64,000 nucleotides of DNA, from contig CM000151.3 in the NCBI GenBank assembly GCA_000004695.1, positions 6,688,001 through 6,752,000 on the forward strand, written 5' to 3'. Origin of the DNA: Dictyostelium discoideum. Its lineage: Eukaryota. Shown in pieces: positions 1 through 64,000 of this stretch. Below the pieces are notes generated by a model, which did not search any database, was not told where the DNA came from, and saw nothing but the letters and a program-made list of their open reading frames with translations. A program made the position numbers and the translations under genes. Numbering within the stretch: the stretch's first letter is position 1; every line of letters begins with the position of its first letter.

Positions 1-3000
1 AATGAATAAAGTAAACGATTGGTAATATAATTACTTTGATTTTCTGGTGACATTGGGAAATCTGAATGTAATTGATTATATTCAATAACATTGACAATTG
101 ATCTATTCATTAAGGAGAAGAAAGAATTTAATACTCTAAGACGAGTGAAATCCATAATATGTGGTCTTTGACCAGCATCTTCTAAAACTTTATGAACCAA
201 ACCACCTGGTTCAAAATATTGTGAAATAATTGCTGCACATTCTTTTTGAACTTTTAATCCAGCTGGTATCATTGAAGTTGTTGAAGTGGTTGAACGTGAT
301 GATGATGATGTAGTTGGTGGTGAAGTTAAAATTGGTGAAGTAATAGTTGTTTGTTGTTGTTGTTGTAATTGAGCATTTTCATTTCTTTTTTGTTGTTCTT
401 TTTCTTGTGGATCAAATGGTTCATTTGAAAGAGTATCTAAATAATTTTGGAAAATCATTTGAGTTGTTAAAATCTCTTCACTAAACCAAACCATACCACA
501 ACGTGAAATGGTAGCGAGTGTTGCATATTTAAGATCTTGTACTTCAAACATAACTCTAACATTATTTGGAAGTGCTAAACGTTCACCATTTGGAAGTGTT
601 AATAATTTATTATCATCCAAGAGAGAGTTCAAATTTTCTACCCATTCTGGATCAACATCACCATCGAAAATGATCCAATGACGTTTAGTGGATTCACCAC
701 GAACATTATCAATGATACGACGAAGGGTTGCAGTGAATAAACCATCGGTCCATTCACGAGTTGTTAAATCCAATGAACCAAATAATTGATCTTTGGTGAT
801 AGCTTTTGGATCCATAACATGAGCTTCGGATTTAATGTTATCAACTTGTTCGATGGCTTCTAAATAAACCTCCCAACTTGTAGTTTTACCACCACCAGAT
901 GGACCAACCATCATAACACCATGATTGATATTGAGAATTTGATGTAATTGAAGGATCTTTTCAACCCATTCTTGTTTGGTAACCAAATGTCTTTGTTTGG
1001 CAATTTCTTGAATCTTTTTACGTAATTGATCCATTTGAATTGGTTGTAATTGTGAACCTGGGAAAACATCCAATAACAATGATTGAATCAATGGAATATC
1101 GTCAGCAACCAATTTTGGAATCATGGTATCATTGATAGAGTTTAATAACACACCAATTTCATATTGACAATAGATTTGATCAGCTTTAGTTTTTGATTCA
1201 GCATCAGTGATTGGTGGTAATTGTGGTGGTTGACATTTTCTCTTGATACCACCTGCACTAACTAAAACACTCTTGAGAGCACGTAAACCAAAATCATAAT
1301 GAGATTGAGCTGACAATTGTTCTTGACAAAGTTTAAAGAGTGGAACGATTTTACCGGCTAAAACTTCTGCAGTTTTAAAGCCTTGACTGTATAACATAAC
1401 TTGAGCAATCATTTCACGATCTGGTTTAATCATGGCCATTGAACGGAAAAGTTTCTTTAAATTATCTGGTAAATTGGAACGACCTGCATAACCTGGATTC
1501 ATTGTTACAAAAATACCCATATCTTGGTGGAGTGAAATATTTTTACCACCTAAAAGTTCAACCTCTTTGGAATTCTCTTTGAGAGCGACTTGAATGGTTT
1601 GAATTTGTTGAGAGACAGCAGAGAGAATTCTTTCCTCCAAACGATTGAACTCATCGAAACAACCCCAAGCACCACATTGACAAAGACCAACGAAAATACG
1701 AGACATAGCTTGAAGATCAAAACCTTCATCACAACAGAAAACCAATACGAAACGACCCAATTGACTACCCAATGCTTTAACGGTTTCAGTTTTACCAGTA
1801 CCTGCTGGACCAAATGGATTACCACCCATTCTACTCTCCAATGCTTGAGTTAGTGTAAGATAACAACGATCAGTTAATGGAGTTTGAACCAAACGTTCAC
1901 CAATACCTAAATATTCGAAACCATAATAAAAAGTAGCATTTGCCATATGGATGACCAATTTATGAAGAACATTCTCTTGAGTAGCATCATAATAGTAACG
2001 CATATGATAGAGCCAATCAAAATCTTTATTACCAGTAAGGTTTTTACATTTTTGTAATTGTCTGACCACATCACGTTGATGAACCAACTCTGTAATTAAA
2101 TGTTCGAATTTCTTTCTCTTTTGAGCGGATAAATCTTGTAAAACACTATCGGCCAAATTATTTAAAATCATTTGAGTGGTTTGTTCAATGGATTGTAATT
2201 GTTCTTGAATCTTTGATTGTTGTAATGTACCACCACCTAAAGCTTGATCGACTTGAGTGGACCAAACAATTTGACTTGTAAGAAGGACCAATTGAGTTGG
2301 ATAATTATCAACCCATTCAGAGTATTTAGAATGATCATTAACATCGACTTGATTGAAATGTTGTAATGATTCACTTAATAAAGTTGCCAAAGTTGATTTC
2401 ATTTCAGATTCAACCATTGTTAACCATTCATGAATCTTTGGACCATTAGCGATGGAAATTGGTTTCTTAAAGGTAACGGTTTCACCTTCAGCAGAGGACA
2501 TACCAATAATGGTGGTTTTTTCATCATCCAAAGTTAAATTAGCCAAACCAGCAAACATCTTTCTGAAATGCTTTTGAATCTTAATGATATCTTTACTATT
2601 ACCAATGATTTCCAAAAGATCTTCATCACCTACGAAATAGAAACGAGCAAATGCAGATCTTTGTCTCTCCAAATATTCACCCAATGCTTTTTGAACTTTA
2701 CCCAAGAGATCGGATAAACGTTCCATAGTTTGTTGAATTCTTTCAATGGCCAATACTTCCAAAATCAATGGTGCACCACTAACCTTTTTAAGGATTGCAA
2801 TGAATTCAGAGTTGATACTCTTGAAACGAGTTGATTCAGCTGGTAACAATTGATTGATATCACCACTACCACTGAAAATACCTTCTAAATAGACCCAACG
2901 TCTTTGAACATCGATCCAAACATCCAATAATGATCTAACCTTATTTAATCTATCATCCCAATGATTTGCTTCCTCTTCGAAAACCTTATAGTATGGTGAC

Positions 3001-6000
3001 ATTTTCATAGCGGAAATTGAATTCAAATGTTCTGCCAATTTGTTGAATAAATCATCCCAACCACGTACCAATTTACATTTACGTTGATAGTTAACGAGAT
3101 CCAATTCGAGAGTTGTCCAAAATTCTCTAACACCTTTAAGGAATTCCTCTAAAGCAATTTCACCTTGAGCTGCAGTGATAACCTCACGATAGATATTTTC
3201 ATTTCTTGCTAAATCTGAATCCCAAATGGAACCCAATGTTAACTCTGTAATGATCCAATTGGTATTTAAACGTTTCTTTAAAATTTTCCAATGACGATCT
3301 TTGATGGCTTCAGAGTGAAGATCGGTGATGATTGCATTACCTTTGAGATAGATTTTAATTAAGTTTTGAGCATGATCAAAGGCAGAGTATTGACGAATAC
3401 GATTTGGTAAATTTTTCAATTTTTGTAAAGTATCTTCCAATGATTTTCTAACTTTTCTTGGAATGATAGCAGACCAAGCAGTCTCTTTAAGACTATCGAT
3501 TTCTTGCCATGTATTTGAAAGTTCGACCCAAACTGCTTTCAAATCTTGAATCTCCTCTTCGACTGGTACCAAACGATCTTGATCTGATGATGATGAACCA
3601 GTGGTATCGGTGAGATCCAAAGCTTGTTTGGCTTTTGATAAACGATCACTTTCCTCACGAAGACGAATAAGACGACCTTCGAAAATCTTCAAAGTTTCAA
3701 GAGCGGTTGAATGTTTAATTGAGCCTTGTAATGGTTTATTGGCGGTCCATTCATCAATGAAATCTTTGATACGATCATTGATTGATTTTGATTCTTGAAG
3801 GATTTTAGCTTGTAATTGTGGAATGGCCTCGCTGATTGTGGCATTCTTACGATTGAGGATCTCATTGAAAGCACTCCATTCACCTTCTACTCTTTCACAA
3901 TCTAACCAATCGTTTGGGAAACTAAATCTTTGACGTTGTAATAAATCTTGACCAGTACGATAATAACGTAAATCTGCCTCCCAAGATGAGAGTTTCTTTT
4001 TCATATCTTGAATTTGAATGATAAAATGAACGGCCTCTTCAGTGGAAACGGTTTCAACTGATAATTTCTCCAACTCTTGACGAGATGATGAAATGGTCTC
4101 ATAGAATTGATTCATTTTCTCTGCTAATTTAGAACCGAAATGACCAAGAATATCCTTATGCCAATAGTCATATTTATTATTAACTGATGCTTGAACTTGA
4201 GTATAATCAATAGTTAATGGTCCAAATTGTTTCTCTGTTGATGAATTATCAAAGGTTGATCTTGATTTTTTAATTTGATTCAAAAGTAATTGCCATTTAT
4301 TAAGATCATCACCTAATTTACTATAGACAAATGATGAATCCATATCCCAAAGTGATTGATATTGTAACCAAATTGAAACATATTGTTGAACTTGTTCCAA
4401 TTTATTAGTGATTGCACTATAGGCACTCTCCAATGAACCTTGTGGTAATTTTGGTAACATATCTCTAAAGGTTGATTGTTTCTTTGAATCTACACCACCA
4501 CGATGAACCATTGCTGATTCATCATAACGACTTGATTGAATACGTGGTAAATCACAACAAATATTTAACCAACTATGTAATTGATCAATCCAATTAACAC
4601 GTGCAACTTCTAATGGTGGTGATAATGATAAAATTTGATTTCTAATTACAATTTCATGAATAGTTTTTTCTAATTTTGGTTTGATTGAAATTGTTTGTTG
4701 TTGTTGTTGAGATTGTTGTGGTTGAGTTAAATCTGATGAATTTTCTTCATCAGATTTATTTCTAATTGAATAATTCATTCTATTTAATTTGCCACCTTTA
4801 TTTGAAGATCCAGAAGTGGATTGAGAATCTTTTTGATCTTCTTTACCTTCAATTAATTGAACCCAAGAATTGATTGCATCAATTAATCTTTCAATTAACA
4901 TTGATTCAACTTGAGCATCCAATTGAGTTACCCATTGAGGTAAATTTGAATAATTTGCCAAATTCAATTCATCTACAACCTTTTGAATGTTTGCAATGAT
5001 TTCATTGAATGATTCAGATTTGAATGGACATGATTTTAATCCATCCAATTGTTTCTTGATTTCAGAGTATTTAACGATTAAATCATCAACTTTATCACGG
5101 AAATTATTGATTGAGGTTGAAAGTTTTCTAACGTATGGATCAACTTTTGGAATGGTTTCCCATTTCAAACGGAAACCTTCAGTGATGTTAGCTTGAACGT
5201 CACGTTTATAACTTGCGACCAATGTTGAAAATTCAGGAGTGACTTTACCAGAGGTTTGAGCATAAGTTCTTAAGGTTTCTTTTAAGGAGACTGCAAATGG
5301 ATAAACTTGTTTAGCACCTTGACTAATGAATGAGATTTTCAATGGTACACGGAAACCTAACCATTGTAAATTTCTAACTTCTTTAAATAACATAATGATA
5401 TGACTATCGAAATTGATATCCAATGCCAATTTGTTACCACGTTTAACGATTGTTAAAATTCTACCAGAGATATCAAATGAACGTTTCTCTGTTTCATCGG
5501 CCCATTTTGAAAAGATATGGTCAGTGTTTAATTTATGTCTAAATTGATCGGATTCTGATTTTAATTTTTGACCTTCAGCATCACTCTCCCAACTATCACC
5601 TAAAACATTGGCAACTCTTTTCATGTAGGTATCCAATTGTCTTTCGATTTGTCTTGCCCAAATGATAGCACCACTAACTGGTGGAAGATCACGTAATTGA
5701 CTCATATAGTATGCTTCAGAATTATTATATTGCATTTTGAATTTATCATGTAATACTCTAATGTCTTCTTTAACTCTTTCAATCAATTGTGATTCATATT
5801 CGTGAGTTGCACCTCTAATCTTTGGTCTCTTTAAAAGATCTTTAAACTTTTGATAAACTCTAAACATTTCATTTGCATTCTTTGCTGTTGCTAAACGATC
5901 ACGTAATTTGACGGTGATATAAGTTTCAACACGATCAGTACGAGAATTGTAACGTTTTACAACTGCATCCCAAATCTCTTCACCTTCTTTTGATAATTGA

Positions 6001-7391
6001 AGTACATCAATCTCTTTAAATTCTAAATAAGCTTGATTAATCTCTTCAATTGCATTAATTTCTTGTTTTTGTGGTGAAGTTGGATTTGAAGTATTTGTTT
6101 GAACAACACCACCACCCAATTGACTACCTGGTAAAACATTTGAAACTACATTCTTTAAATCTTCATGTTGTTTTCTAAATTTACCAATTTTAATAATTAC
6201 CAATTGAATACGATTATCAATGTTAACAATGAGTGGAATACGTTCATTACCTCTCTTTTTAGCTAAATCACGAAGAATATCACGAAAAGCTCCAAATTGA
6301 TCATCCCATAAAGTGAATAATGCTCTAACGGATCTATTTAAATGTTCAAAATCATTGTAATCGATATTCATTAAATTCTTTTGACGAAGGATTTGATAGA
6401 CTTTATTACACATATCTCTACCAATGGCCTCAAGGAATGAAAGATAACGTGGAATTGGATAGTATGGATTCTTTGTTTTCTTTAAATGAGAAAAGATTGC
6501 CGCTACACTTGAAGAGATTGAATCCAAATCGGTTGCAGTTAACAATGGAGTGATTGGGAAATCTTTAAAGAGTGTTTTATAACTTTGTACTTTATCCATG
6601 GCTTTTCTGACACCAATGGTATCGGTTTCAAATGGAGCACTTGCAATGAAACGTTTAGCTTGTCTTAAGGTGGCCAAAGTAACTTCAACCTCTGGTGATT
6701 TCAATTGTTGATCAATATTTTGAAGTGAAGTTTCCAATTCAATCCAAAAGTTAATCTCTTGACTGGTGGATACATCTGATGGTAAATTCTCGATCAAATT
6801 ATGTTTGGTAACATTTTGAATGTTTTTAGCCCAAGTGGTTGTACCAGCTTGAAGTAAATTCAAAAATTCAGGTGATGATGCTTTGTCACCTAAATCATCT
6901 GGTTTAATGGTACGACCAGTGGTTTCTTTTAATCTCTTTGAGATTGATTTAATCTCTGGATTGATTGCTAATGTTACCTCTGGTATTTGAACTTGTTGTT
7001 TACAATTGTATAAAGAGATCTCTAATTCTGCTATCTTTTGATTGACTGCACCAATACTTTGTTTCATCTCCTTATCCAAATTTTGACTTGTAATTGATTT
7101 ATCTGCACTACCACCACTTGGTGTAGTTGCATCATCTTTTGATGCTGATAAAATATATGATCTAACAAATGGTGCAACTGAATTATGAATATAATTATGT
7201 AATGTATCCATTGGTGATCCATCTCCTAAATTTAAAACTTGAAGTTGTGATGCAATCGATTTATTTGAACTATATTCAACAATACTCTCTGGTATTCTCT
7301 TTACAATTGCTAATGTTGATTTATTTTCACCTCCAAATTTAACTTCAATTTCAAAATTAAATGATTCTAAAATAATTTTTTTTTTTTAGTT

Positions 7392-7422
<31 letters not shown>

Positions 7423-7830
7423 ATTATTATTTTTTTGTTTTTTTTTTTTTTTTTTTTTTTTCATACCTTTTGATTGTTGTTGTGATGAAGTTAAAGTATT
7501 ATCATCAGATGATGATGATGATGAAGTTGTTGTTGATGTTTGATTTGAACTATTTATAGTTGGATTTGTTTTTTGAATAAGTAATACAGGTATTTTAGAA
7601 TCAGAGATGAATTTTTTTAATTTATTCATATTCTCTGGTGGAATTTGATTTGAAAGATTATTTTGAAATACAGATTGGTCACCATCTAATAAGGTTGGAC
7701 AAATTTTACATAAATATTTTACTGTTTCTTCTAAAGTTTGTTCACTAATTACTGAAGTTGTTGGTGTTACAACTGGTGGTGTATTTGTACCACTAGTTGG
7801 TGAATCAACATTTATTTGTTGATCCTCCAT
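1..7830 (-). CDS. dhcA: Cytoplasmic dynein heavy chain, N-terminal ~2,580 codons. The 3' end runs off the window start. Exons on the minus strand: 7830..7467 and 7366..1, with intron 7466..7368 (GTATGA...TTTTAG).
   Basis: The protein starts MEDQQINVDSPTSGTNTPPVV. After splicing it continues ...SKG|ESFNFEIEVKFGGENKSTLAIVKRIPESIVEY... as an open tail-domain sequence. The AAA1 P-loop GPAGTGKTET (around 1790-1811) and the AAA2 P-loop GPSGGGKTT (around 880-905) lie in the same reading frame (codon starts congruent to 2 mod 3) as exon 2, so the ORF is continuous from 7366 to the window start. Dictyostelium has a single dynein heavy chain. Confidence 0.9.
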
Positions 7831-7950
7831 TTTTTTAATAAATTATTAAAAAAAAAAAAAAATATATAAAATAAAATTTAAAGTATGTATGTATGTATAT
7901 ATATTTTTTTTTTTTATTATTTTGTTTTTTTATTATTTTTATTATTATTG

Positions 7951-7981
<31 letters not shown>

Positions 7982-8105
7982 TTGATGAAAGACGAAACTT
8001 TTCAAACTATTATTTTTTTTTTTTAGTTTTTTAAATTAAGTGGTGATCAATGAAAAAAAAAAAAAAAAATATTATTGAAAAAAAAAAAATAAAAAAAAAT
8101 TAAAG

Positions 8106-8141
<36 letters not shown>

Positions 8142-8770
8142 AAAAAAATAAAATAATTTATTTGATGGCAAAAAATATTTTTTTTGAAAAGATATTTTTA
8201 ATTAAACTATATATATTTGAATATTATTTATTTTAATATCGAGAGTAATCATTTGGCATTTTAACTCTATGTGGTAATTATTTTTTTTATTTTTTTATTT
8301 TTTTATTTTTTTTTTTGAGGTACCTATCAAAAAGAACTAAGAGAAGATGAAGCCCATTCTAATAAAAACAAAATTATTGAAAATTAGTCCGAAAATTGAA
8401 GATATTTCACTTTTTTGAAATTGTATTAAAACTAATCATTTTAATGGACATCAGCAGTTCTAATACAATCTCCCAACAGTGAAATTTCTTCAATTTGAAA
8501 ACTTATTTTCAATAATTTGCTTCTACTGAAATGAGCATCATCTTCTCTTAATTCATCTCGATAGGGCTTTTTAATGTGTACGACAAGACCATGTCACTAA
8601 TTCCACCACAATAAGCACTATCAGCTTAAACTTTTTCGTATAGTTTCAATTTGCTAACAAACCAGAGTAACGAATAATGTGGAATCTTGAACACTTCCTT
8701 TATAAAATTAAATTTAATAAAACTATTATTTGCATTACTGATTTTTTTTTTTTTTTTAAATGATGAATAA

Positions 8771-8812
<42 letters not shown>

Positions 8813-9416
8813 AAAATTGGTAAAGATTATTAAATTTTATAGAAAAATTAATTTTTTAATATTTACCCCCCTTCCCATTTCCCACTAATAAATTTTTATA
8901 ATTAAGTAAAATAGTTATCTATAAATAGTTGTAATTCTATTTATACAAAAAAAAGAATTTTATTAAATTTAAATTTACTAAATTTTAGATTTATCAAACC
9001 AGAACAACTAGATTTTAATAAAATTGTAAGGGAGCTCCACATAAAATTAATTTTCACAACTTTAGGGCTGAAATTTTTAATAGTTTTTATTTTTTTTTGT
9101 TTTTGTTGCTGGCTAAAAAATTTTATTTTATTTTATTTTTTTTTTTTTTAATTAAATTGGATTGCAATACTTCATAAAACTCGATTTTTTAATAATTTCA
9201 ATTTTTTTTTTTTTTTTTTATTTTTTTGAGAAAAGTTTTTATTTTTTTTTTTTTTTTTTATTTTTTAATTTTTTTTTTTAACTTATTTTTTTTTTTTTTT
9301 TTTTTTAAAATTGTTAAATATATAGAACAACAATTCAAAAAATTATATTTATTAAAATTTTAAATATTCTTTTAAATATTTGTATAGGTTATTATTAATA
9401 GTAGTAATAGTAGTAA

Positions 9417-10490
9417 ATGGCAGATACAACATTATTATTACAAAAATCTTATACATTAATTCAACAAGCAGCGATAAGTGATAGAAATGGTCAATATAGT
9501 ATAGCATTAAATTTATATACAAATGGATTGGAAGGTCTTATGTCTGCTTTGAAATTGGAAAAGAATGATAGAGTAATACAAACATTAAAAATAAAGATAA
9601 CAGAATATTTCAATAGAGCGGAACAATTAAAAGATATAATAAAGAAAGGTTATGTTGCACCACCATTACCAACAACAAATCAATCGTGTCACGATTGTGT
9701 CGCATCACCACCACCAACACCATCACATTATCAACCACCACAACCTGTATATAGACCAACTGCACCAACTGCACCACCTCCATCACAATATCATCCAATA
9801 CCAACAAATACCGATGATTTAATATTACCAAGTGTTCCCACTTTCAATCCACTACCAACTCCACCACCACCATTTAACCCATCTGTTACAAATAATATAT
9901 CATCGACAAATTCATCATCAACAAATTCATCATCATCATCATCGTTAGGATTAGTTTCAAGTAAAAAAATTGAAAATGGTTCAATTGGTAATTCATATGA
10001 AACATTATTTGGTGATAAATTAATTGGGAGCACGTGGATAAAAGTTGAAGATCCATATATTAGAACTAGACATCAAATTGATAACTTTGTAAAATTAATA
10101 GAATTGGTAATATCAAAATGTATTTTTAAAGATTTAAAATCTCAATCAGATAGTAGTTTTAAATTACAAAAACCATCAACTAAATTTAAGATTGACCTAA
10201 CTACATCAACTGAATCCCAACAACAAGAAGATGAATTAAAATTAACATTCTATCAACTTAAGGATCAAATTTCGACACAATATAATATAGTTTTTAATTA
10301 TCAATTTTCAAGTACTATTCACGATCGTTCAATTGAATGTAGTAATGGTTATCTCATAAAATAAGGTAGAGGATTGGATTTCTATCAAAAACCACTCAAT
10401 AATAATAATGGTTTATTTAGTCAAGTTTCAACTTTTAATCAAGATTTAAAACCTTGTTTAGAGTGTAATATTGATATATTTAAAAAATGA
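9417..10490 (+). CDS. MIT-domain protein, MITD1 ortholog. It has an N-terminal MIT three-helix domain, a Pro-rich linker and a C-terminal PLD-like domain. The annotated ORF ends at an in-frame TAA (10362-10364), but the same frame stays open for 41 more conserved-looking codons to a TGA at 10488-10490.
   Basis: The N-terminus LIQQAAISDRNGQYSIALNLYTNGLEGLMSALKLEKNDRVIQTLKIKITEYFNRAEQLKDIIKK has the MIT pattern seen in the Vps4 and MITD1 MIT domains. The C-terminal SYETLFGDKLIGSTWIKVEDPYIRTRHQIDNFVKLIEL ... SSTIHDRSIECSNGYLIK(stop)GRGLDFYQKP...DIFKK resembles what I recall of human MITD1 (…WIEDPYIRHTHQLYNF… …[29 protein letters not shown]… …DIFHKK). Confidence 0.7.
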
Positions 10491-10517
10491 TTTTATTTTT
10501 AAATAAAACTTGGATTT

Positions 10518-10560
<43 letters not shown>

Positions 10561-10813
10561 CTTGGATTGTTTTTTTTTTAAATATTTAAAAAAAACAAAA
10601 AAAAAAAAAAAAAAAATAAAAACAAAAATAAAACAAAACAAAATAAAAATAAATTTTATTTAAAAAAAATAAAATTTGATATTTATTTGTCTCAAATTTT
10701 CGGAAATTTGTCTTGTTGGTTTTTTTTTTTTTTTTTAAGTTTCAATTTTTTTTTTTTTTTTTTTTTTTACTTTATTTTATTTTGTAATGTAATAATTATG
10801 TAATAGTAATAAT

Positions 10814-11438
10814 ATGGATAATAATAATAGTAATAATAAAAATAATGAAGAAAGTAATAATATTGTAATACCAATTTTAAGTGAAAAAGAAAAAAAACAT
10901 TTATATGAATTTGAAATAATAAGAATATTAAAAAAAGATGAATTTTCAACAACATGTAAAGCAAAGAAATTAAGTGGTCAATTTAATGAGAAACGAGTTA
11001 ATTTTTGTATTATAAAAATTATTAAAAAGAGAGTAAAGAAATTTGATTCTAAAAAAAATGAAATTATAATTGAAATCGATCCAAGAAAAGAAAGAGAGAT
11101 ATTAGAAAAGATTAAACATATTTGTGTTTTAGAATATTATGGGTATAGTGAAGATGAAGATAATGGGTACATATATACAGAATATATTCAAGGTGGTATT
11201 GATATAGTTGAAACTGTGACTAATAAACTATTAAAAGAACATTCTCATTCTTTTCAATCTGAAGATATAATTAGAAGATGTGCTTTTCAATTGGTTTTAT
11301 TATTAAATCATTTACATAACAATTTACATATTATTCATGGTAATATAAATACTGATAATGTTTTAATAGCTGATCAAGAATTTAGTTTAAAATTATTTGA
11401 TTTTAGTTTATCAAAAGATATAAGTTATTATTCAAAAG

Positions 11439-11531
<93 letters not shown>

Positions 11532-13796
11532 CTAATAATAGTAATAATAATACATTAAATAATTTAAGTATTGTTAATAATAATAGTAGTAGTAGTAGTA
11601 ATGATAATAGTAGTGAAGCAGAAGGTGGTGGTGGTGGTGGTGAAGCATCAATTACATCAACGATTTCAACTATATTATCAGGATCATCAAGTTCACAATT
11701 ATCAACACCATCAACATCATTAGAATCTTCATTTTCATTAGAAATCAATTTAAATGATTCATCATGTTATTTAATTGCACCAGAGATTAGAAATCAACAA
11801 AAGATAACAAGTAAAGGTTTATCAAAAAAATCAGATATTTGGGGATTAGGTTGTTTATTATTATTAATGGTTGGTGGTGATCCAAAGATTACAACAAATT
11901 TTGAACCAACAATACCATATCATTTATCAAACAATTGTAAAAATTTCATTCAAAAATGTTTAATTCAAGATCCATATCATCGTTGGGATACAAATTTATT
12001 ATTAACTCATAAATTTATTGAAAAAACTTCATTTGAAAATTCATGTAATAATCAAAATAATAGTTCAACAACAACAACAACAACAATTAATACATATTCA
12101 ATTGAAAATGAAGAAAATATATTATTAATTAATGGATCAAATGGTATGAATGAATTTGAAGAGATACCAAATTATATAACTACATTGAAATTTCAAGAAT
12201 CATTTAATATGGAGATTGTAAATGAAATGTTTACAGATTCAATTGTACATTTAGAATTCCCTCAAGGTTTTAATAAATTGGATTTTAATGAATTACCAGA
12301 TTTTTTATCAACATTGATTTATCATGGTGAATTCAATATTGAGAGTAATTATCATTCGAAATCTTTAAAACCAAGAGATATACCAAAGAGTATCATTCAT
12401 TTACAATTACCAAATTATAATTTAAAAATTCGTAGAAATTCAATACCTGATCAAACAAAATTCTTAATATTAGGTTCTGATTTAGGTGAGAATGAAATTC
12501 AATCATTAATTAATTTACCACCAAGTATTATAGATTTAGAATTTGGTTGTGATTTAGAATTAATTTTAAATTTTTTAACACAAGAAATGATACCATCAAA
12601 TATTACAAGTTTAAAAATTAATTCTCAACAAATATTTTTACCATTTAAAAGATCAAATCCATTTGGTTTAACTAATAATATTGGTAATAATAATAGTAAT
12701 AATGGTGAACAATTTAATATACCAATTGATGAATTACCATTATCAAAAGATATTAACGATTTAATGATATTAGAAACTGTTGAAATTAATAATTTAAATC
12801 AATTAAATTCAAATAAATTATTAACACTTACAAATAGAGTTGGTAAGTTAATATTTTCAAAAGAATTTGATGAACCATTAACAATTGGTTGTATTAAATC
12901 AAGATCAATTACATCTTTGAAATTTAATAAAGGTTCAAGATTTAATCAACTATTGGTAGTTGGTTGTTTACCTGTAAATTTAACAAGTTTAGAATTTGGT
13001 GATCGATTTAATCAAGCACTATCGGTTGGTTGTATTCCACCAAAAGTTACTCATTTAAAGTTTGGTAGATGTTTTAATCAACCTTTAAAACTTGGTGTAA
13101 TTCCTGATTCTTGTACTTTTATTCAATTTGGTTCACAATTTAATCAATCATTAGAACCAATGGTTATACCATCATCAGTTAAAGAATTAATATTTGGTTC
13201 ACAATATAATCAACCTACAATTCAAGGCACATTTCCTGATAGAATTAAGAAGTTGGTATTCTCTGATGACCATGATCAGTTTCATTCACAAGATACATTA
13301 CCAAAATCTTTAGTACATTTAGAATTTGGTGAAAGTCAAAATTTCAATCAAATTTTATTCAATCAATCTTCTTCAAATTTAATTCCATCATTAACACCAC
13401 CACCACCAATCTATCAAAAATTAACAACATTTATTTTCAATGGTTATTTCACAGTACCTTTAAAAGTTTTCGATTTACCATTATCGATAACTCATTTAGA
13501 GTTACCACAATATAATGATATCCTTGAAAAGGATTGTATACCTTCATTTGTTAAAACTTTAGTACTTGGTTCATCATTTACAATTATTGAATCATTTATA
13601 AATTTACCAAAATCAATAACTTCATTATCATTTGGTTGTGATGAAAATGTAATTGGTTTAATCAATCAATCATTAATACCACCAAATTGTAATACTTTAA
13701 AAATTAATGGTCAATCAATAAGTTTACCAATAACTCAAACTTTACAAATTTTTAAAAATCCAATTTTACCAACTGAATCTTCTCTAATATTATCTC

Positions 13797-13828
<32 letters not shown>

Positions 13829-14834
13829 ATGGATCTATCAGTTGAATATGAAAATCAAAATTTTTTAACTACAAATACTCTAAATCAAGGTTCATGGATA
13901 ATTTCAATTAATAATTTTTCAAATCGTAAAGACCAATTTTATTCTCCAATTTTCTCTTTAATTGGTTCAAATTGGCGTTGTAAATTTTATAGTAATGGTA
14001 AAGATGCTTCTACAAGTGGTAAACTTTCAATTTTCATTAGTAATTGTGATTTATTAAATAATCCTTTCACTATTTTTTTAGAAAAATCAATATCTTATAA
14101 ATTAACTTTAATTAATCAAAAAAATCCAAATGAATCAATTCAAAAAAGTAATTTTATTAATTTATATATATATATATTTTAAAAAACAATAATTTTAAAA
14201 TAATTATTAATTTTATTTATTTATTTTATTTTTTAAAATTATTATTATTATAGGTTCATCTCATACATTTAGTATTAAAGAATTTAATCATGGATATGGT
14301 TCATTTATTGGATTATTTTCATTATTAAATCCAAATAATGGATTTTTAGTAAATAATACAATAAAAGTTAGAATCGATGCAGCCCCAACTTCACCATTAG
14401 TTAATACTTATGACAAATATAATATTGGATTGAATCAAGCCTTTAGTTATAGTGTACCAATGATGTCAAAAAAGAGTGAACCATTTATATCACCAATTTT
14501 TATGAGTTGTGGAAGAAAATGGATTATTAAAATCTATCCAATGGGTCAACCTTCTTCAAATTATATGTCGGTGTTTTTAGAGTATAGAGATGAAGGTGAA
14601 GAAAATGTCCATTTCTCTCTAGAGTTAATTAGTCAATTATATCCAGAACAATCCATAAAATACTGGGTACAATATAGATTCAACTCTAAAAGTAATTCAT
14701 TTGGTTATCCAAAATTCATTGGTGTTTCAACTCTTATGGATCCTGATATGGGCTTCCTTGTTAATGATACCATTATTTTAAATGTTTCAATTTTACAACT
14801 TAAACCAATAAAAAAAAGTTTTGGATTTTTATAA
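10814..14834 (+). CDS. Protein-kinase-like (probable pseudokinase) protein with FNIP repeats and two C-terminal MATH/TRAF-like domains. Exons: 10814..14147 and 14254..14834 (phase-1 intron 14148..14253, GTAATT...TATAG).
   Basis: The kinase-like N-terminus has a Lys in CIIKII, but the catalytic loop reads HGNINTDN instead of HRDLKPxN and the activation motif is DFS instead of DFG. It is followed by an (AAT)30 poly-N tract and then many FNIP repeats (…FNQLLVVGCLPVNLTSLEFGDRFNQALSVGCIPPKVTHLKFGRCFNQPL…). The C-terminus GSWIISINNFSNRKDQFYSPIFSLIGSNWRCKFY… and the post-intron SSHTFSIKEFNHGYGSF…FISPIFMSCGRKWIIKIYPMG… are MATH-like. Splicing joins …ESIQK|SSHTF… in frame. Confidence 0.75.
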
Positions 14835-15447
14835 AATTAGTCCAATTTTATTTATTTAAATCTTTTTTTTTTTTTTTAATAAGAAGATTTTTTATATTTT
14901 AAACATATTTTAATTTTTCAAAAAAAAATGAAATATATTTTTTATGAAAAAGTTTAGATCTAATTAAAAAAAAAAAAGAAATAGTTCACTTAATTAAAGT
15001 CCCATAAATTGGGGTGTTAAAGAGTTTTAAAAATCTTAAAATTTAAAAGTTAATTCACATGCCACATAAATTGTGGTTATTGAAATTTTTTTTTAAAAAC
15101 AGAAATAAAATTTTTAAAAAAAACTTTTTATAATTTTATTATAATATTCAATGAATTTAATAATAAAAATTTTTTTTTTAGAATTTTAAATGATTAATTA
15201 AAGAAATAATAAAAATTTTAATATAATTCAATTTGTTTTTTAACGGTTTTAAATATATAACCTCATCCTTTGTCAATAGAATCATATTACAATTTCCAAA
15301 AAATAATAAAGTTATGGGTAAAAAAAAAAACTATTTAATAGTTAAAAAAATTATTTCAAATCATTTTAAAAAAAAAAATCTTTTATTTCAAACAATTTAT
15401 TATAATTATTAAAATAAATCTTTTTTTATTAAAAATTTTTAATAGAA

Positions 15448-16140
15448 ATGGAAGCAATTAAAAAAGAATATGATTTTTTTGGTTACCATACAAGTAATTC
15501 ATTTAAAATTGATATCATATTAAAAGAATTATCAATAGAAAATTTCAATTATCATCGAGTTGATATTGCAGCAGGCGAACAATTAAAAGAAGAATTCTTA
15601 AAATTGAATCCAAACAATAAGATTCCAGTGATTGTAGATAATTCACATCAACCACCATTAGTTATCTTTGAATCTGCAACCATTTTAGAATATCTTGCAG
15701 ACAAGTATCCATCAGGGAAATTGTTACCAGGTCTTGATAAACCACATGAACGTTATGAAGTTTTAAAATGGTTAACTTTTACTGTTACCTCTCAAGGTCC
15801 AAACTCTGGTAGTTTACTTTTTTTTAAAATTCATTCACCAGAAAAGATTCCATCAGTTATTGAACGTTTCCAAAATGAAGTTGAAAGAATCTATGGTGTA
15901 ATGAATAATCAATTAAAAGATAGAGATTATTTAGCTGGAAATGAATTATCAATTGCAGATATCTCAGCTTATGGATGGGGTATGTATTTGAAATGGGGTA
16001 TCATGATCGATGATTGGGAGTCTAAATATCCAAATTTCAAAAGATGGATTGAATTGGTCGAAAAAAGAGAATCATTTCAATATGCTATCAAAGTAGCTGA
16101 TGAAGGTATTAAGAAATGGAAAGAATCTAAAAAAGAATAA
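15448..16140 (+). CDS. Glutathione S-transferase (GST N- and C-terminal domains), single exon, 230 aa.
   Basis: The N-terminal thioredoxin-like GST motifs are KIPVIVDNSHQPPLVIFESATILEYLADKYP, and the C-terminal helical domain includes LAGNELSIADISAYGW. Confidence 0.8.
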   Translation: MEAIKKEYDFFGYHTSNSFKIDIILKELSIENFNYHRVDIAAGEQLKEEFLKLNPNNKIPVIVDNSHQPPLVIFESATILEYLADKYPSGKLLPGLDKPHERYEVLKWLTFTVTSQGPNSGSLLFFKIHSPEKIPSVIERFQNEVERIYGVMNNQLKDRDYLAGNELSIADISAYGWGMYLKWGIMIDDWESKYPNFKRWIELVEKRESFQYAIKVADEGIKKWKESKKE

Positions 16141-16399
16141 ATTCAAATCAAATTATCTTTTTAATTTAAACAATAAATTATTTTAATACTTTTTATTTTT
16201 ATTCATTTCTGATAGTGCTTATTTAATTCTTAATTACTTTTTCTTTCAATTATTAAATTGATTTTTTTGATTTTGATATTGACCAATTTGTTTTGGTTGT
16301 CTGTTTGAATGATTATCATCTCCAATTATGTTTTTTACTTTATTTTTTTTTTTTTTTTTTTTTTTTTTATATTAATTAATTATTTGCTTGATTTGACTC

Positions 16400-17040
16400 T
16401 TAAGCGATAATAATAGTTTTTTTATATTTTTTTTATTGTAAATTTTAATTTTATGATTTCATATAAATTGATAGACAATTACTCTATTTGGAAGTACTGT
16501 GCTAGTTAAACAATAGTCTTTTATAATTTGATTTTTAATGTTTTTAATTTGTTTGATATATTCAGTTTTGTTAAAAATTTAGTGTGTTTCTTTTGAAGAT
16601 AATATTTTAAAGTTATTAACTTTGTTTATGTAGTTCAAGGTTGCGGTTTTGTACCATTTTTCAAGGATTATATCATAGTCTAATTTTGTGGCTTGAATTT
16701 TATCATCACTGTAAAATTGATTGCAAATCCATATCCATACCTGGTGGAGTATCATTCCTATTTGGTTTTTATATGCGAAATGTCTTAAAAGATCATAATC
16801 TATAGGTTTATAGCACCATACGAACTGTGGTATATGAAATCTTATATGTATGTAGTCTATGTTAATTTCATGATCTTTCTTCATATTAGGTGGTATAATT
16901 GGTGTGATTTTGTTTATTGTTTGTTATTTATGGTTGTTCTTTCATGTAGCCAGTTAATTCTTCCGCCTGTTGATTTTAAGATAAATCCCATTAGCTTGGT
17001 AGTGTTGATAAATGATTTGGTTACTGGTTTTTTTGACCGA
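16400..17040 (-). mobile_element. Possible 5'-truncated tRNA-targeting non-LTR retrotransposon remnant (TRE3-like), lying ~60-100 bp beyond the ex-B box of tRNA-Gln. The call is low confidence.
   Basis: This ~600 bp block has clearly lower A+T than the surrounding DNA. It holds a 101-codon minus-strand ORF (16579..16884, …KPIDYDLLRHFAYKNQIGMILHQVWIWICNQFYSDDKIQATKLDYDIILEKWY…) with no cellular homolog I recognise. The position and orientation relative to a tRNA gene fit what is known of TRE3 targeting. A 25-nt poly-T (minus-strand poly-A) lies at 16344..16368 beyond the block. The motif GTTTTGTACCATT recurs next to the other tRNA in this window. Confidence 0.25.
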
Positions 17041-17060
17041 TTGTCGGCATTTATAAAAAT

Positions 17061-17078
17061 GGGAATCGAACCCGCGAC
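17061..17078 (-). promoter_or_regulatory. External B box (ex-B) of tRNA-Gln. The minus strand reads GTCGCGGGTTCGATTCCC, 26-43 nt downstream of the tRNA 3' end.
   Basis: It matches the B-box consensus GGTTCGAATCC as a second copy outside the tRNA. This is a known arrangement of Dictyostelium tRNA genes. Confidence 0.6.
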
Positions 17079-17103
17079 TGTAAGTTTGAAAAATAAAAAA
17101 AAA

Positions 17104-17176
17104 TGGTTCTACTGAGACTCGAACTCAGATTACAGGATTCAAAGTCCTGGGTGCTAACCAATTACACTATAAAACC
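17104..17176 (-). tRNA. tRNA-Gln (anticodon UUG), 73 nt.
   Basis: The minus strand reads GGTTTTATAGTGTAATTGGTTAGCACCCAGGACTTTGAATCCTGTAATCTGAGTTCGAGTCTCAGTAGAACCA. The acceptor stem GGTTTTA/TAGAACC pairs, the anticodon loop CTTTGAA gives TTG, and the T-arm is CTGAG-TTCGAGT-CTCAG. It is nearly identical in layout to animal tRNA-Gln-TTG. Confidence 0.9.
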
Positions 17177-17608
17177 GTTGAAATTTCAAAAAAGATTTAG
17201 TAATATTTATATGATTCCCTAATTTTTAGAAGAAGTACTTTAAATTTTCATTGTTTGGTTTATAAATTTTAAAATCAAATTTGTGTTTAATATAAAACTC
17301 CATATCAAATCATTTAAAATTTAAAAAAAGATAAAAGAAATGAAGCTTGTATTTTTTTTTTTAAAAAGATTTGCTATTTTTGTTTTTGACACACCACAAA
17401 CTTCTATAATTATTGGGATAATATAATTTTGTATAAATTAGTTTCGTTAATAATTTATTTGAAAACAAAAAATTTTGGGCTAATGGCAGTGTTTAGGAAA
17501 AAAAAAAAAAAAAAAAAAAAAAAAGAAAATAATTAGAAGTTATAAAAAAAGAAAAAAATAATAAATCTATTTTTGGATTTTTCTAGAGAGTTTGTATATA
17601 ATTTGAGG

Positions 17609-17728
17609 TTTTAAAAATGAAACTGGTAAAAAAAAAAATTCTAATCAAATTATCATTCTATTATTTTTAAAAATGAAACTTGTAAAAAAAAAAAAATTTC
17701 TAATCAAATTATCATTTCTATTATTATT
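17609..17728. repeat. Two tandem copies of a ~60-bp unit (tttaaaaatgaaacTGgtaaaaaaaaaaattctaatcaaattatcattctattatt).
   Basis: This is a direct duplication seen in the sequence, with copies at ~17609-17668 and ~17666-17728 differing by one substitution and 1-2 nt length changes. Confidence 0.7.
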
Positions 17729-18701
17729 TTGTTTAAACGGCCAATTATTTCTACTTTATACTTAATCCTTTGTAAACAAAAAATTATAAATAATAACAGT
17801 ATAATTAAATTTAGAAGAGATAAAAAATATTAATATTTAAAATCGCTATTATTATTTATATTTTAAAATTTTATTATATTTCGGTCGTTTTAACTTGAAA
17901 TAATTAGAAGTTTATAAAATTTGGTCTTGTGAAATAAACTGAAGTACTTCTAATGAACAAAGTAATTTGATTTGTTGAAATATTTTGTTCATTATTGAAA
18001 GAGTTACTTAGATTTATTTTGAATAAAGATTTTTCAATTTTTTGTGAAGTTAATAATGATTCTATAATTTTTTTTAAAAAAATTGTTAATAAAAAAACTA
18101 TATTAATAAAAAATATAGTAAAAAAACATACTAAATAACATTTTTTTAATATTGTTTTTATTTTTTTTGATTTTGTTTTTATTAATAATGACATAAAAAA
18201 AAAAGTTATTTATACTTTTTTTTAAAAAAAAAAAGGTTAAATCGATTCCAAAAATTTGAATCGATTTAAGTTTGACTTATTTGAAATAAAGTATTTAATT
18301 CCCTGAGAATGGTTGATCCTATTATTATTATAAGGAAATATGAAATTGTATAAAGTATTGTAAAATGATGTTGTTGATATAAATTTATTATTATATAATA
18401 ACAATTATTGTTAATTTTATAACACACACTCACAAATACACAAAATAGATCAAAGATTTGGATTGATATTTTTTATTAATTATAATAAAATAAAATTAAA
18501 TAAAAAAAGAATTAAAAATTAAAATTGTCAACTGACTGACAATTTAAATGCAGATAATAAATAAAAAAATGATAAAAAAAAAAAAATATTAATAATAAAA
18601 AAAAAAAATGAAAATAATTAATATCAACTTTATCATAAATAAACAAAAAAAAAAAAAAGAAAGAAAATAAAATAATTATTCTTAAAATTGTTCTTTAAAT
18701 G

Positions 18702-18758
<57 letters not shown>

Positions 18759-18765
18759 TAATTTA

Positions 18766-20546
18766 TTAATTATTAAAATTTGAACGAGGTTCAAGGTTTA
18801 AAGAAATTTTATAAAGTAATTCATCTAAAGCAATTGGAAGTGAATCGAAATAATTTAAAACTAAATCAGATTTTTGAGCAACTTGAGATTGATTTTGATT
18901 ACCAAAATCATAGGAAACTTGTTGACAACGTTGAATGATTGAAATGATATTATAGATTAATTTCTTTTTGCCCCAATTGATTAGAGAATTTATGGAATCA
19001 GGATTACCTTCCTCTATAAAGGTTAAATCCTTCAAATAGACACCGAGATAAGGAATACAAGGTGGAATAGTTTCAGCCATTTTAGTTCTAAACTCTTTGA
19101 AAGATCCTTCCATTGACATGATTTTCTCGAGATCTTCAAGGATGTGAAGATGTTTCTTTGGTACCTTTGCCCAAGATAAACGTAGACGAACCACATTCGA
19201 ATTTCTAATACCAGCCATAAAGGCGGTTAATAAATGATAATTATTTAGATCTCTACAATGTTGAGCGATCTTTATGAATCTACAAATTAATTTTACACGA
19301 GTTTTAATCTTTGGTTGACTAAGGATTGCAGTTGATACACCGGTTGAAATCTTATTGAAACGTTCAATCATTTTCAAAAGATTTGGTGCTTTATATTGAA
19401 GTTTTGGTTTACCCCATGCTTGACCCAAGAATTCGACTGCTTGAATTCTTTTAAAGGTTTCATATTCTCTCAAGGTAAGTTGTTGAGCGACAAATAGTTC
19501 ATCATCCAATAGTGATGAAGTTAGAGATGGTAATTTAGTGGTTAATTGATTTGGACGTGCAGCCTCTGGCATTGCGTAGGCTCTTTTCTCTTTTAATGCA
19601 CTATCAATCCATTTCTTTAATTGTGGTACAATTTTAGTGTAACCATCTAAAGAGATTTGTTTATCGACAAATTCAGAGAGACGTACTAAAAACTTTTCTT
19701 CTAAACCACCACCTGAAGCTGCTTGTGGTGCTTGTTGTTCTAACCAATTCTTTAAGAAAACGATTGTATGTAATTGAACCACTGACTTTTGTTCCTTTTC
19801 ATGCTCTGGAACATTATAACGTTCTACTAGTTTATCCAATAGAATATCAGAGGTAGCGAATGACATATAGGTCATCAAGAGTATATTCATTAATTCACGA
19901 TCCTTTTCAATGTTATTTGTAGCTTGTTCCAATAGTTTATTGAGTGTTGCAGCTCTAATTTGACCAGGATTATCAGGATCACAAATAATGGTTGAAGAAT
20001 CGAATGGTTCATCCCAAATATTGGTTTTATTATGATTGGTTTGTTCGGAATTAATTTCCAATTCATCTGCCATCAATACACAAATCCTATTCTTTTCTGT
20101 GAAATTTTGAGTATTTAAAGGTTGAGTTTGATTCATTAAAATACCATCGAATGAATCGAAATGGAATGAACATTTTTCACGTTCAATACCAGTTTCAATC
20201 CAATTTTCATCAGTTTCTAATGCTTCACCCAATGGTAAATGTAAAGGTAATTGAACGATGATTTGTTTCGATTGGATTGGTTGTGGTAATTGAAATTTCA
20301 AATTTGAAATACTTTCATCAACTTGTTGGAATTTACTTAATAAATTAGAGGTTGATGGTGTTGATATTTGATCTTCTTTATCACTACTACTTGATGATAA
20401 TCCATTATCATCAATTGATTCATCCAATTCACTAATTGTATTAATTGAATTATTTAATGATCCAATTAAATTGTTTGAATTATTTGTAGAATTATTATTG
20501 GATGATACCGATGATGATGATGATGATGATGATGATGAAGAAGTGG

Positions 20547-20585
<39 letters not shown>

Positions 20586-21491
20586 GAAATGATTTAAATA
20601 AAGAAATATCAATTAACAAAGTAATATTTGAAGGTCTAAGTGCAAATCTTAAACAACAACGACTATTAATTTTATAATGATATAATGGTAAACCTTTTTC
20701 TAACCATTCTGGTTTACGTTGTTTTTTAGATTCTTCAATTAGAGATGTTGAAGAACTTTGTGAAACTAGTATTGGTGAATCTGAAATACCATTACCATTA
20801 GCGCCACCTTGTTGACGGTCAACAAATATACCATAATAAGATAAATTAATATTATTATTTGAATCAATAACTTTTTCAGATATTTCTTGAAAGATTTTCT
20901 CTGTTGGTGACATTAAATCCAATCTAAATATTTCATAAGTACCATCTGCAAATTTTAATTTCACACCTTTTGGACGTAACTTTAAGGCAACTGTTGATTT
21001 TGGATCTTTAAATATTTCATAATCGTGTAATTTCTCCAATGGTTCTAACCAATAGCCACCACCTGTGCCACCTCCCCACATTAAACCACCTGCATTAGTA
21101 TCCAAATATAGACCGAAATCATCTGCTTCCAAACAATATCTATCGTTAACGTTTGGTAAATATTTCTTTATCAAATGATAAACTAAACCTGTACATGTCA
21201 TAGTTGGATCCATTGGTGCTTCGGCTATGAATTTACTCTCATTAAATTGACCATTGGCAGTATTGTTTGCATTTAAAACTAATCCCATCTCTTTAACTTT
21301 CTCTAATGAAACTCTAACTTTCCAAGGTATCATTTTCAATCTATACTCTTTAAATCTTGGTATTGATCTTGTCATTAGACGTGGTGTTGCTCCATCATCT
21401 GATGATAATGATCCACTTGTTGATGAAGTTGTCATTTGATCAAAAATATATTCATCATCCTTTAAAAATCTACCAATAACATTGGTTGATA

Positions 21492-21525
<34 letters not shown>

Positions 21526-22136
21526 GTTATTACTATTACTATCATTTACAAATAGACCCCATTCACCTAATTCTTTTAAATTTGAATTTGATGCTAATAA
21601 TGATCTAATTACATCACCAGCTTGAGATTTTCTTTGAACTGATACAATTACTTCACGAGTTTGAATTGGTAAATGATTTGGTTCAATTAGTGTTGTATTG
21701 GCAGTAGTTGAAGCAGTAGTTGCAACAGATGATGATAATGGTACTTCATCATCATCTTCTTCTTCCAATTGTTGTTGTAATTGTTGTTGTAATTGTGCTT
21801 GTTGTCTAGTTTGTTGCATTGAAACAATTACAACCAATTTACCTTCAGTTGGTGTTAATGGCATAATTGGTTCAGTAATATTATTTATAAAATTATTTAC
21901 ACTATTACTATTACTATTATTATTGTTTGATGATTTTAATTCATCAAACTCTTTTCTTGGACTATCATATTCAATCTCATTAACTCCCATAAAACTACCA
22001 ACTCCCATTATTGAACCAACACCAGTACCAACACTATTATTAATTAATGAATCACTACTATTTCCACCATTAATAATACTATTACAATTACTATTAATGT
22101 TATTATTATTATTATTATTTACAAGATTTGTGGAAC

Positions 22137-22175
<39 letters not shown>

Positions 22176-23579
22176 CAATACTTTGTGATAATTCATTTGA
22201 AACCAATTCATTCGCTTCTGCATTTGAAGTTTGATTATCATCTTGTACCATCATTGATTCAAATTGTTTCATTTCTAATTCTAATTGTTTCCAAGATGAA
22301 GTTTCAATACCTTCACCATCAATTCTTAAGTTTTTAATTATAAGTAAAATATCATTTGATAAGAATTTTGATCTAGTTTCAATTCTTGCCTCTAATGATA
22401 AATGATTTGAACCTATTAAATGATTAATTAAAGACATACAACTAACTTTAAGATCTGCAGGATATTCACTATCTAAAGGACTAGTTATATGAGAGAAGAC
22501 TTTAGTTAATGGTTCATTAATCTTTTTAGAATAATTTTTAATTGATTCCAATACAATAGTTGAACCTAATGAAAATATTTTACAAATTAATTCCAATACT
22601 TCAAATGTCATTCTCTTTGTTGAAACTTGACTTGATAAAATTAATGGAAATATAATCTCTGCTGTATCATTTAATAAAAGTGATTGCATTTCTAATTCAA
22701 CTAATAATTTTATACAACCTAAACATTCATTAATTATAAAATGATCATCTGATTTTGTTTGTGCTTGTAGTTGTGGTTGTGGTTGTTGTGTTTGTTGTTG
22801 TTGTTGTTGTTGTTGTTGTGGTTGTAGTTGTGATAATAATGGTAGTAATTGTTGAGGTTGAGGTTGTTGTGGTTGTGGTTGTTGTGGTTGAGGTCGAGGT
22901 TGTGGTTGTGGTTGTGGTTGTGGTTGTGATTGTGGTTGATCTTTATTTACATTATTTATTAAATTTTGAGAATAAGTTGTAATCATTGAAAGTATTGAAA
23001 CTATACCAGTTGATTCAGCAAAATTAATTACCCATGAAACTGGTTTACTAACTAATTGTTGTCTAAGTTTTGTTATATCTTCCAAGGTGAATAATGAACT
23101 TGCTGATAAAACTTTCATATGAGTTCTTGGTGATTTTGGACAAACTGAAATCGATGGTAATGATTTATTTTGTAAAGAATGTGTTGCAGAAGTTGATGAT
23201 GATGATAATGAAGATGATGAAGAGGATGATGATAATAATTGTTGTGAACTATTTAATTTTGGTGGTGATGAAATTAAAGTTTTTAAATCATTTGATGAAA
23301 TTTGATGTTGTAATTGATAAACACCATTACTAACTAACGAATTCGTACAATCTGGTTTAATTCTTTGTAAAAATATCCATTTCTCTTCAACTGATAAATT
23401 TAATAATTCTTCTCTTCTCTTTTTTGAATAATCTAAATCATCCAATAAAGTTTCATATAAAGATTGAAATGATTTATAAATTGGTGATCCCATTATTATA
23501 CCATTAAAACTATTATTATTACCATTTGTATTAATATTATTATTATTATTACTATTATTATTATTGTTATTAATATTAT

Positions 23580-23612
<33 letters not shown>

Positions 23613-25836
23613 TATTATTATTATTATTATTATTACTATAATTACAGTGAATACCATTTATACTATTTGATAAAGGTGAAGATTGTGATGGTGAAGAAAA
23701 TGGTGGAGTTGAAGTACCATTAAAAGAAGAATGTAAATTACTATAGGATGAAGATGGTGATGAAGTTGGTGAAGATGACATTAATGGATTATATAAACTA
23801 TTTGCAAAATTACTTGAGGATAATGACGATATATTATTGTTACTATTATTATTATTATTATTACTATTATTATTACTATTGTTACCATTTTGACTATTAT
23901 TTAATGAAGATTTCCTTCTATTTAAAACTGAAATAAAAAATGATTGTTGTCTTGGTGTTGATACAGTTTGTTGTAATTTTTCGGTTGATGTTGAAGGTGA
24001 GATTGTTTGATGTGGTTGATCATTACCATGCGTACCTCTACGCGCTCTTGATATATTATAATAATTAATTTGGCCACTACTTAAACTAAATGAACTAATA
24101 CTATTTACTAAACCTGAATTATTGTTATTACTATTATTGTTATTGTTATTGTTATTGTTATTGTTATTGTTGTTGTTTCCATTACCATTTGCAACTGCTG
24201 ATACACTATCATTGGAAGCACTATTTGATAAAGTTAAACTTGTTCTTGGTGAGATTGAAGCTCTTTTTGTATTTATTGTTGAGGATGAGTAAGTTGAAAA
24301 ACTTGATGTTGAATCTGTATCTGAATCTGAATCTGATGAAAAATCTCTTGACGTTATTAATGATTTAAAATTTAATTTTGGTGTTAATCCACTACCATGA
24401 CCAACTCCATTGGAACCACTACCATTCATATTACTACTATTACTAATTGATTTTTTTATTGTACCATTAAATGAACCAACTAAAGATAAACCAGATGGTG
24501 ATTTATTTAAAAACGATGAAGATGATGCTGAACTTAAATAAGAGTCCGTAAATAATGTATTATTATTATTTGTTGTTGAAGTAGTAGTAGTAGTTGTAGT
24601 TGTTGTTGTAGTGGTAGTTGTATTATTATTATTGTTGTTGTTGTTTGAATTATCATTTTGTTGATCATGATTATTTATAAAATTTTGAATTGATAATAAA
24701 TGAGAATTTAAAAATTGTAATGAATCAATTACATCAATACCATTTTCTCTTAGAAATGGATTATTATGAATTGTAAAACGAATTAAATGTTGAGAGAATT
24801 CCAATGATAAGAAGTTTGGTAAATCATCTAATAGATTATCATGTAAACTTAAAACATTTAAACAATGTAATCTTTTGAATCTATCTGGAAGAGCTATTAA
24901 TTTATTGAATTCCAAATATAATTTCTTTAGGGAACAGCAATTACCAAGTTCCGAGGGTAAAGTATTTAAACGATTCTCTTGAAGATACAACTCTTGTAAA
25001 TTTTCGAGTTCACCAATACTTTGAGGTAGCAAAGTGATTGAATTATTATTTAATCTTAATGAAACGAGTGATTGGCATTGTCCAATCTCGTCGGGTATTG
25101 ATCTAAGTTTATTATGTTGTAAAAAAAGGAATGACAATTGCGATAGTTTATTACCCAACTCATTTGGTATACTCGATAGAATATTTGAAGAACAATCTAA
25201 ATGTGTTAACGATTTTAAATTTGATATTTCCATTGGTATTGATTCCATTTGGTTTCCTGATAAAATCAATTTCTTCAAGCCAATCATTTGACCAATTTGT
25301 GTGGGTATTGATTTTAAAAGATTATTTGAGAAACCTAATGTCGTTAGTTTTTGGAGTTCACAAAGGTGTGATGGGAAATTACTGAATTGATTCTCGTCCA
25401 AATATAACTCTCTCATTGAAACTAAACTAAATAAACGTACCGGTATAGTTCCCAATTGGTTACCTGATAAATCTAATAACCTCAACGTGGTCAATTTACT
25501 AATTGAAACTTGAAATTTAGCAATATCATTATTTGGTAATATCAACTCCTCCAATTGTTCCAATTGTTCTAAATTTGGTATCTCTTGGATTTTATTATCC
25601 TCTATATGTAATTTCTTTAAATGTCCCCCAAGCGACGATATCTCTCCTGGTAATACCTTTAATCTACATGATTTTATTATAACATTGGTTATATGTCCAT
25701 TGTCTTTCATCAATTTTATTAATAATGGACATCCTGATTGTTTGATCTTTTGATGCTCTATTCTACTAGTTTTACCATCTTTACTAAGTGACCCTTCAAA
25801 TAATTTATTAATACCTCCACTACTCATAGACTTCAT
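18766..25836 (-). CDS. Large RasGEF, 2356 aa. It has N-terminal leucine-rich repeats, very long Asn/Ser/Gln/Thr low-complexity linkers, and a C-terminal RasGEF N-terminal (REM) domain plus CDC25-homology catalytic domain.
   Basis: The LRR region is …[36 protein letters not shown]…[16 protein letters not shown]… with about 14 repeats. The REM region is [49 protein letters not shown]. The CDC25 domain is …[37 protein letters not shown]…[27 protein letters not shown]…[20 protein letters not shown]… It is a single uninterrupted ORF from the ATG at 25836. Confidence 0.85.
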
Positions 25837-26165
25837 TTTTGTTTGATTTTTCTTTTGTTGTTTGATTTTTTGATTTTTTTTTTTGTTGTTTGTTTTTTTG
25901 ATTTTTTTTTTTTTGTTTGATTTTTGTTTGATTTTTTTTTTTTTTTTTTTTTTTTTTATTTTTTTTTATTTTTTGATTATTGATTCTTTAACTTGTGAAA
26001 AAGAAAAAAAAAATTATTTAAAAAAAAAAATTAAAAAATAAAAAATAAATATTATTTCTATATGTGTGTTGGAGTGTTTATTTTTTCTTTTTTTTCTTTT
26101 TAAAAATTCGCTCGTTTGATTGAAATAATTATTTAAAAAGAAAAAGAAAAAAAAAAAATTATACG

Positions 26166-26233
<68 letters not shown>

Positions 26234-27231
26234 GGCACCTATAATTAGATTAATTTTGGGGGTTGGGTTATGATGGTTTTTTTATTTTATTTTTTTTTTT
26301 TTATTTTTTTTTTTTATTTTATTTTTTTTTCTTCCAAATTTCGAGATAACTGATCAATTATGATTATTTGAATTATGATAATATTTATTTATCTGTTTTT
26401 TATTTTTATTTTTATTATAATATTTGTGGTGATATATTATTGTGTATTGTTAAATTATAAAATTGTATAAATATATATTATTTGATTATTATTTTTATTA
26501 TTATTTTGGTTTCTAAAAAAAAAAAAATATATTAAAAAAAAAATTTAAAAAAAAAAAAAAGGTTAGAATTTTATAATAATTAAATTTTTTTTTTATAATA
26601 ATAAATTGAAAGAAAAAATCGTACAAAGTAAGAAAATGATGGAAAAAAAAAAAAAGAAAAAAAAAAAAAAAAAATTAATTATCTCAATAAAGACGAGATG
26701 TGAAAAAATATCGGGGCTTTTGAAATTTACCTAAAAATACAATAATGGGGAAATGATTTTTTTTATATATCTGTTTTTAAATTAACAATTAAAAAAAAGA
26801 AAAAAAAAAAAAAAAAAAAACTATGAAATGACCCTTTTATGCTGAATATGTGAGTTTATTAATCTATTAGTTAAGTTTTGATGTTAAATTTTTGAGTTAA
26901 AAAAAAAAATAAAAAAAAAAAATAAAACTATTAAACTGTTGTTACTAATACAAGAAAAATGATTCCAATGGTAGTAAGAAGATATTATTTTTTCTTTTTT
27001 TTTTTTTTTAAAATAAAAAAAAAATAAAAAAAAAAAATAAAAAAAAATAAAAAATAAAAAACAGAAAAAAAATCAAAAAAAAAAAAAAAATTAATTTGAT
27101 GGTTTTTTTTATGTGATTGTTAGATTTTTTTTTTTGATATTTTTTTTAAAAAGAAAAAAAATTGACTTTAAATTAAAAAAAAAAAAATAGATATAAGAAA
27201 ACCTACATAATTGGTTTCAAAAAAAGAAGTG

Positions 27232-27267
<36 letters not shown>

Positions 27268-27819
27268 AAATATTGGATATAAAAAAAAAAAAAATAGAAA
27301 ATAAAAATAAATTATTATTATAAAAAATTTAAAGGCTTGTGTGTATGTAATTTTCTTTTTCCCACAACGATTAATGTGGCAAATTTTTTGACACAACCAA
27401 TTTTTCTTTTTTTTTTTTTTTTTTTTTAATTTAAATTTTGATTTTTAAAGAATTTATGAACGAAATAATTTAGCGAGGTGTAAATATTGACATTAATTCA
27501 ATATGCTTTGATGGTCTTAATTGAAAAAAAAAAAATTAAAAAAATAAACTGCCAATCAACTTTATTTTTTTTTTTTCAAAATCCAAACAGTCAAATTAAG
27601 TTTTGAAAAAAAATCTTTTTTTTTTTTTTTTTTTTTTATTATACTTTTAGTTTATCGTTTTGGTTATTTTTTTTTTTTTATTTTATTTTTTTTTCCAATT
27701 ACTGTTTAAAGGAGATTTTAATTTATCCTTTGGTTTTTTTATTATTATTATTTTTTTATTATTTATTAAATTATTAATCAATAATGGCCAATAAAAGAAG
27801 ATTTTTTTTTTTTTTGACT

Positions 27820-27858
<39 letters not shown>

Positions 27859-28160
27859 AAACAAAAATATGATTTTTTTTCTAATAAAACTTTCAATTAA
27901 AAAGATCTTTTTAGACCAAATGAATTTCCCGTATCAATAATTAAATATTATCTTAATGATTTTTTTTTTTTTTTTTTAATTACTCTTTATATATTATTTT
28001 ATATTATTTTTAAATTTTTACCATTCATATACTTTTGGTGAATTTGGTTTCTTAATATTTTTTATATGCACCAAATAGAGGTTTAAAAAAAAAAAAAAAA
28101 TGAAAAAAAAAAACAAAAAAATAAATAAATAAAAAAAAAAAAAAAAAATACAAATACAAA

Positions 28161-28201
<41 letters not shown>

Positions 28202-28478
28202 AAAAAGAAAAAAGAAAAAAAAAAAAATTGGAGCTTTTTTTTTTTTTTTTTGCAAAAAAAAATTTTTTAAATGATGTTTTTTCTTTTTTAAAAGAATTTA
28301 TTTATTTATTTAACTAGTTTTAATTACCAACACGCAAATATTTTTTTTTTCCTAAAATGATTAAGATAAAATTTTTTTTTTAAAAAAAAAAAATCATAAA
28401 AAAAAAAAAATCAATCAACCTTTAACAACTGTTGTTTAAACACTTTATATTGAGAATTTAAAATATTTGTTATTTTTA

Positions 28479-28486
28479 TTATTATA

Positions 28487-28575
<89 letters not shown>
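28479..28575. repeat. (ATT)n microsatellite of ~32 units. A second copy lies at 29101..29150.
   Basis: Perfect trinucleotide repeat visible in the sequence. Confidence 0.9.
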
Positions 28576-28576
<1 letters not shown>

Positions 28577-28630
28577 ATTTAGTATCACTCTAAAGTAGTA
28601 ATAATGTATTTTTTTAATTTTTTTATTTTT

Positions 28631-28670
<40 letters not shown>

Positions 28671-28792
28671 AAATTAAATTTTTAAGTGGTGTAAATAGTT
28701 GTTTATTTAAATTGTTTAATTATTTAAATAATTATTTAAATATATAAACATATTGAATAAAATAATAAAAATAAATATATAAAAAAATAAAT

Positions 28793-28829
<37 letters not shown>

Positions 28830-29095
28830 TAAATGGAGCGTGACGGCATTTTTTTTTTTTTTTTTTTTTTTTTTTCTGATATTGTCAAATTTTGCTTTAG
28901 TCTCCAATTAAAATTTTTTAGGATGACATTGGTATGTTTAAGTTATTGTTTTTGGTGTATCAACATTAACTTAATAAAAATGATAAAAATAAATTTATTC
29001 ATATTCTATTATGAGTGTGGTACAAGTGTGGGAACAAAAATATAATTTTTTTATTTTTTTTTTTTATTAATACTATTAATCTTGTTAAATATTAC

Positions 29096-29144
<49 letters not shown>

Positions 29145-29966
29145 TTTATTTTTTTGAAAAAAAGTTATAGTGGTTTATTTTTGTAAAAATAATTATTTAA
29201 ATGGTTTTCTTTTTTCTTTTTTCTTTTTTTTTTATTTATTTTTTTTTATTTATTTTATTTTTCCATTTAATTATAACAAATAAAAATAGAATAAAATTAA
29301 AATAAATATTACAATTTTAAATAAAAAAATTATAGATAAAAACTTGATTGAAAAAAGATAATTCACATTGAATATAGTAATAAAATTATTAATTTCATTA
29401 AAAATACTTTTTGAGGAAAAATGATAATTTATAAAGAAAATAATATCATATATTAAATAAAATAAATTTAAAATAAATAAATCTTTATAAATTTGTGAAT
29501 ATTAAACAAAATTTACTATTTTTAAATTTTTTTTATTATTTTCATTTTTTTTTTTTTTATTTTTTTTTTTTTTTATTTTTTTTTTATTTATTTATTTATA
29601 TATATATTTTTATATATTTTTTTTTTCCAAATCACCCACACCAAAAAAAAAAATGAAAAAGTGTGTACCACACCACACGACAACAAATAAATAAAAATAA
29701 ATAAATAAAATAAATGAATTAAAATAAAAAAAAAAAATAAAAAAAATAAAAATAGAAAATAATTTATACAATAGTTTTATTTAATTTTTTTTATTTGTTA
29801 ATTTTACTTTCCTTTTCCAAATTTTTTTGGTAGTTCATCTTTTTCATCTTTTGTTAATGATTGTTTTGTTAATTTTGCATAAATTCTTCTTAATTCATTG
29901 GTTCTAAATAAAAATTTTAAATAAATTTTTTTTTTTTTTTGTTAATAAAATATTTACAAATTTGTT

Positions 29967-30006
<40 letters not shown>

Positions 30007-30007
<1 letters not shown>

Positions 30008-31022
30008 CATAAATAAAATATTTTAAAAATACAATACAATAAATTTCTTTCAATTAAATCTTTTAATATAAATTGTTGAACTTCTTTAACTTTTGAATTT
30101 TCCTTATTATCTAAAGTTAATACTAAAATATTTGGAGCAGATTTGAATACTTGAAGAGTTTTTAGAGCAGCTATTGGAAAACTCCATTTTACTTTTCCAA
30201 TTTCTAAAGAGGGAGTTTTGATACTGATATTGTAGCATCTTTCAGTTGAGACCAATATACATCTAATTTGATTCTTACCTTTTCTATTGGTTTTATATGC
30301 ATAGATGTGAAGTTGATAAATTGCAGGAGCCGGTATAAATGTTGATTCAAAATATTTTTGAAATGTTTGTCTAGTTAATAAACGTAATGAAACCAACCAC
30401 TGATCCCTGATTTCCTCTGACTCTGTTATAAATATTTTCTCTGATATATAATTATCATTGCTTATTCCTCCACTACCACTACCACCACCACTGCCACCGC
30501 CACCGCCACCTCCACCTCCACCACCTCCGCCAGATGAGGATGAGGATGATGACGAGGATCCTCTTTTTGAACTACTGCTAGATAAACGTGATTGAATCGT
30601 TGGTGAATCAGGTGGTGACATTTCTGGATTATTATTATTATCAAAACCACCACCGCCATTATGATTACCATTACTACCACCACCACCACTCACTAATCCA
30701 CCAACTAATGATGGTGTTTGTTTTACATGATATACAATTCTTAATGTCTTTGGATCTGGTGATTCATCTCCCTCTATTGAATGCATATCAAATAAATCTA
30801 TTGACCATATCTTTTTTAATGTATCTGAATCCACTTTATAAAACCTGTTTGATGTTAATAATCCAATAAATGTTGTTTCTTTTAATTTTTGAATAATTAA
30901 AAATAAAAATAAAAAAACCAAAAAAAAAATATTTTTGGATTGAAAAAAAAAAAAAAAAAAAAAAAGTTAATAAAAAATTAATATCTCTTATTTTTATTTG
31001 AATTCATATGAAATTTCATTTT

Positions 31023-31064
<42 letters not shown>

Positions 31065-31262
31065 ACCTGAAGATTTATTTTTTAAAAAAGTTGCATGTGT
31101 TATATATCTTTCATCTAATGGAATTATTTTTTCAAATTTTGAGGGACATGGAAATACAACTGAATCTCCATATTTATCTTCTAAATCACGACTATTTCTA
31201 TTATTTGATATTGATGATGAAGAAATAGATGGTGAAATTGAAACTGATGAAGATAATGACAT
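30007..31262 (-). CDS. Hypothetical PH-like-domain protein, 355 aa, with an internal Gly/Ser-rich insertion. Exons (minus strand): 31262..31067 and 30878..30007, with intron 31066..30879 (GTAAAT...AAAAG, phase 1).
   Basis: Exon 1 reads MSLSSSVSISPS…ERYITHATFLKNKSSG. Exon 2's 'start' in the ORF track is a TTG, so the true exon begins at the acceptor at 30878, giving …KNKSSG|ETTFIGLLTSNRFYKVDSDTLKKIWSIDLFDMHSIEGD… Later, …ISEKIFITESEEIRDQWLVSLRLL… resembles a PH-domain C-terminal helix. The domain call is tentative. Confidence 0.5.
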
Positions 31263-31343
31263 TATTTAAAAATAGATTCTTTCTTTTTTTTTTTTTTTTT
31301 TTTCTTTTTTTTTATATATAAAATTTTTATTTAATATTTATTC

Positions 31344-31375
<32 letters not shown>

Positions 31376-32251
31376 TTATTGATTTGTGATTTTGTAAAAT
31401 AAATTTGTGCAAATGTGTAATATGTTTTTTTAATTTCTTCTATTGAGGTAAAACAAAAAAAAAAATTTTTCAAAAAAAAAAAAAATTAAAAAAATTAAAA
31501 AAAAAAAAAAATTAAAAAATTAAAAAAAAACAAAAATTAAAAATAGTTTTTTTATTTCTTTCCAAAATTATAAAGAAAACATGTAATATTCAAACAAAAA
31601 AAAAAAAAAAAAAAAAAATCATATATCTGTTTTCTTGTGTGGGTTTTTTTTTTTTTTTTTATTTTAATAAATTAATTTTTTTATTTTTATTTTTATTTTT
31701 TTTTTTATTTTTTTTTGAAAATTTTATAATTGTTTAAATAATGACCCCATCTAAATTTTATCTACACCCCCATTGATGAAATTAGTAATTAGCTTTCCTC
31801 TTATAATATATTTTATATTTCAAAAATAAAAATAAAATAAAAAAATAAAATTAATTTTGTTTTGGGTAAATAATAATAATATTAATAATAATAATAATGA
31901 TAATAATAATAATAATAATTAAATAAATCTAATAAAAAATACTCTCAATTATTAATTCACTTAAAAATAAAAATAATAAATAAAACACTAAATCATTTTC
32001 AAATAAAATTTTTTTTAATTTTTTCTTTACAAATTATTATCATCATAATTTTTTTTTTTTTTTGATTGACTAAATTATAATTTTTTTCTTTGGATTGGAT
32101 TAAAATTTTTTCCAATTTTTCCAAAAATGGAGTTTTTTTTTTTTTTTTATTTTTTTTTTTTATTTTTTTTTTATTTATTTTTTTTTTTTTTGAATTTTTT
32201 TTTTTTTTTTTTTTTTTTTTTTGAAAAATTTATATTAATTCCACAGACAAC

Positions 32252-33431
<1,180 letters not shown>

Positions 33432-34151
33432 AACATAATAAAGAAGTTTCTTGAAATTTACCTAAATCGCCTAGTTTTTTTTTTTTTTTTTTTTTTTTTT
33501 CGACTGGATATCAATTATTGATAGAGAATCTATGGTTCATTCAAGTATGGAAATACAATTTCAAATAATCAATTCACCTATTATCCATCTGAAATTAATG
33601 GCTTAAAACCTTAAACAGATTATGTTCAATTTAATTGTGAAAATATTGATTCACCAAATAAAGCAGCCACTACAACTATATCAATTTCCTTTTTCTTTTC
33701 TATTTATTAATAATATAATTGTTTCGTTTTCTTATATTTTAATTTTCATTTAATAAAATATTATTATTTTAATTTAATTTTTCACTTTTTTTTTTTGAGT
33801 GTCCAATTATTTTTTTTATTTTTTTTATTTAAATAATTCAATAGTAAATGGTAATTTATATAATTTACTATTTAATTATTTAATTTATAAAAAAAAAATA
33901 ATAAGAATCTGGATTCAAAGTAGAATTTTTTTCATTTCCGAGCCAGTAATCATTTTTTTTTTTTTTTTTTTGCGATTTCCTGGGAAATAAGGAAAAAAAA
34001 AATAATAAAAATAAGTGTCTTGGTGAAGTTTTTCTTTAGGAATTGGGAAAAATGAGAATTGGAAAAAAAAAAAAAAAGAAAAAAAAAAAAAAATAAAAAC
34101 TAAATAAATAAATATTTTTCTCATTTGACATTGAAAGAAAAGTTTAGAAAA

Positions 34152-35135
34152 ATGAAACATATATTATTTTTAGTTTTATTGGTTTTAAGTTTTACAGAAA
34201 AATGCCTGTAAATATGATTTATTATTTTTTACAATTTTATTTTTATTTTTATTTCTAATCACCATAATTTTTTAAATCTTAGTCTTTTAACATTTATTTT
34301 TATTGTGGATATCAATATAATATAACCATTGAAACAAATAACCCTCCAATTACCCAAATATCAGGACATACCAATTTTAATATAATTGTTCCAATGACAT
34401 TTAATTCTACACACTATAGTATGGAGCTTTCATCATATTTTACAAGTTATCAAAGTTCATTCAATGTAATGGTAAGTTTTAATAGATTCGAAAGTACAGC
34501 TCAACATGTTTTTACAATTATGCCTCCAAATTTCGAAGGTGTCAAATCAATCAGTAACGATTTAACTCAATTTGAAATAATAGGAAATGGACTTAAACAT
34601 AACAATTTTTACAATTTTTTAAAAGATATTCGATGTGACCAAGATATGAGTTTTGATCCAAGTAAGGAACGTTTTGTGTGCTATTCAGCTTTTTCAAATA
34701 GTTGTTTTAGTTTTGGATATTCCAATAAATTTTTTAATTTAACTAACCAATATTTTTTTTTCTGCTGGTATGTATGCATTAAAAGTATTTTAATTAAAAT
34801 AAAAATAATTTTTTCTTTATTTGATTAACAATTTTAAAAATATTAGTACCCACTATAAATTCAATTGAAAGAATAGGTTCATTTTTACTTATTGATGCAG
34901 AATTCCATTGTCAAAACTATGTGGATAGTATTAGAAAAGGTATTTCCATAGGAGCAAGAATTATATGGTTCACTCGAGAATGCAAATAGAAATTCAAAAA
35001 CACAATACACATTTGATCCAGAATCATATGATTTCTCTATGTGCTTAGAGAATGATAATTACAACATCTCTTTGATTTCTGATATTAAATCTCAAACAAA
35101 TTATTCAAGCCATGTTATATTGTGAAAAAGGTTAT
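34152..35135 (+). pseudogene. Putative secreted-protein gene with inconsistent reading frames, a possible pseudogene or unresolved model. It has a signal-peptide exon (34152..34207), a long open exon (34283..~34775) and two further coding-like blocks (34850..34981, 34996..35133) in different frames.
   Basis: MKHILFLVLLVLSFTEKC is signal-peptide-like and is followed by GTAAAT…CTTAG. The next frame opens exactly at the acceptor (SFNIYFYCGYQYN…FNVMVSFNRFESTAQHVFTIMPPNFEGVKS…RFVCYSAFSNSCFSFGYSNKFFNLTNQYFFFCW), but its phase does not match exon 1. Downstream segments (…IERIGSFLLIDAEFHCQNYVDSIRKGISIGARIIWFTREC… and …FDPESYDFSMCLENDNYNISLISDIKSQTNYSSHVIL) are coding-like but need at least one frameshift to join. 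Confidence 0.3.
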
Positions 35136-36082
35136 AGTAATGAACTTAGTAACAAAGATATCTACAATTTCCTTATTCTCTTTTATATTTATTTTATTAA
35201 TATAAAAACCTCAATAATGTAATAAATAAAATATTTTTAATAAAATTTAATATACATATATCTTTTTTTTTATTATTTTATTTTGATTTTAAGGTGTTTT
35301 TTTTTTTTTTTTTTTAAAATATAATAAACATTAATAATTTTCAACAAAGGTTGAAATTTCCACAATAGAATAAACATTAATAATTAAAATAGATTATTTT
35401 AATGTTATGTTTTAGCTGATCTTACAATTTCTCCACGAATACAAGTAGTTCAAATCGCAAAAGACTAATAGATTTTAATCTGTTTAATTTTTTTTAAAAG
35501 GGTAAAAAAAAGATTGTTAATTTAAAAAAGATTTGTCTCTGTTCCCCTTAATATTATGAATGATCTTTTTTTGTAGCACCATAATGATTTTTTTTTATTA
35601 TTTATTAATCAAAATGTTTATCCATTAAAGTAAATAAACAGTAATTAATAAGTTAATTTATGAATTTTTAATTTTTTTGAAATAAAATTATTTTGATTTA
35701 GATTTAAATACAGATATTTTATTATAGATCATCTAATCAGAATTTTGATTTTTTAAAAAATATGTTGTTCCTATTATTGCTGTTAATGTTTTTTTTACAG
35801 AGTTAATTCTAAATTTTTTGCTTTTTTAATATATTCTAGAGTGGCTAGTTTGTACCATTAGTTGAGAAGGGTTGGGAATGATAGCTTTTCACCTGTAGAT
35901 GGTTTGTCGTTATATAATTCCAGAAATACATTATTCGTGAACATAAGGAACAAAATCAAACAGCTCAGAATATCTGGATGATTAACCAATTGACGCACGC
36001 ATAAGGAACAAAATCAATAATGGTACGAAATTCACAAACAAGATGCAAAAACTCCAATGACAGGAAAGTTCTAATTTTGAAA

Positions 36083-36094
36083 GGGATTCGAACC
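36083..36094 (-). promoter_or_regulatory. External B box (GGTTCGAATCCC) 36 nt downstream of tRNA-Arg.
   Basis: The plus strand reads gggattcgaacc. It is in the same arrangement as the tRNA-Gln ex-B box. Confidence 0.6.
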
Positions 36095-36129
36095 AGTGAT
36101 TTTATTTCGGGTTTGGTTGAAAAATTATA

Positions 36130-36203
36130 CGAGACCATCAGGGGTCGAACCTGAGACCTACCGGTTCGTAGCCGGTCGTTATATCCAACTAAACTATAGT
36201 CCC
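36130..36203 (-). tRNA. tRNA-Arg (anticodon ACG), 74 nt.
   Basis: The minus strand reads GGGACTATAGTTTAGTTGGATATAACGACCGGCTACGAACCGGTAGGTCTCAGGTTCGACCCCTGATGGTCTCG. The anticodon stem ACCGG/CCGGT with loop CTACGAA gives ACG, the T-arm is TCAGG-TTCGACC-CCTGA, and the acceptor stem has two G-U pairs. The 3' half closely resembles animal tRNA-Arg-ACG. Confidence 0.85.
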
Positions 36204-36903
36204 TTTGATATTTTTATTATTTAAATGCCAAAATAATTCTGTTAATTCTATTATCTATTATTTCCTTATTTTAGTGACTAAATTTATTACATTTAAATTA
36301 ATTATAAAAAATCTTATATCATTTTTATTTGTCTTGACCAGTTGCATGTCAGTCAGTACAAGAGCAAAACCTCAACAAAAAAATATTTCTCAAAAAATTT
36401 AAAAAAAATCACACTAGTAAAAGTTGTATTAAAAATTAAGGCTCATGGAATTAAAAACTCTATATCATATGAGAAAAAGCATCCCTATGGAGAAGTAACT
36501 TAAAATTTCTTTATTCAATTCAAAAAAAAAATCAAACTCTTCATTTAAATAATTTATATCAACTTTTAATAATAGAAGCAAAAAAAAGATTAATTCTTAA
36601 AATGATAACCTCTTTAATTTTAAGTTTTCTTGTGTCAAACCTTATTAATAATTTTCTTAAAATTAACCATATCAAATTTCCCTAAAAAAATAAAAATAGA
36701 ATTCTATTTTGGGAAGTGTGGTAAAAAAAAAAAAAAAAAAAAAAATTTAATAAAATCGGGTGTTTGGATAAAAAAAACAAAAAATCCAACAAAAATAAAA
36801 ATTATATAAATATTTATATTATTTTTAAAAATATAAATCATATAACAATTTCTCCCAACATTTAAATTATTACTCTAAAACTATTATTTTTTTTTTTAAT
36901 AAA

Positions 36904-38110
36904 ATGTATAAAATATCATTTTTTATTTTTATGGTATGTTTATTACTGACAAAATTAAATTATAAGGTATTTGCTGATAGTAGTTCATCAAATCCAACAT
37001 TACCAACAAATTGCAATGGCGTTGAATGTCCAATGACAGTGGTCTGTGGGATAGGATATAAACCACATATACCCCCTGGTGAATGTTGTCCAACTACATG
37101 TGAATGTGATACAACCTATCAATGTCCATTACTTGGATGTCCACCAGAAACTTATTATTATACCGCTCCAGGTAATTATAATTTTAATCATCACCATTTT
37201 TTTTTATTATTAATTAAAAAAAAAAAAAAATTATTAATTTTGTTAAATTATTTCCAAGGTGATTGTTGTGCAAGTAAGTGTGTTTGTAATTCAACCTATC
37301 CATGTCCACTTTTAGGTTGTGGTCCAGGCTATACCCCTTATACTCAACAAGGTAAAATTTTGTTTTTTAATCTTTTTTTTATAAAAATAATTCATTAATA
37401 TAAATAGAAATACTTTACAGGTGATTGTTGTCCAAACAAATGTGTATGTGATTCAAGTTATCAATGTCCTTTATTAGGTTGTCCCCCAAACACAATAACC
37501 TATACCAAACCAGGTAAATTTTTTTTTTTTTTAATTTTTTTTTTTTTTTTTAAAAAACTATTAATAAATTATTTTTTTATTTTTTTATTTTTTTTTTATT
37601 AATCTAGGTGATTGTTGTCCAAGTGAATGTATTCCAGATTGTAACGAAAATCAACCATGTCCAATTTTAAATTGTGCCACAAGTTTTATACCATATACTG
37701 AACCAGGTAAATTTTTTTATTTTGTTTTTTATATTTTGAATTCATTTAAAACCAATAATTAATATTAATTATTGATTTTCATTCTTTATTTAAAAGGTAA
37801 TTGTTGTGCCTCAAAGTGTGTTTGTGATCCAACATATCAATGTCCACTATTAGGTTGTGAACCAGGTTACAAAGCCTTTACTGCTCCAGGTGAATGTTGT
37901 GCAAGTCAATGTGTTTGTGATCCAAATTATCCATGTCCTTTATTAGGTTGTGGACCAGGTTATATTGCCTATACTCCTCCAGGTGAATGTTGTGCTAATA
38001 AATGTATTTGTGATCCAAATTATCAATGTCCTTTATTAGGTTGTCCACCTTCCACAATTGAATATACTGCTCCAAATGCTTGTTGTCCAAGTAAATGTGT
38101 TCCAGTTTAA
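36904..38110 (+). CDS. Secreted cysteine-rich repeat protein (signal peptide plus seven ~31-aa Cys-rich modules), 288 aa. Exons: 36904..37171, 37259..37351, 37421..37513, 37608..37706 and 37797..38110, all introns phase 1.
   Basis: The signal peptide is MYKISFFIFMVCLLLTKLNYKVFA. The repeated module is G(E/D)CC(A/P)x(K/E)C(V/I)CDxxYxCPLLGCxPxxxxYTxP. Exons 2-4 each encode exactly one module and end …CCAG|GTAA, and each next exon begins GTGATTGTTGT…, so every junction rebuilds a Gly codon. The exon lengths sum to 867 nt (289 codons). Confidence 0.8.
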
Positions 38111-38245
38111 ACTAATAATTTAATTTTAATATATATATAATAAAAAAATTACTATCTATTTAAAATAATTATTTAACTGTTTTATGTTAATATATTTTTT
38201 TTTACATTTTTTTTTTTTATTTTTTTATTTTTTTTTTACAATTGT

Positions 38246-39358
38246 TTAATTATTTTTATTATTGTTATGCCATTTCATAGCAATATATGGATCCCACATT
38301 AAACCAGTTGCAGACATAGCAATATCAGCACCAGAATTTAAAAAGTCATCAAAATGCTCAGGTTTGACAATACCACCACAACCCAAAAGTTTTAATTTAC
38401 TATTTTGTTTCTTAATGATTGAAGAAGCTGTTGAAACCCAATCTAAAGCAGCAGAACGAATTGGAGCACCACAAACACCACTTGTTAAACGAGAAGCACC
38501 CAATGATGGTTCACCAGTGATTTTATCGGTGACTTTCATTGATAAAGTATTGATACCAGCAATTGCGGCAACGCCAGCTCTTTCAGCTTGTTGGAATAAT
38601 CTTTCCATTTTTTCCAAGTCATCCATAACACCAACTTTAATAATGAGTGGAATATTCTTACTCGATAACTCTTTGACCAAAGTTGAAGAGATTTCATAGA
38701 CTGCATCTGGATTATGATAGATTTGACCCTCGCCAGTGACAACATTTGGACAACTATAATTTACTTCAACCATTTTTGCACCAGCATCACATGCAATACG
38801 AACTGTATCAACAAAATCTTGAAGAAAGTCATGTGCACTACTTGCGGTACCTGTAATTGATACGATCATTGATTGACCTGAACCTAAATAACTATGTGCC
38901 AATGCTATATCCTTATAGAGGTACTCTTTTCCCATACTTGGCATACCAAATGAATTGGTAATTGCTAATTGATCCATTGTGGTTGGAATGGTTTGAGTTG
39001 CATGTAATGTTGAACCACTATCTGATTTTGTAAATTGTTTATCCTCACTTTCCAAATCTAAATACATAACATTTGGTACTGGATGACCAAAATGTTCGTG
39101 ACTTCTAATGGTCTTATATGTTGGTAAATCAAATCCTGCTTCCAATGCAAATTTAACCCATTGACTATTTAATAATGGTCCTGCTGGTACACCAATTGGA
39201 CTTGCTAATTTTTGACCTAAGAAATCGATATATTTACTTGGATCTTTATTATCATTTCTATCTACTTTTTTATATCCTTCAATGAATGGTCCATTCTCTA
39301 AATTATCTTCCCAACTTTTATTAATATCATAAATTGGTTTATTAATTGGCCATTCCAT
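38246..39358 (-). CDS. pyr4: Dihydroorotate dehydrogenase, class-1-type family with an active-site Cys; 370 aa, single exon. It is probably the pyr4 product.
   Basis: The DHOD fold motifs are …LGQKLASPIGVPAGPLLNSQWVKFALEAGFDLPTYKTIRS…, the catalytic loop NYSCPNV (class-1 enzymes have Cys here, class-2 have Ser), …LIIKVGV… and the C-terminal FMN/substrate motifs LLGCGGIV…GADIAMSATG. The symbol rests on memory that Dictyostelium PYR4 complements yeast ura1 and is ~369 aa. This gene sits head-to-head with pyr1-3. Confidence 0.75.
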   Translation of the reverse strand: MEWPINKPIYDINKSWEDNLENGPFIEGYKKVDRNDNKDPSKYIDFLGQKLASPIGVPAGPLLNSQWVKFALEAGFDLPTYKTIRSHEHFGHPVPNVMYLDLESEDKQFTKSDSGSTLHATQTIPTTMDQLAITNSFGMPSMGKEYLYKDIALAHSYLGSGQSMIVSITGTASSAHDFLQDFVDTVRIACDAGAKMVEVNYSCPNVVTGEGQIYHNPDAVYEISSTLVKELSSKNIPLIIKVGVMDDLEKMERLFQQAERAGVAAIAGINTLSMKVTDKITGEPSLGASRLTSGVCGAPIRSAALDWVSTASSIIKKQNSKLKLLGCGGIVKPEHFDDFLNSGADIAMSATGLMWDPYIAMKWHNNNKNN

Positions 39359-40000
39359 TTTTTTTTTTTTTTTCTATTATAACGAATTTGAAAAAAAGAA
39401 AAAAAAAAAAAAAAAATATAAATTTGGTAAAAAAAAGAAGTAAAATGAAATTAAAAAAAAAATTAAAAAAAAAATAAAAAATGTCGCGTTTTTTTTTTTA
39501 TTTTTTTTTAAATTTTTTATTTTATTTTTTTTTTTTTTTTTTTTTGTTGCCGAAATATATGGCAATTTCACAATCCGATTTTTTAGATCTTTTTTTAATT
39601 TTATTTATAAAAAAAAAAAAAAAAAAAAACCCTTTAATAGATATAAATCAAATATAAGTTTAATACAAAAATTAAAAAAAAAAAAAAAAAAAGAAATTTA
39701 TTATTAACTTTTTTTTTTTTTTTTTTTTTATTTATTTTTATAAAAAAACGATTTACATTACGTAGTTTAATTAATTAACACACGGAGTGACAAATTTTAA
39801 AACTGTTTCGGTTTTTTTGGACCTTCTATAAAACCGATTACGGCTATTCAAAAATCATTTTTTTTTTATTTTATTTTTTTTATTTTTTTTATTTTATTTT
39901 TATTTTTTTTTATTTTTTTTTTTTTTTCACCTTTCGTTCGCTTTTTAAAAACTTTTTTTTTTTTTTATTTTCTCTTTTTCTTTTTTTTCTTTTCTCTTTT

Positions 40001-40016
40001 TCTTTACTAGTAAAGA
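40001..40016. promoter_or_regulatory. Perfect 16-bp palindrome TCTTTACTAGTAAAGA, flanked by mirror (CT)n/(GA)n tracts, in the pyr4/pyr1-3 bidirectional promoter. A long C/T-rich tract (40556..40666) lies just upstream of the pyr1-3 ATG.
   Basis: The palindrome is seen directly in the sequence. Oligo-pyrimidine tracts are unusual against the A/T homopolymer background of Dictyostelium intergenic DNA. Confidence 0.4.
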
Positions 40017-40447
40017 GAGAGAGAAAAAAAAGTAGTGTAAAAATTAAATAAATAAACAAATTAATTAATTAATATTTTTTAAAATTAAAATCCAAAATCT
40101 TTTTTTGTTATTTTAATATCACTATTAATAAATTTTGATTTTCCAAAATTTAATTTTTTTTTTTTCAAAATTTTCTTTTTTTAGACTGCACCCTTTCAAG
40201 TTCACACACTCCCTACATTTTTTTTAAATTAAAAATTATATTTATTTTTTAAATTTTTATTTTTTCATTATTTAATTTCTTTTTTTTTTTTAATACACGA
40301 TATTTTTATTTTTTTTCATAATAATATCAAATTAAATCTGTAATAAACTTTTTATAAATAAAATAAAAAAAAAAAAAATAAAAAAAACCCTAAAAACAAA
40401 AAAAAAACAAAACAAAACAAAACGTTCAAATAAATTATATAAATTTA

Positions 40448-40478
<31 letters not shown>

Positions 40479-40610
40479 TTTAAAAGGTATGGTAATCTTC
40501 AAATTTTAATTTCATTAAAAAATTTCATCCCGATTATTAATTTCCAAAAATTTTTTTTTTTCTTTCTCCCTTTTTTTTTTTCTTCTCTCCCTTTTTCTCC
40601 TCCTTCTCCT

Positions 40611-40646
<36 letters not shown>

Positions 40647-40693
40647 CCTTTCTTTCCTTTTCTTTTAAGTAATCCAATATATATAAAAATAAA

Positions 40694-40877
40694 ATGGATA
40701 TTTTAAATAGAAAAAAAGGTTGTTTAGTACTTGAGGATGGTACTAAATTAAGTGGTTACTCATTTGGAAGTGAAAGATCTGTTGCAGGTGAATGTGTTTT
40801 TTCAACTGGTAAGTAAATTATAAAGAAAAAAAAAAAAAAAAAATTATAATAAATAAGATTATTAATTTTCAAATATA

Positions 40878-40928
<51 letters not shown>

Positions 40929-43900
40929 ATTTTAGGTATGGTTGGTTATAATGAATCAATTTCAGATCCATCATATACTGGACAAATTTTAGTATTCTCA
41001 TTTCCATTGATTGGTAATTATGGTGTACCATCATTTAGAGAAAGAGATCCAGAATCAGGATTAGCAGTAAACTTTGAATCAGATAAAGCACATGTTCAAG
41101 CAATTATTTGTTCAGAGTATTGTGATGAATATTCACATTGGGCAGCAGAGAAATCACTTTCAGAGTGGTTAAAAGAATCAAACATTCCAGGTTTGTACGG
41201 AATCGATACACGTGCTTTGATCACCAAAATTCGTGAGAAGGGCTCTCTAAAAGGAAAGGTAATCATTGGTGACTTTGATGAAAGTAAATTGGAGTTTGAA
41301 GATATTAATTTACGTAATTTGGTTGCAGAAGTTTCAACCAAAGAGATTAAAGAATACAAAGCTGCAGAGAACAATAAGAAAACTGGCGAAAAAAGAAAGA
41401 ATAAAAAAGTGATCGTACTTGATTGTGGTATTAAAAATAATCAAATCCGTTGTTTATTAAATCGTGGTGTAGATCTTAAAGTTGTACCATGGGACTACGA
41501 TGTGGTTGCAAACGAATCAATCAATGATTACGATGGTGTTTTCATTAGTAATGGTCCAGGTGATCCAAGTCTTTGTGGAAAAGCAATTGAAAACATTAGA
41601 AAAGTATTGGCATTGCCAGTTGCCAAAGCAGTATTTGGTGTTTGTATGGGTAATCAATTGTTAGGTTTAGCCGCTGGTGCACAAACTCATAAAATGGCCT
41701 TTGGTAATCGTGGTCTCAATCAACCATGTGTCGATCAAATTAGTGGCCGTTGTCATATCACCTCACAAAATCATGGCTTTGTTATCGATTCAAATTCTTT
41801 ACCAGCTGGTAGTGGTTGGAAAACTTACTTTATAAATGCAAATGATGCCTCCAACGAAGGTATCTATCATGAGAGTAAACCATGGTTCTCTGTTCAATTC
41901 CATCCAGAAGCTATGGCAGGTCCAACCGATACTGAATATCTTTTCGATAATTTCGTTGATAACGTTTGTGGTGAACAACAACATAAATCACCAATGAATA
42001 AATCTAAAATCATCGATTGTCCAAAAGGTATCAATAAAGTTTTAATTTTAGGTTCAGGTGGTCTTTCAATTGGTCAAGCTGGTGAATTTGATTATTCTGG
42101 TTCTCAAGCTATCAAAGCACTCAAAGAAGAAGGTATTAAAACCATTTTAATTAATCCAAATATCGCAACAGTTCAAACTTCACCAGGTCTTGCCGATAAA
42201 GTTTATTTCCTTCCAGTTAATGCTTCCTCTGTTCAAAAAGTAATTGAAAATGAAAATCCAGATGGTATTTTAGTAACTTTTGGTGGTCAAACAGCTTTGA
42301 ATTGTGGTATTGAACTCTATAAATCTGGTATACTCGAGAAATATAATTGTAAAGTATTGGGTACTCCAATTGAAACTATCATTGCCACTGAAGATAGAGG
42401 TATCTTTGCAGAGAAATTATCAGAAATCAATGAACGTATCGCACCATCAATGGCTTGTAATAGTTTAGAGGAATCTTTGATTGAAGCAGAGAAAATTGGT
42501 TATCCAGTCATTGTTAGAGCTGCCTATTGTTTGGGTGGTTTAGGTTCTGGTTTCGCCGATAATAAAGAACAACTCACAGCATTGGTCACTGAAGCAATGG
42601 CAACCTCTTCACAAGTTTTGGTTGAAAAATCACTCAAAGGTTGGAAAGAAATTGAATATGAAGTTTTAAGAGATAGTAAAGACAATTGTATCACCGTTTG
42701 TAATATGGAAAATTTCGATCCACTCGGTATTCATACTGGTGAATCAATCGTCGTTGCACCATCACAAACACTTTCAGATAGAGAATATCAAATGTTAAGA
42801 GAAACTGCAATTAAAACCGTTCGTCATCTTGGTGTAATTGGTGAATGTAATATTCAATATTCCCTCAATCCATATAGCGAAGAATATTGTATCATTGAAG
42901 TTAATGCACGTCTTTCACGTAGTTCAGCATTGGCAAGTAAAGCAACCGGTTATCCACTTGCTTTCATCTCTGCCAAAGTTGCTTTGGGTTATGATTTAGC
43001 AGCATTAAGAAATACAATCACAAAGAAAACTACAGCATGTTTCGAACCTTCATTGGATTATTTAGTTGTTAAAATGCCACGTTGGGATTTAAAGAAATTC
43101 ACTCGTGTTTCCAATAAAATTTCATCATCAATGAAATCAGTTGGTGAAGTTATGTCAATTGGTAGAAAATTTGAAGAAGCAATTCAAAAAGCAATTAGAA
43201 TGGTTATGGATGGTGCAGTTGAAGGTTTCCAAGCTGGTGTTTTCCCAACCTCTGATGAAGAACTTGAACATCCAACTAATAATCGTATTTTAGTATTGGC
43301 AAGTGCTTTCAAAGATGGTTATTCCATTGATAGAGTACATCAATTAACAAAGATTGATAAATGGTTCTTAACAAAACTTAAAGCAATCATCGATTTAGAG
43401 AATCATTTATCAACCTATAAAGAACCATCACAAATTCCATCAGAGATTTTGAAATTCTCAAAACAACAAGGTTTCTCTGATAAACAAATCGCCAGAGCAG
43501 TTGGTACCACAGAATTGAATGTTAGAGATTATAGAAAGAAAATGGGTATCATTCCATGTACAAAACATATCGATACAGTTGCTGCAGAATTCCCAGCTCA
43601 AAACAATTATCTTTACATGACTTACAATGGTGAAACCAATGATGTAAATATCAATGAAAAATCTTATATCACATTAGGTTCAGGTTCATATCGTATTGGT
43701 AGTAGTGTTGAGTTTGATTGGTGCGCAGTTAGTTGTATTCGTACATTACGTAGTTTAGGTTTGAAATCAATTATGATCAATTTCAATCCAGAGACTGTTA
43801 GTACTGATTATGATGAATGCGATTATCTCTACTTTGAAGAACTCTCATTGGAAAGAGTATTGGATATCTATGAACGTGGTGGTCCAAATTCAAATCATGG

Positions 43901-46900
43901 TGTAATATTATCAGTTGGTGGTCAAATTCCAAACAATTTAGCCATTCCATTATCACGTTGTAATGTTAAAGTTTTAGGTACTCATCCAGATATGATTGAT
44001 TCAGCTGAAAATCGTTATAAGTTCTCACGTCTTTTAGATACCATTGGAATTGATCAACCACTTTGGAAAGAATTAACAAGTGTTTCCGATACAAAAGATT
44101 TCTGTGAATCTGTTGGTTTCCCATGTTTAGTTCGTCCATCTTATGTACTCTCTGGTGCTGCTATGAATGTAGTTCACTCTTCACAAGATCTCGAAACATT
44201 CCTTACTGAAGCTGCTGCAGTTTCACGTGATCATCCAGTTGTCATTTCAAAATTCATTCAAGAAGCTAAAGAGATTGAAATTGATGCTGTCGCCGATAAT
44301 GGTCGTATTGTTTTATTCGCAATTAGTGAACATGTTGAAAATGCCGGTGTACACAGTGGTGATGCTACCATTGTTTGTCCAGCTCAAGATCTTGATGATG
44401 CCACCATCCTCAAGGTTGAAGAAACCGCTAGAAAGATCGCTGAAGCACTCAATGTCAGTGGTCCATTCAATATTCAATTCATTGCTAAAAACAATGAAAT
44501 CAAAGTTATCGAATGTAATTTACGTTGTTCACGTTCTTTCCCATTCGTTAGTAAAACATTAAATATCAATTTTATCGAATTAGCAACTAAAATCATCATT
44601 AAACATCAATATGATCTTCCAGTTGTAAATCCAATCAATTATGTTGGTGTCAAAGTACCACAATTCTCATTCATTCGTCTTAAAGGTGCAGATCCAGTTT
44701 TAGGTGTAGAAATGGCATCCACTGGTGAGGTAGCATGTTTTGGTAATACTCGTGAAGAAGCTTACGTCAAGGGTTTAATTTCTACTGGTTTCAAAGCACC
44801 AGAAAAAAATGTACTCCTTTCAATTGGTTCATTCAAAGAGAAACATGAATTCCTTCCATCAGCTCATAAATTAATTAAATTAGGTTATACCTTATTTGGT
44901 ACTCAAGGCACTGCCGATTTCTACAGTGAAAATGGTGTTCCAGTAACTCAACTCAATTGGGATGAAGAGGATTTAGGTGAAAATGTAATTCAAAAGAAAA
45001 TGACTGAAAATACAATTCATCTCTTCATTAATTTACCATCAAAGAATAAATATCGTCGTCCATCTTCATTCATGTCAAGAGGTTATTCATTACGTCGTGT
45101 TGCTATCGATTTCCAAGTACCACTCATTACCAACATCAAATGTGCTAAATTATTCGTCGATTCTTTATCCTACATGAAAGGTCCAATGCCAATTGAAAAT
45201 GTTGATTGGAGAACAAGTAATAAGATCATTCGTTTACCAGGTTTAGTTGATGTTCATGTTCATCTTAGAGAACCAGGTGCCACTCATAAAGAAGATTGGG
45301 ACAGTGGTACAGCAACTGCATTAGCTGGTGGTTTCACCATGGTTGGTGCTATGCCAAACACTAATCCAGCCATTATGGATGATGCATCATTTGAACTTTG
45401 TAAATCATTGGCAGCCTCAAAAGCACGTTGTGATTATGGTATTTTCATTGGTGCCACTTTTACCAATACAACAACCGCTGGTAAATTCGCATCCGATGCC
45501 ATGGGTATGAAAATGTATCTCGAAGAAACCTTTGCTCCACTTCCATTAAAAGATGATATCAACGTTTGGAGAGATCATATTATGAATTGGCCAGGTACAA
45601 CACCAATTTGTGTTCATGCTGATGGTAGAAATCTTGCAGCAATTCTCTTATTAGGTTGGATGTATGATAAACATATGCATGTTTGCCACGTTTCACATAA
45701 AGAAGAGATTGATATTATTCGTGATGCAAAGAAACGTGGTATGAAATTATCATGTGAAGTTTCACCACATCATTTAACCCTTTGTGATAAAGATATTCCA
45801 CGTATTGGTGCTGGTCAATCTGAAGTTCGTCCAAAACTTGGAACTGAAGAAGATTTGAATGCACTCTGGGACAATATCGATTACATTGATATGATTGCAA
45901 CCGATCATGCTCCACACACTTGGGAAGAGAAATGTAGCGCCAAACCACCACCAGGTTTCCCAGGTCTTGAAACTTCATTACCATTGATGTTAACTGCCGT
46001 CCATAATGGTAGAATCACCATTGAAGATTTGGTAATGAAAATGCACACAAATCCAATTCGTATTTTCAATCTTCCAGAACAACCAGATACTTACATTGAA
46101 GTTGATATGGAACAAGAATGGACCATTCCAAAGAAACCACTCTATTCAAGATGTGGTTGGACTCCATTCGAAGGTCTTCAAGTACGTGGTAAAGTTGTTA
46201 AAGTCGTACTTCGTGGTCAAATCGCTTTCATTGATGGTAAAATCATTGCACAAAAAGGTTTTGGTTTAAATTTACGTTCAAAAGAATATCAAGTTGAAAA
46301 AGAAAGATTACTCAATACTACCAAACCAATTTATGATAAAATCCCAACTGTTCAATCAACAAAGAATCAAACTACAAATATTACTTCACCATCATTAATT
46401 AGTGATTCACCAAATAAAGCCATCAATAAGATTAAATCTACTTCCACTTCTACAACTCCAAATACTCAAGAACAATCAACACAACATTTACCATTAGTTG
46501 GATCAAATCTTGCATCAGCTGTATTAAATAAAAAAGAAGATACACTCCAAACTGCTTTCAATATCTCAGATAATTCATTGGCAGGTAAACATATTTTCTC
46601 AGTTAAACAATTCAATAGAAAACAATTACATGCCTTATTTGGTATTGCTCATGAAATGAGAATTTTAGTTAAGAGATCAGGTGGTTCAGATTTATTGAAG
46701 GGTAAAGTTTTAGCTACTCTCTTCTATGAACCAAGTACTCGTACTCAATGTTCATTCACTGCTGCCATGCAAAGATTAGGTGGTTCAGTTGTCACTGTTG
46801 ATAATGTATCATCATCAGTTGCCAAAGGTGAATCAATCGCTGATACCATTCAAACTTTAGAATCCTATTGTGATGCAGTTTGTATGAGACATCCAGCTGT

Positions 46901-47498
46901 TGGTTCAGTTGAAAGTGCAATTCAAGTCGCCAAAAAACCAATCATTAACGCAGGTGATGGTGTTGGTGAACATCCAACTCAAGCTTTATTGGATGTTTTC
47001 ACAATTCGTGAAGAATTAGGTACCGTCAATGGTTTAACTATCACCGTTGTTGGTGATCTTAAACATGGCCGTACCGTTCATTCTTTGGTTCGTCTCTTAG
47101 CAAACTATCAAGTTAAAATCAATTATGTCTCACCATCTTCACTCTCAATGCCAACTGAAATCATCAAAGAACTCAATGAAAAAGGTATTGAACAAAAAGA
47201 ATATACAAATATCGAATCTATCCTTCCAACTACCAATGTACTATATGTAACTAGAGTTCAAAAAGAACGTTTCCAAAGTATTGAAGAATATGAAAAAGTT
47301 AAAGATTCTTTCATTATCACTCCACATACTCTCACTAAAGCTTCTGATAATATGATCGTTATGCATCCACTTCCAAGAATTAATGAAATTAGTCCAGAAG
47401 TTGATTCTGATCCACGTGCTGCTTACTTTAGACAAATGGAAAATGGTTTATATGTCCGTATGTCACTTTTAGCTCTTGTATTTGGTGCTGGTGTTTAA
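40694..47498 (+). CDS. pyr1-3: Trifunctional pyrimidine biosynthesis protein CAD (glutamine-dependent carbamoyl-phosphate synthase, dihydroorotase and aspartate carbamoyltransferase), 2225 aa. Exons: 40694..40808 and 40936..47498 (phase-1 intron GTAAGT...TTTTAG).
   Basis: Exon 1 reads [39 protein letters not shown] and joins [20 protein letters not shown]… (CPSase small-subunit N-domain). The GATase active site is GVCMGNQLL. The two CPSase large-subunit ATP-grasp halves show …[14 protein letters not shown]… and …[14 protein letters not shown]… The DHOase has HVHLREPG, and the ATCase has …[17 protein letters not shown]…[14 protein letters not shown]… The total of 6678 nt gives 2225 aa, the length I recall for D. 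discoideum PYR1-3. Confidence 0.95.
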
Positions 47499-47924
47499 AA
47501 TAAAAATTAAATAAATAAAAAAAAAAAAAATAAAAATATAAAAAAAAAAAATATAAAAAAAATTAAAAGATGTGTTCATTTTTATTTTTGTTAAGTTATC
47601 TAATCAAAACTTAGAATAGAAAAAAAAGGCGCATGGTTTAAAAATATCTTAAGATCAACCAATGAAAGATTAAAAAATCATGATTTTTCATATAAATTTT
47701 AAAATTAAAAAGATATTTTCTTTTTATTATTATGTTAAAATACTAAGAATTCTTTTTCTTATTTTTTTTTGAAAAAATCAGAATTATTCCTTTTTTTTTC
47801 TCAATTTTTTTTCTAATTTTTTTTTTTTTTTTTTAATTTACGTTTATTAAATTTTCTTCAACTGCAATCCTTTCCAAATCATAAACAAATAAATAAAAAA
47901 AATAGTGAAAAAATTTCCAATAAA

Positions 47925-48741
47925 ATGACAGATAACCAGGGTTTAAAAAAAGAAGATGCTCAAATCATTGATATGAGTTCAATAAATAATATTGATGATA
48001 TTAGATTAATTATTACAAATTCAAAATTAACAATTCAATTGTCAAAATTAATTTTAAACTCATCTTTTAAAGATGAATATATTGTATTATTCCTTGTTTT
48101 ATTAAATACTGTTGGTAAAGTATTTTTTTTTATAAAAAAAAAAAAAAAAAAAATAAATGTTTAGAAAACAATTTTAAAAAAATTAATAATATTAATAAAT
48201 ATTTTTTTTATTTTATTTTTAGATTTACACTCAAATACAAAATGTAATTTTTTAGTATCAGCATTTGATACTAAATTATATAATTTAGCAAGAAGTTGTT
48301 TAGATACTGATAAATATACATTTGTTGAAATTTTAAAATGTTTAAAGATTATGGATTCTAAAAGAATGATTAGAATTTTATATGAAAAAATCGACTCAAT
48401 TAAAAATAAATATCAAGATCGTAAAGAAAGATTAAATAATGCCAGTGTTGAATATCAAAAACAACTTTTAGAAAATAAATTAAAAGAATTATCATTAGAA
48501 TCTGATGAAAAAGTTAAAGAAGAAAAATTAAAAGAATTTACTGATAAAAATGAAAAACAAAAAGAAATTGAAAAAAACTACAAAGAAAAACAAGATTTAA
48601 AAAAGAAAAAAGAAGAAGAAGAAAAAGAAAAAGATAAAACTCCAATTAAAAAATCTAAAAAAGTTGGTAAAAAATCAAAATCAAAATCAAAATCAAAATC
48701 AAAATCAAAATCAAATGATAATAATAATAATAATAATGATG

Positions 48742-48772
<31 letters not shown>

Positions 48773-50621
48773 AAAATCAAAAGAAGATATTTTAAAAGAA
48801 AAAAGAGAAAAAAATAAAAAAAGAGAATTATTATTTGAAAGAAGATTTGAAAATTCAATTAATTCAATTGAAAATAAAATTAGAGAATTAGTATCATATG
48901 GTTATGAATCAACATTAAGTGGAAATGTTGTAAATATTTTCAAACATTATTTTAAACAAGTTCCATCATCAGTTTTATTATTCTTTTCATTTGGTCAACC
49001 AAAAGCAACATGGAGAAGTATTTGTAAATTATTACATTTGGCTCCATCAGATCTTTCAAGTGAAGTACCATGGTTCCTTAGTGTAATGTTTGGTAAACCA
49101 GCAGAAGAAGGTACTCATGTTTATGAATTTGAAAAGAGTTTAAAAACTCCAGGTTATTTTACAAATGAAGTTGCATTTGAATTAATTAAAAAGTTTAAAC
49201 CAACTTATCCATTCCTTAGAAAGAATTTACCCAGTGGAATTTTAGACAATCAAATGAAGAGATTCATTTCAGAGTATGAAGAAATCGACACATTAATTTG
49301 GTGGTTACATGAATTCAAACATGATGATTCTATCAATTTTATCATTAAACGTATTGAAGATGGTGAAAGTTTAGAAAAGGTTTCCATCGGTACTTTATTG
49401 GAGAAAGCAATGTCATTAAATCAAGATTCTCCATTGTTTAAAGTTTTATTCAAAGCAATCATTGATAAAATATCTGCCCTTAAAGAGAAATTTGTTTTAC
49501 CAGCACCAATTTCAATTTTTGGAGATAAATCTGGTTCAATGGAGGTTGCAATTCGTTTAAGTAATATTGTTAGCTTTATCATCTCCTCATTAACACCTGG
49601 TGCTCATTTAACATTTTTCGATACCAAAGATAACCCATCACCAATTCCAGTAGATAGTTTAGATAATCTCTTCAAATTAAAAGATTTGGTTAAAGCTGGT
49701 GGTGGTACAGATGCAAGTGTATCCCTTTATCCACTTTACAATAATAAAATCGTAAAGAATTATATTGTCGTTGTAACTGATGAAGAAGAGAATTCTTTTA
49801 AACATGGTCGTTTCGCTGATTTATTCATTCGTTATCAAAAAGAAGTTGCACCTAATTGTAAATTGGTATTTGTTTCATTCCTTGCATTACATGCCAAGGG
49901 CCAAATGGTTACAGAGTTACGTTCAAAAGGTATTGAACCAATTCAAATTCTCTTTGATCGTAGTTCTCCAGACGTTTCAAAAATTGATGGCGTACTTTCA
50001 AGTTTATCATGTGAGTCTGAATCCTTTAAAGATCAATTAGATTTATTTGTAAACATCTTACAATGTGTTGGTGATAAACAACTCTACCAAATGATTAAAG
50101 AAAAGAAGAACCGTTTAATGTCATTTGGTTTAAATATTGAATTGGGAATTGAAAATGTATGCTCTTTACTTGGAAATCATAAAACAACACCAATTGGTAA
50201 TATGGCACTTTTAATGATAAAGAATAATTTAAATCGTCTCATTAAAATCTCAAAAGATAACAAGAATGAAAAAGCTGAACAATTATTCACAAAAATACAA
50301 AAGGATTTTATTAAATTGCCAAAGGATGAAGGTATTCAATTCCTTTTTGATTCACTTTCAACTTTAGATCGTTCTTTGTATATTCCACAGTTTGAATTGG
50401 ATCAAGAAATTCAAAAAATGAAATTAGAACAATCAAAAATTATTCAACCTTCCAATGAAAGTAATCAAGATGATAAAAAAAAAGATTCAATTGTCAATAC
50501 AAAATCAATCATTTTAGATGGTGACCTTTCAATTAATGATGTTTCAAGCCAATTAAATGGTGAAAATAAAACAAATTTCATTTCTATCTATTCGGTTTTA
50601 CTAAATACAATTGGTAAATAG
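47925..50621 (+). CDS. Module A of a tandem pair: a protein with an N-terminal helical region, a Lys/Glu/Asn-rich segment, a conserved ~330-aa domain of unknown function and a C-terminal vWA-like domain with a complete MIDAS motif. It is 862 aa if the TAG at 50619 is used. Exons: 47925..48114 and 48223..50621, with a possible donor at 50613/50614 that fuses it to module B.
   Basis: Exon 1 (MTDNQGLKKEDAQIIDMSSINNIDDIRL…YIVLFLVLLNTVG) splices in phase 1 to DLHSNTKCNFLVSAFDTKLYNLARSCLDTDKYTFVEILKCLKIMDSKRMIRILYEK… The MIDAS elements are ISIFGDKSGSMEVAIRL (DxSxS), AGGGTDASVSLYPL (Thr) and IVVVTDEEENSF (Asp), followed by NCKLVFVSFLALHAKGQMVTELRSKG. The layout resembles the vWA of TROVE proteins (Ro60/TEP1: DVSASM…GGTDCS…FTDNETFAG). 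The C-terminal 35 aa (…SIILDGDLSINDVSSQLNGENKTNFISIYSVLLNTIG) repeat the exon-1 motif and end in G|GTAAATAG. Confidence 0.7.
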
Positions 50622-50747
50622 ATTTTTTTTTTTTTTTAATTATAAAAAAAAAAAAAAGATTATTTATACATTTGTAGATTTTCTAATTTTATTTTATTTT
50701 ATTTTTATTTTTTTTATTTTAATTTTAATTTGTTTTATTCCTATTAG

Positions 50748-54325
<3,578 letters not shown>

Positions 54326-54577
54326 ATATTGAATAAATAAATTAAAAAAAAAAAAAAAAAACTTTAACTTACTAGATTTTTAAAAAAAAGGCAAATAAAA
54401 ATAAATTTAATTAAATAAAAAATTTGATTGGTCTAAATAAATAAATAAAACCATTTATAATAATGTCAATAAAAAATAATAATATTCTTAATTTTAATCT
54501 GTATCTTTTTTTTTCTTCTCATAATGTTTTTTTTTTTTAAATTTTTTTTTATTTTTTGAATCCTATATATTGATAAA

Positions 54578-55421
54578 TTATTCTCTCGTTGATAATACAA
54601 ATACAGCTAAAACGAAAACCAAAAAGAATTTTAATTGTGGATAGTCGTGCATTACAATTGTTACCATACCAACTGATGGAAGGAAACCTTTAGCTCTACC
54701 AATGATATGATCTCTGCTTAACCATCTTTGACCTGGTGAATATAAACCAACATCATCAACATTGTTATTATCACCTTTAGTTCTAATATCATATAAACCA
54801 TCTTCTTTTTCATGTATTTGTAATATTCTATGAACGATTGGTATCTCTTTACCTTCAATTTTAAATACAACAATTTCACCAACTCTAAATGGTCCATCTT
54901 CCATATTTAAATATAAAAGATCGCCTCTAAAAAATGCTGGAATCATACTTCCACTATTATTTTAAAAATATTATTATTAATCATCAGTTTCATTAATAAT
55001 AATAATAATTATTATTATTATTTATTATTTATTATTTATTATTTATTATTTATTATTTATTATTTATTATTTATTATTATTATTTATTTGCACCATGATT
55101 TATAAGATTATCTACATTATTGAGATAATAATAATGGTGATGATGAAGATGTTGATAATATTTATAATAATGAATGATTACCTTAAAACTACAACAATTG
55201 GACTTTCACTTCCACTGAAAATCATTAAACCTTTCCATATCATTAAAGCTGTTGCTACAATCAATCCAAAATTTACAATTTGTTGTGCAATCTTAAGTTA
55301 AATAAATGATTAGAGAAAGATTTTTGGTAAAAAAAAAAAATTAAATTAAATATTTTATTTTACATACTTGGTGTTTTGGAATGCTGCTAAAAGGATTGAT
55401 TTTTGATATTATATCGTTCAT
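54578..55421 (-). CDS. Signal peptidase complex catalytic subunit SEC11, 179 aa. Exons (minus strand): 55421..55368, 55291..55182 and 54953..54578.
   Basis: The spliced protein is [18 protein letters not shown]|[37 protein letters not shown]|[71 protein letters not shown]…[18 protein letters not shown]… It matches SEC11/SPC18 throughout, including the catalytic Ser in VLSGSMEP. The donors are CAA|GTATGT and AAG|GTAATC and the acceptors are CTTAAG| and ATAATAG|. The exons sum to 540 nt. Confidence 0.85.
55019..55085. repeat. (ATTTATT)n heptanucleotide minisatellite of ~9 units inside SEC11 intron 2.
   Basis: Seen directly in the sequence. Confidence 0.8.
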
Positions 55422-55499
55422 TTTTTTTTGGTTTTTTTCTTTTTTTTTTTAATAAGATTTCTATTTATATTGAACACAAACTTTAATTTAACAAATGAA

Positions 55500-55548
<49 letters not shown>

Positions 55549-55559
55549 TGATTTGTCTT

Positions 55560-55596
<37 letters not shown>

Positions 55597-57194
55597 AAAA
55601 ATTTAACATTAAAATCTATTTTTTTTTTTCTTTTTATTAAAGAACCTTTTTGATATAATTTATTATCCTTTATTTAAACAAATATTTTATTATTTTATTT
55701 TATCTTTGAAAAAAAAGGGTAAAATTTTCATTATGGGGTTTAAAATTTTTTTTTTTTTTTAATTTGAAAAGTTATTTTTAGAACAATAATAATTTAGAGT
55801 ATTTAAAAAACATTAAAATCGATATGTGTATTTGATGGTTATTAATAAATGTTATGTTGAAATAACATTCTAAAAAAAAAGAAGGTTATCCAATGGTGAA
55901 AGTATGAGGGTATCCACAGAATTAAAATAGTTTCTATATTGTAAATGTACAATAGGAGGAATTACACAAAAAGCAAGAGTATACTGCAGAATAGTTGAAT
56001 CTTTTTGAAACATCATTTTTTATCATTTGACTAGAAATTGAATTAATTGGCCAATGCATCTTCAATTTATAAATCCAATTCTGAAGTCTTGGCTTTATAT
56101 ATTGAAGTATTTTCTTCATTATTTTAAAAAATAATACTTGGCACTTTCTTAATCAGTTCTCTTTCTGTTTCCAAAAAACAGTGACCAAAAAAACAATACC
56201 AATTTTTTTTTTTTTATTTTTTATGAAAAAGCTGGAAATTTTTAGGCATGTTTGAGACTCAGAAAATTTATGTACCAGAACATCTAGCTCATTCAATATT
56301 AATTATAATTATAAATATAAATAATACAAAAAATACTTTAATAAAAATAAATAAAAATAGGACTCCCAAATTTGGGTGGAGGTTAAAAAAAAATTAATAT
56401 TAAATTTTATTTAATTTTTTTTTAACAATAAAAAAAAAAAACTTAAAATTATGAGTATGTCCTGTTGGACTTTTTTTTTTTAAAGTTTTAAAAAAAAGAA
56501 AAAAAGAAAAAAAAAAAAAAAAAAGGAAATAAACCTTATAATTTTAAAAAGAATATAGCTTAAAATAAATTAAAAAAAATAAATAAATAAAAAGTTAATA
56601 TTTAATTAAAACAAATGATTATCACATGATTTTTTAAGTGAAAAACACTATTCAAGGAATGTTAATATCAATATTAATAATAATTATTTTTTATTAATAT
56701 TTTCGATATATATCGAAACTAACCCCCTACTCAAATTTTTAAAAATTTTATTTTTATTTTTTTTAAATTCTTATTTTTATTTAAATTTATTTTTTTTTTT
56801 AATTTATTTTAATTTTAATTTATTTTTTTTTTATTTTAATTTTTTTTTCTCACATTTTTTTTTTTTCCATACTAATTAAATTTTTTTTTTTTATTTTTTT
56901 ATTTTTTTTTTTTTTTTATTATTTATTTAAAAAACAAATAATAAATTAATAAATAATATTTACACCAAACAATAACCAAACGTCGAAAACGAAAAATCAA
57001 TTTCAAAAAAAAATAATAATAATTGTTAAATAATTTTATAATATTAATTTTATTTTATTTTTATTTAATTTTTTAATTTGTATTATTAAAGTCACACATA
57101 TTAAAAAAAAAAAAAAACAAACAAGAAAAAAAAAAAAAAAAAAAAAATCGTCTTATTAAAATAATTTTTCAATTGTAAATATAAACCATAAAAA

Positions 57195-57484
57195 ATGTCA
57201 TCAAACCATGATTTTGATATTGAAGAAAAGATAGCTTCATTGATTTTAGCATTTAGTCATAAAAGAGAAGTGATTTTAGAAGTTTTAAAAAGAAATAACT
57301 ATGGAATTGATGCATCGGCTTTGGAATTATCTGAAATGCCAGTAGTAGAACAACCACCATCACACCAACCACCACAATTTAGACAATCAAATAATAATAA
57401 TAATAATAATTATCCATCAAATAGACAAATTCCACAACAACCACCACCACAATATCAACAATATCATCAACAACAAAAACCACC

Positions 57485-57530
<46 letters not shown>

Positions 57531-57547
57531 CCACAACAACAACAACC

Positions 57548-57578
<31 letters not shown>

Positions 57579-59564
57579 GATAAAGAAAGAAGTGAATTAA
57601 TAAAAGATATTGAAAATTTAATTGGAAATAATAGTTTAGATCAATCTACAATTTATGCAGTTTATCAACAATCTAATAAATCAATTGATCAAACCATTAA
57701 AACTATTAAAGAATTAACATTTGATCCAAATGAAGAACTTAAAAAGATTGAAGCTGAAATTGAAATGAGAAAGAAAGAAGAGGAAGCAATGCTTGAAGCA
57801 AAGAAACAAAAAGAAAAACAAGAACAATTGAAGCTTACTGAACAACAACGTATTGAACGTGAACAAAAACAACGTATGGAACGTGCTGAACGTGAACAAC
57901 AACAACGTCTTCGTGAAGAATATGAAAGAAGATTAAATATGGAACTTCAAAAGAAATTGGAAATCGAGAGACAAGAACAAGAATTGACCAGAAGAAAACA
58001 ATTGGAACTTGAACAAATTATGATCCTCAAGAAACAAGAAGAGGCAGGACTCCGTATTCTTCAAGAACAAAGAGAACATCAAGAAAAAGTTCGTCTTGCT
58101 AAAGAGAAAGAGGAGGAATTAAAAAAAAGAACTATGGAAGAAGAAGCAAGGAGATCGGCAATTCGTGCACAAGAAATTGCAAGAATGTCTAAACAACAAC
58201 AACTCGAAGAGGAAGCCAAACGTTTGGAACAACAAAAGAGACAAGAAGCAGAGTTTATACTTGCATTGGAAACCAAATCCAAAGAGGCCAACCTTATGCA
58301 ACAACAAGCCTTTTTCTTAAAACAAAAAGAACAAGAGAATCTCCAATTGATTGAAAAACAAAAGAAAGAGATCTATGAAAATCAAATTCAAATTGATATT
58401 TTGAAACTAAAAGAAATGGAATCTCAAAATCAAAGCAAATCAATGTTGGAGAAAGCTCAACAAGAAATTCAAGACCTCAAGAAGAGATTGGCTGATGGTG
58501 AAACCAAATTCAATCAAGAAACCGTAAAGAAAACCTCTGATGAAGAAGAGCTCAAAAAACAAATTCAAGAACTTGAGCAACAAAAAGATGTACTTCGCAA
58601 ACAAATTCAAGAACTTGAGGTTGTTCAAAAACCAAGATTGGAGCAATTGGAACAAGAATTGAAAAATAAAGAATTGGAACTTCATAACACCATCATCTCT
58701 AATCAAGTCTCTTTGGCTTCAAGTCTCGAAGAAAACTCCACCGATACCATTGTTGTTCATTGGAATTTGGAAAATAAATTTGAAGATGGTACTCCATATT
58801 GGATTGGTGTTTTCCCAACTCACCAACCAAAGAATGATCGTTATCTCTCCTTCAAACACATAGAAGGTAAAGAGGGTTTGGTTAGTTTCCCATCCATTAT
58901 TCCAGGTCATTATGAAGCTCGTCTCTTTAAGGATAAATATACTCTTATTCAAAAGTCTAGCTCCATTCAAGTTGGTCCATCCGTTACTTTATCAGCTCAT
59001 GTAATTGGTGATGAAATCTCTGTCACCTATAAAGTAAACTCTGAAACTGGTGCCAACACTAAAGATTGGATCGGTATTTATCATCCAATTCAACGTAATA
59101 AACATTACATTGAGTCATTGTATGCTTCAACCTCTGGTACCATCACTTTCAAATCACCAAGAATACCAGGTCTCTATGAGATTCGTTACTTTTTACATCC
59201 AACCAAATATAATGAACAAGCAAAGATCTCATTTGAAATCATTGATAACGATAAGATTCAAGTCCTTAGTGAAAGTCAATCTTGTCTTACCCTCTCACCA
59301 GATCAAGAGTTTAGAGTTGAATATGTTGTAAACACAACCGCTCCTTCCTCTTCCGATTGGGTTGGTATTTTCCCTGTTGATGAAATTAATAACAAACATT
59401 ACATTCATTCCAAATATACAACTTCCGCTGCATCTGGTGAATTAACCTTTAGAGCTCCACTTAAGACTGGTGATTATGAAGCAAGATTCTTTTCTTATGC
59501 AAAAGGAAAATATATTGCTCACAAGGTTTCAAATAAATTCTCTGTGTTTCCTCAATCAAATTAA
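57195..59564 (+). CDS. Coiled-coil protein with three tandem C-terminal SKICH domains and an N-terminal UBA/CUE-like helical segment; 789 aa, single exon.
   Basis: The N-terminus is DFDIEEKIASLILAFSHKREVILEVLKRNNYGIDASALELSE. It is followed by a poly-Gln tract and then ~330 aa of E/K/Q/L-rich heptad-like sequence. Three ~100-aa repeats follow, each with a SKICH-like core: YWIGVFPTHQPKNDRYLSF…GHYEARLF, DWIGIYHPIQRNKHYIESLY…GLYEIRYF and DWVGIFPVDEINNKHYIHSKY…GDYEARFF. Compare DWIGIFRVGW…EYYTF in NDP52/CALCOCO. Confidence 0.7.
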
Positions 59565-60142
59565 ATAAAATTTAATGTGTGTGTGTTTTAAATAAAATAA
59601 AAAAAAAAAATTAAAAAAATTAAAATTAAAATTTTAATATATTTATAAGTAAATTATTTTATTAACTATTTCTATTTATTATTTTTATTTTCATTTTTTT
59701 ATTTTCATTTTCTATTTTTATTTTATTTTTATTTTTATTTTTTTATTTTTATTTTTTTTTATTTTTATCTTTTTTATTTTTATCTTTTTTTTTTTTTTTT
59801 GAGAGGAATAATAAACTTAGATATAGGAGTTTTCTCCTAATTTCTTTTTCATTATTTTATTTATTTATTTTATTTTATTTTATTTTATTTTTAATGTTAA
59901 AAAAAAAACATGATTCAATTTTCAATCGCATCATCCTTATTAGTATAAATTTTAAGATTTTAAGTTATTAAAAAAAAAAAAAATATCTTAAAAAAAAAAA
60001 AAAAAAAAAAAAATTTAAAAAAAAAAAAGGAAAAAAAAAAAAAAATGAAAAAATTAAAAAAAAAAATCAAAAATTAAAAAAAAAAAAAAAAACAAACCCC
60101 ACACAAATTTTTTTTTAAAACACATCATTTAATAATAATAAT

Positions 60143-60212
<70 letters not shown>

Positions 60213-60231
60213 TAATAAATAATAAAAATAA

Positions 60232-60284
<53 letters not shown>

Positions 60285-60699
60285 GCATAATTTAAAAAAT
60301 AAAAATAAAATAATTAAAAAAAAAATTTCAAAGATCTTTAAATGTGTTTGAAAATTATATATTAATTAACTTTTTTTTTTTTTTTTTTTTTTCAAAATAT
60401 TTACTTATAAATATATATATTAATATATTATTTAGATTAGTATTTAAAAATACTAGTATAAGGAAATAACATAAACAGGTTTTTTGTTATTATTTTTTTT
60501 TATTTTTTATTTTTGTAAATAGTGATAATAATAATAATTAGTAATAAAAAAAAAAAAAATAAAAAAATAAGGAGATAAAAAAAAAAAAAAAAAATAATAA
60601 GGAGATAAAAAAATAAAAAAATAAGGAGATAAAAAAAAAAAAAATAAAAAAAAAAAAAAAAGTTAAAGAAATAGGGAAACACTAATTAAAAAAGTAATA

Positions 60700-60867
<168 letters not shown>

Positions 60868-60877
60868 GTTATTAAAA

Positions 60878-64000
<3,123 letters not shown>

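Follow-up and report, generated by a model that had tools for sequence, protein, structure and literature searches.

The window analysed here is a stretch of 64,000 nucleotides from chromosome 2 (8,484,197 bp) of Dictyostelium discoideum AX4. On its forward strand an open reading frame of 315 codons begins with the ATG at position 9417 and ends in ...ECSNGYLIK, where it is closed by a TAA at 10362-10364. Beyond this TAA the frame remains open for a further 41 codons, which read GRGLDFYQKPLNNNNGLFSQVSTFNQDLKPCLECNIDIFKK, until a TGA is reached at 10488-10490. This is the arrangement that an earlier note on the same DNA had described. The 315-residue product is identical to a protein annotated for D. 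discoideum AX4 (XP_643186.1, EAL69254.1, UniProt Q8T127) under the name 'microtubule interacting and transport domain-containing protein'. Judged from its sequence, the locus is the single-exon D. discoideum ortholog of MITD1, consisting of a MIT domain and a PLD-like MIT_C domain. No Dictyostelium study of the MITD1 gene was found in the literature: none matched Q8T127, XP_643186 or EAL69254, and the Dictyostelium papers found to name MITD1 do so only once or twice each, never in the title or abstract. The features of the gene and its immediate surroundings are listed below; L007 is a contig of an AX2-like D. discoideum assembly, and L008 and L009 are from two divergent D. discoideum isolates.

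7983, no strand: T in the AX4 reference alone, where L007, L008 and L009 have A; in the intergenic DNA that separates dhcA from the MITD1 gene (assembly comparison)
9417-10364, forward strand: MITD1-ortholog open reading frame as annotated in AX4; exact match to XP_643186.1 / Q8T127
9438-9632, forward strand: MIT domain, residues 8-72, a three-helix bundle (Pfam PF04212, AlphaFold, matches to VPS4 MIT-domain structures)
9657-9935, forward strand: Pro/Ser-rich linker, residues 81-173, probably disordered (alignment, pLDDT)
9987-10361, forward strand: first part of MIT_C (PLD-like), residues 191-315, model positions 1-106 of 142 (Pfam)
10362-10364, forward strand: in-frame TAA, with the middle base, 10363, being A in the AX4 reference (sequence comparison)
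10365-10487, forward strand: 41 codons assigned to the end of MIT_C, model positions 108-142 (Pfam, alignment, human structures)
10488-10490, forward strand: TGA, with which the full-length 357-residue gene ends in the AX2-like assembly and the Logan haplotype
10657, no strand: T in the AX4 reference alone, where L007, L008 and L009 have A; 3' intergenic (assembly comparison)

The MIT domain is recognised by the Pfam family PF04212 with an E-value of 2.1e-18 over residues 8-72, corresponding to model positions 1-65 of 66, and it matches the MIT-domain structures of VPS4. In the AlphaFold model, which has a mean pLDDT of 70.8, the helices of this domain span residues 5-23, 27-47 and 51-77. The pLDDT is low only in the linker, where it falls below 50 at residues 81-138 and 140-173, and in two loops. 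The length of the linker is specific to dictyostelids, and this region is missing from the aligned animal MITD1 sequences. Taken alone, the 315-residue product covers positions 1-106 of the 142 positions of MIT_C (PF16565). The 41 residues past the stop, searched by themselves, match positions 108-142 of the same model with an E-value of 1.8e-5, and when the two pieces are joined the match extends over positions 1-142 of 142 with an E-value of 1.6e-37. The stop in AX4 takes the place of exactly one model position, 107 of 142, inside the domain, which by Pfam is complete only with the TAA read as a sense codon.

An open run of 41 codons had been called unlikely by chance in DNA of ~80% AT. At the local base composition (A 0.40, T 0.39) the probability of such a run is about 0.019, in line with that claim, although the tail itself is 76% AT rather than ~80%. 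By this chance statistic the stop-free run is only suggestive, so that homology provides the decisive evidence. In an alignment of 14 sequences that range from dictyostelids to insects and fish, the core motifs of the family, DPYIR, HQ..N, T.HDR.I and GRGLD, occupy invariant or near-invariant columns. The GRGLD motif directly follows the TAA (G317, R318, G319, L320 and D321, all near-invariant), and the tail encoded by 10365-10487 combines this motif with an N-rich loop and the final beta-strand. In the AlphaFold model a strand formed by residues 312-316 ends at the stop and leads into the GRGLD loop, while the terminal strand, at residues 350-356, has a pLDDT of about 95. The alignment with the human MITD1 structures 2YMB and 4A5Z starts at residue 184 and runs to the C-terminal residue, 357. 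By homology, the downstream 41 codons are the conserved end of the MIT_C domain. Both the assignment of the gene to MITD1 and the view of the downstream segment as the end of the PLD-like domain, at MIT_C positions 108-142, had been put forward in the earlier note, and both hold by Pfam, by alignment and by comparison with the human structures.

Human MITD1, an abscission factor that binds ESCRT-III (structures 2YMB for the full length and 4A5Z for the C-terminal domain), has the same MIT plus MIT_C architecture. The human and the Dictyostelium proteins have in common the IHDR and GRGLD motifs and the ...DIF(K/H)K end; the human sequence around the site, with its ...DIFHK, agrees in 2YMB and 4A5Z with the one quoted in the earlier note. 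In contrast to human MITD1, the Dictyostelium protein contains a Pro/Ser-rich linker of about 95 residues and an N-rich insertion in the tail. In the column in question human MITD1 has Ile and Dictyostelium has Leu, whereas the AX4 reference has TAA. The title of a paper of Hadders et al. from 2012 is said to describe the C-terminal domain of MITD1 as a PLD fold that binds membranes. Binding to the MIM elements of ESCRT-III, dimerisation, membrane binding and a role in abscission are known for human MITD1 only (PMC3496609). By analogy, the MIT domain of the Dictyostelium ortholog would bind the tails of ESCRT-III proteins, and its MIT_C domain would mediate dimerisation and membrane binding. 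Outside the eukaryotes, MIT_C also matches many bacterial proteins with 35-41% identity, where its partner in the fusion is a Lon-protease-like domain (PF13337), and one of these matches carries the name 'BREX system Lon protease-like protein BrxL'. The bacterial matches imply that eukaryotic MITD1's C-terminal domain has close prokaryotic relatives, at least one of which is named as a component of BREX defence.

The interruption of the AX4 gene comes down to a single base. At 10363 the AX4 reference has A where the other sequences have T, a change of TTA to TAA, within the local sequence GGTTATCTCATAAAAT[T/A]AGGTAGAGGATTGG. Codon 316 is TTA (Leu) in all eight other DNA sequences of the D. discoideum group that were read, namely the assembly GCA_054883475.1, the two divergent D. 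discoideum isolates and five environmental Logan contigs. In GCA_054883475.1 the gene (locus tag ACTFIT_004317, contig JBTAPE010000033.1; DNA in L001/L007) encodes the 357-residue protein KAM9946028.1, which differs from the conceptual translation of AX4 only at the codon for L316, the other 356 residues being identical. The remainder of the 1074-nt gene is also identical in DNA between AX4 and this AX2-like copy, and AX4, the JBTAPE assembly and the Logan haplotype have the same 123 nt after the stop. The two divergent isolates (L008, from JBTAPF, and L009, from JBTAPG) differ from AX4 in this tail only at the final stop, which at the equivalent of 10488-10490 is TAA and not TGA.

The same picture emerges at the level of the proteins. 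In the stop column animals have Ile and Polysphondylium violaceum has Trp, while nearly all dictyostelids have Leu (D. discoideum, D. cf. discoideum, D. citrinum, D. dimigraforme, D. firmibasis, D. purpureum and Tieghemostelium). Without exception the other dictyostelid homologs are full length, with 333-365 residues and an end that reads ...DIFKK or a close variant; they come from three further assemblies of D. discoideum, from two of D. cf. discoideum, and from D. citrinum, D. dimigraforme, D. firmibasis, D. purpureum, P. violaceum and Tieghemostelium lacteum. A stop at codon 316 is absent from the nine other dictyostelid proteins aligned, as it is from the eight D. discoideum-group DNA sequences. 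The earlier note had placed the TAA in a column where a sense codon is expected, and dictyostelid and animal homologs all have a sense codon there. It had also proposed to align the translation of 10365-10487 with dictyostelid orthologs; in this alignment a sense codon stands at the stop column and the homologs continue to ...DIFKK. Its expectation of an Ile codon, changed from ATA to TAA, is not upheld: Ile is the animal state, the dictyostelids have Leu encoded by TTA, and the change is from TTA to TAA. Only the AX4 reference carries an A at 10363, and the real gene most likely encodes 357 residues and ends at the TGA at 10488-10490.

The ACTFI*/JBTAP* records, to which GCA_054883475.1 belongs, stem from Holland et al. 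2025 (PMC12745789, PRJNA1300491), who assembled Nanopore and Illumina reads of AX2-214, CR116C and OT3A (called D. discoideum), M4B and S6B (possible cryptic species), three D. citrinum, D. dimigraforme and D. intermedium. AX2-214 is the only strain of the NC4 lineage in this set, and AX2 and AX4 are 99.5% identical at the tgrBC locus (PMC12745789). Three assemblies labelled D. discoideum occur in our matches, with the locus tags ACTFIT, ACTFIR and ACTFIW. The DNA of the ACTFIT assembly is 99.75% identical to the window over 20.5 kb, a value near that for AX2 and AX4 at tgrBC, the differences being almost all changes in homopolymer length, whereas in the other two the MITD1 protein is only about 93% identical to that of AX4. 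By elimination and near-identity, and not from a strain label, we infer that GCA_054883475.1 (ACTFIT/JBTAPE) is AX2-214. AX2 is a sister axenic line to AX4, independently derived from the same DdB/NC4 parent (strain table, PMC4374526).

The window was compared with 36 kb of the AX2-like contig (L007 and L010). The gene order is common to AX4 and the AX2-like assembly, with the MITD1 gene divergent from dhcA and upstream of a FNIP-repeat kinase-like gene. The first 26 kb contain three clean substitutions, at 7983, 10363 and 10657, all within 2.7 kb; all three are A/T transversions, and in each L007, L008 and L009 agree with one another against the AX4 reference. Six gene spans fall within window positions 1-25.8 kb and add up to about 21 kb, namely those of dhcA, the MITD1 gene, the kinase-like gene, a GST gene, a gene for 90 residues and a gene for 2356 residues; in them 10363 is the sole substitution with respect to the AX2-like assembly.

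The neighbouring genes deserve a brief description. The gene dhcA, which encodes the cytoplasmic dynein heavy chain (4723 residues in the AX2-like annotation), is divergent from the MITD1 gene across 1.6 kb of intergenic DNA, and its 5' part, at window positions 1-7830 on the reverse strand, shows no substitution with respect to the AX2-like assembly. Adjoining the MITD1 gene on the other side, at 10814-14182 on the forward strand, is an open reading frame of 1122 residues with, as judged by eye, a kinase-like N-terminus and long FNIP-type repeats. In the AX2-like assembly the product of this kinase-like gene has 1304 residues (L007 11393-15413) and no Pfam family on record; the open reading frame of 1122 residues in the window is thus only the first exon of a larger gene. 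Further downstream, at 28231-28850, an AT-rich region at the edge of a gene for 425 residues shows dense differences between AX4 and the AX2-like contig (L010), many of them T against A, together with small indels. This region may be a low-quality patch in one of the assemblies, or a small rearrangement or inversion. At 40938-47498, on the forward strand, lies an uninterrupted open reading frame of 2186 residues whose exact product is not on record in the assemblies of the contig index; the mismatch may come from bases or repeat lengths that differ between AX4 and AX2, or the gene may be modelled as spliced.

The five Logan contigs (L002-L006; SRR26869257, SRR26869258, SRR26869266, SRR28564542 and SRR24091725) come from three groups of SRA runs. 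Their haplotype differs from AX4 by six other substitutions and a 3-nt (one-codon) deletion in 1.2 kb, and encodes 356 residues. Since they carry a different haplotype, these contigs are not AX4 and cannot decide the AX4 base. One and the same non-AX4 haplotype recurs in the five runs, and a single wild-type strain or lineage seems to have been sampled repeatedly. In an exact-product lookup the 315-residue product had no record in the contig index, and for the 357-residue product the NCBI assembly only was returned. A 36-mer with either allele gave 0 matches in the JGI metagenome contigs.

Three explanations for the stop had been offered at the outset: an error in the reference, a strain-specific nonsense allele and programmed readthrough. 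The first two both fit an A that is private to AX4, while the third finds no support. On balance it appears probable that the TAA is a base-call error in the AX4 Sanger reference, rather than a true AX4 mutation. Codon 316 would then owe its TAA to a base-call or consensus error at 10363 in the low-coverage Sanger reference of chromosome 2, the 315-residue annotation would be an artefact, and no special translational mechanism would be needed. The substitutions at 7983, 10363 and 10657 are clustered and all private to the reference, which points to a locally weak patch of the shotgun consensus. The site itself speaks against an error, as it lies in ordinary coding sequence (…ATAAAAT[T/A]AGGTAG…) and not in a homopolymer, and in such sequence the reference is usually better.

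Published resequencing data give an impression of how common such discrepancies are. In three AX4 mutation-accumulation lines, 1916 candidate departures from the reference were common to all, and these were ascribed by the authors to reference errors or to differences between clone and reference; these shared candidates may include mapping artefacts (Saxer et al., PMC3466296). NTG mutagenesis, on the other hand, adds only 13-34 SNVs per genome, almost all of which are G>A or T>C transitions (Li et al., PMC5052037). Taken together, these numbers suggest that reference discrepancies outnumber true AX2/AX4 substitutions by about one to two orders of magnitude. Resequencing studies discard differences that are common to their AX4 lines or present in the parental strain (PMC3466296, PMC5052037, PMC10755179). 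The known discrepancies between the AX4 Sanger reference and laboratory stocks are, like the one at 10363, isolated, limited to a single base and private to the reference. Unlike the usual ones, the discrepancy at 10363 creates a nonsense codon in a conserved gene, and it was carried into the RefSeq and UniProt annotation (315 residues).

A genuine nonsense allele is a viable alternative to a reference error, though in our judgement a less likely one. It would postdate the separation from the DdB/NC4 parent that AX4 has in common with AX2, and would have arisen either in the AX3/AX4 lineage or in the sequenced clone. The AX4 reference does read A, in unambiguous and non-repetitive sequence. 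A T in the AX2-like assembly and in all wild sequences is the pattern of a recent private mutation, and the unchanged tail fits a mutation that is only decades old. According to the alignment and the structural model, the loss of G317, R318, G319, L320 and D321 and of the strand at 350-356 (pLDDT about 95) would make such an allele a real functional lesion; in human MITD1 the C-terminal domain is needed for self-assembly, and the MIT domain alone reaches midbodies (PMC3496609). These arguments are weakened by the expected rarity of true AX2/AX4 mutations, which should be far less frequent than reference discrepancies, and by the two further reference-private A/T differences within 2.7 kb, which speak for local reference quality and not for three independent mutations. 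In addition, the substitution is a transversion. As the NTG signature consists of transitions, the T-to-A change at 10363 is not an NTG-type lesion, and a lesion induced by NTG during the derivation of AX3 was rejected because the substitution class is wrong. A decaying pseudogene was likewise rejected: there is a single lesion, and the rest of the 1074-nt gene is intact, including the 123 nt after the stop.

If the A is real in AX4, the 315-residue protein keeps the MIT domain and the linker, and is without the GRGLD motif and the last core beta-strand. Judged from the human protein, truncation at K315 would probably yield a product that is unstable or misfolded, or one that acts through its MIT domain alone and can still bind ESCRT-III. 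AX4, the Dictyostelium reference strain in widest use, would then carry a natural nonsense mutation in the only MITD1 ortholog that it has, with AX2 as the wild type and perhaps a trace of UAA readthrough, an outcome that we hold to be slightly more doubtful than the allele itself. It would constitute an unrecognised difference between AX2 and AX4 in the machinery of ESCRT-dependent abscission and membrane repair.

Programmed stop-codon readthrough or another form of recoding, with a real TAA and isoforms of 315 and 357 residues, is highly improbable. What recommends it is only the pattern of an in-frame stop followed by an open and conserved extension of 41 codons, a pattern also seen in readthrough genes (of the UGA-CUAG type in animals, or UAG-CARYYA in plant viruses), which combine an in-frame stop with a stop-free, protein-like extension. 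No strain or species besides the AX4 reference has the stop, however. Since no relative has it, the conservation of the tail reflects ordinary coding, and no readthrough signal can have evolved. The context, AAA-UAA-GGU, is equally unfavourable; UAA followed by a purine (G) at +4 is among the least leaky termination contexts of eukaryotes, which is a general rule and not one specific to Dictyostelium. The 100 nt from the stop onward (10362-10461) fold no better than shuffled sequences, with a minimum free energy of -11.4 kcal/mol against a shuffle mean of -12.2 kcal/mol (z = 0.30), and 126 of the 200 shuffles do equally well or better. Moreover, the extension forms, as far as the model indicates, the core of the domain and not an optional appendage. 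Unlike the stops of readthrough genes, the stop in AX4 is thus unconserved, has the context UAA-G, has no structure downstream and is followed by what would be the indispensable end of a globular domain.

Removal of the TAA by a small intron, or its alteration by RNA editing, is more improbable still: the alignment to every ortholog runs through the residues flanking the stop without a gap, an unbroken 1074-nt open reading frame with identical flanking DNA is present in the AX2-like assembly, and we know of no A-to-U editing in nuclear transcripts of Dictyostelium. The sole GT...AG pair across the stop, which spans about 24 nt and would remove the conserved NGYLIK, was rejected as an intron; about 24 nt is far too short for a spliceosomal intron.

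The discrepancy at 10363 is of an ordinary and known kind, and there is no evidence for recoding in Dictyostelium. Its main value lies in the correction of the annotation. The XP_643186.1 / Q8T127 model is probably 42 residues short and is without the most conserved motif of MIT_C, and the correct product is most likely the 357-residue protein that has already been deposited for the AX2-like assembly. If, instead, the stop is real in AX4, the resulting difference between AX4 and AX2 would matter for work on ESCRT-III, cytokinesis and membrane repair in Dictyostelium.

Follow-up and report, generated by a model that had tools for sequence, protein, structure and literature searches.

A conserved head-to-head pair of pyrimidine biosynthesis genes in Dictyostelium, with a dihydroorotate dehydrogenase of a discrete, bacterial-type lineage

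Why should genes for successive steps of UMP synthesis lie head-to-head in a eukaryotic genome, and what kind of dihydroorotate dehydrogenase (DHOD) is encoded there? These questions are raised by a stretch of 64,000 nucleotides from Dictyostelium discoideum AX4 (the window, meaning the whole stretch of DNA analysed), in which the genes for CAD (steps 1-3) and DHOD (step 4) are adjacent and divergently transcribed (Table 1). Both gene identities and the divergent orientation had been given in the preliminary description of this locus, and they were borne out with coordinates exact to the base: the 370-aa ORF product is identical to XP_643195.1 / P07670 (PYRD_DICDI), and the spliced CAD of 2225 aa is identical to XP_643196.1 / UniRef100_P20054 ('Multifunctional protein pyr1-3', DDB_G0276335). 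Without splicing, the CAD ORF covers 40938-47498 of the plus strand (2186 aa), and an upstream exon is required because the Pfam match of this ORF alone begins at position 30 of the CPSase_sm_chain profile. The exon/intron boundaries were read by eye from the sequence, and the intron has an identity of 0.35 to its D. firmibasis counterpart. Along CAD follow the CPSase small chain, GATase, two CPSase large halves, MGS, amidohydrolase and ATCase domains. Both pyr4 and pyr1-3 are already known and annotated genes (P07670, P20054); what is new here is that most social amoebae, and one eukaryote outside them, keep the pair, together with the class, family and origin of the DHOD. The pyr4 gene was reportedly cloned by Jacquet et al. 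in 1985 through yeast ura1 complementation, and CAA26674.1 is the old entry for that clone.

Table 1. Features of the pyr4/pyr1-3 locus, in positions of the window.
Feature	Position	Strand	Remarks
pyr4 (DHOD) CDS	38246-39358	minus	370-aa FMN-type dihydroorotate dehydrogenase, assigned to the non-canonical 'DHODx' lineage; intronless
Active-site loop codons, N200-Y-S-C203-P-N205	38744-38761	minus	from translation; presumed catalytic base Cys203
Intergenic spacer, ATG to ATG	39359-40693		1,335 bp; candidate shared or divergent promoter region
Central spacer block conserved with D. firmibasis	39812-40375		pairwise alignment and whole-locus sliding identity
Perfect 16-nt palindrome TCTTTACTAGTAAAGA	40001-40016		lies in the conserved block; D. 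firmibasis has it unchanged
pyr1-3 (CAD) whole gene	40694-47498	plus	one intron
pyr1-3 exon 1	40694-40808	plus	first 38 codons and one base; CPSase small-chain domain
pyr1-3 intron	40809-40935	plus	127 nt, GT..AG, ~3% G+C
pyr1-3 exon 2	40936-47498	plus	GATase, CPSase, DHOase and ATCase domains, up to the stop codon

The two genes lie on opposite strands with nothing in between, and the divergent pair is kept in five of the seven other dictyostelid genomes, with spacers of 1,324 bp in D. firmibasis, 1,241 bp in D. purpureum, 910 bp in P. violaceum, 796 bp in T. lacteum and about 1,620 bp in A. subglobosum. It is also present on a contig (L092) of an intron-bearing eukaryote outside Dictyostelia, where the spacer measures 333 bp; the CAD exon found there terminates at a splice donor (GTAAGA) and shares 55% identity with D. 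discoideum CAD, versus 44% with a chlamydial CarA. The arrangement is ancient, being shared by dictyostelid groups 2, 3 and 4 and a related non-dictyostelid eukaryote. C. fasciculata and H. album have no CAD within 10 kb of the DHOD gene, which makes at least two breaks of the pair, apparently without harm. The genes flanking the pair are conserved in D. firmibasis only, and both outer neighbours differ in every other dictyostelid genome examined, the pairing being conserved beyond the neighbouring adjacencies. Dictyostelium has roughly 12,500 genes, and the probability of random adjacency, counting three pathway genes, is about 5e-4. Because of this low probability and the recurrence of the pair in six other genomes or contigs, without conservation of the outer flanks beyond D. 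firmibasis, the adjacency exceeds chance expectation. Conserved head-to-head pairs of functionally related genes have been described genome-wide in other eukaryotes, and the CAD-DHOD pair resembles them in being divergent, functionally related and conserved across deep divergences (PMC2871058; PMC1487180). The usual definition of such bidirectional pairs requires the transcription start sites to lie within 1 kb of each other, whereas our figures are ATG-to-ATG distances (1,335 bp in D. discoideum, 333 bp in L092).

The spacer is AT-rich (14.4% G+C) and contains no credible ORF, no tRNA and no Rfam family above threshold. Its conservation, followed as sliding identity to D. firmibasis, peaks at the centre and not beside either ATG: the central block of ~560 bp is about 80% identical (0.70-0.88 per 100 columns), compared with 0.26-0.68 in the gene-proximal parts, and conservation of this block was seen with D. 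firmibasis only. The palindrome TCTTTACTAGTAAAGA, which occurs once in the window and was obtained in none of 100 shuffles, accounts for a weak MIR6426 hairpin match in the Rfam search and is a candidate factor-binding site. A motif search across the spacers of the dictyostelid groups returned none that was significantly conserved. The conservation of the pair and of the central block is indirect evidence that the 1.3-kb spacer may serve, as proposed in the preliminary description, as one shared bidirectional promoter.

Alternatively, the adjacency could be a frozen accident, produced by chance insertion of the acquired DHOD gene beside CAD or by a rearrangement, with separate promoters and persisting by inertia without selection for co-regulation. 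A spacer of 1.3 kb is long for Dictyostelium and offers room for two independent promoters, and such an origin would also agree with the fast evolution of the gene-proximal parts, with the outcome of the cross-group motif search and with the absence of the pair from C. fasciculata and H. album. We nevertheless consider it less likely, as the pair survives in six lineages despite the changed outer neighbours beyond D. firmibasis, a lineage outside Dictyostelia keeps it with a mere 333 bp of spacer, and conservation of the D. discoideum spacer is highest in the middle and not next to the start codons. Our preferred reading of the spacer is that it carries regulatory sequence used in common by both genes.

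Turning to the enzyme, the NYSCPN loop of Pyr4 (residues 200-205) aligns with NISCPN of Lactococcus lactis DHOD B and corresponds to the N-x-S-C-P-N loop of class 1 enzymes with a Cys base. Residues S202, C203, P204 and N205 are invariant among 64 family members, as are the substrate/FMN residues K82, N135, C203, N205, K241 and N270 in the family alignment. Its TIM-barrel FMN fold, together with a Pfam match over the gathering score, places Pyr4 in the DHOD/DPD FMN-barrel superfamily (PF01180), and the loop of residues 207-210 is the sole low-confidence stretch in the structure model. Residues 1-45 are acidic, Pro-rich and mostly coil in this model; bacterial homologs are of equal length and collinear with Pyr4 residues 3-370, and comparison of residues 1-45 with them revealed neither an N-terminal targeting extension nor a quinone-binding domain. 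Because it has a Cys base in the NYSCPN loop, Cys203 holding the position of the class-2 Ser, and because it has no targeting extension, Pyr4 is not a class 2 enzyme; the best scores with class-2 models are 58.6 bits (cut-off 267) and 58.3 bits (cut-off 448). The preliminary description was right to separate Pyr4 from the mitochondrial class 2 enzymes, and of its class 1 assignment the Cys-type active site stands, but Pyr4 is not a class 1A enzyme: with NF002702, the curated model for that class (dihydroorotate oxidase), it scores 50.9 bits where the cut-off is 301, and the best E-value of this model among the 64 family members is 3e-16. Models of 1B type reach the best E-value of all NCBIfam DHOD/PreA models among these 64 members (2e-25), with Pyr4 at 76.7 bits against a cut-off of 269 for NF005574 and 65.1 against 270 for TIGR01037. 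The curated PreA model gives 61.3 bits against 335, and no Fer4 domain was found in Pyr4 by domain search. None of the NCBIfam DHOD and PreA models comes near its cut-off, either with Pyr4 or with any of the 64 family members.

Solved structures lead to a similar picture. The family profile scores 61 bits with 1B entries of the PDB, 52 with DPD, 23-41 with 1A and 23 with class 2, L. lactis 1A standing at 34-35 bits and trypanosomatid 1A at 22-27 bits, and in structure-based alignments the identity to every solved DHOD or DPD is 15-21%. By sequence, the nearest enzyme of solved structure (40-61 bits) is PyrD of L. lactis DHOD B (class 1B, PDB 1ep1 / 5ue9), which shares with DHODx the NxSCPN Cys loop and the FMN barrel; unlike 1B, DHODx has a conserved N-terminal extension of ~45 residues (PxYDIxKSY..N...GPF). 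In both sequence and fold, Pyr4 is about as far from 1A as from 1B, class 2 and DPD. It is a Cys-base enzyme with an FMN barrel, predicted to stand alone, and its discrete lineage lies outside the three textbook classes and is missed by all curated models.

This lineage, DHODx, comprises about 600 clusters at 50% identity, mainly from Chlamydiota, Verrucomicrobiota and Patescibacteria; among 1.84 billion representatives, the family profile retrieves 599 clusters at E<=1e-30 and just 3,591 at E<=1e-3. A relative is encoded by 476 GTDB species, mostly of Chlamydiota, Verrucomicrobiota and Magasanikbacteria. A neighbour-joining tree, computed on corrected distances and with outgroups that are very remote, unites the eukaryotic members in a single clade within the bacterial sequences (support 76-77%; dictyostelids 100%), most members of the sister clade being taken as eukaryotic from mRNA-like short contigs, plus Ceratiomyxa and L092. 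Because the eukaryotic sequences nest inside bacterial ones, the tree suggests that eukaryotic DHODx was acquired horizontally from bacteria. In the amoebozoan Acanthamoeba, DHODH has been drawn within a model of the mitochondrial electron transport chain (PMC13632651).

Transfer in the opposite direction, from amoebae to bacterial associates (Chlamydiota, CPR and others), would make the lineage ancestrally eukaryotic or amoebozoan. Many carriers indeed come from amoeba-associated groups, some Magasanikbacteria possess eukaryote-like fusions (OPRT-ODC, DHOase-carbamoyltransferase and DHODx-OPRT-ODC), and the bacterial sister group of the eukaryote clade, which includes Magasanikbacteria, is poorly supported (0.06-0.21). 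Yet the lineage is carried by 476 bacterial species from several phyla and, on the eukaryotic side, by a single narrow clade. The outgroups place the root among Chlamydiota and, when six of them are used, no more than 2.5% of 200 bootstraps put it beside the eukaryotes; in bacteria the genes sit in ordinary operons. We therefore regard this route as improbable and retain acquisition from bacteria.

The operons themselves indicate what the enzyme does. In a Chlamydiales genome the order is carA-carB-pyrB-pyrI-pyrC-DHODx-pyrE-pyrF, and among the loci of 80 GTDB species pyrE is present in 75, pyrC in 67, pyrF in 65 and pyrB in 62; pyrC, DHODx and pyrE are tightly packed and contiguous in most of them, placing DHODx in the pyrD position between pyrC and pyrE. 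Fusions of DHODx with DHOase, OPRT or ODC are recurrent. Class 1B enzymes require the FAD/2Fe-2S subunit PyrK, encoded beside pyrD, whereas the DHODx loci (80-82) are without pyrK, a crude motif screen of 82 loci having found no ORF with FNR/2Fe-2S motifs; in a true 1B locus, that of Monoglobus, taken as positive control, pyrK is directly adjacent to pyrD. The sole hint at the electron acceptor comes from four CPR-type loci, where the gene immediately upstream of DHODx codes for a fumarate-releasing lyase (three aspartase-like, one ArgH); this could equally reflect arginine/aspartate clustering. The association with the other pyr genes, together with the conserved substrate/FMN residues, points to Pyr4 as a functional DHOD at step 4 of UMP synthesis. 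That the 370-aa protein might instead be a dihydropyrimidine/dihydrouracil dehydrogenase- or oxidase-like paralog, a doubt already raised in the preliminary description, or a dihydrouridine synthase, with the real DHOD elsewhere, is largely refuted and most improbable at the functional level, the bacterial relatives being fused to pyr enzymes and neighboured by biosynthetic pyr genes, not by preT as in E. coli preT-preA.

The best overall explanation, which we hold to be probable, is a conserved divergent pyr4/pyr1-3 locus combining a captured bacterial DHODx with a shared regulatory spacer. An ancestor of Dictyostelia and their sister slime-mould lineages would have taken up DHODx from a bacterium, and the captured gene would have come to lie head-to-head with CAD. 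Pyr4 would be a cytosolic enzyme that oxidises dihydroorotate, Cys203 serving as the base and FMN accepting the hydride; by analogy with class 1A, it would be re-oxidised by fumarate, the most likely candidate, or another soluble acceptor, and not by ubiquinone, so that pyrimidine synthesis would be uncoupled from respiratory electron transport. Both genes would draw on regulatory sequence in the spacer and so be expressed coordinately and at a high level during growth, and this common sequence may have kept the pair together.

Dictyostelium is not the only eukaryote with clustered pyr genes: in trypanosomatids all de novo pyr genes are clustered (PMC5803862), and their DHOD is a cytosolic, fumarate-dependent class 1A enzyme of bacterial origin (PMC5803862; PMC7052976). 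Dictyostelium resembles trypanosomatids in having linked pyr genes and a predicted soluble, Cys-base, bacterial-type DHOD that would replace the mitochondrial quinone enzyme. The trypanosomatid cluster, however, is polycistronic, with all five genes on the same strand, CPSII, ATCase and DHOase each having a gene of its own, whereas Dictyostelium has two linked, divergent genes with steps 1-3 fused as CAD; moreover, the trypanosomatid DHOD is bona fide class 1A, and Pyr4 fails the 1A model (51 bits versus 301). Saccharomyces cerevisiae URA1 is likewise a class 1A DHOD, gained by horizontal transfer, a soluble Cys-type enzyme of bacterial origin that uncouples pyrimidine synthesis from respiration (PMC12945687; PMC8520639), as we infer for Pyr4. 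URA1 is close to Lactococcus class 1A, in contrast to the distance of Pyr4 from every solved enzyme. URA1 is not known to be linked to URA2.

More tentatively, and as a possibility to which we give somewhat less than even weight, DHODx may constitute a fourth DHOD class, widespread in Chlamydiota, Verrucomicrobiota and CPR: stand-alone, soluble and Cys-based, with its own conserved N-terminal module and an acceptor specificity that could not be predicted from 1A, 1B or 2. Its capture by slime moulds would have replaced the mitochondrial class 2 enzyme and locked the gene with CAD into a two-gene eukaryotic 'mini-operon'. If so, this class would have a single genetically tractable and already experimentally touched member, D. 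discoideum Pyr4.

The unspliced ORF of pyr1-3, the gene for CAD (the fused enzyme of steps 1-3 of UMP synthesis), matched the CPSase small-chain Pfam profile only from position 30 on, so that an upstream exon was required. Once this exon is joined to the long ORF, the spliced product of 2225 aa corresponds exactly to XP_643196.1/P20054 "Multifunctional protein pyr1-3" (DDB_G0276335, D. discoideum AX4), and the product of pyr4, the gene for the step 4 enzyme dihydroorotate dehydrogenase (DHOD), corresponds exactly to XP_643195.1/P07670 PYRD_DICDI. The ORFs, the splicing and these exact database matches show that the coordinates, gene names and NYSCPN motif of the preliminary description were all correct; public annotation already contains both genes, along with their names and neighbouring positions. 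The 1985 D. discoideum entry for the pyr4 protein, CAA26674.1, has 369 aa and is only 95% identical to the genome-derived sequence, presumably because of errors in early sequencing or because the strains differ. The window as a whole is AT-rich.

Features of the window and of bacterial loci encoding DHODx, the lineage of the pyr4 protein
Feature	Sequence	Position	Strand	Remark
tRNA-Gln(TTG)	window	17104-17176	-	tRNA scan
Low-G+C stretches	window	26001-30000, 60001-61000		10-14% G+C, well under local non-coding average; may be long intergenic or repeat-rich DNA
tRNA-Arg(ACG)	window	36130-36203	-	tRNA scan
Cys-rich repeat protein	window	36904-38110	+	split ORFs, repeated CPLLGC..PG..Y motifs; directly downstream of pyr4
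pyr4 ORF	window	38246-39358	-	370 aa, ORF listing
NYSCPN motif of pyr4	window	38744-38761		
Spacer	window	39359-40693		1,335 bp, 14% G+C
Central spacer block	window	39812-40375		0.70-0.88 identity to D. firmibasis
TATAAAA and T-run	window	39827-39870	+	long T-run ~25 nt after TATAAAA; mid-spacer, within central block; TATAAAA ~860 nt upstream of CAD ATG
Perfect palindrome TCTTTACTAGTAAAGA	window	40001-40016		within central block; unique
pyr1-3 exon 1	window	from ATG at 40694	+	115 nt, closes with GTAAGT donor
pyr1-3 intron	window	40809-40935	+	127 nt, 3' end TTTTAG
Long CAD ORF	window	40938-47498	+	2186 aa, ORF listing
ORFs without Pfam domain	window	48351-50621, 50762-51781	+	756 and 339 aa; downstream of CAD
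VWA-domain protein	window	51977-54325	+	782 aa; downstream of CAD
Fusion ORFs	L010	5717-10514		two large ORFs side by side
Lyase gene upstream of DHODx	L062	6639-7976		Patescibacteria-type locus
Lyase gene upstream of DHODx	L075	6655-7974		Patescibacteria-type locus
Lyase gene upstream of DHODx	L090	8670-9995		Patescibacteria-type locus
Lyase gene upstream of DHODx	L033	6700-7986		Patescibacteria-type locus

The pyr4 protein gave only 75 bits with Pfam DHO_dh (residues 132-359), and its scores lay far below the cut-offs of the NCBIfam models for class 1B-type enzymes (77 bits, cut-off 269), PreA (61, cut-off 335), class 2 (58.6 and 58.3 with the two best models, cut-offs 267 and 448), archaeal PyrD (52, cut-off 330) and class 1A (51, cut-off 301). 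All 64 aligned members of its lineage, here called DHODx, also fall short of every curated model (best E-value 2e-25). In a joint alignment the window protein is 26% identical to 1B, 22-23% to PreA and 17-21% to class 2 sequences, and a DHODx profile run against PDB sequences scored 58-61 bits with 1B, 46-52 with DPD, 22-41 with 1A, 33 with DusB and 23 with class 2. Run against 1.84 billion representatives, this profile matched 599 clusters (50% identity level) with E<=1e-30 and only 3,591 with E<=1e-3, so that the lineage is discrete. Judged by these sequence models, the pyr4 DHOD lies outside 1A, 1B, class 2 and PreA. Its earlier assignment to class 1 is upheld in that the enzyme is of the Cys type and probably non-mitochondrial, but it is not a class 1A enzyme. 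Database names for DHODx proteins are inconsistent, ranging from dihydroorotate dehydrogenase, PreA and tRNA-dihydrouridine synthase to hypothetical protein.

The predicted catalytic and FMN/orotate-binding residues are retained in DHODx, K82, N135, C203, N205, K241 and N270 being invariant among the 64 aligned members; an N-terminal stretch, PxYDIxKSY..N...GPF, is strongly conserved and specific to the lineage. By homology, dihydroorotate oxidation would very likely proceed with Cys203 as the base and FMN as hydride acceptor. Since bacterial homologs have the same length and are collinear from residue 3, the amoeba protein has gained no targeting peptide, and it has neither a targeting nor a quinone domain. 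The pyr4 DHOD is quite likely to be cytosolic. More tentatively, and at somewhat less than an even chance, FMN may be re-oxidized by a soluble acceptor, probably fumarate. The only hints toward fumarate come from four CPR-type loci, where a gene for a fumarate-releasing lyase, either aspartate ammonia-lyase-like (509-524 bits, cut-off 510) or argininosuccinate lyase, lies directly upstream of DHODx and ends 4-6 nt before it. This arrangement may, however, reflect clustering of aspartate/arginine genes instead of the electron acceptor.

The genomic surroundings of the bacterial relatives point to a DHOD role for DHODx. In a Chlamydiales genome, a homolog (49% identity) closes the order carA-carB-(GT9)-pyrB-pyrI-pyrC-DHODx, with pyrE-pyrF two genes beyond. 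Among the best 80 of the 476 GTDB species encoding a relative, tblastn recovered pyrE at 75 of the 80 DHODx loci, pyrC at 67, pyrF at 65 and pyrB at 62, and the usual position of DHODx is directly between pyrC and pyrE. These loci leave no room for pyrK, and a crude motif screen of 82 loci detected none; by comparison, pyrK is directly adjacent at a true class 1B locus. Multidomain DHODx members carry fusions with DHOase, OPRT, ODC, or OPRT and ODC together, and none of the ten examined carries a redox partner. The gene pyr4 is reported to have been originally defined by yeast ura1 complementation. Operon context, fusions and this reported complementation together exclude the reading of the pyr4 protein as a DPD-like paralog, and the identification as a DHOD made in the preliminary description holds.

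In a Candidatus Magasanikbacteria MAG (L010), a 750-aa fusion of DHOase and carbamoyltransferase (OTCace) stands beside an 844-aa DHODx-OPRT-ODC fusion, and two further loci (L033 and L075) encode OPRT-ODC fusions resembling the UMP synthase of eukaryotes. Here, CPR bacteria carry domain fusions of a eukaryote-like kind.

The 476 GTDB species carrying DHODx are mostly Chlamydiota, the others being Verrucomicrobiota, Magasanikbacteria/Patescibacteria, some bins labelled Gammaproteobacteria and one Pseudobdellovibrionaceae. In a tree of 186 sequences, built by the simple neighbour-joining method with 200 bootstraps, the dictyostelid DHODs were monophyletic in 100% of replicates, with a topology near the species tree. 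Their sister clade (76-77% support) comprised Ceratiomyxa together with eight environmental contigs that are short and either mRNA-like or intron-bearing; AATAAA occurs close to the 3' end of one of them. With six outgroups, two each from 1B-type, class 2 and PreA enzymes, the root fell among bacteria, and no more than 2.5% of bootstraps put it beside the eukaryotes. This rooting favours a single bacterium-to-eukaryote transfer that would have preceded the dictyostelid radiation, and we regard horizontal acquisition of the DHOD from bacteria as probable. In Acanthamoeba, DHODH is drawn in a model of the mitochondrial electron transport chain (PMC13632651), which is consistent with a replacement in the slime-mould lineage.

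A search of plasmids yielded no DHODx, only 1B-like, class-2 and PreA genes, which served as tree outgroups. Separately, IncFIB-type plasmids of Klebsiella (pBckp091-1 of K. pneumoniae and about 50 like it) encode a 1B-like "dihydroorotate dehydrogenase", with a hypothetical gene, a dihydroorotase and a Zn-dependent hydrolase alongside, a set that looks like a plasmid-borne cassette for pyrimidine-ring metabolism.

The divergent pair itself proved to be real and conserved in other social amoebae. CAD and DHOD are head-to-head in D. firmibasis (spacer 1,324 bp), D. purpureum (1,241 bp), Polysphondylium violaceum (910 bp), Tieghemostelium lacteum (796 bp) and Acytostelium subglobosum (about 1,620 bp), and no CAD was found within 10 kb of the DHOD at the loci fetched from Cavenderia fasciculata and Heterostelium album; a tblastn control across the fetched dictyostelid loci confirmed presence and absence. 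Under the accepted phylogeny, the genomes keeping the pair span dictyostelid groups 2, 3 and 4, which makes the pair ancestral, with at least two losses. The window genes flanking it were recovered by tblastn only in D. firmibasis, all other dictyostelid genomes examined having different outer neighbours on both sides. The Cys-rich repeat ORFs, evidently one multi-exon gene, are kept in D. firmibasis and not at the other dictyostelid loci. At the H. album DHOD locus, a vWA-TerF-like gene lies directly downstream of DHOD; its likeness to the VWA gene near the window CAD is probably a coincidence.

The pairing exists beyond Dictyostelia too. A 2.3-kb Logan contig with 45% G+C (L092) carries a DHOD homolog, 50% identical to the window protein, head-to-head with an exon for the CAD N-terminus across only 333 bp. 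This exon shares 55% identity with D. discoideum CAD, as against 44% with a chlamydial CarA, and closes with a canonical GTAAGA donor followed by sequence of 17% G+C; in the tree, the L092 DHOD falls, alongside Ceratiomyxa fruticulosa, in the clade that is sister to the dictyostelids.

The idea that the D. discoideum spacer hides a gene or an RNA was rejected, as the ORF listing gave only low-complexity artefacts, the tRNA scan no tRNA gene, and Rfam at E<=1 no known RNA family, the one sub-threshold miRNA hairpin being due to the palindrome. Inverted-repeat searches returned A/T runs only, and sigma-70 and terminator scans, bacterial models not applicable to a eukaryote, stayed at or below shuffle expectation. 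Identity to D. firmibasis is 0.9-0.97 in coding sequence, 0.35 in the CAD intron and 0.26-0.68 in the gene-proximal spacer parts; the better conserved central block also holds several G/C-containing islands. When the spacer was compared, by shared k-mers and short-word blastn, with those of D. purpureum, P. violaceum, T. lacteum, A. subglobosum and L092, no significant motif emerged (best E = 0.05), AAAAACCGA being found in four species' spacers, yet not significantly. A shared regulatory core would fit these data, and the chances that pyr4 and pyr1-3 are co-regulated through the spacer, as first proposed, seem to us about even. Papers of the 1980s by Jacquet and Faure are said to describe pyr4 complementation and developmental down-regulation.

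In Dictyostelium, core promoters usually consist of TATAAAA with a T-run after it, and the mid-spacer example may indicate a distal start site or a transcript missing from the annotation.

The closest analogue of the pair is the pyr cluster of trypanosomatids, which includes a bacterial-type soluble class 1A DHOD (PMC5803862), and yeast URA1 is a second one. Dictyostelium differs from both in its two-gene divergent pair including a fused CAD, in the conservation of the pairing across very deep divergence, and in a DHOD that belongs to none of 1A, 1B, class 2 and PreA. A literature search turned up no accessible paper dealing with how the Dictyostelium DHOD is classed or where it came from, with the pyr4/pyr1-3 pairing or with the bacterial DHODx lineage; in the searchable literature, the depth of the pairing, the assignment of the enzyme to its lineage and its probable foreign origin appear to be undescribed.

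The CAD-DHOD pair offers a clear eukaryotic case of two consecutive pathway genes kept divergent since ancient times, of which one is probably foreign, and suits testing whether gene order is preserved by shared regulatory DNA. The class of a DHOD sets how pyrimidine synthesis connects to oxygen, respiration and drugs; class-1 enzymes are not hit by inhibitors of class 2 such as brequinar, atovaquone-like compounds and olorofim. Through the model organism Dictyostelium, a lineage of about 600 sequence clusters becomes readily accessible to experiment; its members serve pyrimidine supply in many Chlamydiota, Verrucomicrobiota and CPR bacteria.
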